From: a virus
Reading direction: 5' to 3' (one strand)
Virus record (IMG/VR): IMGVR_UViG_3300027763_000043
Coordinates: 28,974 to 92,973 of that record
Length of the DNA: 64,000 bases
Shown here: positions 1 through 64,000 of the stretch, piece by piece
Position numbering within the stretch: position 1 is the first letter of the stretch
How the letters are laid out: the number at the start of each line of letters is the position of its first letter
Made by a program: the position numbers and the translations under genes
Notes under the pieces: generated by a model
Told to the model about the DNA's origin: nothing
Seen by the model: the letters and a program-made list of their open reading frames with translations, nothing else
The model's database searches: none

Positions 1-1708
1 CAATTATAATTTGTTGACCTTTCCTATCTTGCGCCACTGAAGGAACATTTTGTCCTGGTGGAGTTGTTGGAGAAACTTTTGCTATTTGTGGTTTTTGGTT
101 ATTAAGAAATGCTATAGGATCTACCGTATTTTCAAATCCACCATCAACTTTTTTTCTAATTTCATAATGAATAACTCCCGTACCACTTTCCCCCACTGCA
201 ACTAAATCTCCGGGTTTAATTGTTTGACCCGGTTTAACCACTATTTTTGCAGCTTCAGCAATTCTTTCATATACACCAAGTTGCTGATTGTATATGTCTG
301 TCGCCCATCCATCGTCACCATATCTAAATTGTCCACCATATACAACTCCCCCAATTCTACTGTAAAACTTGGCATTTGGTCCACTAATATCAAAATCAAC
401 ACCAGCATGTTTTCTACCCGGTCTTGAAGCACCATAATGCTGTTTTCCAGGTAAAGTGTTTGTTGGGGGTAATGGTGGTAAAGAACTTTGAGATATTCCA
501 GATACTCCAGTTGGTTTTGTGGGAGAAGTTAAAGAAGATTGATAAACTGATTTTAAGTCTTGAGATCTTTTTGTTGGTTGTCCATAAGTATTTCCAGGAA
601 AAGATGCCCATTCTGGAGAAAGTTTTTTAATAACTGTTTCACTAAGACCTTCCCTTTTCAATACCTCAGAAGTTACACCTCTTGCAGCAGCGAGACGAAG
701 TGCCATCTCATCTTGAAAACTTTGATCAAATTTTCGATTCATATTCATTCCCAAAGATCGTGCCTTCGCTGTAATATCAATAATTTGATATGCACCAACA
801 GCAGCAGAACTACCACCACCAAACTTTGATTGCGGATCGTTTAAGAATTTAGTAACTAATTTTTCAACTTCATTGGCACTTAGTTTCGTCAAATCTCCAT
901 ATTTTGATTTTCCATATTTGTCTCCAAAAAACATACTATATCCAGTAGGTCCTGCAGTTCCTTCAGCAAATCTAATAGTTTTTAATAATGCTTGTTGTTC
1001 TTTAGTTCCATATCCAGACACATCACCACCACTAGTTGGTCCAGGTTGAGTATAATCAGTATTCAGTTCTGGAACTGATTCTTCTCCAGGACCTTCTCCA
1101 AGAGGTTTACTAAGCATATCGAATCCTTGCAGGAATTGATCACGCATTGTTTCAAGATTAACATTCAAATCGTCCATAGCACTTTGGACTCTTTTTGATT
1201 GATCAGTAAAATCAAATTGAGTAACATTCTGATATACACCAGAAAGAAGATTTCCAAAATTTTGAAATGTATATTTAATATTTGTCATAAAATCTGACAG
1301 TAATCCATATAAAGATTTAATTCTAGTAATCAAATCTTCAATTGCCGTCATAATTGTTGGCAAATTATAAAGTAACCAACCAATCAAAAGACTGGAGGAA
1401 AAATCCAATATTCTCTCAAGAAATCCCTTTGTACTATCACCAATAACTGATGCAGTTCTTCTCATTGCACCACCAATTCCAGACGCTTCGATTATACTTT
1501 CTTGATCTTTTCTTCGAATTGCTTCCTCTCTCATATTTGAAAGAACTTTATCTCTGGCAAAAGATTCTCTTTTTATTCGAGTTCTATTAAGAGTTACAGT
1601 TTTTATAGTATCTGAAGACTTTTTTAAATTTCCCAATCCAGCATTAAGGGAATTCATCCCCTTTGAAACATTAGTAATATTAATTCCCGGTGCTAATGTT
1701 GTTGCCAT
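1..1708 (-). CDS. Tail/baseplate-hub protein with lambda-type lysozyme domain and M23-like peptidase domain (3' end outside window)
   Basis: Not in the ORF track because it runs off the edge. Manual translation from ATG 1708 (MATTLAPG...) stays open in all segments read. Lysozyme motifs ALLKTIRFAEGT, SAAVGAYQII, FQDEMAL, LSPEWASFP; then RKHAGVDF, VKPGQTIKPGDLV, IHYEIR, VDPIAFL (M23). Confidence 0.8.
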   Translation of the reverse strand, partial: MATTLAPGINITNVSKGMNSLNAGLGNLKKSSDTIKTVTLNRTRIKRESFARDKVLSNMREEAIRRKDQESIIEASGIGGAMRRTASVIGDSTKGFLERILDFSSSLLIGWLLYNLPTIMTAIEDLITRIKSLYGLLSDFMTNIKYTFQNFGNLLSGVYQNVTQFDFTDQSKRVQSAMDDLNVNLETMRDQFLQGFDMLSKPLGEGPGEESVPELNTDYTQPGPTSGGDVSGYGTKEQQALLKTIRFAEGTAGPTGYSMFFGDKYGKSKYGDLTKLSANEVEKLVTKFLNDPQSKFGGGSSAAVGAYQIIDITAKARSLGMNMNRKFDQSFQDEMALRLAAARGVTSEVLKREGLSETVIKKLSPEWASFPGNTYGQPTKRSQDLKSVYQSSLTSPTKPTGVSGISQSSLPPLPPTNTLPGKQHYGASRPGRKHAGVDFDISGPNAKFYSRIGGVVYGGQFRYGDDGWATDIYNQQLGVYERIAEAAKIVVKPGQTIKPGDLVAVGESGTGVIHYEIRKKVDGGFENTVDPIAFLNNQKPQIAKVSPTTPPGQNVPSVAQDRKGQQIII

Positions 1709-1709
1709 A

Positions 1710-3503
1710 TTATAACACTACATTATAATTAATTTGTGAATATAATGTATAGAAATTATCAGTATTTGATGATGGAATAAAAGGAACATCACTAGCAGCA
1801 CCAGTACTCAGTGGTTGCTGTTGTTGTGGAGTAGAAGATCCGGAAGGAGCATAAACTACATTTGGTTTTGGTTCAGGTTCTGGTCCAATATTAAATGGAA
1901 CAGTTTGCATTTTTGTTGTTTGTGCTGGAGTTATTTCTGGTGTAGAAGGTTTTGAAGAAGTTTCTGCTGGAGTAGTTGTTGATGTAGTAGAAGGTTTGGA
2001 TGAAGTTTCTGCCGTTTTTGGCATCTCTTTAGAAGGAACTGGTGATGTCTGATTTACTGGATCAGGTAATTTCATTTCTTTCCAATCATATCCTTTTGAT
2101 GTTGCCCAATCTTTTGCTTGCTGCTTTTCTTCAGAACTCATTTTATTCCAAGCGCCTTCTATTCTTCCTCTTGCCAAAGGATTATTTTTATATTGCCATG
2201 CCTGTTCAAACTGTTTTACTTTTGCAGGATCTGGTGCTTTTGGAGTTTCTGGTACTTTTGGAGTTTCTAATGCTTTTTGGGTATCTGGTGTTTTTTGAGT
2301 TTCTGGGGCATTGATCTGCAAATTACTTGCAGGGGGTGTCATAGAAGTTGTTGGAGCAGGTTTAGCAGTTGCTGGTTTTGGTGGTTCATCTTTTTTAAGT
2401 GGAGATGATGTAAGTTTATTTTTTTTATTTTTTTGTGCTTCTTCTTTTGCAACCTTAGCAATTGCTTCTGCCTGTTTTTTCTTTTTTGGATCTTCCCCGA
2501 ATAAATTACTACCAAATGCTTCTGCTATTTCATCAGCAAGAAATCCCGCACCGGCAGCCAATTTCACAAATTTTCCTGGACCAAGAAGAGTTGCTATTGC
2601 TAAAAGGGCATCAACATTTTCACCATTGAAATAATTCATTAATCCAGAAATTACAGTTACACCTTTAGAAATAGTACCTCCTATTCCTCCTCCTACTTTT
2701 GGTCCTTTAGGTCCTGTACCTTTAGGTGGTGTTGGAGTTCTACCAGGTAAAGCACCCCCCAATCCACGCATGACTGCCTGAAATGGTTTAATAATTAATC
2801 CACCAACTAAAAATTTTCCAATCTTTCCGACAAGTCCAGTAATAGTACTAATAACTTTAACTATACCAACATTGATAATAGTAAATACACCACCCGCAAT
2901 TAGTAGAGTTTTAATTACAGAATCTTTAATTTCATTTAGTTTCTTCGTATTGCCATCTTGAAGTGCCTTTAAGACATTAATTCCTTGAGTGGTTAACCAT
3001 CCACCAAGAAGTGTCATTACAAAACTCATCAAATTATTGAAACCAAATGATACCTTATCACCAATACGCTTTACTGGTTCTGATAAGGCACTCTGAATTT
3101 TAGTTTCTAATAAACCTTCTTGTCCTCCTCGTGCTCCAGATTCTGCTAATCTCTTTTGCTTCTCTTGTTCATAGAGATCCTTCTGCTTTTCTAATGCACT
3201 TTCACTTGCAGTGATTGTTGCAACCGATTGTAACGTATCACTAATTCCATTCAATTGAAGTCTAACACTATCTACTTGCGCCTGAAAACTTCCAATCTGA
3301 GTTAGATTAGAAAGTATTTGTGCATTAGTTTGTGATAATTGGTTTACTTGTTTCTGCAGGGATGCTACTGCAGAAGTATTTGCGTTTATTGCAGATTCCG
3401 TTTGTGGATCAACTTTATTTCCACCACCAAAAATACTTCCCGATACGGTACTCTGATTAATACCTGCAAGAGAATTAGAAAGTGGCGATGCTATAACAGC
3501 CAT
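1710..3503 (-). CDS. Tape-measure/baseplate-hub-like virion protein (coiled coil, hydrophobic helices, Pro/Thr-rich linker)
   Basis: 597-aa ORF downstream of gp26/gp51; composition as described. Confidence 0.55.
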   Translation of the reverse strand: MAVIASPLSNSLAGINQSTVSGSIFGGGNKVDPQTESAINANTSAVASLQKQVNQLSQTNAQILSNLTQIGSFQAQVDSVRLQLNGISDTLQSVATITASESALEKQKDLYEQEKQKRLAESGARGGQEGLLETKIQSALSEPVKRIGDKVSFGFNNLMSFVMTLLGGWLTTQGINVLKALQDGNTKKLNEIKDSVIKTLLIAGGVFTIINVGIVKVISTITGLVGKIGKFLVGGLIIKPFQAVMRGLGGALPGRTPTPPKGTGPKGPKVGGGIGGTISKGVTVISGLMNYFNGENVDALLAIATLLGPGKFVKLAAGAGFLADEIAEAFGSNLFGEDPKKKKQAEAIAKVAKEEAQKNKKNKLTSSPLKKDEPPKPATAKPAPTTSMTPPASNLQINAPETQKTPDTQKALETPKVPETPKAPDPAKVKQFEQAWQYKNNPLARGRIEGAWNKMSSEEKQQAKDWATSKGYDWKEMKLPDPVNQTSPVPSKEMPKTAETSSKPSTTSTTTPAETSSKPSTPEITPAQTTKMQTVPFNIGPEPEPKPNVVYAPSGSSTPQQQQPLSTGAASDVPFIPSSNTDNFYTLYSQINYNVVL

Positions 3504-3542
3504 TAGGATTGTTGATTCTTGAGATTTTCTTCTTCAGTCAAG
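3503..3542 (-). pseudogene. Orphaned duplicate 3' end of the gp51-like gene (EEENLKNQQS*)
   Basis: Encodes the same peptide as 4280-4316 with synonymous differences; its TAA overlaps the next ATG (TAATG). Confidence 0.75.
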
Positions 3543-3544
3543 AA

Positions 3545-3562
3545 TATTTATGTTCATAAATA
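3545..3562. promoter_or_regulatory. Back-to-back T4-type late promoters (CATAAATA on each strand)
   Basis: tatttatg-tt-cataaata inverted repeat between divergent genes. Confidence 0.55.
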
Positions 3563-3570
3563 GAAATACC

Positions 3571-3641
3571 TGTTGAACCGCATTCGCAGGGGGGGAGTGA
3601 AAATCTCCCCTTTTTAATATAAATAATATTGCGGTTCAATA
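3571..3641 (+). promoter_or_regulatory. Structured leader of the homing endonuclease gene with an internal late promoter TATAAATA (3618-3625)
   Basis: ttgaaccgca/tgcggttcaa inverted repeat enclosing a ggggag...ctcccc-U5 hairpin and the promoter. Confidence 0.6.
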
Positions 3642-3649
3642 GAGTAGAA

Positions 3650-4264
3650 ATGTATTATACTTACGCATATTTGCGGGAAGATAGAACTCCCTACTACATA
3701 GGTAAAGGAAAAGATAATAGGGCATATGAAAAAAGAAGGAAAGGTATAAAACCACCAAATGATAAATTAAGAATAATACTATTAAAACAAAATCTTACTG
3801 AAGAAGAAGCATTTAGACACGAAATCTATATGATTTCTGTGTTTGGTAGAAAAGATTTGGGAACAGGTATTTTACACAATATGACTGATGGTGGAGATGG
3901 ATGTAGTGGTGCTATTCGTTCATTAGAATTCAAGGAAAATTTAAGAAATTTAAATAAAAATAAAGTTCTTTCAGAAGAACACAAAAGAAAAATAGGTGAT
4001 GCACAAAAGGGAGACAAAAATCATAATTATGGTAAGTCCTCCTCACCAGAAACTAGAGAAAAGATGAGTAAATCAAGAAGAGGTGAAAAGCACCATTCAT
4101 CTAACTGGTGGAAACTTACCTACACAACTGGAAATACAATTACGATATGTGGATTATCCATTTGGGCAAAGGAAAACGGTTATAATGTTGGTAATATTCA
4201 TAGTATTTACATGGGAAATAGAAAAAAACATAAAGATATCATAAAAGTTGAAAAATTAAAATAA
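3650..4264 (+). CDS. Free-standing GIY-YIG-type homing endonuclease with NUMOD3-like repeats
   Basis: YTYAY...PYYIGKG...R...EEEAF...E...N motif; LSEEHKRKIG..KG..NHNYGK and SPETREKMS repeats. Opposite strand to its neighbours. ATG 3650 preferred over TTG 3629. Confidence 0.85.
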   Translation: MYYTYAYLREDRTPYYIGKGKDNRAYEKRRKGIKPPNDKLRIILLKQNLTEEEAFRHEIYMISVFGRKDLGTGILHNMTDGGDGCSGAIRSLEFKENLRNLNKNKVLSEEHKRKIGDAQKGDKNHNYGKSSSPETREKMSKSRRGEKHHSSNWWKLTYTTGNTITICGLSIWAKENGYNVGNIHSIYMGNRKKHKDIIKVEKLK

Positions 4265-4279
4265 AACGGAGATAATATT

Positions 4280-4453
4280 TTAACTTGACTGCTGATTTTT
4301 AAGATTTTCTTCTTCAATGTACTGTTGCAATAATGTAATATAAACTTCCTTTTCCCAAGGAATCATATCATTAATTTCTGTTAATGACCATTTATGGTGT
4401 TGCATCAAGGAAAAATTAGTTCTAAAGTATGACGCAAGATCATTGTGCGCCAT
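4280..4453 (-). CDS. gp51: gp51-like baseplate hub assembly catalyst (57 aa)
   Basis: Manual translation MAHNDLASYFRTNFSLMQHHKWSLTEINDMIPWEKEVYITLLQQYIEEENLKNQQSS; below the ORF-track cutoff; directly follows gp26. Confidence 0.8.
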   Translation of the reverse strand: MAHNDLASYFRTNFSLMQHHKWSLTEINDMIPWEKEVYITLLQQYIEEENLKNQQSS

Positions 4454-4455
4454 AC

Positions 4456-5175
4456 TTACACGAAAAAAGATGGAAGTCCCTCCAATACGACTTCACTTTC
4501 GACACCAGTATTAGGATTTTTAATTTGAATAAGATGAGAAAGTTTTGGCATCGTTTCAAAAAACTTCTCAATTTCCTTAAATTGCTTGGAACTTAATTGC
4601 TCAACAAATTCGGAAAGTTCTTTTTTAGAGCATTCACTTCCAACCCATGACTCTTCTTCAGAATACACTTGGTCAATACAAGCACAAATCAAGTCAAAAG
4701 ATTCATTAACACCAATTCCCTCTCCACTATTAAAATTGTTCTTAATGAATTCTGCCATAGAAGGATATTTCATTCTCATAGTCAAAGTATCATCCAACTT
4801 AATATCTCTCGAATGTCCTTCCTGATCTTGTACCATAATCTCATCCAAATTAATGCTGACAGGAACTTTTGTCACACCATCATCTGGACAAGTAATTAGT
4901 ACATCAACAGTCTCACCAACTGACTTGCCACGAATATTAAGGAACAAATATTCAATGTCAAATGTGGCAAGATCATCAATCTTAATTCCTTTACTTAAAA
5001 TACAGTTAGAAATTACTGTCTTAACTGCATTTGCAATTTGCTTACTATCCTCACTCTCCATTGCAATGATGAGGATCTTTTCTTCTTTAACTAAAAATGG
5101 CCTATATCTAATCTTTTTCTTTAATGATGGAATTTCCAACTCATAAATTGGAGTCGCAATCTTTGGTAAAGGCAT
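4456..5175 (-). CDS. gp26: Baseplate hub subunit / assembly chaperone
   Basis: MPLPKI..P.YEL, YRPFLVKEEKIL, FDIEYLFLNIRGKSVGE, FFETMPKL motifs. Confidence 0.9.
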   Translation of the reverse strand: MPLPKIATPIYELEIPSLKKKIRYRPFLVKEEKILIIAMESEDSKQIANAVKTVISNCILSKGIKIDDLATFDIEYLFLNIRGKSVGETVDVLITCPDDGVTKVPVSINLDEIMVQDQEGHSRDIKLDDTLTMRMKYPSMAEFIKNNFNSGEGIGVNESFDLICACIDQVYSEEESWVGSECSKKELSEFVEQLSSKQFKEIEKFFETMPKLSHLIQIKNPNTGVESEVVLEGLPSFFV

Positions 5176-5204
5176 AATAACCTATAGAATTCAGGTGCTT
5201 TTAT

Positions 5205-6095
5205 TTATGTTACAGTAAACCATCCACTAACGTTTTTAGATGTTGATGAATTGGAACGATTAGATGAACTTCTACCAGCATTGGCAGTATTGATGTCATT
5301 AACATTATTAATAGGTCCACCAATTCCTCTAGGTCTTGGATCATCCAATCTTCCAGTACCCTGATTAAGATTTCTCCACATTAATTCATCTCTTCCAGTT
5401 GCAAGTCTACCATTATTATTGGATGCATCTGCATAATTCGATGCTGTTATATTTTGAGGTTTCTTATTATTATCTCTTAGGTAACTTACATCCAAACTTC
5501 TAATAGAACCGCAAACATATCTTTCATAACTAAATGATGCGGTTACGGTCAATACTTGAGAATCATTGTATGCTATCGTTGGAGAATACATTGATGTTGG
5601 AAATAATCCGACAAAATTATATTCAATCTCATTATTATAATCACGGTCAAACTTCAAAATTCTAGTTGCATCTGTCTTATAATCTGCAGGATACTTCATC
5701 CTGAAAAAATATCCCTTATCGATAGAAATTGATCTAGATCCGCTAGCAATAAATTCTATCCAATGTTCTAAAAATTTAATCATTTTATATTCTTTATCAA
5801 CATAAAATGTTAAATCAATTGGAGTAAATATTCTAGTATGAGCCATCTTCTCAGTGACACCCGTAACATCACCAACAATATCAGCAGTTCCAAGAGAACT
5901 ACCTGGCAATGATGCAGAAGAGCACAACAATCCAGCATCTTCAACAACAAATCTCCAATCAACACCTCTCAAAGATAAGTGAGTTTGAAGAGGGGGTTGC
6001 AATCCCCCAAAAATTACTTGATAATGACTGGTTTGTGCCAGATTACCAAAAAGTGGTTTAATTTCTGATATTCTGCGAGGACGTGCTATGGACAC
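5205..6095 (-). CDS. Tail-tube-like protein (gp19/gp54 family)
   Basis: LLCSSASLPG, LTFYVD, FLEHW, LFP, VTASFSYE pattern typical of tube/initiator folds. Confidence 0.7.
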   Translation of the reverse strand: MSIARPRRISEIKPLFGNLAQTSHYQVIFGGLQPPLQTHLSLRGVDWRFVVEDAGLLCSSASLPGSSLGTADIVGDVTGVTEKMAHTRIFTPIDLTFYVDKEYKMIKFLEHWIEFIASGSRSISIDKGYFFRMKYPADYKTDATRILKFDRDYNNEIEYNFVGLFPTSMYSPTIAYNDSQVLTVTASFSYERYVCGSIRSLDVSYLRDNNKKPQNITASNYADASNNNGRLATGRDELMWRNLNQGTGRLDDPRPRGIGGPINNVNDINTANAGRSSSNRSNSSTSKNVSGWFTVT

Positions 6096-6129
6096 TCTAA
6101 ATACTGTTAAGGTCTTATGTACTGTATGT

Positions 6130-6567
6130 ATGTCATATAAGGGAAAATATCAACCAACTAATCCCCAGAAGTACCGAGGAGATCATAGTAACATTATTTA
6201 TAGGTCTTTGTGGGAACGCAAGTTTATGAAGTATTGTGATCTTAATGAAAATATTCTTGAATGGGGAAGTGAAGAAATTGCATTGCCATATAGATCTCCC
6301 ATCGATAATAAGATTCATAGATATTTTCCAGATTTTTATATTAAAGTAAGGGAAAGTAGTGGTGAAATTAAAAAATGTATCATAGAAATTAAACCCAAAA
6401 AACAAACAGTAGAACCAATTCCACAAAAAAGAAAGACAAAAGGATATATTTACGAAGTGGTTGAGTATGCAAAGAATCAGGCAAAGTGGAAGGTAGCAAA
6501 AGAATGGTGTGCTGATAGAGGATATGAGTTTAAAATTCTCACAGAAGATCACTTAGGTATCAAATAA
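6130..6567 (+). CDS. gp4: Head completion nuclease
   Basis: MSYKGKY.P.NP.KY.GD, YRSLWERKFM, WGSEE, HRYFPDF, IEIKP, NQAKW. Start reassigned to ATG 6130. Confidence 0.9.
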   Translation: MSYKGKYQPTNPQKYRGDHSNIIYRSLWERKFMKYCDLNENILEWGSEEIALPYRSPIDNKIHRYFPDFYIKVRESSGEIKKCIIEIKPKKQTVEPIPQKRKTKGYIYEVVEYAKNQAKWKVAKEWCADRGYEFKILTEDHLGIK

Positions 6568-7121
6568 TGGCACTCACAGGATACGAAAAATCATTAGAAC
6601 AATATACTAAAAATGAATTAGTTGATATTGCAAAAGAATATACCATATATTATAAGACAGATTCTGGGCAAGGATCTACTGGAAATTATGACAAATTAAC
6701 AAAAGAAAAATTAATCTCGATCATAAAATCTGATAGAGATTATCAAAACTCTGCTCCGCCAACTAAAAAATTAAGCAGAGTTGAAATGATGATGCAAAGA
6801 ATTTCGCAAGGAATTGATACCGCAGATGAAATTATGGCAGTTATTCGGGAAGTTTTTGATGATACTGAAAAATATCCAAGACCAGGAAATATATACACAT
6901 TTGTTTATACAGCAAAAACACCAGGAATTCGATATGATCAACATCCATTATTAATGGTTGAATCAATTAGTTTATCAGGATTCAAAGGATATAATGTTCA
7001 TTGGCCCGATCATAGAAATTATGTTTGGGAAGGAGTTGAAAGTTCATTTCATAGAGTTCAAAGAGGTGAAGAATTTGATTATCTTCATGATGTACCATAT
7101 ATGAAAAAGATGTCAACATAG
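6567..7121 (+). CDS. gp2: DNA end protector-like protein with N-terminal Rho-N-like extension
   Basis: PGNIYTFVY.AKTP...YDQHPL...GF.G.N.HW motif; position after gp4. Confidence 0.6.
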   Translation: MALTGYEKSLEQYTKNELVDIAKEYTIYYKTDSGQGSTGNYDKLTKEKLISIIKSDRDYQNSAPPTKKLSRVEMMMQRISQGIDTADEIMAVIREVFDDTEKYPRPGNIYTFVYTAKTPGIRYDQHPLLMVESISLSGFKGYNVHWPDHRNYVWEGVESSFHRVQRGEEFDYLHDVPYMKKMST

Positions 7122-7143
7122 TCTAAATAGTTAGAAAATCTAA

Positions 7144-8019
7144 ATGGCGGAAACTCTCAGATATCCACTAAAAAAAATAAATGCTTCGGATGATTATCTG
7201 CAGATTCTTGTCGTCAAGTATGCCCCTCCAGGTGTAAGTACAAATCCATCAAATCTTATTCAAAGAACTTCCACTGAGGCATTAGGTCCAAGTTTGAATT
7301 TAAAGAATTCATTGTATCAGATTCTTCTTCCCATGCCACAAGGAATTAGTGATAGTAATATGGTTGATTGGGGTGATGATAGTTTAAATCCATTAGCTGC
7401 GGGACTAGTTGGTGGGGCACAGCAGGCTATAGCAGGAGATCCTGAAAAAGGATTTAAAGATATTACATCAGCAATAAAAAATGTTGCCACAAGCGGAAAT
7501 GGACAAGATTTAGTTACCAGTTATTTTGCAGCAAAGGCAGCCAATTCCCTTAATGCGAATGTAAGTGCAGAAGGTCTTCTTTCCAGATCAGAAGGTAAAG
7601 TTCTTAATCCAAATATGGAACTCCTATTCAAAGGAGTTACGTTGAGATCATTTAATTTTTCATTTAATCTTGCACCAAGAGATGAAACAGAAGCAGGATC
7701 TGTTAAGAATATTATAAGAGCATTTAAAAAATCAATGGCCGCCAGAACCTCAAGTGGTGCTGGTGCTGGATTGTTTATTGATTCTCCAAATGTATTTCAA
7801 CTAGAATATAAAAGTGGGAATAAAAAACATCCATTCTTACATTCATTTAAACCATGTGCATTGACAAATATGGCAGTTGACTATACTGCATCTGGTGCTT
7901 ATGCAACTTATGAAGATGCAACACCTGTTCATATGAAACTTACACTATCATTTCAAGAATTGAATCCAGTTTACTTTAGTGATTATGATGATTCGAATGA
8001 TATTGGAGTAGGATACTAA
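7144..8019 (+). CDS. gp48: Baseplate tail tube cap
   Basis: LRYP, ILLPMP, NPNMELLFKGVTLRSFNF, FKPCALT..VDY, LSFQEL.P motifs. Confidence 0.85.
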   Translation: MAETLRYPLKKINASDDYLQILVVKYAPPGVSTNPSNLIQRTSTEALGPSLNLKNSLYQILLPMPQGISDSNMVDWGDDSLNPLAAGLVGGAQQAIAGDPEKGFKDITSAIKNVATSGNGQDLVTSYFAAKAANSLNANVSAEGLLSRSEGKVLNPNMELLFKGVTLRSFNFSFNLAPRDETEAGSVKNIIRAFKKSMAARTSSGAGAGLFIDSPNVFQLEYKSGNKKHPFLHSFKPCALTNMAVDYTASGAYATYEDATPVHMKLTLSFQELNPVYFSDYDDSNDIGVGY

Positions 8020-8666
8020 TGGGATACTTTAGAGAACTACCAGACTTAGAATATCAATCACCTTTTTCAGACAGAAATTCTTCTGATTCATATGTTCGTG
8101 CTAAGAATTTATTTCGTAGAATCAAACTTCGTGATGACTTACAAAATGTTTTTACACTCTTTAACAAGTACCAAATTCCTGATGGTGCTCGTCCAGACAC
8201 TGTTGCAGAAGAATTTTATGGTAGAGCAGATTTAGATTGGGTTGTGATTCTAACTGCAGGAATTGTAAACGTAAGAAACGAATGGCCGCTATCCGACAGA
8301 GATGTTTATGATTATACCGAAGACATTTATGGAGAAAACTTAAACTCAATTCACCATTATGAGACTAGAGAAGTTAAAGATTCACAAGGTCGTTTGATTC
8401 TTCCTGCTGGTAATGTTGTCGATTCAAATTTTACAATTCAAAATCCTAATGATTATAGAGCAACATTAAATCCTGTTGTTGGTATCAGTAATTATGAATA
8501 CGAAGTTCTTAAAAATAATAAGAAAAGATCAATTTATATTTTAAAGAAAGGTTATCTTCAACAATATCTAAACGATATGAGAAGAATTATGTATTATGAT
8601 AAGTCTTCACAATATGTTGACAAGACTCTAATTCGTACCGAGAACACTAGAGTCACAATGCCATAA
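8019..8666 (+). CDS. gp53: Baseplate wedge subunit
   Basis: YFRELP, KNLFRR, GARPD.VA..FYG..DWVV, WPL, IHHYET, SNYEYE motifs. Confidence 0.9.
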   Translation: MGYFRELPDLEYQSPFSDRNSSDSYVRAKNLFRRIKLRDDLQNVFTLFNKYQIPDGARPDTVAEEFYGRADLDWVVILTAGIVNVRNEWPLSDRDVYDYTEDIYGENLNSIHHYETREVKDSQGRLILPAGNVVDSNFTIQNPNDYRATLNPVVGISNYEYEVLKNNKKRSIYILKKGYLQQYLNDMRRIMYYDKSSQYVDKTLIRTENTRVTMP

Positions 8667-8688
8667 AAAAGGGGAGGTTTCCCTCCCC
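8665..8688 (-). terminator. Intrinsic terminator after gp32 (convergent with gp53)
   Basis: ggggagg/cctcccc hairpin followed by U6 on the minus strand. Confidence 0.75.
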
Positions 8689-8695
8689 GCTCTTA

Positions 8696-9613
8696 TCACT
8701 CGGCAAGTTTTGCAAAGTAACTCAGAGTATCATCGTCCTCATCCTCATCATAAGAAGAAGACTTAGTGGGAGCAAGATTCTTCAGTTCTGTACGAAGATC
8801 TTCATCGAGTTCACGAACCGAACCACGAGAAGTTGATTCCTCATCGGCAACTTCGGGATCTTGACGACGAGCACCCTTGTTACCAAGCACATAATCAAGA
8901 CGCTTCTTCAGTTCATCATAAGACTTGAACTGATCAGGTGCAACAAGTTCTGCAAGAGAATACTGCTTCTTCCACACTGCTTCCATCGCATCATCATCGT
9001 CGAGCATAGCACCTTGTGCGGCAAACTCACTGGAATCATAGTTGCGATAACCGGCAACGTTCTTTGCCTTCAGTTTGAAGTTAGCACCCTGCCAGAAGTC
9101 AAAAGGATCGATAGGAGTCTCATCCTCAAACTCAGGTTGCATTGCGGCAGTGATCTTATCAAAGATTTTCTTACCAAACTTATAAAGGAATACTTTACCT
9201 TCATTATCAGGATTGGCAGGATCTTTGACCACATAGATGTTGCTTACATAAGTCAGTTTACGCTTCTGCTTACGGGCAATTTCCTTACCAGCATCTGTAC
9301 CATTGTTCCACAGTTCAGAATTCATTTCCGAAACTGGATCTTTTTGGTTCAGAGTGGTGAGAGAGTTTTCAATGTACCAACCACCAGAACCTTGGAAGGC
9401 ATGAGAATACAACTTAACAAACGGCAGATCTTCGCCGTTAGGAGCAGGAAGGAAACGAATGACGGCATAACCGTTGCCGCTCTTATCGCATTCAAGTTTC
9501 CATACACGATCATCACCAGATGATGTGGTATTATTCATTTTTTCGACTTCCTTGACCAGTTTTGCGGTCAGGGAACCAAGTTTGGATTGTTTCTTAAGAT
9601 CAGAAAAAGACAT
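8696..9613 (-). CDS. gp32: Single-stranded DNA-binding protein
   Basis: GNGYAVIRFLP, HAFQG.GGWYIENS, YKFGKKIFDK, GANFKLK, acidic tail ending LSYFAKLAE. Confidence 0.97.
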   Translation of the reverse strand: MSFSDLKKQSKLGSLTAKLVKEVEKMNNTTSSGDDRVWKLECDKSGNGYAVIRFLPAPNGEDLPFVKLYSHAFQGSGGWYIENSLTTLNQKDPVSEMNSELWNNGTDAGKEIARKQKRKLTYVSNIYVVKDPANPDNEGKVFLYKFGKKIFDKITAAMQPEFEDETPIDPFDFWQGANFKLKAKNVAGYRNYDSSEFAAQGAMLDDDDAMEAVWKKQYSLAELVAPDQFKSYDELKKRLDYVLGNKGARRQDPEVADEESTSRGSVRELDEDLRTELKNLAPTKSSSYDEDEDDDTLSYFAKLAE

Positions 9614-9656
9614 TTGGATTCGTTGTGTAAATTGGGTGTTTTGGATTTACTTGGAT

Positions 9657-9685
9657 ATTATAACAAAAATGATCTCACTTGTCAA
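9657..9685 (-). promoter_or_regulatory. Consensus sigma70 (early) promoter for gp32
   Basis: TTGACA-17 bp-TATAAT. Confidence 0.85.
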
Positions 9686-10007
9686 TAAATTGTTTGAGAG
9701 ATTCAATTGTTTTAGTCATACTATTGAACAGTACGTTCATATCTGTGTCTGGTGGGAATCCCATCAGAGCCACAGATTTGCGTAGATTCTCTTTCATCTC
9801 AACTGCTTGTGAGTCATCAGAAAGAGAAAGTCTTGTGTACATGATGCGTTGCTTTTCTAACAACAAAGACAGTTTATCAATATGTTCCAGTTTATCTTCA
9901 CGAGTCATAGAACCAAAAGACAGGATACTCCCGTAAATGAACTTTTGAAGTTCATTAATTTCTTCAAGTTCATCTTGAATCAACTCAGAGTCAAAGAATT
10001 TACTCAT
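9675..10007 (-). CDS. Conserved cyanophage hypothetical protein (DUF1825-like)
   Basis: FFDSELIQ.EL...KQRIMYTRLSLSDD motif; position between gp59 and gp32. Confidence 0.7.
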   Translation of the reverse strand: MSKFFDSELIQDELEEINELQKFIYGSILSFGSMTREDKLEHIDKLSLLLEKQRIMYTRLSLSDDSQAVEMKENLRKSVALMGFPPDTDMNVLFNSMTKTIESLKQFIDK

Positions 10008-10590
10008 TTACTATTTCCCGTAGAAGTTTTTTGTACTGAAACTTATCAATATTTAGAAATGGTTTGTACTTCTTAATTTTTAAACTTACTGTTTCCCATA
10101 CAGGATCCAGAAGTTTTTTATCAAACACATCACCAAACATGAATATTATATCATAAATCACCAGAGTTTCAATACCAATCTTCCCACTCAGGAATTTTTT
10201 TAGAATTGGTGGATGACCTTTCGAACAGTTGAAAGCATCTTCTAATTTTATCTCCGAGAACAATTCTTCCGATTGTTCTTTGAACAAGTAGGTCAAACTC
10301 TGCCGTCGTTTCATCCACTCGACGTATGTTCTTTCTCCAGAATTTATAATTTCTCCGATCCATAAGTTTTGGGGATTATCTGTGGAAACAAAATTTGATA
10401 CAAGAAAATCTACAATTTCCTTATCAGAGTACTTTCTTGAACTTTTTTCAAACCAATACTTATCCTTACGTTTGTTGAAGGAAGTCAGAGTTGCTCTAGA
10501 CTTCCCACCATATTTAAAGAAATCGTATTTTGGATTTGTAAAATGACTTTTGAGAGAAAGATAATGTTGATAACACTCAAAAGGACTCAT
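10000..10590 (-). CDS. gp59: Helicase loader
   Basis: YLSLKSHFT..YDFFKY.GK, F.KRKDKY.F, HPPILK, KYKPFL. Confidence 0.85.
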   Translation of the reverse strand: MSPFECYQHYLSLKSHFTNPKYDFFKYGGKSRATLTSFNKRKDKYWFEKSSRKYSDKEIVDFLVSNFVSTDNPQNLWIGEIINSGERTYVEWMKRRQSLTYLFKEQSEELFSEIKLEDAFNCSKGHPPILKKFLSGKIGIETLVIYDIIFMFGDVFDKKLLDPVWETVSLKIKKYKPFLNIDKFQYKKLLREIVNE

Positions 10591-10847
10591 AGGGGAAGTT
10601 TTGCCCTCGACGTTTTTTTCATAAAATTAAGATTGATAGCATCATACTTCAATCTTTCTTTGAGGGGTTTTGATACTAGTTTCGTAATAGAATCTACCTC
10701 GATCTTATTAATCTCACAATAATGAACAATAGCATCAATGTAATTCATATTCTCATCCACAACAATCTTCTCTATCTCTAGAGAAAACTTGGAAGGAGTT
10801 AGAAACTTATCCTCTATTGCCTGTTCTAATTCTTTATTTGGTTCCAT
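10587..10847 (-). CDS. gp33: Late-promoter transcription co-activator
   Basis: FSLEIE, YIDAIVHYCE, KLVSKPLKE, LNFMKKTSRAKLP. Start reassigned to ATG 10847. Confidence 0.9.
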   Translation of the reverse strand: MEPNKELEQAIEDKFLTPSKFSLEIEKIVVDENMNYIDAIVHYCEINKIEVDSITKLVSKPLKERLKYDAINLNFMKKTSRAKLPL

Positions 10848-11517
10848 AGAGTTCCAATTTATCTCTAACAAATGTTCTAATATATTCGGAGAGCAATTTG
10901 ATGTACTTTCCTTTGTCGTATTCTTCATAAACTACACATTCTCCATTTTCACAAGCCATAATAATGACTAATTTCTTTACCATTATACCAGTAATTTCGT
11001 ATAACATACAACCATATGCCATACACTGAACAAAATAATGTTCAATCCACTCTCGTGGTTTTGGTTTTTTAGAAGTCTTAAAGTCGATAATTGCCAATTC
11101 TCCATTGTATTCTGCAATACAATCGACTGTTCCCGCAATACCTAATTGCTTACTATATAGGGAACCTTCAAGAGCGTGAATATTATTTATACGATTGAGT
11201 TCCGCTTTAGCAATCTTAAAAAGAAAATCCGGCAACGGCGGAACAGACGGTAAATCTTGATTTTTAAGATAGTTCTCCGTAAGAGAATGCATATCCGTAC
11301 CACGAGCAGTAGCTGCCTTAGTAATCTTCTCCGCCTCCTCATCACCAATCCTTTTGCGCCATTTAACAAAGATTTCTTTATTGAAATGACTGGTCACCGA
11401 AGTAATCGAGACCAGTCGGAGAAGTTCTTCTTCATCAGGAACTTTATAATATCGAATACCATCTATAGTCTCCCGATCAAGTTTCGGGAGAATCAAATCA
11501 ACATGATTGAACATCAA
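10834..11517 (-). CDS. PD-(D/E)xK exonuclease (RecB/Cas4-like)
   Basis: SITSV, RGT.MH, IAGTVDCIAEY.G.LAIIDFKTS, YFVQC.AY. Confidence 0.85.
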   Translation of the reverse strand: MMFNHVDLILPKLDRETIDGIRYYKVPDEEELLRLVSITSVTSHFNKEIFVKWRKRIGDEEAEKITKAATARGTDMHSLTENYLKNQDLPSVPPLPDFLFKIAKAELNRINNIHALEGSLYSKQLGIAGTVDCIAEYNGELAIIDFKTSKKPKPREWIEHYFVQCMAYGCMLYEITGIMVKKLVIIMACENGECVVYEEYDKGKYIKLLSEYIRTFVRDKLELYGTK

Positions 11518-12269
11518 AAACCTGCTTCTATTTTTGCAAGGATGTATTCTTTGACAAGTCCAGAGCGGACAATATCATCAACACCAAACTCTATTATATC
11601 AATAGATGGCATTTTACGCAAGATGCTCATAAAATCAACAATTCCATTACGCTCATTAGATTTCTGCAAATCCGACTGAGTAGCATCTCCACAAAACATA
11701 ATCTTAGAGTTCTCACCAACACGAGTAATGATCGAGTCCAGTTCATGTGATGTACAATTTTGAAATTCATCTACGATCACAATTGCGTTATCAAGAGTAG
11801 TACCTCTTAAGAATGATGTGCTCCAGAACTTAATTGTTTCCTGAGATTTGAGATTACCATAGAGCATCTCGAACTCAGCATCAGAAGGCATCTGGAACAT
11901 ATACTTCACCATATTCTTATAAGGAATTTGGTAGATGTCCGACTTATCCTCATAAGAACCAGGAAGGAATCCAATCTCTCTGGTGGCAACTAAAGAACGA
12001 ACCAGATAGATTTTCTCATAAGGAGTTCTTTCATCAAGAACTTCACGAAGAGCATTATAAAGAGTAATGAATGTTTTACCGGTTCCTGCACATCCGTAGG
12101 CAACTACATGTTTACCTTCGGCATATGCATCAAAAAGTTTTCTTTGATTGTCTGTTAAGGGTTCAATATCTAAAAGATATTCATTTCCCAGTGCTTTTTT
12201 TCTTTTTGGTTGGCGGCCAGCAAGATCTGGACCGGTTTGTTGTTCATTTGCTCTTTTTCTTCTTGCCAT
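11514..12269 (-). CDS. phoH: PhoH-like ATPase
   Basis: G.AGTGKT, IGFLPG, FLRGTT, IVDEFQN, CGD..QSD, DIVRSGLV. Confidence 0.95.
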   Translation of the reverse strand: MARRKRANEQQTGPDLAGRQPKRKKALGNEYLLDIEPLTDNQRKLFDAYAEGKHVVAYGCAGTGKTFITLYNALREVLDERTPYEKIYLVRSLVATREIGFLPGSYEDKSDIYQIPYKNMVKYMFQMPSDAEFEMLYGNLKSQETIKFWSTSFLRGTTLDNAIVIVDEFQNCTSHELDSIITRVGENSKIMFCGDATQSDLQKSNERNGIVDFMSILRKMPSIDIIEFGVDDIVRSGLVKEYILAKIEAGF

Positions 12270-12278
12270 ATTAGTAGT

Positions 12279-12521
12279 TTAGATTTTTTTGACTTTTGAT
12301 TTGGGAGCTTTGCTTGCATTGCCTAGAACTTCGTTCCATCCTGGATGTTTGGAAACCAACTTATTACGCCAATCTCCAACTTCTCCCGGAGTCGCACATC
12401 CTTGCGACCAATCTCTTTGCCATTCGGGATTGTCCTGATACCACTGAGTGATGTCATGAACACTCATTTCAATCACTTTAGTCTCGCCAGTTTCTTTATG
12501 AATAATCGGATAAATTGCCAA
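12279..12521 (-). CDS. Conserved cyanophage hypothetical protein
   Basis: 80-aa ORF in the thyX-phoH operon. Confidence 0.7.
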   Translation of the reverse strand: MAIYPIIHKETGETKVIEMSVHDITQWYQDNPEWQRDWSQGCATPGEVGDWRNKLVSKHPGWNEVLGNASKAPKSKVKKI

Positions 12522-12550
12522 AATTAAATCTCCATTTTATATGACTTTAT

Positions 12551-13201
12551 TTAGATGCTCCACTCATCAGAACCACCAAGTGCTTCATAGCAAGTAGGAA
12601 ATTGTTCTCCAAATACTGCTTTACAGGATTTGGCAATATCCATATGTTCTTTCTGAGTTCCCGATTTTTCTCTGAGAGCAATGTAGGTTATCCACGACCT
12701 GCAAGAACCCGTCATATAAATCCGTGTGGGAACTGCCAGTGGCAATACAAACCTTGCACATTCCTTTGCCACATCTGCCTCTAAGAGTTCCTTGTAGAGG
12801 TTCTGAGCAGCATCAAAGTGATCTTGGATCTTGGAGTAGAGTTCAATCTTAAGATCCACTGGAAGGTCATCTGTGGAGTTCTGACGGTTCTTTGTGTCTT
12901 GCCTACGAAGTTCTGGTAGAGGAATATCCTCAGCAATCAAATTCGTGTCAGCATAGCGTTGACTGAACTCTTGAAATGTGAAACTACGGTGACGCAGAAT
13001 CTGTGCCGCAATACCACGAGTGGTCTCAATCTCCAGAGTCATAGAAGACTGCTCAAACACAGACCAATGATTATGCTTAATGCAATAAGCAAGCAACTTG
13101 GAATAGTTTTGGTTGTCCTGATTCGCAGGATTAGAAACTCTCGCAATAAATGCCATTGTTTTTTCTGCATCTGGTGTAATACTAATCAATTTTACAGTCA
13201 T
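12551..13201 (-). CDS. thyX: Flavin-dependent thymidylate synthase
   Basis: ARVSNP, HWSVFEQ, QILRHRSFTFQEFSQRY, ECARFVLP, TQKEH. Confidence 0.97.
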   Translation of the reverse strand: MTVKLISITPDAEKTMAFIARVSNPANQDNQNYSKLLAYCIKHNHWSVFEQSSMTLEIETTRGIAAQILRHRSFTFQEFSQRYADTNLIAEDIPLPELRRQDTKNRQNSTDDLPVDLKIELYSKIQDHFDAAQNLYKELLEADVAKECARFVLPLAVPTRIYMTGSCRSWITYIALREKSGTQKEHMDIAKSCKAVFGEQFPTCYEALGGSDEWSI

Positions 13202-13365
13202 TTTTTTCCAAATCCTTTTGAGTATTTTGCTTCGATTTGTGCAAGTTCTTCTTTTACAACTCGCAATTGTCCTTTCATTTCTTTAATTTTCTCACCAGAA
13301 TATAAATGATCCTGCTTTGTAAGTTTCTCAAGCAACTTCACTAATTGTTTTGCTTTTTTAGTCAT
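13198..13365 (-). CDS. Hypothetical protein (55 aa)
   Basis: MTKKAKQLVKLLE...KGFGKK; start overlaps the upstream stop. Confidence 0.6.
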   Translation of the reverse strand: MTKKAKQLVKLLEKLTKQDHLYSGEKIKEMKGQLRVVKEELAQIEAKYSKGFGKK

Positions 13366-13516
13366 CGTCATCCTCAAAGATTTCGTCATAATCCGCTTCT
13401 CTTGGTTTAATATCATCATATCGATATGACGATACATCAGAATAAATTTCTGCCTTCAAAGAATCAACAAGAAGTTCCATATTTCGAACAATCAATTTTA
13501 GTTTGTCTTTGTTCAT
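13358..13516 (-). CDS. Hypothetical acidic protein (52 aa)
   Basis: Manual translation MNKDKLKLIVRNMELLVDSLKAEIYSD...DYDEIFEDDD*. Confidence 0.65.
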   Translation of the reverse strand: MNKDKLKLIVRNMELLVDSLKAEIYSDVSSYRYDDIKPREADYDEIFEDDDD

Positions 13517-13547
13517 GGGTTAAAAATGTTTCAGTTTATTTTAGCAC

Positions 13548-13573
13548 AAAAAAAGGAGGGAATCAATCCCTCC
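13548..13573 (-). terminator. Intrinsic terminator after the riboswitch-controlled peptide
   Basis: ggaggga/tccctcc hairpin plus U7 on the minus strand. Confidence 0.75.
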
Positions 13574-13579
13574 AGATAA

Positions 13580-13672
13580 TCAGCGCATTGCCATTGCTAG
13601 TTTTGCTTGGTGTTTGCGTTGTTCTTTTTCTTTTTGTTTTTTGATTAAAATAAGTTGCCAGTTGTTTTTCAT
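13580..13672 (-). CDS. 30-aa basic peptide downstream of the glutamine riboswitch
   Basis: MKNNWQLILIKKQKEKEQRKHQAKLAMAMR*, with strong SD AAAGGAG at 13681-13687. Confidence 0.7.
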   Translation of the reverse strand: MKNNWQLILIKKQKEKEQRKHQAKLAMAMR

Positions 13673-13703
13673 AAGAGATGCTCCTTTACTTTGTGGGTAT
13701 TGG

Positions 13704-13752
13704 TGCGTTGCTTCCCGTATTGGTACTTCCACTGGTTTCCCAGTCAACGATT
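13704..13752 (-). ncRNA. glnA-type (glutamine-I) riboswitch
   Basis: AUCGUUG-ACUGG GAAA CCAGU-GGAAGUA-CC AAUAC GG-GAAGCAACG fits the three-stem junction/E-loop consensus. Confidence 0.8.
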
Positions 13753-13758
13753 GCAATT

Positions 13759-14988
13759 TTATTTGCCGGGAAGCATCTTGACTCCTAATGCCTTATTGCG
13801 AGCAGTATCAGATTGACGTGCCTGATTAAGTTTCTTAGCGGCATTCGCAGCATCAGATTGCTTATAAGCACCAGCAAATAAAGATCTACCAATTCTTTCT
13901 AATGGATTGGAGGATGTCTGCGCCAGACTCTTAGTATCTGATCTCTTATAAACTGCCTTACCATCTTTATATGCAAGATTACCAACTTCTTGTTTGCCAG
14001 TTTTAGGATTAGTAACAACAGAAGTCTTACCTAACTGAGCAGTTTTTCCTCCACTCGTAATGGTATTCTTTTTGGTATCGAAAGTAGTCTTACCACCAAT
14101 ACCTTTGATTGCTCCACCCGCCTGACCTTGACGATTAGCAGTTGCAATTGCTCTTCTTTCTTTTGCATTTGCACCAGCAGCAACATCAAATGCCTTTGAT
14201 GCTGCCATAGATCCACCTACAGCACCACCAACTGTTCCAACTGGACCAGCAACGCTTCCTCCTGCACCACCAAGAGCACCACCAGCGGCAACCACAGCAC
14301 CTTTTGCCAATGATCTTGCCCATCCAGATCCTTTTGATCTTTCATCAGCAACATCAAGTGCGGCAGAAGCAGGTCCGATAAGTTTTCCAGCACCCCTAAG
14401 AATACCTTTTCCTACAGATTTTGTTGCTGTTTTGGCGGCCGCCTTTTCTGCTTCCTTCGCAGCAGAAGAGGCACCTGAAGGAAGTGCTTTTGGTTTACTA
14501 CCAGAAGGTAATTTGCCCTTAGGTTCATTAAGAACTTTCACATCTACTGGTTTAACTGATGTATCCACAACTGATGATGAAGATTTATTTGCAAGATTAC
14601 CAGATTTTGGTATTGTTGCTAATGCATTAGAAGATTTTGATGTAGTTGCCAATGCACCAGATTTTGGTGTTGTTGTTAATGCACTAGAAGATTTTGGTCG
14701 TAATGCCAATGCACCACCTTTTCCAGTTTCACCCCTAACATCAGATCCAGGTACTTTAGTTGTTTTTGGTTCTGGAATCTCCATTTGTCCAGGAGATGTT
14801 CTTGGCCCTTCAGGAGATCCGGCAGGTAATCTTCTGGATGCTGGTGTTGGTGTAGGATCAGTTCCAGTAAATGGAATTCTTTTAGGATTTCTAAAATTCT
14901 GAGCAGTTCCCCTATTTGTAAGTAATCTACCTTGCACCTCCTCTTCACTCAAATAGCATTCATTTAAAAACTGATTAAACGATTTCAT
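13759..14988 (-). CDS. Putative internal head/ejection protein
   Basis: N-terminal MKSFNQFLNE resembles the T4 capsid-targeting signal; basic, low complexity, Gly/Ala zipper; late promoter upstream. Confidence 0.55.
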   Translation of the reverse strand: MKSFNQFLNECYLSEEEVQGRLLTNRGTAQNFRNPKRIPFTGTDPTPTPASRRLPAGSPEGPRTSPGQMEIPEPKTTKVPGSDVRGETGKGGALALRPKSSSALTTTPKSGALATTSKSSNALATIPKSGNLANKSSSSVVDTSVKPVDVKVLNEPKGKLPSGSKPKALPSGASSAAKEAEKAAAKTATKSVGKGILRGAGKLIGPASAALDVADERSKGSGWARSLAKGAVVAAGGALGGAGGSVAGPVGTVGGAVGGSMAASKAFDVAAGANAKERRAIATANRQGQAGGAIKGIGGKTTFDTKKNTITSGGKTAQLGKTSVVTNPKTGKQEVGNLAYKDGKAVYKRSDTKSLAQTSSNPLERIGRSLFAGAYKQSDAANAAKKLNQARQSDTARNKALGVKMLPGK

Positions 14989-15006
14989 TTTTTTCGTCTT
15001 TTTAGT

Positions 15007-15014
15007 TATTTATA
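15007..15014 (-). promoter_or_regulatory. T4-type late promoter
   Basis: TATAAATA 18 nt upstream of the ATG at 14988. Confidence 0.7.
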
Positions 15015-15066
15015 AAATTGCCCATAAACAAAAAAGTACCGGAAAGATCTTCCAGTACCTTTAAAA

Positions 15067-15441
15067 TCACTTTCTCTTCTTAGGTTGAGGTGGTTTATAT
15101 CCCCAAAGTCTAGGATTTACACTACCCTCAGTCCACTCAATAGATTTAAGACAATCACCGAATTTATCATAGTACATATCAAAAATACCAACTTTCTTAC
15201 TCGTTTTGATGATGTCATGAAATACATTACCATCAATTTCATAAGTAACTAGATGAGAATCAAGAGGTAGTTGTTTATTCTTTGCATCCTGTCTTGTACA
15301 CCGTTCTTGTAGAATTTCACACCCATAACGAGACCTAGAGATTTCTCTTTCTTGATTAGACCAGACTTCAGGTTTATTCTCTTTACTAGATGTTTTTTCC
15401 TTTTCTTCCGCCATTGTATTAGTTTTGGTTATATTTTCCAA
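15067..15441 (-). CDS. Conserved cyanophage hypothetical protein
   Basis: 124-aa ORF; IFDMYYDKFG...NPRLWGY. Confidence 0.65.
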   Translation of the reverse strand: MENITKTNTMAEEKEKTSSKENKPEVWSNQEREISRSRYGCEILQERCTRQDAKNKQLPLDSHLVTYEIDGNVFHDIIKTSKKVGIFDMYYDKFGDCLKSIEWTEGSVNPRLWGYKPPQPKKRK

Positions 15442-15469
15442 ATTTATTCCTCATGATTAAAAATTAAAT

Positions 15470-16051
15470 TTATCCTCGATTACCCCATTGGATATCCGGA
15501 TATGCTTCAGAAACAATTTCTTTTGTAATCTTATATTTTGTTGCAAGTTTCTTATCCTTCACAAGACACAGAATTTCTGCTTCTAGAGGATGAAGACCTT
15601 GAAGAATGTTGATAAACATACTTTCTCTACGAAGAGAACTCAGTCCATCATTACCACCTTTGATAAAATTATAAAACTTCTGATATTCTTTACGAATTGA
15701 AGATCTTCCCTGATCTTGAGAACCTAATGAATTAGAACCAAGTTCACTCATCTTATCAACGGCATCATTAATCTTTTCAGAGAGTGTACCACTGAAAGAA
15801 TTTTGCTCACTTGTTGCTGCATAAGGAACTTCACCTTCTGGAAGAACAGAAGTAATACTTTCATCAAAATTCCAAATAAAAATTGCCTTCAAAGAAGGGT
15901 CTTCATATCTTTTCAGTAGTTCTACCTTTTTTGCATTTGAACGTTGTTTAGATACAAGATTCAAAACTTCAAAAGAAAAAGGATTTGAAGGAAGATCTTC
16001 AGGTACTGTTTCTACCTTTTTGGTCGTTGCTTTAGTTTTTGTTACGGTCAT
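15470..16051 (-). CDS. Conserved T4-like hypothetical protein (DUF6433-like)
   Basis: WNFDE..LPEGEVPY, RRESMFI..L.GLHP.EAE. Confidence 0.75.
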   Translation of the reverse strand: MTVTKTKATTKKVETVPEDLPSNPFSFEVLNLVSKQRSNAKKVELLKRYEDPSLKAIFIWNFDESITSVLPEGEVPYAATSEQNSFSGTLSEKINDAVDKMSELGSNSLGSQDQGRSSIRKEYQKFYNFIKGGNDGLSSLRRESMFINILQGLHPLEAEILCLVKDKKLATKYKITKEIVSEAYPDIQWGNRG

Positions 16052-16079
16052 GTCAAAAAATTTTTATTAATTGTACAAT

Positions 16080-16304
16080 TTATTCCTCATCATCCTCATC
16101 ATCGTATCCAAAATCACTTTCAAAACGAAATGCAATGACTTCATCAGGAATCAGATTTCCCTGCGAATCAAACATTTCTGGATGTGGCATTGGAACTTCA
16201 CGATAGTTCATCATATATTCTCTTGCTACCCAACCACCGATGAGGCCCACTATTAGAAACAAAACGGTTAGAAATGAACCTAGGACTAGACTAACTGCTA
16301 ACAT
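16080..16304 (-). CDS. Small membrane protein
   Basis: Hydrophobic N-terminus MLAVSLVLGSFLTVLFLIVGLIGGW; HPEMFD..GN motif. Confidence 0.65.
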   Translation of the reverse strand: MLAVSLVLGSFLTVLFLIVGLIGGWVAREYMMNYREVPMPHPEMFDSQGNLIPDEVIAFRFESDFGYDDEDDEE

Positions 16305-16509
16305 TTTTTTTCTCCGGGAATTTAGTGCGTTTCCTTGACTCAAAAGAAAATTGAAAATGAATGATGATTTCTCGATTCAGAAAACAAATCATCTTCTCAA
16401 AAATAATATGAAATGGATAGGTCTTTTTTCTCTTTCCTCCCGTGAGAATGAGTTCGACTCCACGATTTATACCGTGGTTCTCAGAGTTATTTATGTTCCT
16501 ATTAGACAA
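16291..16509 (-). CDS. Hypothetical protein
   Basis: 72-aa ORF overlapping both neighbours. Confidence 0.55.
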   Translation of the reverse strand: MSNRNINNSENHGINRGVELILTGGKRKKTYPFHIIFEKMICFLNREIIIHFQFSFESRKRTKFPEKKNVSS

Positions 16510-16738
16510 CTTGCTTCTCTTTCAAAAACTTAACAGTATCAGTGCATCCACCAAGTTTTTGATCATCACAAAGAACCTGTGGGAAAGTAGAACCTTCACC
16601 AAACTCAGAATAGAACTCTTCTTTGGTAAAGTCTTCTCCCAAAGTATACATTACAAAGTTATTTCCTGTCAACTCTAGAACTTGTTTGACTTTATAACAA
16701 TGTGGGCAATCTTGTTTCGAATAAACTGTGAAATTCAT
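16502..16738 (-). CDS. nrdC: Glutaredoxin
   Basis: CPHC active site, STFPQV, LGGCTD. Confidence 0.92.
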   Translation of the reverse strand: MNFTVYSKQDCPHCYKVKQVLELTGNNFVMYTLGEDFTKEEFYSEFGEGSTFPQVLCDDQKLGGCTDTVKFLKEKQVV

Positions 16739-16770
16739 AATTGTTTAATATCTAAAGTAATTTATATAAG

Positions 16771-16869
16771 AAAAAAGAGGAGATTTCTCCCCTCTCGTTA
16801 TACCACCAACCGACCTTTCCCACCACAGAAAGGATCTTCATTCCCAAAGATACAAGGATTTTGAAGACC
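16771..16869 (-). ncRNA. Probable ~100-nt structured small RNA with two UGGUG loop motifs (wcaG-like?)
   Basis: Lies between a perfect sigma70 promoter and an intrinsic terminator (16771-16794); three predicted hairpins. Confidence 0.6.
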
Positions 16870-16874
16870 TTGAT

Positions 16875-16903
16875 ATTATAAGGGATTTTGAATCAAATGT
16901 CAA
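16875..16903 (-). promoter_or_regulatory. Consensus sigma70 promoter
   Basis: TTGACA-17 bp-TATAAT. Confidence 0.85.
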
Positions 16904-17498
16904 GTATTCTCTTTTTACTCACCAAAACCCATGCATCAACAGTTACATTATTAGATATTTCCATAGTAGTAGAGCATAAGTTTACAATTTTCATGTGTGG
17001 TTCTATAAATGAAATCATTTCAGAACAAGTCCTTCTTGGTGGACCACAATATACTTCTTTACCATCATACGATCCAATAATACTTAACCATAACCCACTT
17101 GGTGATATGATTCTACTTACCTCATAAGCAAATTTTTCAATGTCACCGTAATTCATTCCATGAATACATCCCCGATCAAAAACAAGATCATAATAATTGT
17201 CGGATAATGTATTATTTTCCAAAAAATTCATTACATCAAAATCAACTTGAAGATTTTTATTCTTCAAATTACTTTTAGCAGTATCAATTGCTCTTTCAGA
17301 TATATCAATCCCAGTAACTTTAATACCTTGACTAGCCATCCATAAGGAATTAGTACCAAGACCACATCCAATATCAATTGCAGTTTTAAATTTTATGTTA
17401 TTGGAAGAAAAAAATGATACCAAATTTTTATCGGGAATATATGTTTCCCATGGTAGATTATCGATATCATTATTATTCCAGTATTCTATCCAGTTCAT
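16893..17498 (-). CDS. Class I SAM-dependent methyltransferase (TPMT/TehB-like)
   Basis: PWET, IDIGCGLG, VTGIDIS, YDLVFDRGCIH. Confidence 0.88.
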   Translation of the reverse strand: MNWIEYWNNNDIDNLPWETYIPDKNLVSFFSSNNIKFKTAIDIGCGLGTNSLWMASQGIKVTGIDISERAIDTAKSNLKNKNLQVDFDVMNFLENNTLSDNYYDLVFDRGCIHGMNYGDIEKFAYEVSRIISPSGLWLSIIGSYDGKEVYCGPPRRTCSEMISFIEPHMKIVNLCSTTMEISNNVTVDAWVLVSKKRILDI

Positions 17499-17499
17499 T

Positions 17500-18123
17500 T
17501 TAATCCAAAGAATTTATATTAAAAGATATACTTATTCTTTCACTATCGGAAGAATTGCTTCGCACACCATGATCCAACCAACTGGGAAATAATATTATCA
17601 TTCCGGTAACTGGTGTAATTTCATAATCTTGACTGGAATAATCGGATGAAGATCTACTGAATATATTAGAGATCTCCATATATTTTGTTGGAGTTCTAAA
17701 ATACAAATTCCCATCCTTTCCACTAGTTTTATAATAATAAATTCCAGAAATATCACAACTCTGATGATGATGAGTTTGTGTATAATTTCCCCTATCTGAA
17801 AATGTTACCCAAGAATTTTTTATATTAAGATTAATAGGGCCTTTTATGCCAATATTGGAAAAATACTGATTTACATTTTCTGATATTTTCTGTACTAATT
17901 CCGAACAACTATATTCATTTAAAAATTTAGAAGTTGTTATGTTACCATAAACTTTTGTATTTAATGGATCATGTTCGGAATGAAAATAATTTGAGCTTAC
18001 AATATCATTATTAGATTTTACAAGATCAATTGCATCTTTAATTTCTTTCTGAATTGTATCTAGGTCCGTATATTCAAATATATTTGAATATATTGGAGTT
18101 GAAAATAAATTCCAAATGGTCAT
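17500..18123 (-). CDS. 2OG-Fe(II) oxygenase-like protein (TIGR02466-type)
   Basis: LFSTPIY, SW, H.H...ISGIYY, LFPSWL.HGV, RISISFN. Confidence 0.82.
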   Translation of the reverse strand: MTIWNLFSTPIYSNIFEYTDLDTIQKEIKDAIDLVKSNNDIVSSNYFHSEHDPLNTKVYGNITTSKFLNEYSCSELVQKISENVNQYFSNIGIKGPINLNIKNSWVTFSDRGNYTQTHHHQSCDISGIYYYKTSGKDGNLYFRTPTKYMEISNIFSRSSSDYSSQDYEITPVTGMIILFPSWLDHGVRSNSSDSERISISFNINSLD

Positions 18124-18125
18124 TT

Positions 18126-19304
18126 TCAGAATCCATGAACACAAACATTTTTAGTAAATTCCGTCATTGGCATTCCAGTCATTCCAGAATGAATTGCTCG
18201 AAAATCTTGATAACAAAATACTCCAATATTTAAGAAATTATTTGTCCTATACTTACTTGCATAATTGTAGGCATAAGATAAAGATTCTTCAGAAAGTCTT
18301 GGATGAATATTCATAAAGTCTTTTGCTCTGGCATGAACATCTTGCCAGAAGATACTATCAAACTTTGAACCATAAGAATAATGAAATGCCAATGAAATTT
18401 GATAATCAAATAATTCTTGATAGTAAAGTTGATTTGCATATTCAAAACTTTCTAGCGTTCTATCTTCCAAAAACTTACAAATATGTTGAGCATATCTAAC
18501 ATAATAAAATAATGATAGTGCTTGCAATGGTTCCAGGAACATCAGACGATTGCCATTATTTGCAGCATACTTATTTGCAATCATCTTCTTGGCATATTTT
18601 GGTGTCCAATCGATGGTTTTACAATCTTCTTTTCCAAGAAGTTTTTGTACTTCTTCTTTATTATGGAATTTCTTATTAAATAGATACCCACATTTAGTTA
18701 GATTTCTGTCTGGAAATGGAAGACCGAATTGCCAACCATGCTCTGTGGCACGATGCAAAGTATATGTAGGATCATCTACTTCATTCTCAGTATAAAGAAT
18801 GGCACTATTCACAGTTTCAAAAAGTGGTTTCACATAATCATTATCATTAGACCATCCACTACAAGAAATGATGAAATCGTATTCGTGTCCATTGATATAA
18901 ACCTTATCGTTTTCAATACGATATTCTGAAATTTTCTTTGGATGATACTTAACACCAACTTCTTCTAGTTTTTGATGAATGAATCCATTAAAGATTGAAC
19001 TTTCAAACTGAAAAGCATCTGAGTTATTGTTGAAATGATGCCTAAAATAATCAGATTTACCATAACCCCAATTAATAAATTTAATTCCATTTTTAAAAGA
19101 GACAATACCATTATCTCTTAGATCACCAATACAAATATCTAAAATACTTGTAAGTAATTCACCAATATGAGGTGTTGTAGATTCTCCAACATTCAGTGCT
19201 GGTTTATCTGGATCATAATGAATTTCAACTTGGTGACCATTTTGAATGCAAACTAATGCACTAATAATGGCACTTGTTCCTTTTCCAATAATTGCAATTT
19301 TCAT
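18126..19304 (-). CDS. Flavin-dependent tryptophan-halogenase-like protein
   Basis: IIGKGTSA FAD motif, VGESTTP, FKNGIKFINW (catalytic Lys position), GWQFGLP, FLEPL. Confidence 0.8.
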   Translation of the reverse strand: MKIAIIGKGTSAIISALVCIQNGHQVEIHYDPDKPALNVGESTTPHIGELLTSILDICIGDLRDNGIVSFKNGIKFINWGYGKSDYFRHHFNNNSDAFQFESSIFNGFIHQKLEEVGVKYHPKKISEYRIENDKVYINGHEYDFIISCSGWSNDNDYVKPLFETVNSAILYTENEVDDPTYTLHRATEHGWQFGLPFPDRNLTKCGYLFNKKFHNKEEVQKLLGKEDCKTIDWTPKYAKKMIANKYAANNGNRLMFLEPLQALSLFYYVRYAQHICKFLEDRTLESFEYANQLYYQELFDYQISLAFHYSYGSKFDSIFWQDVHARAKDFMNIHPRLSEESLSYAYNYASKYRTNNFLNIGVFCYQDFRAIHSGMTGMPMTEFTKNVCVHGF

Positions 19305-19501
19305 TCAGTAATAAGTCTCCATTCCAAATTTAGGCTTTCCATATAATCTACAAGATCTTGTCCATTAATGGAACAAATATCTACGGCCGTATCAAAAACA
19401 AAATCTGCCTCATAGAGATTTTCTTCTCCATCAACCTCACGAATAGCAGTTAGATATCCTTGAATGTTTCTAATTTGAAACTTTCTAATTTCTTTAATCA
19501 T
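19301..19501 (-). CDS. Hypothetical acidic protein
   Basis: 66-aa ORF translationally coupled to the halogenase (ATGA overlap). Confidence 0.6.
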   Translation of the reverse strand: MIKEIRKFQIRNIQGYLTAIREVDGEENLYEADFVFDTAVDICSINGQDLVDYMESLNLEWRLITE

Positions 19502-19518
19502 TGGTTTTCTCCTATAAA

Positions 19519-20088
19519 TTAATTTCCTCGGTCATAAGCATATTGGACACAATGACCATTTCTTCTTACATAATGAAAGAATACTTGATGATAATAACTA
19601 TCTTTATTTCCTTTCATCGGTTCCCTCCAATGTGGAAGAATACATCCCTTATAGAGTGCTCCATCTCCTGGTTTCATAGTACATGAAAGAGGTGGTTCTC
19701 CATCAGGGCGCTCAAACATAATTGGCCACTCATAATCTAAATTTTGACTTATATTTACAGTAATACTGATCTCACAAGAAGGTCTATCAGTATGCTTTGT
19801 AAGTTCATGACCTTTAAAATAAAATCGATCATAATAATAGGTGGGATACAATCGTTCACCAATCGTATCCTCAATCACTTGCATAATTTCATAGTGTGCT
19901 TCTTTGAATTTGGGATGATTATATCGTGCCAAACTACCAGAAACTTGTGCCTCATTTGGTTCTACAGAAACTCTTCCAGGACCATCATAACGATACATTC
20001 CTCTTTCCCAAGGAACATCCTCATAAAGTTGAGATGCATCAATGAGATTTGGCATCTCAATTACAGACCATTCTACTTTATTACTCAT
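19519..20088 (-). CDS. 2OG-Fe(II) oxygenase
   Basis: LTKHTDRPSCEIS (HxD), PGDG.LY.G...HWRE, QVFFHYV. Confidence 0.85.
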   Translation of the reverse strand: MSNKVEWSVIEMPNLIDASQLYEDVPWERGMYRYDGPGRVSVEPNEAQVSGSLARYNHPKFKEAHYEIMQVIEDTIGERLYPTYYYDRFYFKGHELTKHTDRPSCEISITVNISQNLDYEWPIMFERPDGEPPLSCTMKPGDGALYKGCILPHWREPMKGNKDSYYHQVFFHYVRRNGHCVQYAYDRGN

Positions 20089-20681
20089 TTCCACCTAGGA
20101 CCTACCACCCAACCAATTAGTGATTTGCGATGACCAGAAATAACTTTCTTCACACGATGTTGAGTTCTACTATCAAATACGATTACAGTTCCTCTGGTCT
20201 TTGGAACAAAGTAGGATCTTCCATCACCATTCATCAACTGAACTTCACCACCCTCATAATCATCAGGGTCTGAAAGTTGTAGAATAAATGAGAGTTTTCG
20301 AATTTGTTCAGAATTCGTAATTACAAAATTTTCTTGTTTATTTTCTGTGGGTTTGTAAGAAACTTCAATACTTGCATCATTGTGCCAACCATAATATTCA
20401 CCTTTCTCATAAGAAGTATATTGCATTGCTTCCCCATCAAACCCAGTAACATCATACAAAAAGTTTTCACGATTTGCACGAAGAACATAATGATAACAAA
20501 GTCCTGTTGCCCAATGACTTGAGGGCAACCAGGAAGTTCTACTATCCCTTTTATCTAAGGTAAGTCCACCAAATGTTGTCGCCTGTTGGAAATTACCATC
20601 GAGTTGATTTAAATCTTTTTCAATCAACTCAACAATTTCTTTTGGCATTATAGTGGAATACCAAACTGATGTACCTGCCAT
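20085..20681 (-). CDS. 2OG-Fe(II) oxygenase (prolyl-4-hydroxylase/PKHD-type)
   Basis: YGWHND, RKLS, YEGGE, FDS...HRV..V.SG.RKSL.GW. Confidence 0.88.
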   Translation of the reverse strand: MAGTSVWYSTIMPKEIVELIEKDLNQLDGNFQQATTFGGLTLDKRDSRTSWLPSSHWATGLCYHYVLRANRENFLYDVTGFDGEAMQYTSYEKGEYYGWHNDASIEVSYKPTENKQENFVITNSEQIRKLSFILQLSDPDDYEGGEVQLMNGDGRSYFVPKTRGTVIVFDSRTQHRVKKVISGHRKSLIGWVVGPRWK

Positions 20682-20705
20682 ATAAAAATAATAATATTTT
20701 CAATA

Positions 20706-20734
20706 ATTATATAGGATTATAACTCATATGTCAA
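20706..20734 (-). promoter_or_regulatory. Consensus sigma70 promoter of the tailoring-enzyme operon
   Basis: TTGACA-17 bp-TATAAT. Confidence 0.82.
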
Positions 20735-21144
20735 GTTGTGGGTTTTGGTACGGGTGATTCCCATTCACAAGTTTCTTCATTCAAAATCCAAGAAGGATAA
20801 GGTTTTGGTGCAATAAATGCAGTTAATGTTTCATCATAAGTCCCACCAATTCCTGGTTGATTTTTGATTTCATCAGTATTTTCAATATAAATTGTATCGC
20901 CATAAGGTTTCGTATCCATAAACTCACGACTTGCAGAAATCGTGTTCAGGACAGATCCATCTTCTCCAATGTGTACAAATAATCTTGGAAGTTGATACTC
21001 ATAAATTGCTTGTGATTCTTCTTGTTGTTGCCTCTCAAGTTCTTGTTGTTGTTCTAGTTCATACTGAACAATTTCTTCTTGTGTTTTCCAAGAAGTTGTA
21101 AGTTCGTGCCAAAGGTATTCTGGCGTTTGTTCTGTGTTTTCCAT
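20731..21144 (-). CDS. Hypothetical protein, possibly a fibre-associated chaperone
   Basis: GIGGTYD...AFIAPKPYPSW.LNEETC.WE.PVP motif; follows the Gly-rich genes. Confidence 0.6.
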   Translation of the reverse strand: MENTEQTPEYLWHELTTSWKTQEEIVQYELEQQQELERQQQEESQAIYEYQLPRLFVHIGEDGSVLNTISASREFMDTKPYGDTIYIENTDEIKNQPGIGGTYDETLTAFIAPKPYPSWILNEETCEWESPVPKPTT

Positions 21145-21150
21145 AGTTTT

Positions 21151-21888
21151 TTAACCTATATATCTAATAATTACACAACCCGGATTTCCGGCAGCTCCTG
21201 GCGTTGATGTAGCAGTACTACCACCTAAACCAAACATTGTTGGGAAAGAAGTTGGATGGAGAGGTTGCCCTCCACTACCGCCTCCACTATAAAAAATAGG
21301 ACTACCAGTGATTGTATAGGGTACTCCCTGTCCACCTACACCTTGAAGAAAAGAACCTCCAGCACTTCCAGCACCGCCACCGCCGCCTGGATTGCCGGGC
21401 CCACCCGCCACCTGGCCAGGAAATCCAAGTCCTATAACATTAGCACCAGTGCCGGCGGGGTTGCCAGCACCACCAGAAGCTTGAGGGCTAGGGCCTCCGG
21501 AGTTACCAGGGCCAGGGCTACCAAAACCACCCCCCTGTGCAGTAATACTTCCACCATTATAAGTAAAAGTAGTAGCTGCACCAGAAAAAGGCCCAAGTCC
21601 CCCTGCACCAATAATTATTGGATAAGAAACACCGGCAACTAGTGGAATATTTTTTGAATATAAAGTAGCTCCTGCTCCGCCACCACCAGCCCAATTAGTT
21701 CGAGGGTTGAGTCCCCCCCCTCCGCCACCACCAACTACCAGAACATCTATAACAGTTCCAGATCCCGTTACACTGAATGTTGTTGCACCAGGAGTACTAA
21801 AAGTATGAACAACGTATCCACTATAATCAGTCTTAACTGTAGTAGAATTTGTTATGTTTGATATTCTATTTCCTACGATGATTGCCAT
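21151..21888 (-). CDS. Glycine-rich domain protein (intact paralog 1)
   Basis: HTF, VLVVGGGG, G.GFPG, Y.ITG..FY.GGG, LHPTS, IIRY. Confidence 0.8.
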   Translation of the reverse strand: MAIIVGNRISNITNSTTVKTDYSGYVVHTFSTPGATTFSVTGSGTVIDVLVVGGGGGGGLNPRTNWAGGGGAGATLYSKNIPLVAGVSYPIIIGAGGLGPFSGAATTFTYNGGSITAQGGGFGSPGPGNSGGPSPQASGGAGNPAGTGANVIGLGFPGQVAGGPGNPGGGGGAGSAGGSFLQGVGGQGVPYTITGSPIFYSGGGSGGQPLHPTSFPTMFGLGGSTATSTPGAAGNPGCVIIRYIG

Positions 21889-21895
21889 GGTTTTT

Positions 21896-22675
21896 TTAAG
21901 TTATATATCTAACAATGATGACGCCAGGATTTCCAGGAACACCGCCAGGAGAAGGACTAGTTCCCGAAGTACCACCCAAACCAAAGTTTGTTGGAGAAGA
22001 AGTGGGATGTAAGGAACCAAGGGCGCCAGGGCCACCACCGCCACCGCCACCACCATAAGATACTGGAGATCCGGTAATACTATAAAGTACTCCCGCCCCT
22101 CCAGGTCCACCGGTGGAACCTGGTGCAGGACTACCAGCCCCACCAGCACCACCTCCACCACCGCCCCAATTTGATATAGCGTTTCCGCCAGGAAATCCCA
22201 GTCCAATAATATTAGCACCCGTACCACCGGGACGACCACCATCAGGTCCACTGCCACCACCGCCACCACTACCATTAGGAACCGAATTGCCAACAGTACC
22301 AATCGGGTTGGCCGATTGACCTCCTCCTCCACCGCCCACGGCAGTAATACTTCCACCATTATAATTTAAAACACTTGAAGTTCCATTTGTTGCTGCACCA
22401 CTAGATCCAGGACCAACAACAAATGGATACGATACTCCAGAAACAATTGGTATATTTTTTGCATAGATAGTAGAACCTCCACCTCCTCCACCGCTAGCCC
22501 AATTACTAAAGAACGCCTGTCCGCCGCCGCCACCAACTACAAGAACATCAATAATCCCACTTCCTCTTGCTACAAAATTACCTGATGATGTAAAAGTATG
22601 AATGGTATATCCACTAATGGTATTAATTGTTCCGCCAGTTGCCGTAACTATTCTTGGTCCTACGTATATGGTCAT
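21896..22675 (-). CDS. Glycine-rich domain protein (intact paralog 2)
   Basis: Same scaffold motifs. Confidence 0.8.
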   Translation of the reverse strand: MTIYVGPRIVTATGGTINTISGYTIHTFTSSGNFVARGSGIIDVLVVGGGGGQAFFSNWASGGGGGGSTIYAKNIPIVSGVSYPFVVGPGSSGAATNGTSSVLNYNGGSITAVGGGGGGQSANPIGTVGNSVPNGSGGGGGSGPDGGRPGGTGANIIGLGFPGGNAISNWGGGGGGAGGAGSPAPGSTGGPGGAGVLYSITGSPVSYGGGGGGGGPGALGSLHPTSSPTNFGLGGTSGTSPSPGGVPGNPGVIIVRYIT

Positions 22676-22679
22676 AATT

Positions 22680-23417
22680 TTATGAAGGGTAACGGATAAT
22701 TATAACGCCATTGGTTCCGCCAAAATTACCTAGACCATTAGAAGAACCACCTAAACCAAAGTTTGTTGGGGAAGAAGTGGGGTGTAGAGCACCGGCAGTG
22801 GCGCCACCACCACCACCATAAAATACTGGAGAACCAGTAATACTATAAGATACTCCCACACCAGCCAAGGTAGTTGTACCACCACCAGCACCGCCGCCAG
22901 CACCAGAACCAGGGGCACCCCCAGGACCTCCTGGAAATCCATATCCTATAATACCAGCACCTGAACCACCACTGCCACCAAATGCACCACCGCCTCCAGA
23001 TGCAAGTGGCGAAGACGCTCCAGGATTGCCGGGAATTCTTCCGCCGCCGCCACCACCAGTGGCAGAAATTGCACCACCATTATAAGTACAAGTTGTTATT
23101 CCACCCGGAACACCAGTACTAGGCAAACCACCAGGAAGACCTCCAGCACCTATAGACATTGTATATGCAACACCAGAAATAACTGGTACAAATTTTTGAT
23201 AAATTGTAGCACCTCCTCCACCACCGCCAGCATCCTGTTGAGGCGCCGTCACTACTCCACCACCGCCACCACCACCAACAACAAGAACTTCTATAGGACC
23301 ACTTCCATTTGGAGTAAAAGTACCTGATAATGAAAAAGTATGAACAGTATAACCAGTGATACTACTAATAGTACCCCCAGTTGCCGAAGTTATTTTTGCT
23401 CCTAATAATAATGACAT
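22680..23417 (-). CDS. Glycine-rich domain protein (intact paralog 3)
   Basis: Same scaffold motifs. Confidence 0.8.
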   Translation of the reverse strand: MSLLLGAKITSATGGTISSITGYTVHTFSLSGTFTPNGSGPIEVLVVGGGGGGGVVTAPQQDAGGGGGGATIYQKFVPVISGVAYTMSIGAGGLPGGLPSTGVPGGITTCTYNGGAISATGGGGGGRIPGNPGASSPLASGGGGAFGGSGGSGAGIIGYGFPGGPGGAPGSGAGGGAGGGTTTLAGVGVSYSITGSPVFYGGGGGATAGALHPTSSPTNFGLGGSSNGLGNFGGTNGVIIIRYPS

Positions 23418-23435
23418 ATTTCTTTTTTCCTTTAT

Positions 23436-23798
23436 TTATGCTGGATATCTAATAATAACAACACCAGGAGTTCCTGCGCCACCTAAACCATGTCCACCTG
23501 TACCATAAGTACCACCACCAGGAGATGCAAAACTAGTACCAGTTGCGTTTGCTCCACCGCCGCCACTACCATAAACGGTAGCAACTCCAGTAATGGCATA
23601 AACTACTCCTACTCCACCAGCACCACCCGAAGTATTGGTACTTGGTTGTCCATAGTCACCGGCACCGCCACCACCGCCACATCCATTACCAACAGCACTA
23701 TCTCCACCAGAAAAACCTATTCCAATTTGATTGGGACCAGATCCTCCAGTATTTGTAACTCGTGCGTTATTGTTTCCTCCACCACCAGAACCAGGCAT
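23436..23798 (-). CDS. Stand-alone C-terminal half of the glycine-rich domain
   Basis: Aligns only to the second half of paralogs 1-3; has its own ATAAATA (23822-23828) and AAGGA SD. Confidence 0.7.
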   Translation of the reverse strand: MPGSGGGGNNNARVTNTGGSGPNQIGIGFSGGDSAVGNGCGGGGGAGDYGQPSTNTSGGAGGVGVVYAITGVATVYGSGGGGANATGTSFASPGGGTYGTGGHGLGGAGTPGVVIIRYPA

Positions 23799-23811
23799 AA
23801 TTATTATCCTT
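23773..23811. repeat. 39-bp exact direct repeat, copy 1 (copy 2 at 26310-26348)
   Basis: tttcctccaccaccagaaccaggcataattattatcctt at both sites. Confidence 0.9.
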
Positions 23812-23827
23812 AATTTTTAATTATTTA

Positions 23828-26299
23828 TCAAAGTTTTACAATAATAACAAATCCACTACTACCATTACCAATAGAATTGGATTGATTGGATCCATTATTA
23901 AGAGAAGATCCGCCCCCACCATTTCCACCGGCACTTGATTGTCCCGAACCGCCGCCGCCAGAAAATCCTCCCCCTCCGGCGCCAAACTGTCGGGTTGACC
24001 CTCCACCACCAAAAGATCCCGCCTGGCCAAAACCTGGATTAGGTCCACCTGCCAAACCATTAAGAAAAGATTTACCCCCTATGCCCTCGGCGTTTGCACC
24101 ATTTGTTAAAAATCCTCCTCCACCACCCTGACCTCCAAATGATCCTCCACCATTTCCACCAGTTCCACCATTATTATCAGTTAAAAACTGAGTCCATGAA
24201 GCAGAACTATTTGCTGGATCTGATAAAGTTGCATTAGTAAATTGTGGTTGTGAAGGACCTCCAGATCCAGCACTACTTCCACCACCACCAGCAATTACTA
24301 ATATGTCAGAAGTTGTTGCTGCTCCTACAGTATTGTTTACAACAAATGTTCCCCCTCCACCACCACCAAAACCAGTACTTGAAGCAGTTTGTCCAACAGC
24401 TATTTTTATTTTTTGATTGATAACTAAGCTAAAATCACCTTGCATTATAGCACCAAGTCCAGGAGTACCAGAATTTCCTTGCCCACCTCTACCTCCTGCC
24501 GCAGTTATTCTGTAAGTACCAGTTACAGGAACAGTCCACAACTGAATTCCATCAGTAGAATTAAAATAATTTGTATTGTCTATCCAAGGAAATGATGAAG
24601 TATTATAAAATGTTTTAAGAGTTGCTAAAGATGGCCCAGCTGTCCCAGCAATTCCTGCACTACTAAAATTAAACGAAGTAAATGGATACAATACATCCAA
24701 AGTAGTAACAATAGGACTATAAGTAAGAATAGGTCCACCAGCACTTGTCTTAACACCTAACTGGAATGTTTCTTGATCAGTAATGCCATCATCAACTAGG
24801 GTAAGTGTTGTACTAGCAAAACCAGAAGAAACTGTATATATACCACTTAGAGAATTACTTGTAAAATCGGTAGAGGTAATTCCTGCAGAACCAATAATAT
24901 CATAATAAAGTGTAGTACCATTAGGAAATTCTGTGGCATTTGTTGTAAATGTGACTGACTGACCTTCTTCAACAGTATTTTTAGATACTACGGTTGTAAG
25001 TGTTGTATTATTAATTGCAACTATAGAACTGCTGGCAACTATTTGTCCATCAATACTTTGGTATCTAACCTGCACTCTAAAGGTTTCTGCAGCATCAACT
25101 AATGCATCAGTTGCTATGGAAACATTAAATGTTCCAGCATTATTATTGATTGTAAATGAACCCGAAGTAGCAATAAAATCAGAATCTACAGTACTTATAT
25201 TATCGATAGTCCAGAATAATGTGGTTCCGTTTGGTATATTAAATGTTGTAAAGTTAAATGTACCAGAAGCGCCTTCATTAATACTAGATGGTACTAAACT
25301 GAACGTATAAGTCTTAGCAGGTATTGTAACCGTAGAACTGGTAGCAACTACTTCTCCTGTAATACTTAGATACCTGATTTTTACCGTAAATGTTTCTGCA
25401 CCTTCTATAAACAAATTAGTTGCTATAGGAACACTGAATGTTCCAGAATTACTATTGATTGTAAATGAACCGGAAGTGGCACCAAAGTCTGCAGAATTAG
25501 TGGTTCCATGTTCTACAGTCCAGAATAATGTGGTTCCATTCGTTACGTTAGTGGTTGTAACGTTAAATGTGCCAGAAGCACCTTCAAGTATTGTGGATGG
25601 TACTGAACTAAACGCATAAGTCTTAGCAGGTATTGTAACTGTAGAACTTGTTGCGAGAACATTTCCACTAATACCAATACCTCTTACACTTACGGTAAAC
25701 GTTTCTGCACCTTCTGCAGTTAAATTAGTTGCTACAGGAACACTAAATGATCCAGCGTTACTTGTAATCGTAAAGGAACCCGAAGTGGCACCAAAATCAT
25801 TATCTAATGTAGTTCCATTGTTTATAGTCCAATATAAAGTAGTTCCGTTTGGTATTTTATCAGTGGTAACGTTAAATGTACCAGAAGCACCTTCATTGAT
25901 ACTAGATGGTACTGAACTGAATATAGTTTTTCCAAAACTACCAATACCAACATCTCCGGCAAGTGCAGTAATAATTTGGTTAGGAAGATTTATAACACTA
26001 TCAGTTCCAAGATTACCATTAGTTCCACCAGCACCAACATTCATTGTATAAGCAACACCAGCATTCACTTTAATCAGTTTTTGATATAAAACAGAACCTC
26101 CTCCTCCACCACCGCTACCACCAGTTTGAGCAGAACCAGCACCACCACCACCAACTACAAGAACTTCTATGGTTCCATCTGTAGTTGGTATAAAAGTATT
26201 GAGTCCTACAGTATTAAAAGTATGAAGTATATGACCCCCAATAGTACTAATCGTTCCACCAGTTGCACGATTTATTTTTCCGCCAGAGATAAATGCCAC
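23828..26299 (-). CDS. Structural protein: Gly-rich N-half, Calx-beta/Ig-like repeats, Gly-rich (ALK/LTK-like) tip
   Basis: SINEG.SGTF.VTT..NGTTL.W...DF...SGSFTI..EGAETF repeats; tip has GIQLWTVP.TG.Y.I.AAG; GTG start. Confidence 0.8.
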   Translation of the reverse strand: MAFISGGKINRATGGTISTIGGHILHTFNTVGLNTFIPTTDGTIEVLVVGGGGAGSAQTGGSGGGGGGSVLYQKLIKVNAGVAYTMNVGAGGTNGNLGTDSVINLPNQIITALAGDVGIGSFGKTIFSSVPSSINEGASGTFNVTTDKIPNGTTLYWTINNGTTLDNDFGATSGSFTITSNAGSFSVPVATNLTAEGAETFTVSVRGIGISGNVLATSSTVTIPAKTYAFSSVPSTILEGASGTFNVTTTNVTNGTTLFWTVEHGTTNSADFGATSGSFTINSNSGTFSVPIATNLFIEGAETFTVKIRYLSITGEVVATSSTVTIPAKTYTFSLVPSSINEGASGTFNFTTFNIPNGTTLFWTIDNISTVDSDFIATSGSFTINNNAGTFNVSIATDALVDAAETFRVQVRYQSIDGQIVASSSIVAINNTTLTTVVSKNTVEEGQSVTFTTNATEFPNGTTLYYDIIGSAGITSTDFTSNSLSGIYTVSSGFASTTLTLVDDGITDQETFQLGVKTSAGGPILTYSPIVTTLDVLYPFTSFNFSSAGIAGTAGPSLATLKTFYNTSSFPWIDNTNYFNSTDGIQLWTVPVTGTYRITAAGGRGGQGNSGTPGLGAIMQGDFSLVINQKIKIAVGQTASSTGFGGGGGGTFVVNNTVGAATTSDILVIAGGGGSSAGSGGPSQPQFTNATLSDPANSSASWTQFLTDNNGGTGGNGGGSFGGQGGGGGFLTNGANAEGIGGKSFLNGLAGGPNPGFGQAGSFGGGGSTRQFGAGGGGFSGGGGSGQSSAGGNGGGGSSLNNGSNQSNSIGNGSSGFVIIVKL

Positions 26300-26302
26300 G
26301 AC

Positions 26303-26348
26303 TTAATTATTTCCTCCACCACCAGAACCAGGCATAATTATTATCCTT
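26303..26348 (-). pseudogene. Truncated duplicate start (MPGSGGGGNN*) of the C-half gene; direct repeat copy 2
   Basis: 10-aa mini-ORF 26303-26335 preceded by TATAAATA (26360-26367). Confidence 0.75.
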
Positions 26349-26380
26349 TAATTTTCAATTATTTATATTCCTCTTATAAA

Positions 26381-28243
26381 TTATTGAATATAAGTTACAA
26401 CAACAGAACCTCCTCCAGTATTCGTAGTAATAGTGTTTTGACCATTGCTAGAGAATGATCCGCCGCCACCGCCGCCACCGCCGCCTGGGAAACCGCCGCC
26501 GCCACCACCAGAAAATCCCCCTCCTCCACCACCATAACCATTACCTGTTGCACCTCCTCCTCCACCACCAAATCCACCTGAACCAACTGTATTTTCATTA
26601 TCTCCACCTATTGCAGGACCACTCAAAGATTTTGCATTAAAGTCACTAATTCTACCGCATCCTGAATTACCCAGCACCCCATCTTCATTCCATCCAGCAG
26701 CAGAGAAACCACAAACGCTGGGCCCGCCTTGACCCCCAGCACTTCCGCCAGATCCTCCATTTCCAATAACAGATCCAGGACCTAATAGACCAGAAGCACC
26801 AGAAGTAGAACTTGGTGCAGGTACTCCTCCATTATTTAATCCGGCGCCGCCACCACCACCAGCAATTGCAATTAAAGAACTAGTAGTTTCATTGTATACT
26901 ACACTTCCACCACCACCACCTGCTCCTACCGAATCAATTGTAGTCTGCCCAACTTGTCCAGCAACGATACGAATAATATGTGTTCTAGTTAATAAAATTG
27001 GATTGGTTGTAAATTTACGTCCAGTTCCACCAAGACTACCAGTGTTTCCTCCAGAAGCTCCGGCAACAGTAAATGTATAATACCCATCAATTGGAACAGT
27101 CCAAAGTTGAAGACCTTGTGTTACCACATTAAATTTATTAGTATTCAATAACCAAGGATATAATGTAGTATTATATGAAGATAGTAAGTTTGCCAATGTT
27201 GGTCCAGCAAATCCAGCAAGACCAGCATTCGTAAAAGTAAACGAATCAAATTTTTCACTAATAGTAATAGTAGGACTATAAGCAAGAATAGATCCACCAG
27301 CACTTGTCTTAACGCCCAACCGGAATGTTTCCTCAGGATTTTCCACAGCATCAATACTTGCAGTAAGTGTCGTACTAGCAACACCAGCAGAAACTGTATA
27401 TGTACCACTCAATGAATTACTTGTAAAATCAGCAGCAGTAATTCCTGCAGAACCAATAATATCATAATAAAGTGTAGTACCGTTAGCAAATCCTTGCGCC
27501 TGTGTTGTAAAGGTAACTGACTGACCTTCTTGAAATATAGTTTGAGATGCTGTAGTAACAAGAGTTCTATCAACAATACTAACTACAGGACTTGTACTCA
27601 AAATAGTACCACTAGGACTATCAGATCTTATACTTACAGTAAATGTTTCTGATCCATCAATTAATTGATCATGTGCTATAGGAACACTGAATGTTCCAGC
27701 ATCATTATTGACTACAAAAGAACCAGAAATGGCATCAAAGTCAACATTTACAGTACCTATATGATTAATAGTCCAGAATAATGTAGTTCCGTTTGGTATT
27801 TTATCAGTAGTAACGTTAAATGTACCAGAAGCACCTTCATTGATACTAGATGGTACTGAACTGAATATAGTTTTTCCAAAACTACCAATACCAACATCTC
27901 CAGAAAATGCAGTAACAGTTCCTGTAGGAAGATTTATAACACTATCAGTTCCAAGATTGCCATTAATTCCACCAGCACCAACATTCATTGTATAAGCAAC
28001 ACCAGCACTTACCCTAACTACTTTCGTATATAAAACAGAACCTCCTCCTCCACCACCGCTACCACCAGTTTGAGCAGAACCAGCAGCACCACCACCAACT
28101 ACAAGAACTTCAATAAGTCCATTTGTAGTTGGTGTAAATGTATTAAGTCCTACAGTATCAAAAGTATGAACTTTATATCCTCCAATAGTACTAATCGTTC
28201 CACCAGTTGCATTTTCCAATTTTCCGCCAGAAATAAATGCCAT
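26381..28243 (-). CDS. Paralog of 23828-26299 with fewer stalk repeats and a divergent Gly-rich tip
   Basis: Near-identical first ~160 aa; tip has QGLQLWTVP.DG.Y.F.VAGA. Confidence 0.8.
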   Translation of the reverse strand: MAFISGGKLENATGGTISTIGGYKVHTFDTVGLNTFTPTTNGLIEVLVVGGGAAGSAQTGGSGGGGGGSVLYTKVVRVSAGVAYTMNVGAGGINGNLGTDSVINLPTGTVTAFSGDVGIGSFGKTIFSSVPSSINEGASGTFNVTTDKIPNGTTLFWTINHIGTVNVDFDAISGSFVVNNDAGTFSVPIAHDQLIDGSETFTVSIRSDSPSGTILSTSPVVSIVDRTLVTTASQTIFQEGQSVTFTTQAQGFANGTTLYYDIIGSAGITAADFTSNSLSGTYTVSAGVASTTLTASIDAVENPEETFRLGVKTSAGGSILAYSPTITISEKFDSFTFTNAGLAGFAGPTLANLLSSYNTTLYPWLLNTNKFNVVTQGLQLWTVPIDGYYTFTVAGASGGNTGSLGGTGRKFTTNPILLTRTHIIRIVAGQVGQTTIDSVGAGGGGGSVVYNETTSSLIAIAGGGGGAGLNNGGVPAPSSTSGASGLLGPGSVIGNGGSGGSAGGQGGPSVCGFSAAGWNEDGVLGNSGCGRISDFNAKSLSGPAIGGDNENTVGSGGFGGGGGGATGNGYGGGGGGFSGGGGGGFPGGGGGGGGGSFSSNGQNTITTNTGGGSVVVTYIQ

Positions 28244-28258
28244 GACTTACTAATACCT

Positions 28259-28621
28259 CTATAATGATTCTAACCAAGAATGAAAATTATCATCGCTCAT
28301 CTCTTCGCCCAATCCAGAATAAAGTGCTTGTATGATTTCTTCGTATTTTGAATTTACCCAGTCTACGTTAGAATATTTCCATTTACTAATTGGACAAGAT
28401 TTTAAACTAGATCTTGTCATAGAATCTAAATGGCAATTATATTGATTATAATTACACGTAACTTGAGATTCATTATAAAATTCACAAGATTTGCAAATAT
28501 TAAGACGTTGTTGTTGAATTTCTGGAGATACAAATAATGAATCACCATCAAGTGCTGCTTTAACGACTTGATATGCAGCATATTTAAATTTTCTCAATTC
28601 TTCTAATGGATCAACATTCAT
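28259..28621 (-). CDS. Cys-rich small protein (DUF6171-like)
   Basis: R..ICKSC...C...C...SCP..KW. Confidence 0.6.
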   Translation of the reverse strand: MNVDPLEELRKFKYAAYQVVKAALDGDSLFVSPEIQQQRLNICKSCEFYNESQVTCNYNQYNCHLDSMTRSSLKSCPISKWKYSNVDWVNSKYEEIIQALYSGLGEEMSDDNFHSWLESL

Positions 28622-28652
28622 AATTATCTATTTTTTAAATATTTAGTACAGT

Positions 28653-31600
28653 TTAACTTAGATAGAAAGTTCCAGCTGCTCCGACTAATCCATTACCACC
28701 ATTAACACTACCATCAGTACTAAAAGTAACGTTTCCAGAATTTGAAGTAAATGATCCACTAAATCCAGTTATTTTTTGATATGTATTTGATCTGCTGCCA
28801 GAAGCACTGAATATAGTTATTCCACCAAAATTCATACCATAAGAATCACAACATGATTCGGATGCTCCACTAATTGGCGATACACCAAAACTTCCGGTTC
28901 CAAATATATAACTAACATCACTCATAATACTATAATCTGATGCTCCCATCGTAAATGGTGTGATTTGATTTTGACCATTTGACACGAAGGAACTACTTGG
29001 CCAAGTTACTGGGAATTTGATTGATTTTACTGTGGATGGATCAGCAATTACTGCTAATGAGTATAATGTATTTGAAGTTCCTCTAAGAATTGCATTTTGA
29101 CCAATCGTGGCATTTGTTGTCCATAAAGCACGACTATTGATAATAGGAGTATCACTGATTGTAACTGTAGGACTTGTAGAAATATAAGGCCCTGTTGGAC
29201 CTGTTCGTATATTTAATTGGAATGTTTCTAAACCTTCACTAGATCCATCGGAAGTTGCAGTAATTGTCGTACTTGCAAATCCAGAAAGAACGTTATATGT
29301 ACCAGTTAATGAATTTCTAGTAAAATCTGCAGCAGTAATTCCTGCTGAACCAGTAATATCATAATAAAGTATAGTACCATCTGCATATGCCGCATTTGTG
29401 GTAAATATGACTGATGTACCTTCCTGAATTGCAGTTGTGGATGCCGTAGTTAAAAATGTCCGATCATTAATTGTAACAGAAGCACTGGTAGCATAAACAG
29501 CACCAGAAGTACTACCATCTCTCACACTTACAGTGAATGTTTCTGCACTGTCATTTAATAAATCATTTGCTACAGGAACATTAAAAGATCCAGCATTACC
29601 CGTAATCGTAAAGGAACCAGAATTAGATGTAAAGTCTGAAGAGTCGGTGGTTATGTGATTTATAGTCCAGAATAATGTATAACCATTACTTATACTATTG
29701 GTAGTAACGTTAAATGTACCAGAAGCACCTTCATTAATATTAGATGGAATGGAACCAAAAGTAACCGTGGCGGCAGATATGGTAACCGAAGAACTAGTAG
29801 CAACTACTTCTCCAGTAATGCTTTGATACCTCGCCTGAACACTAAATGTTTCCGCACCTTCAAGTGTTGCATCGGTTGCTATGGGAACACTAAATGTGCC
29901 AGAATTACTTGTAATTGTAAAGGATCCTGAAGTGGATGCAAAGTCAGCATCTACTGTAGTTCCATTTAATACTGTCCAGAACAATGTAGTTCCATTTGCC
30001 ACATTGAATGTTGTAAGTACAAAGTTTCCTGATGTACCGGTGGATTCATTTATAGCGGTTGGTGTAGTTGTGAATGCATAAGTCTTAGCAGGTAATGTAA
30101 CAGAGGCACTGCTAGCGACTATTTCTCCAGTAATACTTTGATATCTAATCTGAACTCTAAATGTTTCCGCACCTTCTGTAGTTAAATTAGTCGCTACAGG
30201 GACACTAAATGATCCAGCGTTACTTGTAATCGTAAAGGATCCTGAAGTGGATGCAAAGTCGGCATCTACAGTACTTATATTATCAATAGTCCAGAATAAT
30301 GTGGTTCCATTCGTTACATTCGTAGTTGTAACATTAAATGTACCAGAAGCACCTTCAAGTATTGTAGATGGAATAGAACTGAATATATAAGTCTTGGCGG
30401 GTATTGTAACTGTACCACTGGTAGCAACTAGTTCTCCACTAATACTTTGGTATCTAACCTGCACAGTAAATGTTTCTGCACCTTCTACAAACAAATTAGT
30501 TGCTATAGGAACACTAAATGTTCCAGCGTTATTTGTAATCGTAAAGGATCCTGAAGTGGATGCAAAGTCAGCATTTACTGTAGTTCCATTTACAATATTC
30601 CAGAATAGTGTGGTTCCATTAGTTACATTAGTGGTTGTAAAATTAAATGTACCAGAAGCACCTTCGTTAATAGTAGATGGAATAGAACTGAATATATAAG
30701 TCTTAGCAGGTATTGTGACCGTAGAACTTGTTGCATAAACAGCACCAGAAGTACTACCATCCCTTACACTTACTGTAAACGTTTCTGCACCTTCTATAAA
30801 CAAATTAGTTGCTATAGGAACACTAAATGATCCAGCATTATTTGTAATCGTAAAGGAACCCGAAGTGGCACCAAAGTCTGTAGAGTCGGTAGTTCCATTG
30901 TTTATAGTCCAGAATAATATATGCCCATTACTTATACTATTAGTAGTAACGTTAAATGTACCAGAAGCACCTTCATTGATAGTAGATGGTACTGAGCTAA
31001 ATGTAACTGTTGCGGCAGATACTGTAACTGAAGTACTAGTAGCAACTATTTCCCCAGTAATACTCTGATATCTAACCTGCACTCTAAATGTTTCCGCACC
31101 TTCAAGTGTTGCATCGGTCGATATAGGAACACTGAATGTACCAGAATTACTTGTAATCGTAAAGGATCCTGAAGTGGATGCAAAGTCAGCATCTACTGTA
31201 GTTTCATTCAATACTGTCCAGAATAATGTTGTCCCATTTGTTACATTGAATGTTGTAAGTACAAAGTTTCCTGATGTACCGGTGGATTCATTTATAGCTG
31301 TTGGTGCAGTTGTGAATGTATAAGTCTTGGCAGGTAGTGTAACTGCACCGCTGGTAGCAACTACTTCTCCTGTAATACTTAGATACCTGATTTTTACAGT
31401 GAATGTTTCTGCGCCTTCTATAAACAAATTAGTTGCTACCGGGACGCTAAATGATCCAGCATTACTGGTAATCGTAAAGGAACCAGAAGTGGCACCAAAG
31501 TCTGCAGAATTAGTGGTTCCATGTTCTACAGTCCAGAATAATGTGGTTCCATTCGTTACGTTAGTGGTTGTAACGTTAAATGTGCCAGAAGCACCTTCAA

Positions 31601-32615
31601 GTATTGTGGATGGTACTGAACTAAACGCATAAGTCTTAGCAGGTATTGTGACCGAATTACTAGTGGCAACTGCCGTACCAGAAGTACCATCAATTCTTAG
31701 ACTTACAGTAAACGTTTCTGCACCTTCTGCAGTTAAATTAGTTGCTATAGGAACACTAAATGATCCGGCATTATTTGTAATCGTAAAGGAACCCGAAGTG
31801 GCGCCAAAGTCTGTAGAGTCGGTAGTTCCATTGTTTATAGTCCAATATAAAGTAGTTCCATTCTCAACATTTGCAGTAGTAACATTAAATGTACCAGAAG
31901 CACCTTCATTGATAGTAGATGGTACTGAACTGAACACAAATGTTGCTTGTGGTATAACAACAGGAATAGGTAAAGTGGATACAATTTGCCCACTATTACT
32001 ATCTACTCTCAAATTCAACTTAAAGGATGTATTTCCCGTTCCAGTTATTGTTTTACTGATTGGAACAATTGCACTATTAGAAACAGTTGTTGCTCCAGTT
32101 AAAATCCCATCAGTAAAAGATGATGTAGACACACCAACAATATCATAGTATAATGTAGTCCCATTTGCCAACATTGAAGTGGAATTAAATATAACCGTTT
32201 GTCCAACTGTTCTTGTATATGAATTTGGAGTTATTGGTAAAAGACCATAACTACCAATACCAACATCTCCACCATAAGCAGTAATAATTCCTTCAGCATG
32301 ATTAAATACACTATCAAATCCAAGACCAGAATTACTATTAGTTCCACCAGCACCAACAATTACTGGATAAGAAACACCGGCAGTTACTGGAATGAATCTT
32401 TGATATAAAACAGAACCTCCTCCGCCTCCACCACTTACACCAGACTGAATGGAACCGCCAGCACCACCACCAACTACAAGAACTTCAACATAACCACTTC
32501 CTCTTGCTACAAAGGTATTCAGTCCTACAGTATCGAAAGTATGAACATTATAACCTTCAATTTGGGAAACATTTCCACCAATCGCCGTCACCCTTGATCC
32601 AGAAATAAATGCCAT
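28653..32615 (-). CDS. Long structural protein: Gly-rich N-half, about nine Calx-beta/Ig-like repeats, unrelated tip domain
   Basis: Repeats of about 102-105 aa; C-terminal SESCCDSYG-containing domain. Confidence 0.8.
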   Translation of the reverse strand: MAFISGSRVTAIGGNVSQIEGYNVHTFDTVGLNTFVARGSGYVEVLVVGGGAGGSIQSGVSGGGGGGSVLYQRFIPVTAGVSYPVIVGAGGTNSNSGLGFDSVFNHAEGIITAYGGDVGIGSYGLLPITPNSYTRTVGQTVIFNSTSMLANGTTLYYDIVGVSTSSFTDGILTGATTVSNSAIVPISKTITGTGNTSFKLNLRVDSNSGQIVSTLPIPVVIPQATFVFSSVPSTINEGASGTFNVTTANVENGTTLYWTINNGTTDSTDFGATSGSFTITNNAGSFSVPIATNLTAEGAETFTVSLRIDGTSGTAVATSNSVTIPAKTYAFSSVPSTILEGASGTFNVTTTNVTNGTTLFWTVEHGTTNSADFGATSGSFTITSNAGSFSVPVATNLFIEGAETFTVKIRYLSITGEVVATSGAVTLPAKTYTFTTAPTAINESTGTSGNFVLTTFNVTNGTTLFWTVLNETTVDADFASTSGSFTITSNSGTFSVPISTDATLEGAETFRVQVRYQSITGEIVATSTSVTVSAATVTFSSVPSTINEGASGTFNVTTNSISNGHILFWTINNGTTDSTDFGATSGSFTITNNAGSFSVPIATNLFIEGAETFTVSVRDGSTSGAVYATSSTVTIPAKTYIFSSIPSTINEGASGTFNFTTTNVTNGTTLFWNIVNGTTVNADFASTSGSFTITNNAGTFSVPIATNLFVEGAETFTVQVRYQSISGELVATSGTVTIPAKTYIFSSIPSTILEGASGTFNVTTTNVTNGTTLFWTIDNISTVDADFASTSGSFTITSNAGSFSVPVATNLTTEGAETFRVQIRYQSITGEIVASSASVTLPAKTYAFTTTPTAINESTGTSGNFVLTTFNVANGTTLFWTVLNGTTVDADFASTSGSFTITSNSGTFSVPIATDATLEGAETFSVQARYQSITGEVVATSSSVTISAATVTFGSIPSNINEGASGTFNVTTNSISNGYTLFWTINHITTDSSDFTSNSGSFTITGNAGSFNVPVANDLLNDSAETFTVSVRDGSTSGAVYATSASVTINDRTFLTTASTTAIQEGTSVIFTTNAAYADGTILYYDITGSAGITAADFTRNSLTGTYNVLSGFASTTITATSDGSSEGLETFQLNIRTGPTGPYISTSPTVTISDTPIINSRALWTTNATIGQNAILRGTSNTLYSLAVIADPSTVKSIKFPVTWPSSSFVSNGQNQITPFTMGASDYSIMSDVSYIFGTGSFGVSPISGASESCCDSYGMNFGGITIFSASGSRSNTYQKITGFSGSFTSNSGNVTFSTDGSVNGGNGLVGAAGTFYLS
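31486..31649. repeat. 164-bp identical segment shared with 25473-25636
   Basis: Base-by-base comparison of the two intervals. Confidence 0.85.
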
Positions 32616-32624
32616 TTTATCTGC

Positions 32625-33377
32625 TCAATTTAAATATCTGATGAATATACATCCAGGTGTTGCATCCGGAAAAAATGCTCCAGATCCTCCACTACCGCCC
32701 AATCCAAAGTTTGAAGGACTGGACGTTGGATGCAATGATCCACCACCTCCAAATCCTCCTCCGCCGCCGCCATAAAAAGTAGAAACTCCAGTAATACTAT
32801 ATGCCAATCCTTGACCCCCAATATTGTCAATAGCTGCTCCACCGGCACCTCCACCAGCACCAGTAAAAGTATCACTACCATTTCCACCAGGAAATCCAAA
32901 TCCGGGATTACCATTTCCAATTCCCCCAGCACCACCTCTTCCAGGAAAAGCCCCACTACCGCCGCTAGCAGAACCAACAGGATTTGGATTTCCAGGAAAA
33001 GATGCACTACTAGGAACACCACCGGAACCACCACCAGCAGTAATAGTTCCACCATTATATCTAAAAGTAGTTGCAGTACCAGCAACAGTTCCGGCACCTG
33101 TAAAACCTACATTTAGACTATATGAAACACCAGAAAGAACAGGAACAAATCTCTGATAAAAGACAGAACCTCCCCCACCACCACTAATTTCATTTGCACC
33201 AAGATTTTCACTTCCTCCTCCACCACCACCAACAACGAGAACATCAACAGTTCCATTCCCTCTGGGTGTAAAAGTAAAAGTTCCCGGAGTAGTAAAGGCG
33301 TGTACAACGGCACCAGGAATATTATTTATTATTCCACCAGTAGCAGTGGTAACACGAGGTCCTGCAATAAATCCCAT
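32625..33377 (-). CDS. Glycine-rich domain protein (intact paralog 4)
   Basis: Same scaffold including LHPTSSP.NFGLGG and IFIRY; CATAAATA at 33399-33406. Confidence 0.8.
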   Translation of the reverse strand: MGFIAGPRVTTATGGIINNIPGAVVHAFTTPGTFTFTPRGNGTVDVLVVGGGGGGSENLGANEISGGGGGSVFYQRFVPVLSGVSYSLNVGFTGAGTVAGTATTFRYNGGTITAGGGSGGVPSSASFPGNPNPVGSASGGSGAFPGRGGAGGIGNGNPGFGFPGGNGSDTFTGAGGGAGGAAIDNIGGQGLAYSITGVSTFYGGGGGGFGGGGSLHPTSSPSNFGLGGSGGSGAFFPDATPGCIFIRYLN

Positions 33378-33411
33378 ATTATTTTATTATCTTTCCAGTA
33401 TTTATGCTAAT

Positions 33412-34317
33412 TTATTGCGCTTCAATTGCCTCAAAGATTTTATCAATATCGAATAAATCTTCGTTCTCATTGAATGGATACTCATGTTCAGATCCATTAA
33501 AATCAAAATCAAACAAATAAGAACCAGGTAACTTAAAGTTATGAGGTTTTACTGTTTCAATATTCGTATGCATATCATATCCAAATACTTTAGGACTTGT
33601 ACCATTCCACAAAACAACAGAAGGAAGTTTGATTGCGGCGGCCGCATGTTGCAAACAACTATCAATCAATACTCTTTTATCACTATGAATAATTAAACTC
33701 AAAAATTCCAATGTAGAAAGTTGAGTTTCTTCATCAAACTGAATTGGAATTGTATTCATCAGTTTTGGTGAATTCATCTTAGTTGCCTGATAAATTGTAT
33801 ATTTTTTATGATACTTATCTACAATTTGTTGTGCAATATCAAAGGGCATATCTCTTGCCCACATATAAGGTTTTGCATCAGGAGTAATTAAACCACCATT
33901 GGTGTGAATAACCATTGTTGGTTTTTTATCCTTGAGCCAAACATCTTTTGAAATTTTCTTTTGTAATGGGTTAAAAATTAATTCTGGAGTTTCTCCCTTA
34001 TAATCCAATCCATACATCTTGCACCATGTTTGAATGAGTGGAAGTTTCTTATGAATATGATCTGTCGTAAAATAAGGTTCATTATGAAAAATCAATGAAT
34101 CTTGATTTTCAATATAATTTTGATAGAAATAATTGGTATTATTCAACTGATAGACTCTATCCACGAATGGTAGATTCATAAAAACATCAGTATAAACAGC
34201 AACTACAATGAGTTTTCTGCTTGGATGATTGTTTTTAATACACTTTGCTACTGCAGATGCTGCAATATGCTTTCCCAACCCACCTTGAACATGGAAAATA
34301 CTATACTTTTCTTTCAT
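33412..34317 (-). CDS. GT9-like (heptosyltransferase-fold) glycosyltransferase
   Basis: GGLGK, P.VD.V, IDS..QH.AAA..LPSVVLW. Confidence 0.75.
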   Translation of the reverse strand: MKEKYSIFHVQGGLGKHIAASAVAKCIKNNHPSRKLIVVAVYTDVFMNLPFVDRVYQLNNTNYFYQNYIENQDSLIFHNEPYFTTDHIHKKLPLIQTWCKMYGLDYKGETPELIFNPLQKKISKDVWLKDKKPTMVIHTNGGLITPDAKPYMWARDMPFDIAQQIVDKYHKKYTIYQATKMNSPKLMNTIPIQFDEETQLSTLEFLSLIIHSDKRVLIDSCLQHAAAAIKLPSVVLWNGTSPKVFGYDMHTNIETVKPHNFKLPGSYLFDFDFNGSEHEYPFNENEDLFDIDKIFEAIEAQ

Positions 34318-34333
34318 TATAAAGTCTCAGAGA

Positions 34334-34669
34334 TTACCAGGGAAGTTCTGTAGAAATAGTTGTAGGTGCTGGAGGATTTGCAACGGCATCAATCCAGGCG
34401 GCATTATTAACTTCATGACCACCAAGACTTTCTCCAAGTTTTTCTTTTACCCATCCAATAACAGTTTCCTCATTTAAAGATTCATAAGGAACAAAGTTTT
34501 CAATGTTTTCTGTTTCCAATTGAATAGAACCGTATGCATCACAGGAATTAGTTCCATCAGTACTTCTAACCTTATAGTCCAAAGAAGTAACTGCACCAGA
34601 CCCATCATTCAATTGAACGAGTCTTTCAACTGTCCAAGTATGTGTGATTGTATTCTTCTTAGTTGCCAT
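34334..34669 (-). CDS. Hypothetical tail-fibre-associated protein
   Basis: TW.V, FVPYE.L.EE.VIGWVK..LG, terminal LPW. Confidence 0.6.
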   Translation of the reverse strand: MATKKNTITHTWTVERLVQLNDGSGAVTSLDYKVRSTDGTNSCDAYGSIQLETENIENFVPYESLNEETVIGWVKEKLGESLGGHEVNNAAWIDAVANPPAPTTISTELPW

Positions 34670-34680
34670 TTTATTCTACC

Positions 34681-35622
34681 TTAAGTTACAATTTTAATTT
34701 GATTTGAATTTGTTGAAATATATTTTGGAATAGAAACATCGGTTTGTTTCTGCCTCCAAATATCCATCCCATTACATTTATTTAACACATAAGAAGAAAG
34801 AACTTCTGATGGATTCGGGGCAGTTGATTTGAGTTTTGAACGTACTTCGTGCATATCTGCAAGTCCATAAGTATTCATATCTTGCTCACGATTTTGATTC
34901 TGCAAGTTATCAAATTCATGTTCATAATATTCTTCACCAAGAAACTCATACAATTTCTTAAGTGTTTGCTTTGATTTTTTAACAAGATCCCGATATTCCA
35001 CAAAATGCATTCTATCACCAAATTCTTGATTAAATCCTTCCACAATTGCAGATAATGATTGCCCAAGAATACCATTTGGGCCGGCAATATATTCACAGCG
35101 ATTATCATCAGTCAAAGGAATATTCAATTTTACAAGTTGTTCGTCAATAAAATTGATTCTTGAATTGCCTTCTTTGTAAGGATTTCTGCGAATCATCATA
35201 ATCATTGATGTTAGAATCTCATCAATATCACGAACAGGACAAATGATTTTTGCCTGTTGCCCAATATATCCTTCAATATAAGGTACTCTTACAGACCAAG
35301 CACGATTCTTATCAATGATTACTTCCTGATCAACATCACTATAAAACTGACGAATGATATTTGAAATGATTAAAGATGCCTGTTCTGGTTTTGGATATCC
35401 GTGATAGAGTTCATCATTTGCTAAATGATTTTCTACGGCATACATTGTAGAAAGAACAGGACTTGATGGACCAGAATAAAATAATGGATTTTGGTTCAAA
35501 ATCGAAGATAGCAAAGTACTTCCAGATCTTGGAAGTCCTGCCATAAAATAAAATCTCTTACTTCTCAAATGATTTGGATTTGTTGAAGTATTTGTCTGTG
35601 AAAAAAATCCAGAACTTACCAT
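34681..35622 (-). CDS. PAPS-dependent sulfotransferase
   Basis: GLPRSGSTLL (5'-PSB loop), DK.R.W, VRD...ILTS, Y.DLV, YEFLG. Confidence 0.88.
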   Translation of the reverse strand: MVSSGFFSQTNTSTNPNHLRSKRFYFMAGLPRSGSTLLSSILNQNPLFYSGPSSPVLSTMYAVENHLANDELYHGYPKPEQASLIISNIIRQFYSDVDQEVIIDKNRAWSVRVPYIEGYIGQQAKIICPVRDIDEILTSMIMMIRRNPYKEGNSRINFIDEQLVKLNIPLTDDNRCEYIAGPNGILGQSLSAIVEGFNQEFGDRMHFVEYRDLVKKSKQTLKKLYEFLGEEYYEHEFDNLQNQNREQDMNTYGLADMHEVRSKLKSTAPNPSEVLSSYVLNKCNGMDIWRQKQTDVSIPKYISTNSNQIKIVT

Positions 35623-35643
35623 AATACTTTCACTAGTAAATTA

Positions 35644-35672
35644 ATTATACAACTATCTTATGTATATGTCAA
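35644..35672 (-). promoter_or_regulatory. Consensus sigma70 promoter upstream of the sulfotransferase
   Basis: TTGACA-17 bp-TATAAT. Confidence 0.82.
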
Positions 35673-38600
35673 TCAACTACCACTACTAATTCCAACACGT
35701 CTTTCAATTTCAAGTATTCTATTCTTGAGTTCTCTATTCTCAAAATCAAGTTCTTTGATTGCATTGACCATGATTGGAATTAGATTTGTTGTGCCAAGAG
35801 TATATTGATTTTTATCATTTGTATCAACAAGATTTGTATAAGGAACATTAAATTGTTCTACTATTTCCAGAACTTCCTGAGCAATGAAACCTGATGCCTC
35901 TTTACCTCTATCATTATCATTATTTCTATGATTCCATTCAAACTTACGTGGTTTAATATTTCTTAAGAAATCTCTACCAATTGATAGATCTTGAATATTC
36001 GTCTTATCACGTTGATCTGAAGTAAATGTCCAGGCAGAGGATGCTCCTTGGAAGCGAGCAAAATTAGTTCCGTTAGAAATAGTAACTTCATTAGATACTG
36101 TCGCAGATGATCCTTGAGCATTACAACCAATGATAACATTACAAGAACCAAGAGTATTGGTACATCCTGCTAGGCGTCCAAAGAAAGTATTATAAGTTCC
36201 ACCAGTTAGGTTTGCGCCAGCACTAGATCCGATTGCAATATTGCTACTTCCAGTAACTGGGTTAACAATACCTCTACCTGCTCCAAATCCTTCAAAGATA
36301 TTGCATGATCCACTAGTTGCATTACATCCAGCATAAGCACCAACGAAATTATTAAAACTTCCAGTTGTATTGCGTCCCGCATAACGACCTAAGAAAGTAT
36401 TGTGACATCCAGAAGTTAGGGAACGACCAGTTTGAGTTCCAATACCAATATTGTGTGAACCGGTTATTCCACCTGCACCACCACATCCAGAATAAGCGCC
36501 AATAAAGATATTATGAGTTCCAGAAGTATTGCAGAATCCAGCATTGCAACCAATAAAGGTATTAAAAGATCCAGTATTATTTCTTCCAGAACCAAAACCA
36601 AAGAAAGTGTTAAAGTCTCCAGCAGTAGCAGAAAATGCAGATAAATTCCCAATCGCAACATTATTGGATCCACTAGTATTAGATTGCCCCGCCTGAGATC
36701 CAAAATATACATTATGAGATGCAAGATTAACATCTCTTCCCGCCTGCAATCCAACAAAAAAGTTATGAGTACCATTATTAAAGAATCCTGCACACTGACC
36801 AATCATTGTATTGGAAGAGTTTGTAGAATTGCAGAATCCTGCACAACCACCAAAATAAGTATTATTATTTCCAGAAGTATTACAACGTCCTGCACCTTTA
36901 CCAAAGAAGTTATTATATGTTCCAGAATTATTACATAGACCTGCACAAGCACCAAAGAAGTTATTATAGTTGCCACTGTTATTACTACCACCACTGGCGC
37001 CGCCGCCTGCCATGGATCCGAAGAAGTTATTATGACAACCACTGGTATTATAACGACCAGCACCGTCACCAATAAAGTTGTTAAAATTGCCGTTAAAATT
37101 ATTACGTCCAGCAGAAACTCCAATTGCAACGTTAGAAGTTCCTGTAGTATTAGAACATCCAGCATAACGACCAATGAAGGTATTATCAACACCTGAAGTT
37201 AAGTTTGATCCAGCAGAAGTACCAATACCAATATTATTAGATCCAGTAATCGCACCACTTACACCTCTACCTGCATTAAATCCTATAAAAGTATTTGAAG
37301 ATGCTGTAGTATTATTACAACCCGCAGAAAATCCAAAGAAGTTATTATATCTTCCTGTGGTATTGCAACGTCCAGAATAAAAACCAAAGAAGTTATTATA
37401 AGACCCAATAGTATTAGCACGACCTGAACTTTGTCCAAAGAAGGTATTACTATTTCCAGAGATATTTGATGTTCCTGAACTATTACCAAAGAAGTTATTA
37501 TTAGATCCAATAGTATTAGAACATCCCGTAAACATTCCGAAGAAGTTATTATTAGGTCCAGTAGTATTATTACAACCCGAATAACGACCAAAGAAGTTAT
37601 TATTAGTTCCAGAATTATTACATAGTCCTGCACAAGCACCAAAGAAGTTATTACTAGATCCACTAGTTAAGTTTGCACCAGCAGAAGTACCAATGCCAAT
37701 GTTATTAGATCCAGTAACTGCTATTGCAGAAGAACCTCTACCAGCACCAAATCCAATAAAGGTATTATTGAATCCTGTAGTATTATTACATCCAGAATAG
37801 CAACCAAGGAAGGTATTATTACTTCCTGAGGTTAATAGTAATCCAGAACTAGATCCGATTGCAATATTATTACAACCAGTGTTTATTACTGCACCAGTAC
37901 CTCTAGCTGCTCCACATCCTGCAAAGAAGTTGTGTGCTCCTGAAGTAAGGTTACAACCAGCATTAAATCCAAAAATATTATTATAAGATCCAGTAGCATT
38001 TGCTCCAGCACAGAAACCAAAGAAATTATTATTTGAAGAAGTAGCAAATCTACCAGCAACAGCACCAAAGTAATTATTATTGATTCCAGTAATATTTGAA
38101 CAACCAGCAAATGTACCAAAGAAGTTATTATATCTTCCTGTAGTATTGAGACGCCCCGCTGCACAACCAGCAAAGAAATTTTGAGTACCAGAAGTAATAG
38201 AACATCCAGTAGAGTTATCACCAATTTTTATGTTATTATTTGGGAAACTTAAAGTTCCACCAATCGTAACAGTTGTTGTTGGATTTGTGGTTCCAATACC
38301 CAATGAACCAATTCCAGAAGGAACATAAACAAGATTGGTACTTACAAACAATGATGTGTTAAGACCAGAAGAAACTGATGAGAATCCAATAAATTGTGGA
38401 GTTGTTGCAGTAGATGTTATTACCGAAGCATTAGCTACACCAGCAGCACCAGTAATATTTTTTAAATTACTACCATCACCATGATATGTAAGTGCGCTTA
38501 CAATACCAGTAGAAGTAACAGTAAATGCAGTACCCACTTGCAATGCTGCTTGTGGATTTGTGGTTCCTATACCCACACCAGTAGTATTAGCTCTTAATTT

Positions 38601-41600
38601 TTCATTTGATGCTAATGTTCCGCCAGCAAATAATGAAACATACCTATTTACTTGTGCCGCACCAATGGATAAGTTTGTGTCTGATGTATATAAGTATCCA
38701 TCTAAAGGACCATTGATGGTCCAACCAACAAAGGAATATCCACTATTATTGATGCCTAAGTCAATAAAATTTGTAGTATCAGTTCCATTATTGGCAGTAG
38801 CAATAATATCAGTGGATGCATTGACACCATTACTTGCGTTTCTGGTATTGATTTGAGAAAAACTATTTGTATTTGTAGTGAAGTCTGCAATTACATTACT
38901 TAAATTTGGGGATGGAGCAGTGCCAATAGCAACAGTAAGGGGATAAATTGGATTATCAGTTCCAATACCGACAGAACCTACACCAGTTACAACAAATCCA
39001 GTTTGTCCAGTACCAACTTGGAGAGAATGTGCTGGATAGAAAGTTCCTATTCCAAACCTATTAGCAGCAGGAGATATAATTGATCCACCAGAATCTACAT
39101 CAAATAGAATTCTTCCAGCAGAATCCGCTACACGGAACAATGATCCATCACTTAAGTTATCATTAACTAATAATAGTGATGTATTTGCAGCACTAACAAC
39201 TTGAAGTTTTGCTGTTGGATTATTAGTTCCAATACCAAGTCCAGTAGAATTTATGATCCCAAATGTTCCACCAACACCCACATCCAACTCTGTTCTGGCA
39301 GTAATAATACCAGAGGAATTAATATTACTAAATCCAACAGCAGTTAATATACCAGTAACTAGAACATCACCACCAACAGTTAACTTACTAGTAGGATTAT
39401 TAAATGTAGTAGATCCAATACCAAGATTACCTGCAATTGGTATAATGATAGTACCAGAATTATCTACATCAAATAATACATTAGCGTTTGAATCCGCTAC
39501 ACGGAACAATGATCCATCACTTAAGTTATCATTAACAAGTAACAATGAGTTTCCTGTAGAAGTGTTCGCAATTGATAATCTACCAGTTGGAAGAGAAGTA
39601 CCAATACCAACTGAGATTGTAGATGGTTCATAATGAAAATATTTACCTCCAGTAAAAGCACCACCAACATTAATTTGAACTTGTCCTGAAGTACCTGCTG
39701 CACCAGTAACTGTTCCGGCAACCTTAGCAGTTAGTATACCAGTGATGATTGCATCACCAAAAACATGTAATTTACTAGTAGCACCGCCACTAGATATACC
39801 AACATTGCCGCTAGCATCAACATCTAATAACAAATTAGCGTTTGCATCCGCTACACGGAATAATGCTCCATCACTTAAGTTATCGTTAACAAGTAATAAT
39901 GATCCTCCGGTAGATGTATTGGCAATTGATAATCTACCTGATGGTGCAGATGTACCAATGCCAACAGAAACTGTGGATGGATCATAATTAAAATATTTTG
40001 CTCCAGTAAAAGCGCCGCCAACATTAACTTGAATTTGTCCTGAAGTACCTGCTGCACCAGTAACTGTTCCGGCAACCTTAGCAGTTAGTATACCAGTGAT
40101 GACAGCATTGCCATCAACAAACATGCTGCCACCAACATATAACTTACTAGTTGGTGTCAAGACTGTAGTACCAATACCAACATTACCAGTGATCGGCATA
40201 ACGATGGTTCCACCACCGTCCACATCAAATAATGGATTACCAGTATTATCATTTACACGGAACAATGATCCATCACTTAAGTTATCATTAACAAGTAATA
40301 ATGAGTTTCCTGTGGAAGTGTTAGCAATTGATAATCTACCTGATGGTGCAGATGTACCAATGCCAACAGAAACTGTGGATGAATCATAATGGAAATATTT
40401 GGCTCCACTAAACGCACCGCCAACATTAACTTGAATTTGTCCTGAAGTACCTGCCGCACCAGTAACTGTTCCGGCAACTCTAGCGGTTAATATACCAGTA
40501 ACAGTGGCATTGCCACCAATAAGCATATCTCCAGTAAAAGAACCACCACCAGCAACTTGCAACTTACTAGTTGGAGAAATAACTGTAGTACCAATACCAA
40601 CATTACCAGTGATGGGCATAATGATTGTTCCACCAGCATCCACATCAAACAATGGATTGCCAGTATTATCATTTACACGGAACAATGATCCATCACTTAA
40701 GTTATCATTAACAAGTAATAATGAGTTTCCTGTGGAAGTGTTAGCAATTGATAATCTACCTGATGGTGCAGATGTACCGATACCAACCGAAACTAAGGAA
40801 TCATTGTAGTGAAAATATTGCGCACCAGAAGTAAGTCCAGATTTATTAAATTGAACTTGACCTGGAGAACCTCCTGCTCCACCAGTATTAATACCAGTTA
40901 TCTTACTTCCATCACCACTAAATTGATTTGCAGTAATAACACCACTAACATTAACATTACCTTGAACGATTAATTTTTGTGTAATATTTGTAGAAGTTCC
41001 AATACCAACGTTAAATGTCAGTTTATCAAAATTAAAGAATGATGCTCCAGCAAATGCCCCATTATCATTAAATTGAACTGTTCCAGTTGGTCCCGTCGCT
41101 GCCAAACCAGCAGCAGAACCTACAACAGGACCCCAAACAACCTTTGTACCATCTCCACTTATTTTTAATGCCTGATTTGCGCTTCCGGCAAAACCATCAT
41201 TATCAAGAAATAAACCACCAAGAGATATTGAAGTAACGCCCAATCTTTTTGTAGAAGGTTGAAAACTCAATGATCCCGCAGTACCAATTCCAAGTACAGA
41301 AGTATTTCCCGTTCCTAATACAAAGGTAAGGAATTGTGTTGCTGTTGAACTGGTTGTAGCAACACCAACAGACGCACTAGAATCGGACCATTCAATACCA
41401 GTTCCTGTCGATTTAAGAAATTTATTGTTTCCTGTAGAGTTTAATCTATCAATAAGAGCGCCAGTAATTCTAACATCACCCTGAACATGTAGAGTATTTG
41501 TTGGTACTGTGGTTCCAATACCCAATGAACCAACTCCAGAATTTCCAGGAGTAAAAACTAATGTAGGACTTGCAAAAAATGAAGTATTAACACCAGAAGA

Positions 41601-42215
41601 AGTTGTTGAGAATCCAATGAATTGTGGTGTTGTTGCAGAAGATATTGCTAGACTATTTGGAACCAATCCACTTAGATTACTACCATCACCAAAATATTTC
41701 AATGCTTTTACAGTACCATCATCAGATACGGTAAATCCAGTACCAACTTGAAAACTATCTGCCGGCGTATTTGTTCCGATGCCAACTCTACCCTGAAGTG
41801 GATTAAAAACAAATCTTTTACTTGAAACTCTTACATTAGTTTGTACTCCTGACGAAACAGTTACAAATGTAGGAAATACATTTGTGGCAGTTAAATTATC
41901 ATCATCAATAGTTATGGAATTAGCAGTACTCCAAGTAACACCAGATCCTGTAGATACTAATATTTCCCCACTATTTCCAGTTCTATTAGTTCTATCATAA
42001 ACTGCTCCACTAATATTCAAATTACCATTGGCATTTATAGTATTAGCATTCAAAACCCCGAAATTACCAGTACTATAGGTTACGTCAGTTCCACTCAATG
42101 AAGAAATAGATGCTACACCTATTCTTATACTTTGAATGGTTTCAGTACCACTTACATTTAAATCCTTAACCTCTAAGGGTTCGTTTGAATTGTGACTAAA
42201 CTGATTGATTGCCAT
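35673..42215 (-). CDS. Long tail fibre with beta-roll repeats and C-terminal intramolecular chaperone (peptidase S74)
   Basis: VGIGT repeats; ~14-aa N.FFG..AG repeats; TSDQRDKTNI...GFIAQEV...AIKEL coiled coil. Confidence 0.88.
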   Translation of the reverse strand: MAINQFSHNSNEPLEVKDLNVSGTETIQSIRIGVASISSLSGTDVTYSTGNFGVLNANTINANGNLNISGAVYDRTNRTGNSGEILVSTGSGVTWSTANSITIDDDNLTATNVFPTFVTVSSGVQTNVRVSSKRFVFNPLQGRVGIGTNTPADSFQVGTGFTVSDDGTVKALKYFGDGSNLSGLVPNSLAISSATTPQFIGFSTTSSGVNTSFFASPTLVFTPGNSGVGSLGIGTTVPTNTLHVQGDVRITGALIDRLNSTGNNKFLKSTGTGIEWSDSSASVGVATTSSTATQFLTFVLGTGNTSVLGIGTAGSLSFQPSTKRLGVTSISLGGLFLDNDGFAGSANQALKISGDGTKVVWGPVVGSAAGLAATGPTGTVQFNDNGAFAGASFFNFDKLTFNVGIGTSTNITQKLIVQGNVNVSGVITANQFSGDGSKITGINTGGAGGSPGQVQFNKSGLTSGAQYFHYNDSLVSVGIGTSAPSGRLSIANTSTGNSLLLVNDNLSDGSLFRVNDNTGNPLFDVDAGGTIIMPITGNVGIGTTVISPTSKLQVAGGGSFTGDMLIGGNATVTGILTARVAGTVTGAAGTSGQIQVNVGGAFSGAKYFHYDSSTVSVGIGTSAPSGRLSIANTSTGNSLLLVNDNLSDGSLFRVNDNTGNPLFDVDGGGTIVMPITGNVGIGTTVLTPTSKLYVGGSMFVDGNAVITGILTAKVAGTVTGAAGTSGQIQVNVGGAFTGAKYFNYDPSTVSVGIGTSAPSGRLSIANTSTGGSLLLVNDNLSDGALFRVADANANLLLDVDASGNVGISSGGATSKLHVFGDAIITGILTAKVAGTVTGAAGTSGQVQINVGGAFTGGKYFHYEPSTISVGIGTSLPTGRLSIANTSTGNSLLLVNDNLSDGSLFRVADSNANVLFDVDNSGTIIIPIAGNLGIGSTTFNNPTSKLTVGGDVLVTGILTAVGFSNINSSGIITARTELDVGVGGTFGIINSTGLGIGTNNPTAKLQVVSAANTSLLLVNDNLSDGSLFRVADSAGRILFDVDSGGSIISPAANRFGIGTFYPAHSLQVGTGQTGFVVTGVGSVGIGTDNPIYPLTVAIGTAPSPNLSNVIADFTTNTNSFSQINTRNASNGVNASTDIIATANNGTDTTNFIDLGINNSGYSFVGWTINGPLDGYLYTSDTNLSIGAAQVNRYVSLFAGGTLASNEKLRANTTGVGIGTTNPQAALQVGTAFTVTSTGIVSALTYHGDGSNLKNITGAAGVANASVITSTATTPQFIGFSSVSSGLNTSLFVSTNLVYVPSGIGSLGIGTTNPTTTVTIGGTLSFPNNNIKIGDNSTGCSITSGTQNFFAGCAAGRLNTTGRYNNFFGTFAGCSNITGINNNYFGAVAGRFATSSNNNFFGFCAGANATGSYNNIFGFNAGCNLTSGAHNFFAGCGAARGTGAVINTGCNNIAIGSSSGLLLTSGSNNTFLGCYSGCNNTTGFNNTFIGFGAGRGSSAIAVTGSNNIGIGTSAGANLTSGSSNNFFGACAGLCNNSGTNNNFFGRYSGCNNTTGPNNNFFGMFTGCSNTIGSNNNFFGNSSGTSNISGNSNTFFGQSSGRANTIGSYNNFFGFYSGRCNTTGRYNNFFGFSAGCNNTTASSNTFIGFNAGRGVSGAITGSNNIGIGTSAGSNLTSGVDNTFIGRYAGCSNTTGTSNVAIGVSAGRNNFNGNFNNFIGDGAGRYNTSGCHNNFFGSMAGGGASGGSNNSGNYNNFFGACAGLCNNSGTYNNFFGKGAGRCNTSGNNNTYFGGCAGFCNSTNSSNTMIGQCAGFFNNGTHNFFVGLQAGRDVNLASHNVYFGSQAGQSNTSGSNNVAIGNLSAFSATAGDFNTFFGFGSGRNNTGSFNTFIGCNAGFCNTSGTHNIFIGAYSGCGGAGGITGSHNIGIGTQTGRSLTSGCHNTFLGRYAGRNTTGSFNNFVGAYAGCNATSGSCNIFEGFGAGRGIVNPVTGSSNIAIGSSAGANLTGGTYNTFFGRLAGCTNTLGSCNVIIGCNAQGSSATVSNEVTISNGTNFARFQGASSAWTFTSDQRDKTNIQDLSIGRDFLRNIKPRKFEWNHRNNDNDRGKEASGFIAQEVLEIVEQFNVPYTNLVDTNDKNQYTLGTTNLIPIMVNAIKELDFENRELKNRILEIERRVGISSGS
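39110..40890 (-). repeat. Four to five copies of a ~120-140-aa fibre module
   Basis: Recurring GQ.Q.N.GG.F.GA.YF.Y...VGIGTS.P.GRLSIANTSTG.SLLLVNDNLSDG.LFRV. Confidence 0.85.
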
Positions 42216-42238
42216 AGTTTTTGAAGATTATACAGAAA

Positions 42239-45200
42239 TTATGCTTGTGCTTCGGTCCAAGAAAGGCGAGTTAATAGATTTACTCCTGTACCTGGAGTCA
42301 AGTTTGTTGCAGTAATTGTAAGAACATCAGGCCCATCTGGATAGATTTGAGTATTGGAATTTACTCCTCCACCACCAAGAATAGAATTTCCCAAATCTCT
42401 AACGGTAGAAAGGTCTAATGTACTTGTACTATTAACAAAGAATCCTGCAATAACTTCACCACCATTTACAGAAGTATTTCCACCAGCATAATCTGCAATT
42501 TGTGCCAAACTAGAGTTTTGAACTCCAGATACATTACCAACAGCATTCGTCCAAGTTGTTGTACTAGACGGAATTCCATTCAAAAATGCCCTAACCAGAA
42601 CGTTTGCAGTTGAAATACCTGCAATCGAAACACCCAAAGTACGGAGAACCAACTGCATTCTATTCGTCAATTCTCTTTGTCCAAATGCCGCCGCAACACC
42701 ACTATCAGCCGATGGTGCCACACGAATTGATAGTAGTGCTTTAGTTTGACCAGGAGTAAGATTAGTTGTAGTCTGCTGCCCAAAAGTAAAGATCAATGAT
42801 TTATCATCATCAAATCTTCCATCCATAATCACACTTGTACCCCAGTGAGAAATTGAAGGTGCATATGATGGGAATGCAAATTCAACTGGAATTGGTGAAA
42901 CTGTAGAAGTCGTAAATGATTGTCCAGATGTTGCACCCATCGGAGCAAATGTTACTGCAATACCAGAAAGTGTTGCAGTTGCCGACTGACTGAATGTAAG
43001 TGTACCAGAACCAATTGAACTTACAAAAGTTCCTTCAGGAATTGAACTACCAATTATTTTTTGACCAATTTGAATATTTGTTGTAGTTGCAGTTGCCACA
43101 TTAGAGTTCTGTGTCACCGAAATAGGAGTAACTGCTCCAGGACGTGCCCTGGTTAACCCAGTAAACGATGAACCAGAAATACCAGTATAATTTACATATT
43201 CATAATTTCCAGAACCAAAAGCATTATCACGAATAAGCAATGTCCCCCTTGTTGGGAATCCAGATGTACTTCCAACATTGATTGTAGTATCACTTGGTCC
43301 AATTGAGGAAGTCAAATAAGTTGCAGGAGGAATAGTTGATGTTTCATAACGTGCTGGAAGATTACCAGAACGCATATATGCTTCGGTATTGACATTATTA
43401 TTGATTAGTTTATGCACATAAATCACATTACCATCTGGACCTCTAAATCCCCAACGAACAAAACCTGCACCATACCAAGAATAATCAATATAGAACATTT
43501 GCATCTTGCTAAGATCAATATTGAATCCAGAAGGTCCAGTACCATCACACTTATCAATATTCCAAGATGATTGTGGAATTCTCGTATCCACAGTTTTTGA
43601 TGGAATTACAAACGTCGAACTTGCGCCCCTGTATCCAGGACTGATTCTTAATTGAGTATCGTTCTCAATATCAATTACACGATATGATTGTCCACGAAGA
43701 ACAATATAATCACCAACATTAATTTGCTTAGAAAACGCAGTTGGGAATGCTGCATCAGTTTGGAATACAGTATTTGAATTTTGGGATACAGTAACTTTAC
43801 CAGAAAGTTGATATGTAGAATTTCTGCGAACTGCATAAAGAGTTTGCCCATCATATTCAAAAAATAATCCATTTTGTTGATCAAAAACACCCAATCTAGT
43901 CGCAGAACCATACCAATTATTAACTGTCATGATATAATTTCCACTTGCTTTAGTTGTACTCAATCCAACTGTAGAAGCAAATGAAACTCTATTATATCCA
44001 GTCACTCCAGATACCATAAATGCACCATTATAACCAGTTTCATTTGCTCCACTAATAACTAATTCTGTTCCTGGTGTTACAAATTGAATATTATGAATAT
44101 CTTTTGTTTGAACTGTAATTGTACTTCCTATACTTAACCCAGAAGAAGTGATAGAATCAATTTGGATATTTGGTTTTAAAATAGTACCAGAACTTACCTG
44201 AATACCTTTTCCAGATTGATAACGGAAATATCTTCTGGTTTGGCGAATTGCCTGTTCAAAATTAGAAGCTCCATTACTACTGAATAATATACCACCATCA
44301 AATGGGCGATGTAGGAATTGTGCTCCTGGAAGTACAAAAAGTGACCCCCCTGTTGGAGTTCCGCCAGGAGGAGTGAGAGTATAAATTGTAAATACTGTTG
44401 GACTATTAATGCTAGATACAATAAATGTACCATTTACTGCCGTTTGTGTTGTTCCTGTAATTGCAATTTCATTACCTAATGAAAGTCCATGCCTATCTGT
44501 TGTGGTTACAGTAACTGCAATTCCTGCACCAACAGTAAATCCAGTGATAGGAATCTGAGAACTTACATAAGTTGATCCACTATAAATTCCTGTTTTATTT
44601 GAATCAAAAATATTTGTAATACCCGTACTATTTTGTGCCTTTGCAGTATATGTAAATTGGGTTGCGGATGGTGTAGTTTCTACCAAATAATTTCCATTTG
44701 CGATGCTAAGAATAGAATCTTGAACATAGATAGCAGTTCCAACTCCAGGACGAGAACTACCAGAAACGAGGTCAACAACGACTCCCTTTTGATTGGCGGC
44801 CATTGTAATAGAATTGATTGTTGCAATACCCACAGAAGATGGGAATGCAAATGGACGATTATTAACCATTCCAAGATTTTCCCACTTGGTGATTTGAGTA
44901 CCATACTCAAAGTCAGTATCAATCAGTGCTTGTGCTGTTGATGTACGAAATTTATTTACCGGATCAATATAAGTTTCAGAAGGAGTAAATTTCTCATCAT
45001 ACTCATCAATGGTAATTTGCAACTTATCAGTTGCACTCATTGAAATTGTATTATAATTCAATAATATAGTAGTTATATTTGTTCCTGCCGTTGATGATGT
45101 ACTATAAGAAGTTGCTCTCAAATTTGGATCACTAAAATTATAGATTACCTGATTATTTGTTACGTTTGTAATTAATACTATTCTTTCTCTCGGAATAATA

Positions 45201-45280
45201 CGAGGAATTATGATTGAACCACTACCACTACCACCAGGAGTAAATATATAACCAGTTTCAAGTAATACTTTTCTCGCCAT
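42239..45280 (-). CDS. Virion structural protein
   Basis: LIDTDFEYG.Q.TKWE, RQTRRYFRYQSGKG, QMFYIDYSWYGAG, HWGTSVIMDGRFD; TATAAATA at 45323-45330. Confidence 0.75.
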   Translation of the reverse strand: MARKVLLETGYIFTPGGSGSGSIIIPRIIPRERIVLITNVTNNQVIYNFSDPNLRATSYSTSSTAGTNITTILLNYNTISMSATDKLQITIDEYDEKFTPSETYIDPVNKFRTSTAQALIDTDFEYGTQITKWENLGMVNNRPFAFPSSVGIATINSITMAANQKGVVVDLVSGSSRPGVGTAIYVQDSILSIANGNYLVETTPSATQFTYTAKAQNSTGITNIFDSNKTGIYSGSTYVSSQIPITGFTVGAGIAVTVTTTDRHGLSLGNEIAITGTTQTAVNGTFIVSSINSPTVFTIYTLTPPGGTPTGGSLFVLPGAQFLHRPFDGGILFSSNGASNFEQAIRQTRRYFRYQSGKGIQVSSGTILKPNIQIDSITSSGLSIGSTITVQTKDIHNIQFVTPGTELVISGANETGYNGAFMVSGVTGYNRVSFASTVGLSTTKASGNYIMTVNNWYGSATRLGVFDQQNGLFFEYDGQTLYAVRRNSTYQLSGKVTVSQNSNTVFQTDAAFPTAFSKQINVGDYIVLRGQSYRVIDIENDTQLRISPGYRGASSTFVIPSKTVDTRIPQSSWNIDKCDGTGPSGFNIDLSKMQMFYIDYSWYGAGFVRWGFRGPDGNVIYVHKLINNNVNTEAYMRSGNLPARYETSTIPPATYLTSSIGPSDTTINVGSTSGFPTRGTLLIRDNAFGSGNYEYVNYTGISGSSFTGLTRARPGAVTPISVTQNSNVATATTTNIQIGQKIIGSSIPEGTFVSSIGSGTLTFSQSATATLSGIAVTFAPMGATSGQSFTTSTVSPIPVEFAFPSYAPSISHWGTSVIMDGRFDDDKSLIFTFGQQTTTNLTPGQTKALLSIRVAPSADSGVAAAFGQRELTNRMQLVLRTLGVSIAGISTANVLVRAFLNGIPSSTTTWTNAVGNVSGVQNSSLAQIADYAGGNTSVNGGEVIAGFFVNSTSTLDLSTVRDLGNSILGGGGVNSNTQIYPDGPDVLTITATNLTPGTGVNLLTRLSWTEAQA

Positions 45281-45331
45281 TTAAAAAAATCCCCTATCTT
45301 ATGTGTTTTACTTGTGTTACTTTATTTATAA

Positions 45332-48300
45332 CTAGAACATTATGTCCAATGCTTTGAATGGATATTTTCTTGGAAGTATTGAATTAGATCCTACAGTGGT
45401 TTTAATCACAACTTGTGTCCCTACGGGAAGTGATTCTGTAAATTTAATATACCCATCATAATCAATTGTATATCCATCATTCGTACACAATAAACTAGTA
45501 TTCCAAACATATTCACTATTATGAATATACGCAGATTGAAGAACACCATTTATAGTAATCAATAATCTAAATGGATTTTCAATCAGAACAGTATTATAAT
45601 TATATTTTGGGACAAAAGTATTACTATAACCATTAGTTGCAGAAGTAATGTCATCCAATTCATATAAATCACCAATACTGGCAGTAAGATTAGTGAGTTG
45701 AGATCCATCGCCATAATAAGTAATGATACCAGTAGTTGCTTTTATAGTACCGGAAGAAATCTTAACTGTACCTAATGTAGCAATACCAGAAATATTTAAA
45801 GAAGTTCCTGCAATATCCGAACCACTTATAGTCCCACTACCAATTAATGCTCCATTAACATAAAATCCATTAGCAGAAGTAACACTACCGATAAAATAAC
45901 CACTACCACCAACCCAGAGTTTAGATGTTGGATTTGTGGTCCCAATTCCCAAACTTGAAGTAGAAGCATTGAAGATTAGATTTGGATTTGAATTTAATGA
46001 TGCAGTGGGATTTGCATCTGGTGTTTGGGAAAATACAATACTTGTTGATGTATTTGTTGTATTTGTTGAAAGAGCCACACTCTGAGCAGATGCCGCAGAC
46101 CCAATTCCAGTTAGTTTTGAACCATCACCATAATAAACAACAGTAGTAATTCCAGGATTTGATGATGTTATAATACCTAAAATACCATCAATTAATATAC
46201 CAGTAGATCCAACACCAACCGTAGCAATACCAGAAACACTGAGGTTATTGGATGCTTTAATACTACCAAATACATCTAAATTTGTAGTTGGATTTGTAGT
46301 TCCAATGCCAAGATAACTCAGAGCAGGATTGAATACGATAGAATTAGATGATACCGAAATGCTAGAAATCGTTCCACTATTATTTTGAGATAGTAAAGGA
46401 TAATAAGTTTGATTAGTATCAATATTTGAAATTATACTTGGAATATTACCCGTCAGATTAGATCCATCACCATAATAAACAACAGTAGTAATTCCAGGAT
46501 TTGATGATGATATAATACCAGTAATACCATTAATTAATATACCAGTAGATCCAACACCAACCGTAGCAATACCAGTAACATTAAGTTTCTGCGATGTTAA
46601 ATCAGTGGTACTAGTGACTCCTAAGGTAGTGATGCCAGAAACATTTAACTGTTTTGAAGTTAAACTGGTAGTACTAGTGATTCCAAGAGTAGAAATTCCA
46701 GAAACATGAAGTTGAGTAACTGATGCAATGCCACCAATAACATTTTCAGCAGTAAGAGCAACACCAACAGAATTACCTTGAGCTACTGGAGAACCATTGA
46801 TATCACCATAAAATGTAATAATACCAGAATTATTTGCTCTTATAGTACTAGAAGAAATATTAAATGCACCTATTGTACCAATTCCAGAAATACTTAATCC
46901 AGTACCTACAATATCTGCACCGGTTATAGATCCACCACCAATTAATGCCCCATTAACATAAAAACCAGAAGAAGTAACAATTCCAGTAAAGTAACCATCA
47001 CCTTCAACAAAAAGTTTAGATGATGGATTAGTTGAACCAATTCCAACATTAAATAAACTATTACCAATAATCCAAGAATTAGTTCCAGAACCAATTTTTA
47101 ATTGATCAGAACCAGTTGTGTCTGGTAATTGAACCTCAAATCCAATTGCAATGTTTCTATCACCAGCAGTTTGAGTGCATCCCGAACGAGTACCAAAGAA
47201 AGTATTATGCCATCCGTTCGAATTGGATCCCGAATGTTTACCAAAAAAGTTATTATATCTTCCAGTAACAACATTAATACCCGCCCACATTCCAAAGAAA
47301 TTATTATATTTACCGGTAGTGGCATTTTCTCCCGCACCAAATCCAAAAAAGTTATTATAAGATCCAGAGGTTATAGTTTTTCCAGCACCAGCACCAAATA
47401 TATTATTATGTTTACCACTAGATTGTCCAGATTGCCCTTTACCTGCTTCTTTACCAAAGAAATTATTGTAACATCCAGTAGTATTATAATATCCCGCAGA
47501 TTCACCAAAGAAATTATTCCATTTTCCAGTAGTATTATATCTTCCTGCTCCAGAACCGGCAAAAAAGTTATGAACCCCAGAAGTAATAGAACATCCAGTG
47601 GTATTATCACCAATTCTTATGTTATTATTTGTAAAACTTAAAGTTCCACCAATAGAAACAGTTGTTATTGGATTTGTGGTTCCAATACCCAATCTAGATC
47701 CAGAAGCATTAAATACTAAATTTGGATTAGTTTTTAATGTTGCTGCAATACTAACAGTAGGATCTGTTGCAAAAATTATGCTTGTAGTTTGATCACTTAG
47801 ATCAACTTCAATACTAACAGTCTGCGCCTGGGCAGCAGTACCAATACCAGTAAGTTGGGATCCATCACCATAATAGAAAACAGTACCAACACCCATATTT
47901 GCAGATGTTACAATACCCAATCCATTCTCAGATTTAATTAATACTCCATCAAATCCACCAAAGGTAGAAATACCAGAAACATTAAGTTTTTGTACTGTTA
48001 AATCAGTGGTACTGGTAACTCCTAATGTAGAAATACCGGAAACAGTAATATTAGTTACAATACCCGATGTAACATTAAGATTCGTAATAGTACCAGCAAT
48101 ACCAGTCAGGTTGGTTACAATGCCCGATGTAACATTAAGGTTAGTGATAGTACCCGCTACACCAGTTAGGTTAGTTACAATACCAGATGTTACTGTAAGG
48201 TTAGTGATAGTACCCGCTACACCGGTAATATTGGTAATAATACCCGATGTAACGGTAAGGTTAGTAATCGTACCGGCAATACCAGTCAGGTTAGTTACAA

Positions 48301-48865
48301 TACCTGATGTTACTTTAAGATTGGTGATTGTTGCTGCTATACCAGTCAGGTTGGTTACAATACCTGATGTAACGGTAAGGTTGGTGATTGTTGCTGCTAT
48401 GCCAGTCAGGTTAGTTACAATACCTGATGTTACTTTAAGATTGGTGATTGTGCCCGCTACACCAGTAAAGTTGGTAATGATACCAGATGTTACTGTGAGG
48501 TTGGTTATAGTACCCGCTACACCGGTAATATTAGTAACTATTCCAGAAGTTGCACTGAAGTTGATAATTGTACCAAGGCCAGAAATATTTAATCCAGTTC
48601 CTAAGATAGAACTAGCATTTATATTTCCAGTAAACTTACCATCTCCAATTACATCAAGTTTTACTGTTGGTACAGTAGATCCAATACCAACAAAAAATGA
48701 ACTTCCAATTTTTAAATCAGAATTTACCTGTCCACCAATACTAATATTGGTGCTAATTGCAACAGTATTTGCATTAATATTTAAGTTATTAGGGCTAGTA
48801 ATTGTTGGCGTACCAGATGCCCCGATTAAGCTAATCCTTTTTACGCCAAAATCCTTATCTGCCAT
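45332..48865 (-). CDS. Mosaic tail-fibre-like structural protein
   Basis: 20-aa TNLT repeats, NNFFG beta-roll, YYGDGS.LT and GIGTTNP motifs. Confidence 0.75.
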   Translation of the reverse strand: MADKDFGVKRISLIGASGTPTITSPNNLNINANTVAISTNISIGGQVNSDLKIGSSFFVGIGSTVPTVKLDVIGDGKFTGNINASSILGTGLNISGLGTIINFSATSGIVTNITGVAGTITNLTVTSGIITNFTGVAGTITNLKVTSGIVTNLTGIAATITNLTVTSGIVTNLTGIAATITNLKVTSGIVTNLTGIAGTITNLTVTSGIITNITGVAGTITNLTVTSGIVTNLTGVAGTITNLNVTSGIVTNLTGIAGTITNLNVTSGIVTNITVSGISTLGVTSTTDLTVQKLNVSGISTFGGFDGVLIKSENGLGIVTSANMGVGTVFYYGDGSQLTGIGTAAQAQTVSIEVDLSDQTTSIIFATDPTVSIAATLKTNPNLVFNASGSRLGIGTTNPITTVSIGGTLSFTNNNIRIGDNTTGCSITSGVHNFFAGSGAGRYNTTGKWNNFFGESAGYYNTTGCYNNFFGKEAGKGQSGQSSGKHNNIFGAGAGKTITSGSYNNFFGFGAGENATTGKYNNFFGMWAGINVVTGRYNNFFGKHSGSNSNGWHNTFFGTRSGCTQTAGDRNIAIGFEVQLPDTTGSDQLKIGSGTNSWIIGNSLFNVGIGSTNPSSKLFVEGDGYFTGIVTSSGFYVNGALIGGGSITGADIVGTGLSISGIGTIGAFNISSSTIRANNSGIITFYGDINGSPVAQGNSVGVALTAENVIGGIASVTQLHVSGISTLGITSTTSLTSKQLNVSGITTLGVTSTTDLTSQKLNVTGIATVGVGSTGILINGITGIISSSNPGITTVVYYGDGSNLTGNIPSIISNIDTNQTYYPLLSQNNSGTISSISVSSNSIVFNPALSYLGIGTTNPTTNLDVFGSIKASNNLSVSGIATVGVGSTGILIDGILGIITSSNPGITTVVYYGDGSKLTGIGSAASAQSVALSTNTTNTSTSIVFSQTPDANPTASLNSNPNLIFNASTSSLGIGTTNPTSKLWVGGSGYFIGSVTSANGFYVNGALIGSGTISGSDIAGTSLNISGIATLGTVKISSGTIKATTGIITYYGDGSQLTNLTASIGDLYELDDITSATNGYSNTFVPKYNYNTVLIENPFRLLITINGVLQSAYIHNSEYVWNTSLLCTNDGYTIDYDGYIKFTESLPVGTQVVIKTTVGSNSILPRKYPFKALDIMF

Positions 48866-48894
48866 TATACTTTTTTAGTTATTTATTTGATTAC

Positions 48895-50991
48895 TCATTC
48901 CAATTCCAATGATATATTCACACCTTCAAAGGAAAGGTTAGAACCAGATGCAAATTGTGCTGTTGAATTGGATATGGATATTTGTACAACTTGTCTAAAT
49001 GGGTTTGAAAGTACTCTATTTGTAGCGCCTCTCAAATTACTATTTCCTCTAAGATTATAAGAATCTCCAGGTAAATCTGGATTATCAGTAGAAAAGTTAT
49101 AAGATCTTGACCAATAATTTGCATCATTCACATTTGAAAATGGATCAGATAAATTAATTGCCACACTTCCATCAGTTTTCAACCAGGTACGAGTAGCACT
49201 TTGATCTGATGATCTATTATTCTGCAAGTACAATGCAATAACCGAACAAGCATTTGGTCCAGCAGCACTAGTTCCATTAAACCAAGTATCATGAAAAAAC
49301 GAATTATCGGACCTAAAATAATCTTCATAATTTGTAGTGTATCCAGCAGCCATGGTCATTTCAGCAGGAGCCCAGACATCAATCATTGGACCATTATTGG
49401 AATAACAAACTCTACGAACAGAAAAGGCAGTAGATCCTTGTCTAGATCCAGAAGGTTCAACTGCACAATCTAATGCACCAACACGTATTGATCCCTGATT
49501 ATTGGTAATATCACCAGAACCTCCTTTCTGAACTCCACCAACTCTATTAATAAATTGTGTATTAAAATCATACCAATTACCATAATCAACATCAGTTGGA
49601 TCAGAAAGTTTTTGATTATCATTACCAGCAGATGCTACAACAATACATCCCGCAGCAATTGCATTCTCCGCACCAGAATTGGAAGCATTTGAAACAAGAG
49701 TATCCAAAAATTTTCCAGAACCAGAATATCCAGTCGTTCCTACAAAAGAACCGTTATTATATGTAAAGTACATATGATTTCTTGCACTACCACAATTACT
49801 TGGTGGAGTATCATCAAATCCAGTTCCAACATAAGTTTGAGTGTTTCCTCGATATCCTATTGTATAGGTAGTTCCAAAAGTATTTCCAGTAGAAAAGGAT
49901 AAACCATAACTATTATTAATTAAGGTTGGATCAGGATCTCCACCTTGGGAAATTTTCTTTGCATTATGAAAAATAGTACAGACATTAAGTGCGGTAAATG
50001 GATCTAGATATCCACCTGCACCACTTAAAGCAATTCTTATATTCCATATATTACAATTAAAAGCAAGACCAAATGTTTTTCCACCTATTTGAGATGCACA
50101 TGCTGTTCCATGCCCACCGGCTATTTGATTTCCATTAGAATTTGGCGTTTTAGTAGACACATGTTCAAGTGTGTATAATGAAGTTAAACTAGATAACGTT
50201 CCTAAAGATAAGAATTGGGAAGATCTTTTCGAAGTATTTGTCCACCATTCATTTGCTGCTGTTGTAGCAATCCCAACTCCAACATTTACACCATCTACTG
50301 TTTTTGTATACGTTAGCCCTCTAGTATCAAAGTATGTTGGATCTACTTTATATGGTCCATCAAGTATAACATCTTTAACTCTTGTTGTTCCATCATCTTT
50401 CAAAAATTCGGGATGCAAATAAGCAACACCCTCATCAATGATTACGGCATCGACATTTGTTCCATCACGATTATAAGATAATTTAGAATCAACTTTTGAA
50501 GTTGTGACAATTCCAACTCCACGAAATGGTAAACTACTTGGAGTATTCACAAATAAATGTGACCAATTGCCTCTCACACCATTTTTATAAGTAATAGACG
50601 TAAAATCATTTCCAATAGATGCAGTTATTACTGGTTTATTAAATGCGACCTTATTGTTATAAAATCGCAATAACATCGTTGATTGTGGTTGTGGATACTT
50701 ATCAGGATTTAATTGAACACTTTCAATCTTTTCATGAGTTCTTAAAATATATGCTTCTTCTTGTGAAATTAAATATATCGCAGTTCTTAATGAAAATTCC
50801 TGCAAATTTGCACATTCTATTTTTCTATTTGGAATTCCATCAATTTCATTTTCATTAATAATATAATTATGAATTTCTTCCCAATCATTTTCATCGTTAA
50901 CTATGACAATATATTCATCAATTGGATCTGGAATATATTCAATTATTTCTACAGGAAAAGATGATCTAAAACTAGGATTAATTATTTCCAT
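48895..50991 (-). CDS. Subtilisin-like (S8) serine protease
   Basis: Catalytic triad VIIDEG / GHGTACAS / NGTSAAGP; SAGN oxyanion motif; N-terminal prodomain. Confidence 0.9.
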   Translation of the reverse strand: MEIINPSFRSSFPVEIIEYIPDPIDEYIVIVNDENDWEEIHNYIINENEIDGIPNRKIECANLQEFSLRTAIYLISQEEAYILRTHEKIESVQLNPDKYPQPQSTMLLRFYNNKVAFNKPVITASIGNDFTSITYKNGVRGNWSHLFVNTPSSLPFRGVGIVTTSKVDSKLSYNRDGTNVDAVIIDEGVAYLHPEFLKDDGTTRVKDVILDGPYKVDPTYFDTRGLTYTKTVDGVNVGVGIATTAANEWWTNTSKRSSQFLSLGTLSSLTSLYTLEHVSTKTPNSNGNQIAGGHGTACASQIGGKTFGLAFNCNIWNIRIALSGAGGYLDPFTALNVCTIFHNAKKISQGGDPDPTLINNSYGLSFSTGNTFGTTYTIGYRGNTQTYVGTGFDDTPPSNCGSARNHMYFTYNNGSFVGTTGYSGSGKFLDTLVSNASNSGAENAIAAGCIVVASAGNDNQKLSDPTDVDYGNWYDFNTQFINRVGGVQKGGSGDITNNQGSIRVGALDCAVEPSGSRQGSTAFSVRRVCYSNNGPMIDVWAPAEMTMAAGYTTNYEDYFRSDNSFFHDTWFNGTSAAGPNACSVIALYLQNNRSSDQSATRTWLKTDGSVAINLSDPFSNVNDANYWSRSYNFSTDNPDLPGDSYNLRGNSNLRGATNRVLSNPFRQVVQISISNSTAQFASGSNLSFEGVNISLELE

Positions 50992-50992
50992 A

Positions 50993-53900
50993 TCAAATCA
51001 TTGTCTCCCTACTAAATCTATAAGTTACTAGTCCACTTACACCACTTTCTGGAGTAAACAATAATTTACACATACCAGAAGAAACTGTTGCTCCGACTGA
51101 AACTATCAAACTTGGTTCAAACATAATTCCATATTCTTGAGAATATGCAGTTGTACCATTTTGCATCAAAAGAACCTTCTGTGCCTGCATGGAACTTGCA
51201 GATTGAACATAAATGGTATATTCTGCAGTTCTAAAATTGATAGAGGAAATTGAAAAACTGTCAATATCAGTACTTACACCAACAGAAGCTGAAAATGTTC
51301 CAACTCCTGTTTTTACACCATATATCTCAACTTGAATTGGTGTTGTTGGATTTGTGGACCCTATTCCCAAATTACCACTTACAAAAGCGCCACCAGTGAC
51401 TTGGAGTGGTTGTGATAGTGTTCCTGTTGAGGATCCAGTACTAATTAATACTGGACCGTTAGTAAATGTGGAAAGTCCAGTAACTTGGAGATCGGTAAAT
51501 GTATTAGGTGCATTAGCGATTGCCGTTTCAATTGTTTCCGTGGTTATAGCATCAAGAGAAGCAATGTTTTGCAGTTGTCTTGAAGAACTAATAACTTGAC
51601 TTGTACCAATATAATATGCGTTAGAAGTTGTAATTCCAGAAACATAAAGATTAGTTGCTGTTGCAATTCCTAAAGTAGCAATTCCAGTAATATTTAAATT
51701 TGTAAATGTTGCTGCTATACCAGTAATATTGGTAATGATACCTGATATTACATTAAGATTGGTTATAGTCGCTGCAACACCAGTAATATTGGTTACAATA
51801 CCAGATGTTACTGTAAGGTTGGTAATCGTACCGGCAATACCAGTAAAGTTGGTAATGATACCTGAAGTAACATTAAGGTTAGTAATAGTAGCAGCAATAC
51901 CAGTAAGGTTGGTTACAATCCCAGATGTTACTGTAAGGTTGGTAATCGTACCAGCAATACCAGTTAAGTTGGTTACGATACCTGAGGTTACTGTAAGGTT
52001 GGTAATCGTACCCGCTACACCAGTCAGGTTGGTTACGATACCTGATGTTACATTGAGATTCGTAATAGTACCAGCGATACCAGTAATATTGGTAATGATA
52101 CCAGATGTTACTGTAAGATTAGTAATAGTACCAGCGATACCAGTTAAGTTAGTTACAATACCCGATGTAACGGTAAGGTTCGTAATCGTACCAGCGATAC
52201 CAGTCAGGTTGGTTACGATACCTGATGTAACATTAAGATTCGTAATAGTACCAGCAATACCAGTCAGGTTGGTTACGATACCTGATGTAACATTAAGGTT
52301 GGTAATAGTACCAGCAATACCAGTAAAGTTGGTAATGATACCTGATGTAACATTAAGGTTGGTAATCGTACCAGCAATACCAGTAAAGTTGGTTATAATA
52401 CCAGATGTTACTGTGAGGTTGGTGATAGTACCAGCAATACCAGTAAAGTTGGTTACGATGCCTGAGGTTACTGTGAGGTTGGTTATAGTACCCGCCACAC
52501 CGGTAATATTGGTAATAATACCCGATGTAACGGTAAGGTTAGTAATCGTACCGGCAATACCAGTCAGGTTGGTTACAATACCCGATGTAACATTAAGACT
52601 GGTTATAGTGGCAGCAATACCAGTTAGGTTGGTTACAATACCCGATGTAACATTAAGACTGGTTATAGTGGCAGCAATACCAGTAAGGTTAGTTACAATA
52701 CCTGATGTTACTTTAAGATTGGTGATTGTGGCAGCTACACCAGTAATATTAGTAATGATACCTACTGTTGCATTAAAATCAGTAATAGTACCAGCAACAC
52801 CGGTAATGTAAGTGATAATTCCTACAGTACTGCTGATATCAGTAAAACTACCAGTTATAGCAGTAATTTGAGTATCAGTAACCTGAACCCCACCAACTGC
52901 TAAACGAACACCATTTGGTACAAGTGTAGATCCAATTCCAATTGCCTGATTAGATAACCAAGAATCGGTTGTACCAACACCATAAGTTCCCCCCTTAACC
53001 CACATAAATTGCTTATATGTATTTGGAAGACTACTAAGTCCAGTTCTTCCTAATGGAACTAACCAAGAACCTTCAGTACTTGCAATTGCAATGCCACCAT
53101 GATTTGCAGTATTATCCGTAGAAATATCATTTCCAAATGCATCAGTAGTAATACCAATTATAATATCCTTATCTTTAACTTGTAATGAAGCAACAGCAAA
53201 AATTGCATTAGTACCACCAACACTAACACTTCCAGTAATATTTAAATCACCAAAAACTGTAAAACTGTTTGAAGTCTGTAATCTATCCGCAGATACAGTA
53301 CCAGCATTTAAATTAGACGCATTTTGATAAAAAGTCCCAGGTTGATCATTCAAATACTGAACATTTAAATTTGAAACTAATGTAGATGAAGCAACAGAAA
53401 TTGGAGCAGTTCCATATACTATAGTAGAATCAAATCTAGATGCAGTTATAATACCAGAAGAATTAATATTAGTATTTGAAATATTGGCAATCGTACCAAT
53501 ACCAGTATAATTTAAATTAGTACCACTAAGATTGGTGATTGTGGCCGCTACACCAGTCAGGTTGGTTACAATACCTGAGGTTACATTAAGACTGGTAATT
53601 GTGACTGCTACACCAGTCAAGTTAGTTACAATACCCGATGTAACATTAAGATTTGTAATAGTACCTGCTACACCAGTAATATTAGTAATGATACCTGAGG
53701 TAACATTCAGATTCGTAATCGTACCTGCGATACCAGTTAAGTTGGTTACGATACCTGATATTACTGTAAGGTTCGTAATCGTACCCGCTATGCCAGTCAG
53801 GTTGGTTACAATACCTGATGTAGCATTCAGATTTGTTATAGTAACCGCTATGCCAGTTAGATTAGTTACGATACCTGAAGTAACATTAAGGTTGGTTATA

Positions 53901-55327
53901 GTACCAGCAATACCAGTTAAATTAGTTACAATACCAGAGGTAACATTGAGATTCGTAATCGTACCAGCAATACCAGTAATATTGGTAATGATACCAGAGG
54001 TAACGTTAAGACTGGTTATAGTACCCGCTACACCAGTAATATTGGTAATAATACCTGAGGTAACATTAAGATTAGTGATTGTTGCTGCTACACCAGTAAT
54101 ATTAGTAACTATTCCAGAAGTTGCATTGAAATTGGTTATAGTACCAATACCAGTATAATTTAAATTAGTACCACTAAGATTCGTAATAGTACCAGATACA
54201 CCAGTAATATTGGTAATAATACCAGATGTAACATTGAGATTAGTAATTGTTGCTGCTACACCAGTCAGGTTGGTAATAATCCCCGATGTTACTGTAAGGT
54301 TAGTAATCGTACCAGCGATACCAGTCAGGTTAGTTACAATACCCGATGTGACATTAAGGTTGGTGATTGTTGCTGCTACACCAGTCAGGTTAGTTACAAT
54401 ACCTGAAGTAACATTAAGGTTGGTGATTGTTGCTGCTACACCAGTCAGGTTGGTAATAATCCCCGATGTTACTGTAAGGTTCGTAATCGTACCCGCTACA
54501 CCAGTCAGGTTGGTTACAATACCTGAAGTAACATTAAGGTTGGTGATTGTTGCTGCTACACCAGTAATATTGGTAATAATACCTGATGTTACTGTAAGGT
54601 TAGTAATCGTACCAGCAATACCAGTCAGGTTAGTTACAATACCCGATGTAACATTAAGGTTCGTAATCGTACCCGCTACACCAGTCAGGTTGGTTACAAT
54701 ACCTGAAGTAACATTAAGGTTGGTGATTGTTGCTGCTACACCAGTAATATTGGTAATAATACCTGATGTAGCATTAAGGTTCGTAATCGTACCCGCTACA
54801 CCAGTAATATTGGTTACAATACCTGAAGTAACATTAAGGTTCGTAATCGTACCAGCGATACCAGTCAGGTTGGTTACGATACCAGAGGTAACATTAAGGT
54901 TGGTTATAGTAGCTGCAATACCAGTTAAATTGGTTACAATACCAGAGGTAACATTAAGGTTGGTTATAGTACCAGCAACACCGGTAATATTGGTAATAAT
55001 GCCTGATGTTACTTTAAGATTTACAATACTCCCAATACCAGTTATATTCCCATTTCTAGCAGTAAACTCATCAACTGTTAGATCATTGGAAATATATAAA
55101 TCTCTACCAACGTATAAATCTCCACCAGTAGTCGTAATACCTCCAGAAGATGCAAGTGTAGTAACTCCGGTTATTTCAGTATCACCAATGACATATAATT
55201 TTCTCCCCCCAGCGTTTGTCGTTCCAATGCCAACTTTACCAGTTACTTCAATAACTGTCTTATTTTCGGTATAAGAACTAATACCTACTTTAAGATTTTG
55301 TTGTCTACCGCTGAGATATTGCGACAT
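50993..55327 (-). CDS. Fibre-like structural protein with extensive 20-aa tandem repeats
   Basis: TNLTG(I/V)AGTITNL(N/T)VTSGI(V/I) repeated roughly 40 times in two blocks. Confidence 0.8.
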   Translation of the reverse strand: MSQYLSGRQQNLKVGISSYTENKTVIEVTGKVGIGTTNAGGRKLYVIGDTEITGVTTLASSGGITTTGGDLYVGRDLYISNDLTVDEFTARNGNITGIGSIVNLKVTSGIITNITGVAGTITNLNVTSGIVTNLTGIAATITNLNVTSGIVTNLTGIAGTITNLNVTSGIVTNITGVAGTITNLNATSGIITNITGVAATITNLNVTSGIVTNLTGVAGTITNLNVTSGIVTNLTGIAGTITNLTVTSGIITNITGVAATITNLNVTSGIVTNLTGVAGTITNLTVTSGIITNLTGVAATITNLNVTSGIVTNLTGVAATITNLNVTSGIVTNLTGIAGTITNLTVTSGIITNLTGVAATITNLNVTSGIITNITGVSGTITNLSGTNLNYTGIGTITNFNATSGIVTNITGVAATITNLNVTSGIITNITGVAGTITSLNVTSGIITNITGIAGTITNLNVTSGIVTNLTGIAGTITNLNVTSGIVTNLTGIAVTITNLNATSGIVTNLTGIAGTITNLTVISGIVTNLTGIAGTITNLNVTSGIITNITGVAGTITNLNVTSGIVTNLTGVAVTITSLNVTSGIVTNLTGVAATITNLSGTNLNYTGIGTIANISNTNINSSGIITASRFDSTIVYGTAPISVASSTLVSNLNVQYLNDQPGTFYQNASNLNAGTVSADRLQTSNSFTVFGDLNITGSVSVGGTNAIFAVASLQVKDKDIIIGITTDAFGNDISTDNTANHGGIAIASTEGSWLVPLGRTGLSSLPNTYKQFMWVKGGTYGVGTTDSWLSNQAIGIGSTLVPNGVRLAVGGVQVTDTQITAITGSFTDISSTVGIITYITGVAGTITDFNATVGIITNITGVAATITNLKVTSGIVTNLTGIAATITSLNVTSGIVTNLTGIAATITSLNVTSGIVTNLTGIAGTITNLTVTSGIITNITGVAGTITNLTVTSGIVTNFTGIAGTITNLTVTSGIITNFTGIAGTITNLNVTSGIITNFTGIAGTITNLNVTSGIVTNLTGIAGTITNLNVTSGIVTNLTGIAGTITNLTVTSGIVTNLTGIAGTITNLTVTSGIITNITGIAGTITNLNVTSGIVTNLTGVAGTITNLTVTSGIVTNLTGIAGTITNLTVTSGIVTNLTGIAATITNLNVTSGIITNFTGIAGTITNLTVTSGIVTNITGVAATITNLNVISGIITNITGIAATFTNLNITGIATLGIATATNLYVSGITTSNAYYIGTSQVISSSRQLQNIASLDAITTETIETAIANAPNTFTDLQVTGLSTFTNGPVLISTGSSTGTLSQPLQVTGGAFVSGNLGIGSTNPTTPIQVEIYGVKTGVGTFSASVGVSTDIDSFSISSINFRTAEYTIYVQSASSMQAQKVLLMQNGTTAYSQEYGIMFEPSLIVSVGATVSSGMCKLLFTPESGVSGLVTYRFSRETMI
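51700..55020 (-). repeat. Two blocks of degenerate 60-bp coding tandem repeats (about 51700-52830 and 53530-55020)
   Basis: 60-nt periodicity visible; variation is mostly synonymous. Confidence 0.9.
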
Positions 55328-55336
55328 TTTGGAGTA

Positions 55337-55678
55337 TTAGTTGAGTGTTTCTAGAATACTTGCAATGAATTTCATATTACTTCCATCACTTGCAGATAAT
55401 ACAAGTGTATCACCAGATTCAAGAACCAATTTCCCTGGCAAAAGATTTGAAGTATCATTACCAGAAATTGGAAAATCTTTTAAAATTTCAGTTGTTACAG
55501 CAATTCCAACAAAAGTTCTCTTATGAAAAAAAGAAATCGTATGCGTATTTGAGTCTACATTTGATGCCTGAGCCAGAAGAACAACGCCAGTATATCCAAT
55601 TGGGGCAGTATAAATTCCAACTGGATTTATTGGTGCTACTTTTGTAATTGTCTTAAATACGTTAAGTGCTAATGCCAT
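55337..55678 (-). CDS. Small structural/hypothetical protein
   Basis: YTAP.G...VVL.AQ..N, GKLVLESGD, SILET. Confidence 0.65.
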   Translation of the reverse strand: MALALNVFKTITKVAPINPVGIYTAPIGYTGVVLLAQASNVDSNTHTISFFHKRTFVGIAVTTEILKDFPISGNDTSNLLPGKLVLESGDTLVLSASDGSNMKFIASILETLN

Positions 55679-55684
55679 TTTTTA

Positions 55685-58600
55685 CTAACCTCCGAGTGCA
55701 AGAATAAATGGTGTCATAGTAGAGAACAAACTCTTCGAATAAAATCTACCAGAAATAGTTCCAGTTTGTTGATTAATTGCAACACCTTCACCAATTCTAA
55801 AATTACCAGATTGATCAGTAGATGTAAAAACTACCAATCCACCATTTCTAGAATCAGTCTCATTATCTTGAATTGGAACTCCTCCCCTCAATGGAACAGC
55901 GCTTGCAATATCATTACCAGATCCAATATATTCAAAAGAATGCCCAGAAGCTAATACTCTACTTTGCTTGTAGAAAAGAACCTCAGTACCAACTCCTACA
56001 GAATAAGGAAGATTTTCATTTACGGTAATCGTAGTAATTCCAGAAGAAACTGGAGTAGATCTCAAAATGGAATAGTAAGTAGGCAATAATTCAATTGTTG
56101 CCGTTGCTGTATTTATTCCAATATTCGGGGAACTAATTGTTATTGTTGGAGATTTAGTATATCCTCTTCCATTTGATACAATTTCAAATCCAGTAACCGA
56201 TCCACCACTAATTACTGCAACTGCTGTTGCCACTACTCCCCAAGAAGTATCTGGTTCCGAAATTGTTACTGTTGGGGTAGTAATATATCCAGTGCCACCA
56301 AATCCCACAGTTACTTTCCCAACAGTGGAATATAAATCCCCAAAATAAACTACTTGCCCATCAAATGGTCGGACTACATTTATTTTAGCAGTTCCAGTAT
56401 TAGGAACATAAGTATGTGGTTGAGTTGCAATACCAACATTCATCGTGAATACAGTACTTGCCATTGAAACTGATGGAAGTCCAGTCAAACTTCCCTGACC
56501 AACAAATGTAGTCAGAATTCCAACAAGATTATCAATATTTGATTTAACATCAGAACAAGACAATGGATCCGTATTAGAACCAGTTAGAGGATCTATAGCA
56601 ACAGTCAAGTCCTTCACATTTAACATATTGTTAATTGCAAGTTTAGAATAATCACGAACTGCATTAAATGCAGTAATTGATTCCACAGTTTCACCAACTA
56701 ATCCATTAGAAATTGGAGTTCCCGAACTTGTAAAATATGACTTTGTTGCTGCAATAATACTTTTATTTGTATAGTTTTTAACATCAGAAGCAACGGCATC
56801 AACAATATAACCAAGATCTCTTTTACACTTAGATTCACCTGCCAAAAATGTTCCACGATTTATAGTAATATTATTGAGAATGTTTAGATTACCAGCACCA
56901 ATTGCTTGAGTTGAAATACTAACAAGAGTATCAATTGAATCTCTTACATTTGTACAGGAATATGGATTTGTATTTGAGGTAGTTCCAATTCCTGGATTTG
57001 GATCTGCAGTGATTGTAAGATCCCTCACATTTAATTGGTTTGTAATCGCCTTCTTAGCATAATCACGAGCACTATTAAATGCATAGATCGATTGAGATTC
57101 TTCACCCAGAAGTGCGGTCGTAGCAGACCCAACACTAGTAAAGTATTGTTTAGTAAATCCAATTGTATAAGAATTTCCACCAGTAAACAAATCGGTAGAG
57201 ATAGCATCCACAAAGTAACCAATATCTCTAGCACACTTATTTGTTGTAGAAATACCAAGATTTGTTGTGGGTAATGAAGTTGTATTTCCTATTCCAATTA
57301 CAGTAGTGATGATACTAACCAGAGTATTAATACTATTCTGAACATCAGCACATGCATTCTCATTTCCAGATTGATCAACTGTAATTGTATTTCCAGTACC
57401 AACATAAGTTGACAATCCAGCACTAACTAAAAGATTCTTAGAATTCAATTGATTTGATACTGCTTTCTTAGCATAATCTCTTACAGCATTGAAGGCAGTG
57501 ATTGATTCATTTGTTTCACCAACTAATCCATTAGAAATTGGATTACCAGAATTATCAAAATACTTTAATACAAATCCTTTTGCATAAGCATTACCACCAG
57601 TAAATACATCAGTTGCAAGGGCATCAATCAAGTATCCAATATCTCTAGCACATTTTGTTCCACCAGTGGTAAAACTACCGAGATTTGTTGTTGGTAATGA
57701 AGATGTATTTCCTGCACCAATTGTAGTAGTAACAATGCTTGTTAAAGTATCAATATTATCCTGCACATCAGAACAAGATAATGGACTTGTATTTGCAACT
57801 GGGAATGGACTTCCGGATCCTATTCTAGCAGGCCCAGTAGTAAGAGTTAAATCAGAATACCCAGCGCCAACAAGATTATTTGTTATTGCATTCTTCATTA
57901 AATTTCTTGCTTGTTCGAAGGCAAAAATTGATTCGACAGTTTCACCAACTAATCCATTTGAAATTGGATTTCCTGCACCATTAAAATATTGTAAAGTGAA
58001 TTGTTTTACATAATTATTTCCACCAGTAAAGACATCGGCAGACACTGCATCAAGAAAAAATCCAATATCTCTTTTACACTTTACTTGAGTTGCAGAAATA
58101 CTTGGATATGAATTATAAGTATTGGTCCAAGCAGTTCCAACAATCACATCTCGGTTTCTTTGAATTAAACGATACGCATCATAATATCTCGATCTACTAT
58201 TTGTTTGAGAATCTCCAGGAAAATAAAAATCAGAATGAGCAATCGCAACTACAGCAAGTGATTTATCAATAATTTCTTGTTTATTGATTTGAATTAAACG
58301 AGAAGCATCATAATAACGATTTTGATTATAAGGAACAGGGTCCGTGGGAAATCTAAAGGATGATGGAAAACCAACAGCAATAGAAGCAAGTGATTTATCT
58401 ACAATTTCTTGCTTATTTTGTTGAATTAAACGATAAGAGTCCTTATATCGATAAGAAACATCATTTACAGAATCTCCAGGAAAAACAAAATCTGGATGAT
58501 TGATTGCAATTGCTGCAAGAGATTTATCAACGATTTCAGTTCTATTTGATGTGATTAAATTGCCTGCATCAATATATCTTCCAGGAGCAACCGATTTAAT

Positions 58601-59677
58601 GTCAAAAACATATCCCTTTTGGCCACTTGGATAATATCTGATTCCTGGTTCATAGGGGCAAGTAAATCCAAGTCCAGCAATAGTTACTCCCATTCCAACA
58701 GAAAAGTTGTGAGGAACTGAAGTATATGCCTTCAGAATTCCAGTAACATTATTATAAGAAGCATTTGTAATATTTAAAGTTGGTGTTGATATATCTAATA
58801 CGAATGTGTCCGCATTTGCATCAGCAGTAGTTGTAATAATTCCAATATATTTTAATGGACTTGTGCCATCAGCAACGAGACCATAAGTACCAAATGATGA
58901 GTTAGAGTTTGTAAGATCACATGCACCACCAGTTCCACAGTAAACTGCAATGTCATCACAAATTGTAAAGAGAGACACCAACTGGGCATAACCCTCATTG
59001 GTCATTGATGCACCAATACCACCCTGATTATATTGAGTATAAGAATCAAGAACCATTGACTTTAATGGACCCAATGCATGATCACCATTAACTTTTAATC
59101 CTATGCTTCCAGGAATAAAATTAGTACAGTTCTGAATATATGGAGATTGATCAATATATCTCTGATTATTTGGATTAAATGCTACAGCTGCACCACCATT
59201 AGATACCGATCCACTAGGAACAGTAAAGGACATTTCGGCAATATAGCATCCAGTACCAACATAAAATAAGTCCGAATTAATATTCTGGGGTTGAACTTCT
59301 ACTTCTCTTAAACTATCCCCAACAATACTAACTTGATCTGGTAATTCAATTGGATTATTTTCTATATAACGTCCAGCACTAACTCTAATAACAGTTCCTG
59401 CGGAGGAAATTGAGACTGCTCCTTTAATGGTTGCTTTTGCGTCTCCGAGTTTGAGTCCTGTGTTTGCGTCGTTTCCGTCTCTTGTGACATAGATAACATT
59501 AGTAACTGTTGTGCCCGCACCAATACGAATAATATCTGTACCGATACCAGGACGCTCTCTCTTAGCAACCAGTTCACCGTCGTAAGTATTATATGCTAAT
59601 TCAGCACTTAAGAGTTGATCTGGTGTAGGTCTTTTTCCAGGTACGACAGATCTTTTAATCCTGATGGGAGTTGACAT
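55685..59677 (-). CDS. Virion structural/tail-spike-like protein with beta-helix and four inserted phycobiliprotein-like domains
   Basis: N-terminal IRIKRS...ELAYN..DG anchor; YV..DGND...G beta-helix start; four KC(A/K)RD(I/L)G(Y/F) repeats. Confidence 0.75.
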   Translation of the reverse strand: MSTPIRIKRSVVPGKRPTPDQLLSAELAYNTYDGELVAKRERPGIGTDIIRIGAGTTVTNVIYVTRDGNDANTGLKLGDAKATIKGAVSISSAGTVIRVSAGRYIENNPIELPDQVSIVGDSLREVEVQPQNINSDLFYVGTGCYIAEMSFTVPSGSVSNGGAAVAFNPNNQRYIDQSPYIQNCTNFIPGSIGLKVNGDHALGPLKSMVLDSYTQYNQGGIGASMTNEGYAQLVSLFTICDDIAVYCGTGGACDLTNSNSSFGTYGLVADGTSPLKYIGIITTTADANADTFVLDISTPTLNITNASYNNVTGILKAYTSVPHNFSVGMGVTIAGLGFTCPYEPGIRYYPSGQKGYVFDIKSVAPGRYIDAGNLITSNRTEIVDKSLAAIAINHPDFVFPGDSVNDVSYRYKDSYRLIQQNKQEIVDKSLASIAVGFPSSFRFPTDPVPYNQNRYYDASRLIQINKQEIIDKSLAVVAIAHSDFYFPGDSQTNSRSRYYDAYRLIQRNRDVIVGTAWTNTYNSYPSISATQVKCKRDIGFFLDAVSADVFTGGNNYVKQFTLQYFNGAGNPISNGLVGETVESIFAFEQARNLMKNAITNNLVGAGYSDLTLTTGPARIGSGSPFPVANTSPLSCSDVQDNIDTLTSIVTTTIGAGNTSSLPTTNLGSFTTGGTKCARDIGYLIDALATDVFTGGNAYAKGFVLKYFDNSGNPISNGLVGETNESITAFNAVRDYAKKAVSNQLNSKNLLVSAGLSTYVGTGNTITVDQSGNENACADVQNSINTLVSIITTVIGIGNTTSLPTTNLGISTTNKCARDIGYFVDAISTDLFTGGNSYTIGFTKQYFTSVGSATTALLGEESQSIYAFNSARDYAKKAITNQLNVRDLTITADPNPGIGTTSNTNPYSCTNVRDSIDTLVSISTQAIGAGNLNILNNITINRGTFLAGESKCKRDLGYIVDAVASDVKNYTNKSIIAATKSYFTSSGTPISNGLVGETVESITAFNAVRDYSKLAINNMLNVKDLTVAIDPLTGSNTDPLSCSDVKSNIDNLVGILTTFVGQGSLTGLPSVSMASTVFTMNVGIATQPHTYVPNTGTAKINVVRPFDGQVVYFGDLYSTVGKVTVGFGGTGYITTPTVTISEPDTSWGVVATAVAVISGGSVTGFEIVSNGRGYTKSPTITISSPNIGINTATATIELLPTYYSILRSTPVSSGITTITVNENLPYSVGVGTEVLFYKQSRVLASGHSFEYIGSGNDIASAVPLRGGVPIQDNETDSRNGGLVVFTSTDQSGNFRIGEGVAINQQTGTISGRFYSKSLFSTMTPFILALGG

Positions 59678-59733
59678 TTATCGCATTCGGTATTTACCAA
59701 ATCGACAGTATTTACTGCCTTTCATTTATTTAT

Positions 59734-60105
59734 TCAAGTCGCATTATTGCGTCTTGGACGATAAGCATAAAGATTAGTAGGTGCCTCAGGTTTCATCCAT
59801 TCTTCTATCTTATTAAATTTATCTTCATTATAAAAATCTTGCTGAACATACCATAACTTCCAATGATCATGCCCCTTCGACTGATTGCAAGAATGGCAAC
59901 AAGCAACTACGTTTGTCTTAATATCAAGTCCACCTTTACACTGTGGAGTAATGTGATCTAGTGTGATATTTTCTTCAGAATCACAATAGGCGCACTTATT
60001 TTCCCATTGATCCTTTATATTTTTTCTCCACAATCGTTTTGCATCTGCTTTACTCGTTGTTTCCAAATTAAACAAGTAGTCCTTAAACGAATGTAGAGGA
60101 ACCAT
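59734..60105 (-). CDS. HNH endonuclease
   Basis: CAYC...LDHI.P..KGG...NVVACC..CN..KG. Confidence 0.88.
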   Translation of the reverse strand: MVPLHSFKDYLFNLETTSKADAKRLWRKNIKDQWENKCAYCDSEENITLDHITPQCKGGLDIKTNVVACCHSCNQSKGHDHWKLWYVQQDFYNEDKFNKIEEWMKPEAPTNLYAYRPRRNNAT

Positions 60106-60124
60106 AAGTATTTGCGACTTATAG

Positions 60125-60247
60125 TTATTTATTCTTTGTTACTATAACTTCCATAAGTTCTTTAAGTGTGATGTATATGTAGTGAAACTCATCATAGTAA
60201 GTGATATCAGAGTCTCTTTCGAGGAAATGTTTAATTTTGTTTATCAT
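60125..60247 (-). CDS. Small hypothetical protein (40 aa)
   Basis: Manual translation MINKIKHFLERDSDITYYDEFHYIYITLKELMEVIVTKNK*. Confidence 0.45.
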   Translation of the reverse strand: MINKIKHFLERDSDITYYDEFHYIYITLKELMEVIVTKNK

Positions 60248-60431
60248 TTTTTTTCTTACAGGCGTCTCTCGCCCAAGCACGACTTAAACTATTTACATAA
60301 GAACAAGATCTGCCAGACTTTCCACAATATGGACATTTTTCATCTGGGGGATCTTTTAGGTATCCATCTGGAGTATAAGTCATCTTTTTCTTTTTAAAAT
60401 TTTCAGATTGCTTATGCTTTCGGGGATTCAT
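60231..60431 (-). CDS. Small Cys-containing hypothetical protein
   Basis: CPYC...C...C; the true start may be the internal MTYTPDG. Confidence 0.5.
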   Translation of the reverse strand: MNPRKHKQSENFKKKKMTYTPDGYLKDPPDEKCPYCGKSGRSCSYVNSLSRAWARDACKKKNDKQN

Positions 60432-60439
60432 AGTGAAAA

Positions 60440-61423
60440 TTAAGTATAATATACGGTAGAAATTGGTTTTTGAATAGTATTTTTCCCATCCAATACTTTA
60501 CCAAATATCATAGAATAATCGCACAATTGATTTTCTAATGCCTCAGAAACTTTATTTTGTAAAAAATTTACCATTCTATTCCACCAGGCAATATTTTCAT
60601 TTTGCATTTTTTGAAGTGTTTCAAAATCAAATTGTATATCTTGACATTTTTTTGTGGCTTCGCACCAACTTTCAGCATAAATCCATGGAGGTGTTTCTTC
60701 AAATTGATAAGTCCATTCAATTTCATTCATTGGACCAACAATTACCGGTATTGCACCAGCAATTGTTGCCTCATAATTTCTAAAGCAATCTAAAGAAAAA
60801 TTTCCCCTTCCACAAGGAACAAAAATAGATTCCGAATATAGATCAAAAACTTCATTTCCAGGAATATATGCATTACAAATAGTAACATTCTTCCACATAT
60901 TCCAAAACCAATTGATCATTTCTCTGCGATCATTTTTCAAAACTCCAACCCACGTCCAAGTATACTTCCTATCTACAATTGGTTTTATTCTTGTGGATCT
61001 ATTATAAAATCCATTCACATATCCCAGTGGTATTATAGTTGTATTTTCAGTATATGAAGAGAGTTGAGATTCATGTCTGTGTTGTTTTAGAAATAAATTG
61101 CAAAAATTTCCTAGCAAATTATGAATTTCATTATGTTCCGCCCAACATTCATCTGCCAATTGAATAATAATTTTTGGTTTAAATTTAAGAACTGCTTTTT
61201 TAGTCTGTTCATATGATGGCGGAACTCCAAAATAACTTTGACGATTTGTATCAGTACAGTTATAAACAAAAACATCATAGGTTTTGTTGAATTGATCTTC
61301 TTGTCCGATTGAAATATATTCACAATTAATATCCTTATAATTTGCAAATATATCATCTACGATATACTCATGATTATTAATTGGAGAATCAACTCCATAA
61401 AAAAGAATTGATAAATTCAACAT
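60440..61423 (-). CDS. Exostosin (GT47)-like glycosyltransferase
   Basis: S.FVPCGRGN..LDCFR.YEA..AGAIPVI. Confidence 0.75.
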   Translation of the reverse strand: MLNLSILFYGVDSPINNHEYIVDDIFANYKDINCEYISIGQEDQFNKTYDVFVYNCTDTNRQSYFGVPPSYEQTKKAVLKFKPKIIIQLADECWAEHNEIHNLLGNFCNLFLKQHRHESQLSSYTENTTIIPLGYVNGFYNRSTRIKPIVDRKYTWTWVGVLKNDRREMINWFWNMWKNVTICNAYIPGNEVFDLYSESIFVPCGRGNFSLDCFRNYEATIAGAIPVIVGPMNEIEWTYQFEETPPWIYAESWCEATKKCQDIQFDFETLQKMQNENIAWWNRMVNFLQNKVSEALENQLCDYSMIFGKVLDGKNTIQKPISTVYYT

Positions 61424-61425
61424 AC

Positions 61426-61743
61426 TTATACTTTAAAAGGTTCTTGTTGTCCTTCTGGCAATTTTATTTGAGGCAATGGTCCGCCACCATTTCCGCCAGT
61501 TGAAATTGGAGGTTGCCAAGAACTACTAACAGCACCTTGCACTATCTCATTCGTAGGAAGTGCTTTCGGCATTTCTATATCAATCACTGGTCCCATCAAA
61601 AACTTATTTCTCGTGATTGTCCGATTGGTAGGGTCAAATGCAACCATTGCATGAGCATCTTGTTCGTCACCACAATCTAAAATTTTTCTACCAGTCCTAG
61701 TCTCAATGACAGAAAAGTAATCTTCGCTATTATACCTGTTCAT
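61426..61743 (-). CDS. Conserved hypothetical protein
   Basis: 105-aa ORF coupled to its neighbours. Confidence 0.6.
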   Translation of the reverse strand: MNRYNSEDYFSVIETRTGRKILDCGDEQDAHAMVAFDPTNRTITRNKFLMGPVIDIEMPKALPTNEIVQGAVSSSWQPPISTGGNGGGPLPQIKLPEGQQEPFKV

Positions 61744-61852
61744 GTTTTGAGGTCTTTTGATTATTATACTCCCTTTTCATCGGTCTGTAAAGGTTGGGCC
61801 AAGTATCGTGAATAATTTCTGCGAGTTTATATGGAGTGTGTGAGGATATCAT
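61730..61852 (-). CDS. Small hypothetical protein (40 aa)
   Basis: MISSHTPYKLAEIIHDTWPNLYRP...; ATGA overlap with the upstream peptide. Confidence 0.55.
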   Translation of the reverse strand: MISSHTPYKLAEIIHDTWPNLYRPMKREYNNQKTSKHEQV

Positions 61853-61914
61853 AATAGGGACATTAGAAAGAGGAACACTCCGAATAACTGGAAGAGCAGG
61901 AGGATGAGGAGCAT
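61849..61914 (-). CDS. 21-aa hydrophobic peptide
   Basis: MLLILLLFQLFGVFLFLMSLL*, overlapping the endonuclease tail. Confidence 0.45.
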   Translation of the reverse strand: MLLILLLFQLFGVFLFLMSLL

Positions 61915-62426
61915 TTTTGTAAGTATTTAACTGCATTGCTTAATGTACTTATATTATCACCAACCAATCCTAACATTCTATTACAATTACTACAAAGTAA
62001 TCCACGAACTTGTCCAGTCTTATGGTCGTGGTCTACATAAAGACTATTACTATCCTTTCTACCATTAGTATTTGGATTAAAACAAATAGCACATACTTCG
62101 TTTTGTTCTTGGAGGATATTTTCATACTGCTCCAATCCAAAATCTTTACCATAGGTATACTTCAACATATAGTCCTTCTTCTCACTATAAGAAGGTCTCT
62201 TATCTTTATAAGTTTCACTATAACAACTCTTACATCTCTTATGTCCTTTGTAGTAATCGGATATTTGTTTTTCTACACTACACTTATTACAGATAATATG
62301 CGTTTTACTGGACCAGTTTTCGGCATAAGTTTTTTCCTCACACCTCAAACACCTCCTACGACCTTCTCTAAAATCAGAAGTAGGAAGTTCTTTGGTGCAA
62401 GTTCTACAAATCTTAGTGGTTCTCAT
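61863..62426 (-). CDS. Endonuclease VII-family free-standing homing endonuclease (F-CphI-like)
   Basis: CAIC...L.VDHDHKTGQVRGLLC..CN..LG; N-terminal CxxC repeats; immediately downstream of psbA; TATAAATA at 62448-62455. Confidence 0.85.
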   Translation of the reverse strand: MRTTKICRTCTKELPTSDFREGRRRCLRCEEKTYAENWSSKTHIICNKCSVEKQISDYYKGHKRCKSCYSETYKDKRPSYSEKKDYMLKYTYGKDFGLEQYENILQEQNEVCAICFNPNTNGRKDSNSLYVDHDHKTGQVRGLLCSNCNRMLGLVGDNISTLSNAVKYLQKCSSSSCSSSYSECSSF

Positions 62427-62479
62427 TATGGTGTTTAATCTTTTAACTATTTATAAAATATTAAACTCCATTATACCAT

Positions 62480-62508
62480 AAAAAAAGAGACCTCGTAAAG
62501 AGGTCTCT
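62480..62508 (-). terminator. psbA terminator
   Basis: agagacctc/gaggtctct hairpin plus U-tract on the minus strand. Confidence 0.8.
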
Positions 62509-62515
62509 AAGGTTA

Positions 62516-62593
62516 TCAACCGATTGCAGGTGCAGTAAGAGCAACTTGAGTTGTCTCAGCAGTAGCAAGGTCTAAAGGAAAGTTATGTGCATT
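62516..62593 (-). CDS. psbA: Photosystem II D1, exon 3
   Basis: NAHNFPLDLATAETTQVALTAPAIG*. Confidence 0.95.
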   Translation of the reverse strand, partial: NAHNFPLDLATAETTQVALTAPAIG

Positions 62594-62804
62594 CTTAAAC
62601 TTTTCTTAACTATCTGGTATTACTACCAGGATTGGACTATATCATCACCATTTCTGGTGTCGGACGCTTAAACCTGTTATTAAGGAAACTCTATTCCTCA
62701 GGTAGTCTCTGAACCTTTCTCAGATGTATCTGAGACTTGGCTGCTGATTGTCCCGTAGGATTTCCAGCAATTCATCCGATTTAAAGAGCGCAAAGCACAA
62801 CTTG
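62594..62804 (-). mobile_element. Group I intron 2 of psbA (211 nt, no ORF)
   Basis: Between ...HER and NAH...; 5' exon ends in U, intron ends in G; P1 gagcgU/Gcgctc; core AAUUGCUGGAA, AAUCAGCAG, GUUCAGAGACUA, GAUAUAGUCC. Confidence 0.92.
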
Positions 62805-62916
62805 ACGCTCATGCATTACCTCAAGACCAAGACCAGCACGATTAAGAATATCAGCCCAAGTAGGAATTACATTGTTCTGATTATCAACAATAGACTGGTT
62901 GAAATTAAAACCATTG
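62805..62916 (-). CDS. psbA: Photosystem II D1, exon 2
   Basis: (L)[37 protein letters not shown]. Confidence 0.95.
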
Positions 62917-63138
62917 CACTAGACCCATAAGTTTACCATTCTTATGGAGTGGACTATATCTTCATCCCGTAGGATGTCGGACGCTTATTCCTGTTATTAA
63001 GGGAACTCTATCCCTCAGGTAGTCTCTGAACCTTTCTTAGATGTATCTAAGACTTGGCTGCTGATTATCCATTTATGGAGGACTTCCAGCAATTCATCCG
63101 ATGTTTGCCGTTTAATTACTTAAACGGAACCCCAATTG
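62917..63138 (-). mobile_element. Group I intron 1 of psbA (222 nt, no ORF)
   Basis: Splits the Leu codon CT|C in AFNL-NGF; P1 aaccU/Gggtt; terminal G; same core motifs as intron 2. Confidence 0.9.
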
Positions 63139-64000
63139 AGGTTAAAAGCCATCGTGGATACACCAAGAGCGGTGAACCAGATACCTACAACCGGCCAAGC
63201 AGCAAGGAAGAAGTGCAGTGAACGTGAGTTATTAAAGGACGCATATTGGAAAATAAGGCGACCAAAATAACCATGAGCAGCAACGATGTTGTATGTCTCT
63301 TCTTCTTGTCCAAACTTATAACCATAATTCTGCGATTCAGTTTCAGTGGTTTCACGAACCAAAGAAGAAGTAACTAAACTTCCGTGCATCGCAGAGAACA
63401 ATGAACCACCGAAGACACCAGCAACTCCAAGCATGTGGAAGGGGTGCATCAGAATGTTATGTTCTGCTTGGAAGACAAGCATATAGTTAAAAGTACCAGA
63501 AATGCCAAGAGGCATAGCATCAGAGAACGATCCTTGTCCGAAAGGATATACCAGGAATACTGCAGAAGCGGCAGCAACGGGTGCTGAGTAAGCAACCATA
63601 ATCCAAGGACGCATACCCAAACGATATGAGAGTTCCCATTCACGACCCATGTAGCAGTAGATGCCAATGAGGAAGTGAAATACAACAAGTTGAAAAGGAC
63701 CACCGTTATACAACCATTCATCTAAGGAAGCAGCTTCCCAGATAGGATAGAAGTGAAGACCAATAGCATTAGAAGAAGGAACAACAGCACCAGAGATGAT
63801 GTTGTTACCGTACATTAATGAACCAGAAACAGGTTCACGAATGCCATCAATGTCCACAGGGGGAGCACCGATGAATGCGATGATAAAGCAAGTGGTTGCA
63901 GCAAGCAACGTTGGAATCATCAGAACACCGAACCAACCAACATAAAGACGGTTATCGGTAGAAGTCACCCAGGAACAAAATTCGTCCCAGGCATTAAAAG
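63139..64000 (-). CDS. psbA: Photosystem II D1, exon 1 (start outside window)
   Basis: [15 protein letters not shown]...[12 protein letters not shown]...HPFHMLGV...STMAFNL. Confidence 0.98.

What the first reader, a model, noticed from the sequence alone, without database searches (positions are those of the whole stretch)
56480..58580. Four phycobiliprotein-like domains with bilin-site cysteines inside a virion structural protein
Seen: four repeats KC(K/A)RD(I/L)G(F/Y) with Cys codons at 58076, 57650, 57233 and 56825. Each is followed by ES..AF..(A/V)R and a second Cys motif (LSCSDVQ, NACADVQ, YSCTNVR, LSCSDVK). Upstream are repeats such as RYIDAGNLITSNRTEIV and TNTYNSYP. Known (recalled): phycocyanin alpha has KCARDIGYYLR...AGGT at the Cys84 chromophore site and AVYNKFP before it; beta subunits have RLDAVN.ITSNAS.IV and a second bilin Cys in GDCS. 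Inference: a captured globin-like phycobiliprotein fold displayed on a tail-spike-like protein. It might bind bilins (pigmented or light-responsive virion, light-dependent adsorption), mimic phycobilisome components, or use the Cys pair as a disulfide.
Basis: partly seen in the sequence, partly recalled or inferred. Interest (0 to 1): 0.9.

Follow-up and report, generated by a model that had tools for sequence, protein, structure and literature searches.

The report
Nested phycobiliprotein domains in cyanophage fibre
A tail-fibre protein of a marine cyanobacterial virus contains four domains, nested inside one another, that are true relatives of its host's light-harvesting pigment proteins and keep both pigment-attachment cysteines, so it can now be tested whether the virus particle carries pigment; pigment binding itself is not shown.

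Summary
ORF 55685-59677 (-) encodes a 1330-aa tail-fibre protein with four KCxRD motifs and four partner cysteines at the stated codons.

The region is not four tandem domains. It is four short N-terminal pieces (SR1-4) followed by four long pieces (L1-4). The counts of the two kinds match in 113 of 121 homologues, and all 113 read as balanced brackets, which indicates nested domains.

The one contiguous domain (residues 497-664) folds with pLDDT 92 and pTM 0.89. It matches phycobiliprotein beta subunits (VIA Z 15.3, rmsd 2.1 A over 136 residues), and the top 50 Foldseek hits are all phycobiliproteins. hhalign gives 95.7% probability.

Cys534 corresponds to Cys84. Cys635 aligns with beta-Cys155, the site served by T-type lyases. 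The second cysteine is present in 487 of 490 units.

Across 24 cyanomyovirus genomes, the domain and the T-type lyase gene cpeT occur together in 17, both are absent in 6, and S-SKS1 has the domain alone. In four lineages cpeT lies just upstream of the fibre gene.

Bilin binding is inferred (about 50%) and is not shown. The same scan has already noted this family in at least 23 other genomes. I found no paper describing it.

The parts
55685..59677 (-). ORF of 1330 aa: tail-fibre or baseplate-fibre virion protein
   Evidence: PHROG tail-fibre families phrog_17885 (E 4.7e-180) and phrog_4527. The S-SKS1 orthologue SWZG_00012 is annotated as tail fiber protein.
58589..59677 (-). N-terminal domain, residues 1-363 (beta-helix-like, shared with fibre and baseplate proteins of S-SRM01, P-SSM2 and S-SKS1)
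   Evidence: PF07602 (DUF1565) 22.7 bits. 73.7% nucleotide identity to S-SRM01 gp329 'baseplate wedge subunit', which lacks the array. blastp to S-SKS1.
58445..58588 (-). SR1, residues 364-411: N-terminal half (helix A/B) of the outermost domain, inferred partner L4
58310..58441 (-). SR2, residues 413-456: N-terminal half, inferred partner L3
58181..58309 (-). SR3, residues 457-499: N-terminal half, inferred partner L2
   Evidence: PF00502 19.7 bits on residues 369-404 of the SR region.
57686..58189 (-). Innermost, contiguous phycobiliprotein-like domain, residues 497-664 (SR4 + L1), with Cys534 (Cys84-type, codon 58076-58078) and Cys635 (Cys155-type, codon 57773-57775)
   Evidence: AF2 pLDDT 92.1, pTM 0.89. 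Foldseek top 50 all phycobiliproteins. VIA Z 15.3 to phycoerythrin beta. hhalign 95.7%. Global alignment to beta subunits.
57269..57676 (-). L2, residues 668-803: helices E, F', G, a long loop and helix H. Cys676 (57650-57652) and Cys776 (57350-57352).
56861..57259 (-). L3, residues 807-939. Cys815 (57233-57235) and Cys908 (56954-56956).
56432..56851 (-). L4, residues 943-1082. Cys951 (56825-56827) and Cys1041 (56555-56557).
55688..56431 (-). C-terminal domain, residues 1083-1330 (fibre tip, probable receptor-binding part)
   Evidence: phrog_17885 best stretch 1047-1329. 45% identity to the C-terminus of the S-SKS1 tail fibre. The receptor-binding role is inferred.

Best explanation
Shown (about 95% sure): the central 720 residues of this virion fibre protein are four phycobiliprotein (PBP) globin domains of the beta-subunit type, without the X-Y hairpin. 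They were built by repeated insertion of a whole domain into the loop between helices B and E of another copy. The chain therefore reads SR1-SR2-SR3-SR4-L1-L2-L3-L4. Each domain keeps the Cys84-type cysteine in a K-C-x-R-D motif and a second cysteine just before the last helix, at the position of beta-Cys155.

Inferred (about 50%): during late infection these domains are chromophorylated in the host cytoplasm. The Cys155-type site would be served by a T-type lyase, either the phage's CpeT where present or the host's. The Cys84-type site would be served by a host S-type lyase or by autocatalysis, as in ApcE. The assembled fibre would then carry covalently bound bilins.

What the pigment does is open: it may stabilise the fold or respond to light.
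For: Homology and fold: PF00502 36.4 bits against a cut-off of 22.2. hmmsearch of repeat profiles against the PDB returns only phycobiliproteins or the allophycocyanin-derived smURFP. hhalign gives 95.7%, E 1e-8. AF2 of residues 497-664 gives pLDDT 92.1 and pTM 0.89. VIA gives Z 15.3, rmsd 2.1 A over 136 residues to phycoerythrin beta, with the next seven hits also phycobiliproteins or ApcE, while other globins score 6-11. The Foldseek top 50 are all phycobiliproteins, mostly beta chains.

Nesting: SR and L counts are equal and bracket-balanced in 113 of 121 near homologues, and 17 of 18 balanced distant ones are valid nested strings, up to n=13. The wrong phase folds poorly, with pLDDT 73 and pTM 0.48.

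Site conservation: the Cys84-type Cys is 78/78 and 43/43, Asp87-type 78/78 and 43/43, Arg86-type 78/78 and 37/43, Lys83-type 75/78 and 40/43. The partner Cys is present in 487 of 490 units and aligns with beta-Cys153.

Lyase link: T-type lyases are specific for Cys-beta155 (PMC2327270). The domain and cpeT occur together in 17 genomes, neither in 6, the domain alone in 1, cpeT alone in 0. cpeT lies 1-6 kb upstream of the fibre gene in S-PM2, Syn1, S-CAM1 and a 194-kb phage contig.
Against: No chromophore has been shown, and I know of no report of pigmented cyanophage particles. S-SKS1, a near relative with an orthologous fibre, has the domain with both Cys but no CpeT or CpeS gene, and reads NCADD instead of KCxRD. 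The own record (40% complete) shows no cpeT, bilin reductase or haem oxygenase. P-SSM2 makes bilins (pebS, ho1, pcyA) yet has no such domain, so phage bilin synthesis is not tied to it. The domain lacks helices X and Y, and a hairpin replaces helix F, so the pocket may differ. The co-occurrence is not corrected for phylogeny. Conserved cysteines in an extracellular protein could instead form disulfides between domains or between chains.
Confidence: 0.5

Rival explanations
1. Pigment-free structural module. The PBP fold was captured once and is now only a rigid, nestable building block that lengthens the fibre. The conserved cysteines form disulfides between domains or chains (or have some other redox or metal role) in the oxidising sea water. 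The K-C-x-R-D motif is kept for packing of helix E.
For: Copy number varies freely from 1 to more than 13 per protein, as for spacer modules. S-SKS1 keeps the domain without any phage lyase and has lost the Arg. The X-Y hairpin and helix F are lost. No pigment has been reported for virions (my knowledge).
Against: Both cysteines sit at the two canonical bilin sites. By homology these sites are too far apart for a disulfide within one domain (recalled beta84-beta155 distance of about 34 A in C-phycocyanin, not measured on the model). The residues kept invariant are those that contact the bilin in phycobiliproteins, whereas residues used for alpha/beta pairing are not kept. This reading leaves unexplained the near-perfect co-occurrence with, and adjacency to, a lyase specific for the Cys155 site.
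Confidence: 0.4
2. The similarity to phycobiliproteins is convergent or due to chance, and the domain is an unrelated helical bundle.
For: Single repeats score below the Pfam cut-off (17-19.7 bits).
Against: In the correct phase, VIA gives Z 15.3 with phycobiliproteins in all eight top places. hhalign gives 95.7%. All 61 PDB sequence hits are phycobiliproteins or the allophycocyanin-derived smURFP. Eight consecutive residues (KCARDIGY) are identical to those of phycocyanin alpha.
Confidence: 0.02
3. The domains act inside the infected cell rather than on the virion. For example, they might serve as decoy substrates that soak up host lyases or bilins, or as mimics that bind phycobilisome parts.
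For: The phage also manipulates host pigments through cpeT, pebS and nblA in relatives.
Against: The domains are embedded in giant fibre and baseplate proteins, between a conserved N-terminal attachment part and a C-terminal tip. That is a costly place for a cytoplasmic decoy. The X-Y hairpin needed for phycobilisome assembly is absent.
Confidence: 0.05

Closest known systems
Phycobiliprotein beta subunits (CpcB, CpeB and cryptophyte beta chains; Pfam PF00502)
   Same: The globin-type fold from helix A/B to helix H (Z 15.3, TM 0.56-0.67). A Cys84-type cysteine in C-x-R-D. A second cysteine directly before helix H, like beta-Cys153/155.
   Different: There is no X-Y hairpin, so no alpha/beta heterodimer or ring is expected. 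A hairpin replaces helix F. The G-H loop is about 37 residues long. The domain is embedded in a virion fibre. Copies are nested in one chain. The chromophore is unproven.
ApcE (core-membrane linker) bilin-binding PB domain
   Same: A PBP domain that forms part of a much larger protein. It is interrupted by an insertion between helices B and E, the same site as the nesting here. It binds bilin without a separate lyase (PMC2327270). VIA Z 12.2-13.7.
   Different: ApcE's insert is a loop, not another PBP domain. ApcE has one site, a different cysteine, and sits in the phycobilisome core.
Other bilin-binding or sensor globins (photocobilin globin domain, RsbR N-terminal domain, globin-coupled sensors)
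   Same: The same fold class, used as a sensor module in larger proteins (Z 10-11).
   Different: Clearly more distant than phycobiliproteins. There is no shared C-x-R-D motif and no sequence-level match.
Cyanophage CpeT (T-type bilin lyase homologue, an auxiliary gene of unknown role)
   Same: It is encoded by nearly every phage that has the domain and is sometimes adjacent to the fibre gene. T-type lyases serve Cys-beta155.
   Different: It is a separate gene and was not found in this 40%-complete record. I recall that the phage protein binds phycoerythrobilin but that its substrate is unsettled (Gasper et al. 2017, which could not be read here).

Membership tests
Phycobiliprotein family (PF00502) | Sequence match to the family profile above the curated cut-off | tested here: met
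   36.4 bits against 22.2 for the whole protein. hhalign of the domain profile against 10 true phycobiliproteins gives 95.7%, E 1e-8. Single repeats alone fall below the cut-off.
Phycobiliprotein family (PF00502) | Globin-type core fold (helices A/B, E, F', G, H) | tested here: met
   AF2 pLDDT 92.1. VIA Z 15.3, rmsd 2.1 A over 136 residues, model 1-158 against phycoerythrin beta 34-184. Foldseek top 50 all phycobiliproteins. A hairpin replaces helix F.
Phycobiliprotein family (PF00502) | N-terminal X-Y helix hairpin that mediates alpha/beta pairing and ring assembly | tested here: not met
   Structural matches start at residue 34-36 of phycobiliproteins. The preceding sequence is another SR piece. 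Arg93 of phycobiliproteins is Asp here.
Phycobiliprotein family (PF00502) | Cys84 attachment cysteine with the Arg86 and Asp87 bilin contacts | tested here: met
   C 78/78, R 78/78 and D 78/78 in A2. C 43/43, D 43/43 and R 37/43 in A4. These are aligned to C84, R86 and D87.
Phycobiliprotein beta subunits | Second attachment cysteine (Cys153/155) in the G-H loop just before helix H | tested here: met
   A Cys 82-104 residues downstream in 487 of 490 units. It sits at model residue 139, directly before helix 140-159. It aligns with the GDC motif of three beta subunits in a global profile alignment, where column confidence is low.
Phycobiliprotein family (PF00502) | Covalently bound bilin chromophore | not testable with these tools
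   No bilin ligand is offered by the folding tools, and model coordinates are not returned. This needs expression or virion mass spectrometry.
T4-like cyanophage tail-fibre / baseplate-fibre proteins | Homology to virion fibre families and a position among structural genes | tested here: met
   phrog_17885, 4527 and 5342. Neighbours are virion structural, baseplate wedge and tail-fibre families. The S-SKS1 orthologue is annotated as tail fiber. Presence in particles was not tested for this phage.

The most novel reading that the evidence does not exclude
The fibre is a virion-borne bilin photoreceptor. Light absorbed by the bound bilins changes the fibre so that the phage adsorbs only in the light. 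This would explain the unexplained light-dependent adsorption of S-PM2, P-HM1 and P-HM2, and would give phage cpeT a substrate. Consistent with this, S-PM2, P-HM1 and P-HM2 carry the domains, while P-SSM2 and P-SSP7, which adsorb in the dark, carry none. That amounts to only about three independent lineages.
Probability: 0.15. Interest if true: 0.95.

Novelty: new variant of a known kind. Interest (0 to 1): 0.8.

Why it matters
Phycobiliproteins are known as antenna proteins inside cells. Here the same fold, with both pigment-attachment sites kept under strong constraint, sits in the adsorption apparatus of abundant ocean viruses. 1270 representative clusters match the profile, and the best 150 are mostly giant proteins of up to 7903 aa.

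If the domains carry bilin, three puzzles become testable:
- why most cyanomyoviruses encode a T-type lyase without the rest of the phycoerythrin operon (PMC3037559);
- why adsorption of some cyanomyoviruses needs light independently of photosynthesis (PMC6628666);
- whether a virus particle can be a photoreceptor.

Independently of pigment, the balanced-bracket arrangement of half-domains, up to 13 deep, is a striking case of recursive domain insertion. It is also a warning for repeat annotation, because the apparent tandem repeat unit is in the wrong phase.

Tried and rejected
1. Treating the obvious 140-aa tandem repeat (Cys-helix + E-F-G) as the domain. AF2 gave pLDDT 73 and pTM 0.48, Foldseek found nothing significant, and VIA gave Z of at most 5.8. 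The phase was wrong.

2. A disulfide staple between the two Cys of a unit was my leading idea. I dropped it as the main reading once the second Cys mapped to the beta-155 position. It could not be measured, because model coordinates are not returned.

3. Local hhalign of the L unit against phycobiliproteins aligns only helix E. Only the global mode reaches helix H.

5. Pairwise identities among the SR and L pieces, meant to infer which SR pairs with which L, were uninformative.

6. The scan of bacterial and archaeal genomes found only 7 loci, all in MAG contigs that look like binned phage DNA. True phycobiliproteins were not picked up by the pattern used.

7. The own record has no PcyA/PebS, CpeT, haem oxygenase or CpeS, but it is only about 40% complete.

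8. The SR profile is too specific for the distant giant proteins: 127 of 146 gave unbalanced strings. The nesting rule is therefore established mainly for near homologues.

9. Literature searches for any description of PBP-like domains in phage virions found none. Gasper et al. 2017 could not be read.

Full report
**What is there.** The window is part of a 92,973-bp IMG/VR virus record, about 40% complete. It has about 35% G+C. Its nearest isolates are the T4-like cyanophages S-SRM01, S-SKS1 and P-SSM2/5. The finding lies in ORF 55685-59677 (-), 1330 aa. PHROGs places the protein in tail-fibre families (phrog_17885 E 4.7e-180, phrog_4527). The downstream genes are virion structural, baseplate-wedge and tail-fibre families, and an HNH endonuclease gene lies upstream. 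The S-SKS1 orthologue has the same N- and C-terminal parts and the same upstream HNH gene, and is annotated as tail fiber protein.

**Homology to phycobiliproteins.**
- Pfam PF00502 scores 36.4 bits against a cut-off of 22.2. Single repeats score 17-19.7 bits.
- A profile of 78 diverse repeat units (A2) matches only phycobiliproteins in the PDB: 35 of 35 hits, best CpcA at E 2.3e-4, with the repeat Cys on Cys84.
- tblastn finds the region in 313 phage records, all cyanophages.
- 590 homologues were retrieved, and many of the 120 listed carry a precomputed PF00502 hit.
- A profile search of 1.84 billion representatives finds 1270 clusters. The best 150 are mostly giant proteins, with up to 35 matched stretches each.

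**The repeat phase and nesting.** The apparent 140-aa tandem unit folds poorly (pLDDT 73, pTM 0.48) and gives no clear structural match. Two sequence-only observations corrected the phase.

1. The Cys of C-x-R-D has a partner Cys 82-104 residues downstream in 487 of 490 units. This includes the last unit of an array, which is closed by an extra helix. The first unit usually has no Cys upstream.
2. A note from the same scan on this very stretch spoke of 'Russian-doll' nesting, so I counted the short N-terminal repeats (SR, about 44 aa) against the long units (L). In 121 near homologues, 113 have equal numbers, and every one of these is a valid balanced-bracket string, for example S4L4, S5L5, S6L6, S4L4S3L3 and S3L3S2L2. 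The other eight are unbalanced.

Among distant giant proteins the SR profile is too weak, and 127 of 146 are unbalanced. Of the 18 balanced ones, 17 are valid nested strings, including one with 13 pairs.

This grammar is what repeated insertion of a whole domain between its own N-terminal half and C-terminal half would produce. In the window the only contiguous domain is SR4+L1. SR3/L2, SR2/L3 and SR1/L4 are inferred pairs.

**Fold.** SR4+L1 (residues 497-664), with an alignment of 43 such innermost domains (A4), folds with pLDDT 92.1 and pTM 0.89 into six helices.
- Foldseek's top 50 PDB hits are all phycobiliproteins, mostly beta chains (TM 0.56-0.67, probability 1.0, E from 2.5e-3).
- VIA-align against 48,161 chains puts phycoerythrin beta first (Z 15.3, rmsd 2.1 A, 136 residues, model 1-158 against chain 34-184).
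- Next come allophycocyanin, the ApcE bilin domain and other phycobiliproteins (Z 12.2-13.9).
- After those come RsbR, photocobilin and sensor globins (Z 8-11) and haemoglobins (Z 6-7).
- hhalign of A4 against ten true phycobiliproteins from a marine Synechococcus genome gives 95.7%, E 1e-8, with domain 3-66 on PBP 38-110.

The domain starts where PBP helix A/B starts, so the X-Y hairpin used for alpha/beta pairing is absent. The insertion site is the B-E loop, the same place where ApcE carries its loop insertion.

**The two cysteines.** Cys534, 676, 815 and 951 are the Cys84 equivalents.
- The Cys is invariant in both alignments, and so is the Asp87 equivalent.
- The Arg86 equivalent is 78/78 in A2 and 37/43 in A4.
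- The Lys83 equivalent is at least 93%.
- By contrast Arg93, an alpha/beta pairing residue, is Asp here.

Cys635, 776, 908 and 1041 sit directly before the last helix (model residue 139). In a global profile alignment with three beta subunits they fall on the Cys of the GDC motif, beta-Cys153/155. The alignment as a whole has 90.9% probability, but column confidence there is low. From what I recall, the beta84 and beta155 chromophores of C-phycocyanin are roughly 34 A apart, so a disulfide within one domain is unlikely. This is inference and was not measured on the model.

**Link to a lyase.** T-type lyases (CpcT) attach bilin specifically at Cys-beta155, and ApcE binds its bilin autocatalytically (PMC2327270). 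I tested 24 complete or near-complete cyanomyovirus genomes with the domain profiles and with Pfam CpeT (PF06206).
- Both present in 17: P-HM1, P-HM2, S-PM2, Syn1, P-SSM4, Syn9, P-RSM4, P-SSM7, Syn19, Syn33, S-ShM2, S-SSM5, S-SM1, S-SCSM2R, S-CAM1, a 249-kb IMG/VR genome and a 194-kb phage contig. The P-SSM7 and S-ShM2 CpeT matches are weak: 28.6 and 23 bits summed, against a cut-off of 21.
- Both absent in 6: P-SSM2, P-SSM5, S-SM2, S-SSM7, S-SRM01 and S-B05.
- Domain only in 1: S-SKS1.
- CpeT only in none.

By my own arithmetic the one-sided Fisher probability is about 5e-5, uncorrected for phylogeny, and the six negatives may be few lineages.

In S-PM2 (1.4 kb), S-CAM1 (1.1 kb), Syn1 (about 1.1 kb) and the 194-kb contig (about 6 kb), cpeT lies just upstream of the fibre gene on the same strand.

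There are counter-points. S-SKS1, the nearest isolate with an orthologous fibre, has one domain with both Cys but no CpeT or CpeS gene, and reads NCADD in place of KCxRD. P-SSM2 has bilin-synthesis genes but no such domain. The own record shows no lyase or bilin genes in its 93 kb.

**Light.** Liu et al. 2019 (PMC6628666) report the following. P-HM1 and P-HM2 do not adsorb in the dark. P-SSM2 and the podovirus P-SSP7 do. S-PM2 adsorption is light-dependent and independent of photosynthesis. [quoted passage not shown] The domain is present in S-PM2, P-HM1 and P-HM2, and absent from P-SSM2 and P-SSP7. This fits a light-sensing fibre, but it rests on about three independent lineages. The domain is also present in most cyanomyoviruses, so it is only a lead.

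**Verdict.** It is well supported that the region is a genuine phycobiliprotein-derived fold. The nested architecture is strongly supported by the sequence grammar and by the fold of the contiguous domain. Chromophore binding is a reasoned inference at about even odds. The main rival is a pigment-free structural module whose cysteines serve another purpose.

No paper in the searchable library describes PBP-like domains in phage virions. Automatic Pfam labels do exist on many homologues. This scan has already noted the family in at least 23 other genomes, with similar readings. Those notes are not independent evidence.

Noticed in passing
own record G000:C1:21649-22119 (-), about 7 kb before the window start; locus L081: A second virion-type ORF (1204 aa) carries one complete, contiguous phycobiliprotein-like domain (A4 profile 1-153, E 4.4e-42; PF00502 23.6 bits).
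   Followed up: partly
window 59734-60105 (-): An HNH endonuclease gene lies directly upstream of the fibre gene. The same arrangement is seen in S-SKS1 (SWZG_00013) and S-SRM01 (gp328), so the endonuclease is conserved at this fibre locus.
   Followed up: partly
L121 (S-SRM01 NC_070963, 212414-214273): The S-SRM01 orthologue (gp329, 619 aa) shares the N-terminal 358 residues at 73.7% nucleotide identity but has no PBP array, and S-SKS1 has one domain where this phage has four. The array is gained, lost and resized within one orthologous gene.
   Followed up: partly
L107 (S-PM2 NC_006820, 165928-177267): The RefSeq record lists 16 tRNA features inside the 3779-aa 'short tail fiber' CDS that holds PBP-like domains. 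This looks like an annotation conflict.
   Followed up: no
L084-L089 (MAG contigs labelled Planctomycetaceae, Verrucomicrobiales, Rhodobacteraceae, Chitinophagales, Proteobacteria): These contigs hold weak to moderate matches to the phage PBP-like unit. They are probably cyanophage or other phage contigs binned into bacterial MAGs.
   Followed up: no
window 50993-55327 (-) and 45332-48865 (-): Two more large fibre or baseplate-type ORFs (1444 and 1177 aa) lie directly downstream, with only weak PHROG matches. They contain no PBP-like domain.
   Followed up: partly

What the first reader, a model, noticed from the sequence alone, without database searches (positions are those of the whole stretch)
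56480..58580. Russian-doll (AAAA-BBBB) domain nesting
Seen: four 43-44-aa N-half repeats (starting 58579, 58450, 58318, 58189: RY.D...LI..N...I(V/I)) are followed by four 136-142-aa C-half repeats. Only the innermost pair is contiguous (...YNSYPSISATQVKCKRD), and the counts match exactly. Inference: each domain was inserted into the loop just before the Cys helix of the previous one, so A1 pairs with B4, A2 with B3, and so on. This would form an out-and-back helical stalk projecting from the beta-helix, a rare way to lengthen a protein.
Basis: partly seen in the sequence, partly recalled or inferred. Interest (0 to 1): 0.72.

Follow-up and report, generated by a model that had tools for sequence, protein, structure and literature searches.

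The report
Nested phycobiliprotein-like domains in cyanophage fibre
A cyanophage tail-fibre-like protein carries four copies of a phycobiliprotein-like globin domain that are most likely threaded one inside the next like Russian dolls, an unusual way to build a rod of adjustable length.

Summary
The 1330-aa ORF 55685-59677 (-) has four 36-44-aa A repeats starting at nt 58579, 58450, 58318 and 58189. They are followed directly by four 136-142-aa B repeats.

- One A plus one B make one phycobiliprotein (PBP)-like globin domain. A matches PBP helices A-B and the PGGN loop. B matches helices E-H and begins with the K-C-x-R-D "Cys84" motif.
- The AlphaFold2 model (pLDDT 84, pTM 0.81) matches phycoerythrin and ApcE at A4+B1 (Z 14-16). 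Globin alignments also span A1..B4 and A2..B3.
- All 88 complete orthologs have matched counts (A3B3, A4B4, A5B5, A6B6, A4B4-A3B3). The count changes at least 15 times on a flank tree.
- A 2900-aa relative reads A10 B7 A2 B5, which is 12/12 and a balanced-bracket word.
- The two kinds of 3/3 variant lack A3+B2 or A1/2+B3, which are mirror pairs.
- Distance correlations link A1 with B3/B4, A3 with B2 and A4 with B1.

Two corrections apply. Copy number changes by separate duplications in each array and by swaps of the inner cassette, not by serial insertion. Distant relatives use the same domain in plain tandem (AB)n arrays.

No contact map could be obtained, and domain swapping within an oligomer is not excluded. 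I found no prior description.

The parts
55685..59677 (-). Whole gene: 1330-aa tail-fibre-like virion protein (P0001)
   Evidence: ORF list and translation. PHROG 17885 and 4527 'tail fiber protein' at E 1e-180 and 1e-170. tblastn hits to tail-fibre genes of T4-like cyanophages P-SSM2, S-SRM01 and B3.
58856..59677 (-). aa 1-274: conserved N-terminus and right-handed beta-helix (tailspike-like)
   Evidence: In the full-length model of the 3/3 ortholog P0057 (same numbering up to A1), beta-helix matches include cyanophage Pam1 tailspike 7eea_A at Z 11.6, PL6 lyases and CBA120 TSP2.
58580..58855 (-). aa 275-366: beta-strand region at the base of the stalk
   Evidence: Strands 275-362 in the P0057 model. 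Small beta-domain matches span 274..1060 (9n71_B Z 9.6, 8vjh_B Z 8.8), which suggests pairing with post-stalk strands.
58451..58579 (-). A1 (aa 367-409), helix-kink-helix plus loop; proposed partner B4
   Evidence: Helices at model residues 27-54. Globin alignments span model 23..726 and 25..720. Distance correlation with B3 is 0.73 and with B4 0.72.
58319..58450 (-). A2 (aa 410-453); proposed partner B3
   Evidence: One alignment spans model 70..591. The covariation signal is ambiguous.
58190..58318 (-). A3 (aa 454-496); proposed partner B2
   Evidence: The best distance correlation of A3 with any unit is B2 (0.57). A3 and B2 are the pair missing in most 3/3 orthologs.
58082..58189 (-). A4 (aa 497-532), innermost A, continuous with B1
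   Evidence: Pfam PF00502 match at aa 494-566, E 6.4e-9, 36.4 bits against a cut-off of 22.2. The A4+B1 part of the model matches ApcE 4xxi_A at Z 13.9 and rmsd 1.9 A.
57656..58081 (-). B1 (aa 533-674): PBP helices E-H; KCKRD motif and a second Cys (SCSDV)
57239..57655 (-). B2 (aa 675-813); KCARDIGY is identical to C-phycocyanin alpha around Cys84
   Evidence: phmmer alignment to 4h0m_A and 7d6w_A.
56831..57238 (-). B3 (aa 814-949)
56423..56830 (-). B4 (aa 950-1085), outermost B; proposed partner A1
55688..56422 (-). aa 1086-1330: post-stalk beta domains and conserved C-terminus (SGHSFEYIG...ILALGG)
   Evidence: PHROG 17885 match at aa 1047-1329. Strands in the P0057 model. Beta-helix alignments extend to about residue 1096 of that model, in a low-pLDDT part.

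Best explanation
The gene encodes a virion fibre or spike protein of a T4-like marine cyanophage. Between its tailspike-like beta-helix and beta-domain flanks lies a stack of four phycobiliprotein-like globin domains, each split in two. The chain runs outward through A1-A4. Each A is a helix-kink-helix homologous to PBP helices A-B plus the PGGN loop. At the tip, A4 continues without a break into B1, and the chain returns through B1-B4, each homologous to PBP helices E-H. Each B captures the A segment at its own level, so the pairs are A4-B1, A3-B2, A2-B3 and A1-B4. Topologically, each domain sits in the B-E loop of the one outside it. The result is a hairpin rod whose two ends leave at the same base. 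Its length is therefore set in whole steps by n without disturbing the flanking domains. The repeats, the PBP homology, the matched counts and the mirror-pair losses are shown. The packing rests on an AlphaFold2 model and on co-variation. The role as an adjustable-reach projection is inferred. Copy number evolves by separate duplications and deletions in the two arrays, with only matched states surviving, and by replacement of the contiguous inner cassette.
For: (1) The repeats are exact.
(2) A+B is one PBP-like domain. Pfam PF00502 matches above its cut-off. A single contiguous A-B unit in a paralog of the same phage aligns to beta-phycocyanin 6jpr_B residues 36-138. The model matches phycoerythrin 5aqd_M at Z 15.6, ApcE 4xxi_A at Z 13.9 (rmsd 1.9 A) and allophycocyanin 8or7_A at Z 13.8. 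These matches recur in the second model.
(3) The AF2 model of aa 340-1100 has pLDDT 83.8 and pTM 0.81 over 761 residues. Globin chains align over model 23..726 (140 residues) and 25..720 (126 residues), which requires A1 to pack on B4. Another alignment spans 70..591, that is A2 to B3.
(4) Counts: A4B4 x77-78, A3B3-A2B2 x17, A3B3 x9-10, A5B5 x7, A6B6 x3, A4B4-A3B3 x2, A4B4-A6B6 x1 and A10 B7 A2 B5 x19, the last being 12/12.
(5) On a tree of the flanks of 88 complete orthologs the count label changes 18 times, at least 15 of them forced by supported branches, and the counts always stay matched.
(6) Against their nearest 4/4 relatives, the 3/3 variants lack A3+B2 (seven proteins) or A1/2+B3 (P0101). 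Both obey i+j=5. In P0116 and P0117 the outer layers are 88-98% identical, while the inner A and B units are 53-65% identical.
(7) Distance-matrix correlations run against linear linkage. A1 correlates best with B3 and B4 (0.73, 0.72) against 0.43 with the adjacent A2. A3 correlates best with B2 (0.57) and A4 with B1 (0.64). APC-corrected mutual information, taken by blocks, is weakly anti-diagonal.
(8) Distant homologs carry the same domain as contiguous A-like helix plus Cys-helix units in tandem, so every B-type body normally has its own A.
Against: No coordinates, PAE or contact map were available, so the pairing in the model is inferred only from aligned ranges of weak globin matches (Z about 6). 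AF2 saw only a shallow alignment of orthologs (Neff about 57) and knows the PBP fold, so it could impose the pairing. Signals for A2 are ambiguous. The tail helix of each B also resembles PBP helix B in a phmmer alignment, so B units might partly complement each other. Some homologs are unbalanced by one B: P0144 is A7 B5 A2 B5, and P0068 is A4 B5 with a Cys-less fifth B. These may be real or may be assembly errors in repeats. Fibre proteins are usually oligomers, and a monomer model cannot tell whether A and B pair within one chain or between chains.
Confidence: 0.78

Rival explanations
1. The pairing rule holds but works between chains. In the assembled (probably trimeric) fibre, each B domain is completed by an A segment from a neighbouring subunit. 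The stalk is then a domain-swapped bundle and not a single-chain Russian doll.
For: Tailspike-like beta-helix proteins are usually trimers (established knowledge; fold matches). The AF2 jobs were monomers. Matched counts and mirror-pair losses would also be expected for an antiparallel swap.
Against: A4 is covalently continuous with B1, and together they form a normal PBP-like domain within one chain. The monomer model is already compact, with pTM 0.81. A swap would still need the same out-and-back path.
Confidence: 0.12
2. B domains are self-sufficient, with the tail helix of the preceding B standing in for the missing N-terminal helices. A1-A3 form a separate helical strap or rod running alongside. 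Counts match only because the two arrays must span the same length.
For: phmmer aligns the B1 tail helix plus the B2 head to phycocyanin alpha residues 42-117. In the giant protein P0161, a 'C-D-A' helix seems to serve both as the tail of one unit and as the A of the next.
Against: The contiguous single units and the tandem (AB)n relatives always place an A-like helix directly before the Cys helix. Globin alignments use A1 together with B4. A3 shares its history specifically with B2, and A1 with B3/B4. Even this model remains an out-and-back stalk with mirror register.
Confidence: 0.07
3. A and B are two unrelated tandem arrays that happen to have four copies each, and they do not interact.
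For: Each array on its own could arise by ordinary slippage or unequal recombination. Duplications in the two arrays are sometimes of mismatched type, for example an A2-like extra A with a B2-like extra B in P0004.
Against: Counts are equal in all 88 complete orthologs across n=3-6, with at least 15 changes, and 12/12 in A10 B7 A2 B5. A plus B equals one PBP domain by sequence and by fold.
Confidence: 0.02

Closest known systems
Phycobiliproteins (Pfam PF00502; e.g. phycoerythrin 5aqd_M, ApcE bilin domain 4xxi_A, beta-phycocyanin 6jpr_B)
   Same: The globin-like helical fold is shared (Z 13-16, rmsd 1.9-2.3 A over 115-122 residues). The R.DAVN.I..N...IV helix, the PGGN loop and the K-C-x-R-D motif of the Cys82/84 helix are shared. 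A second Cys before the last helix sits where beta-subunits carry Cys155.
   Different: It lies inside a phage virion protein. It lacks clear X-Y N-terminal helices. Overall identity is only 13-17%. It is repeated and split, with further copies inserted in the B-E loop. Bilin binding is untested.
Streptococcal antigen I/II adhesins (SpaP, SspB, BspA)
   Same: A region and a P region, each made of repeats, intertwine into a long hairpin stalk that holds a domain at its tip (PMC7732690). That the repeats pair antiparallel and count-matched is my own knowledge, not checked in the paper. This is the closest functional analogue of a count-matched hairpin rod.
   Different: There an alpha-helix pairs with a polyproline-II helix and a different V domain sits at the tip. 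Here each level is a complete globin-type domain split in two, and the tip is simply the innermost copy. There is no sequence or fold relationship.
Flagellin/hook-type nested hairpin proteins and ordinary single domain insertions (own knowledge, not tested here)
   Same: N- and C-terminal segments pair level by level, and discontinuous parent domains host an inserted domain. The full-length model hints that the beta-helix and beta domains of this protein are also built from N and C parts.
   Different: In those cases the nested domains are unrelated to each other and nesting is shallow. Here one and the same domain is nested in itself 3-10 deep, with a variable copy number.
Tandem (AB)n arrays of the same domain in distant homologs (e.g. 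P0406, P0339, P0330, P0333)
   Same: They have the same C.RD.G.I.DA...D...GGN helix preceded by an A-like LL..NK.FI..E.IA helix. Some share the same C-terminal FRIG...INQ.TG...ALGG-type end.
   Different: The units are contiguous and simply repeated head to tail, 8-34 times with a period of 108-165 aa. They are beads on a string, not nested.

Membership tests
Phycobiliprotein family (PF00502) | Sequence match to the family profile above the curated threshold | tested here: met
   P0001 aa 494-566 scores E 6.4e-9 and 36.4 bits against a cut-off of 22.2. The six-frame search of the genome gives 16.9 bits for this gene and 23.6 bits for the paralog.
Phycobiliprotein family (PF00502) | Globin-like fold with helices A, B, E, F, G, H | tested here: met
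   The AF2 model matches 5aqd_M at Z 15.6, 4xxi_A at Z 13.9 (rmsd 1.9 A), 8or7_A at Z 13.8 and 8imk_G at Z 13.5. Ordinary globins and sensor globins score Z 6-10.7. This is a predicted structure, not a solved one.
Phycobiliprotein family (PF00502) | Cys82/84-x-Arg-Asp bilin-attachment motif | tested here: met
   KCKRD, KCARD, KCARD and KCKRD occur in B1-B4. The Cys is invariant in three of the four B units and at least 90% conserved in B2, across 78 orthologs. KCARDIGY is identical to CpcA.
Phycobiliprotein family (PF00502) | N-terminal X-Y helices used for alpha-beta heterodimer formation | tested here: inconclusive
   Sequence alignments start at PBP residue 36 or thereabouts. In the model the second helix of A3 lies where the 5aqd_M N-terminus aligns (range 129..315).
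Phycobiliprotein family (PF00502) | Covalently bound bilin chromophore and a light-harvesting role | not testable with these tools
   No ho1, pebS/pcyA or cpeT is present in the 93-kb record, but the record is only about 40% complete.
Nested (discontinuous) domain insertion | The parent domain is formed from two sequence-distant segments that enclose a contiguous inserted domain | tested here: met
   In the AF2 model, globin alignments span 23..726 and 70..591. The insertion point after PGGN is mapped by the contiguous paralog unit. This rests on prediction only.
Nested (discontinuous) domain insertion | The numbers of N-parts and C-parts are necessarily equal and form a balanced-bracket order | tested here: met
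   All 88 complete orthologs are balanced. 144 of 241 homologs are exact balanced words by a strict HMM count. The rest show an excess of 1-5 B (one row has an excess of one A); in the two examples inspected (P0161, P0068) the excess came from a divergent A or a split or degenerate B.
Antigen I/II-type hairpin stalk | Alpha-helical A repeats paired with polyproline-II P repeats, with the V domain at the tip | tested here: not met
   The B units are four-helix globin bodies, not PPII helices, and there is no distinct tip domain. It is an analogue only.
Tailspike-type right-handed beta-helix protein | Parallel beta-helix domain | tested here: met
   The P0057 full-length model matches 7eea_A at Z 11.6, 5olq_A at Z 11.3, 7dmk_A at Z 11.2 and 6c72_A at Z 10.7. 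Parts of the helix have pLDDT below 50.

The most novel reading that the evidence does not exclude
The nested stack is a functional bilin-binding rod on the virion. Each level keeps the Cys-x-Arg-Asp attachment motif and a second beta-155-like Cys. The phage-encoded bilin genes (ho1, pebS/pcyA, cpeT), whose role the literature calls a mystery (PMC3037559), would then serve to chromophorylate phage structural proteins. The Russian-doll threading would hold 3-12 chromophore pockets in a rigid linear array.
Probability: 0.15. Interest if true: 0.95.

Novelty: new variant of a known kind. Interest (0 to 1): 0.74.

Why it matters
Domain insertion and hairpin stalks are known. A single domain type inserted into itself 3-10 levels deep appears undescribed, as does natural variation that obeys a balanced-bracket rule. 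It would give a clean natural example of how a discontinuous domain can serve as a modular unit of length. It would also show how selection keeps two distant repeat arrays in step. The domain is a phycobiliprotein relative that keeps the chromophore-site residues and sits in virion proteins of cyanophages, which puzzlingly encode bilin-synthesis enzymes. That makes an old open question directly testable.

Tried and rejected
- TRF finds no DNA tandem repeat, and the direct DNA repeats are only 60-77% identical. The signal is at the protein level.
I used aligned ranges from VIA-align instead.
- I tested whether the tip (A4/B1) is hypervariable. Per-unit identity across 78 orthologs is flat at 60-76% with no gradient, so I dropped this idea.
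- APC-corrected mutual information by block gives only a weak anti-diagonal and cannot separate A1-B3 from A1-B4.
- Raw HMM counts in the giant homologs looked unbalanced (A1 B1 A4 B9 and similar). Inspection showed split B hits, divergent A helices and a second insertion site, so those counts are unreliable and I did not use them as a refutation.
- The 'B-only' arrays of 8-34 units in distant homologs turned out to be contiguous A-like plus B units.
- The short homologs (under 730 aa) that I inspected are mostly fragments that start or end inside a repeat, and they say nothing about split genes.
- Literature searches for phycobiliprotein-like or PF00502 domains in cyanophage structural proteins, and for nested or Russian-doll domains, found nothing relevant.
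- ho1, pebS/pcyA and cpeT were not found in the 93-kb record, which is uninformative because the record is about 40% complete.
- No other ORF in the window carries A or B repeats.
Full report
**What is there**

The finding lies in one ORF, window 55685-59677 on the minus strand, of 1330 aa (P0001). The window is part of a 93-kb IMG/VR viral record. The gene sits in a run of large minus-strand virion genes. PHROG profiles call it a tail fibre protein (phrog_17885 at E 5e-180, phrog_4527 at E 4e-170). The best tblastn matches are tail-fibre-like genes of T4-like cyanophages, namely Synechococcus phages B3 and S-SRM01 and Prochlorococcus phage P-SSM2.

**The observation**

- RY.D motifs start at aa 367, 410, 454 and 497.
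- KC.RD motifs start at aa 533, 675, 814 and 950.
- The A units are 43, 44, 43 and 36 aa. The B units are 142, 139, 136 and 136 aa.
- A4 continues directly into B1.
- HMMs built from the copies score 56-87 bits for each A and 204-222 bits for each B.
- The DNA copies are only 60-77% identical, so the repeats are old.

**What the unit is**

Pfam places a Phycobilisome-protein (PF00502) match across the A4/B1 junction (aa 494-566, E 6.4e-9, above the cut-off). B2 carries KCARDIGY, identical to the Cys84 helix of C-phycocyanin alpha.

The same phage record, outside the window, encodes a 1204-aa paralog (L003:4251-7862, minus strand). It has the same beta-helix and C-terminal end but only one contiguous A-B unit. 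That unit aligns to beta-phycocyanin and beta-phycoerythrin residues 36-138. 'RYADAVNLILDNLDFIATEAV...FTIPGGN' aligns with 'KRADAVNRITSNASAIVAAAV...LIAPGGN', and the Cys helix follows.

Each B also has an invariant second Cys (SC.DV) before its last helix.

**Structure prediction**

AlphaFold2 on aa 340-1100, with 78 A4B4 orthologs as the alignment, gave pLDDT 83.8 and pTM 0.81. That is high for 761 residues and would be unexpected for beads on a flexible string. Each A is a helix-kink-helix of about 28 residues. Each B has four helices.

An all-against-PDB structural search gave these results:

| Model range | Chain | Z | Other figures |
|---|---|---|---|
| 129..315 | phycoerythrin 5aqd_M | 15.6 | 151 residues aligned |
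| 156..316 (A4+B1) | ApcE bilin domain 4xxi_A | 13.9 | rmsd 1.9 A |
| 153..315 | allophycocyanin 8or7_A | 13.8 | |
| 23..726 | protoglobin 7ute_A | 6.2 | 140 residues aligned |
| 25..720 | giant haemoglobin chain 2d2m_D | 5.8 | 126 residues aligned |
| 70..591 (A2 to B3) | 2i2x_B | 6.1 | 92 residues aligned |

For the two alignments that run from about residue 23 to about residue 720, a compact globin can cover 126-140 residues only if the A1 helices (27-54) pack on B4 (607-722).

A second model, the full-length 3/3 ortholog P0057 (pLDDT 75, pTM 0.65), reproduced the PBP matches at its innermost unit. It also showed tailspike-type beta-helix matches, with cyanophage Pam1 tailspike 7eea_A at Z 11.6.

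**Counts in homologs**

I counted A and B with HMMs in 241 homologs. The architectures with matched counts were:

| Architecture | Number of proteins |
|---|---|
| A4B4 | 77-78 |
| A3B3-A2B2 | 17 |
| A3B3 | 9-10 |
| A5B5 | 7 |
| A6B6 | 3 |
| A4B4-A3B3 | 2 |
| A4B4-A6B6 | 1 |
| A10 B7 A2 B5 (about 2900 aa) | 19 |

The last class has unequal blocks but totals 12/12 and forms a balanced-bracket word. This is what nesting with a side branch predicts.

All 88 orthologs with complete flanks are matched. The one apparent exception, P0058, is a clipped HMM hit. On a tree built from the flanks alone the copy-number label changes 18 times, at least 15 of them forced by supported branches. Near-identical flanks can carry A3B3 against A4B4 (P0116/P0030) or A6B6 against A4B4 (P0009/P0065). 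Whole-stalk recombination may inflate the number of independent events. Even so, mismatched states are essentially absent.

**Which A goes with which B**

I compared each variant with its nearest 4/4 relative.
- Seven 3/3 proteins lack A3 and B2.
- P0101 lacks A1/2 and B3.
- Both cases obey i+j=5 (mirror pairing) and contradict parallel pairing.
- In P0116 and P0117 the two outer layers are 88-98% identical to the relative, while the inner A and B units are only 53-65% identical. The contiguous inner cassette has therefore been replaced.
- The 5/5 and 6/6 forms arise by tandem duplication inside each array. The types are sometimes mismatched (P0004 has an A2-like extra A with a B2-like extra B).

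So the arrays change separately and matched states are retained. They do not grow by repeated insertion.

Pairwise-distance correlations across 78 orthologs run against linear linkage.
- A1 correlates with B3 and B4 (0.73, 0.72), which lie about 2 kb away, far better than with the adjacent A2 (0.43).
- The best partner of A3 among all units is B2 (0.57).
- The best partner of A4 is B1 (0.64).
- A2 is ambiguous.

Block mutual information is weakly anti-diagonal.

**Wider family**

A search of 1.84 billion representatives found 460 clusters.

Distant giants (27-30% identity; 8-34 units; period 108-165 aa) looked 'B-only' to my A HMM. In most of their units, however, a divergent A-like helix sits directly before the C.RD helix, so these are plain tandem (AB)n arrays.

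In giant cyanophage proteins such as P0161, a complete divergent unit plus beta domains sits in the G-H loop of a B. This is a second insertion site.

These cases explain most of the apparent B excess. A few one-off imbalances remain (P0144, and P0068 with a Cys-less fifth B).

**How it most likely works**

The stalk is a single-chain hairpin of split globin domains. Both of its ends emerge at the base, next to the beta-strand flanks. Its length therefore changes in whole-domain steps, with n=3-6 here and 10+2 in relatives, without re-engineering the flanking domains.

By analogy, streptococcal AgI/II adhesins use intertwined A and P repeat regions as a stalk (PMC7732690). A purpose as an adjustable reach or spacer for host-surface contact is inference. 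No tip hypervariability was seen.

The main uncertainties are that the pairing may occur between chains in an oligomer, and that the evidence rests on predicted structure.

**Novelty**

I found no description of PBP-like domains in cyanophage structural proteins or of self-nested repeats. Reviews still call the phage bilin genes a mystery.

I reached the same reading from Pfam before seeing it. Bilin binding remains untested.

Noticed in passing
L003:4251-7862 (-) = G000:C1:21250-24861, outside the window: A paralog in the same phage (1204 aa) has a long beta-rich N-terminal region, the same beta-helix and the same C-terminal end. It carries only one contiguous A-B phycobiliprotein-like unit (aa 915-1073), with KCIAD in place of KC.RD. 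This is the n=1 base case.
   Followed up: partly
window 55688-56422 and 58856-59677 (by homology to the P0057 model): In the full-length model of ortholog P0057, beta-helix matches span residues 55..1096 with only 200-240 residues aligned. A small beta domain spans 274..1060. The beta-helix and the base domains may therefore also be built from N- and C-terminal parts, making the whole protein a hairpin. The C-terminal part has pLDDT below 50, so this is tentative.
   Followed up: partly
P0161 aa 1540-2240 (giant homolog, 4775 aa): There is a second nesting site. A complete divergent A-B unit plus PHxF-type beta domains is inserted in the G-H loop of a B unit. Two orphan 'C.DV' tail helices at 2041 and 2077 follow, and these seem to close earlier B bodies.
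   Followed up: partly
P0406, P0339, P0327, P0330, P0333 (distant homologs): These proteins carry 8-34 contiguous PBP-like units in simple tandem (period 108-165 aa; motif LL..NK.FIQ.E.IAY....W..F.YNE..C.RD.G.I.DA...D...GGN) and reach 6382 aa. The same domain is used as beads on a string.
   Followed up: partly
window 50993-55327 (-): The neighbouring 1444-aa protein (P0002) consists almost wholly of a 20-aa (2x10) repeat, TITNLNVTSG/IVTNLTGIAG. The repeat forms two long blocks separated by a non-repeat segment. Only weak PHROG tail-fibre matches were found.
   Followed up: no
window 59734-60105 (-) and 61863-62426 (-): Two HNH / endonuclease VII-type genes lie just upstream of the fibre gene cluster (PHROG 2214 at E 2e-30; PHROG 2633 at E 6e-31).
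   Followed up: no
P0144 (A7 B5 A2 B5) and P0068 (A4 B5): These homologs are rare cases with one B too many. The fifth B of P0068 has lost the Cys (KFHED). They may be tolerated unpaired or degenerate B domains, or assembly errors.
   Followed up: partly
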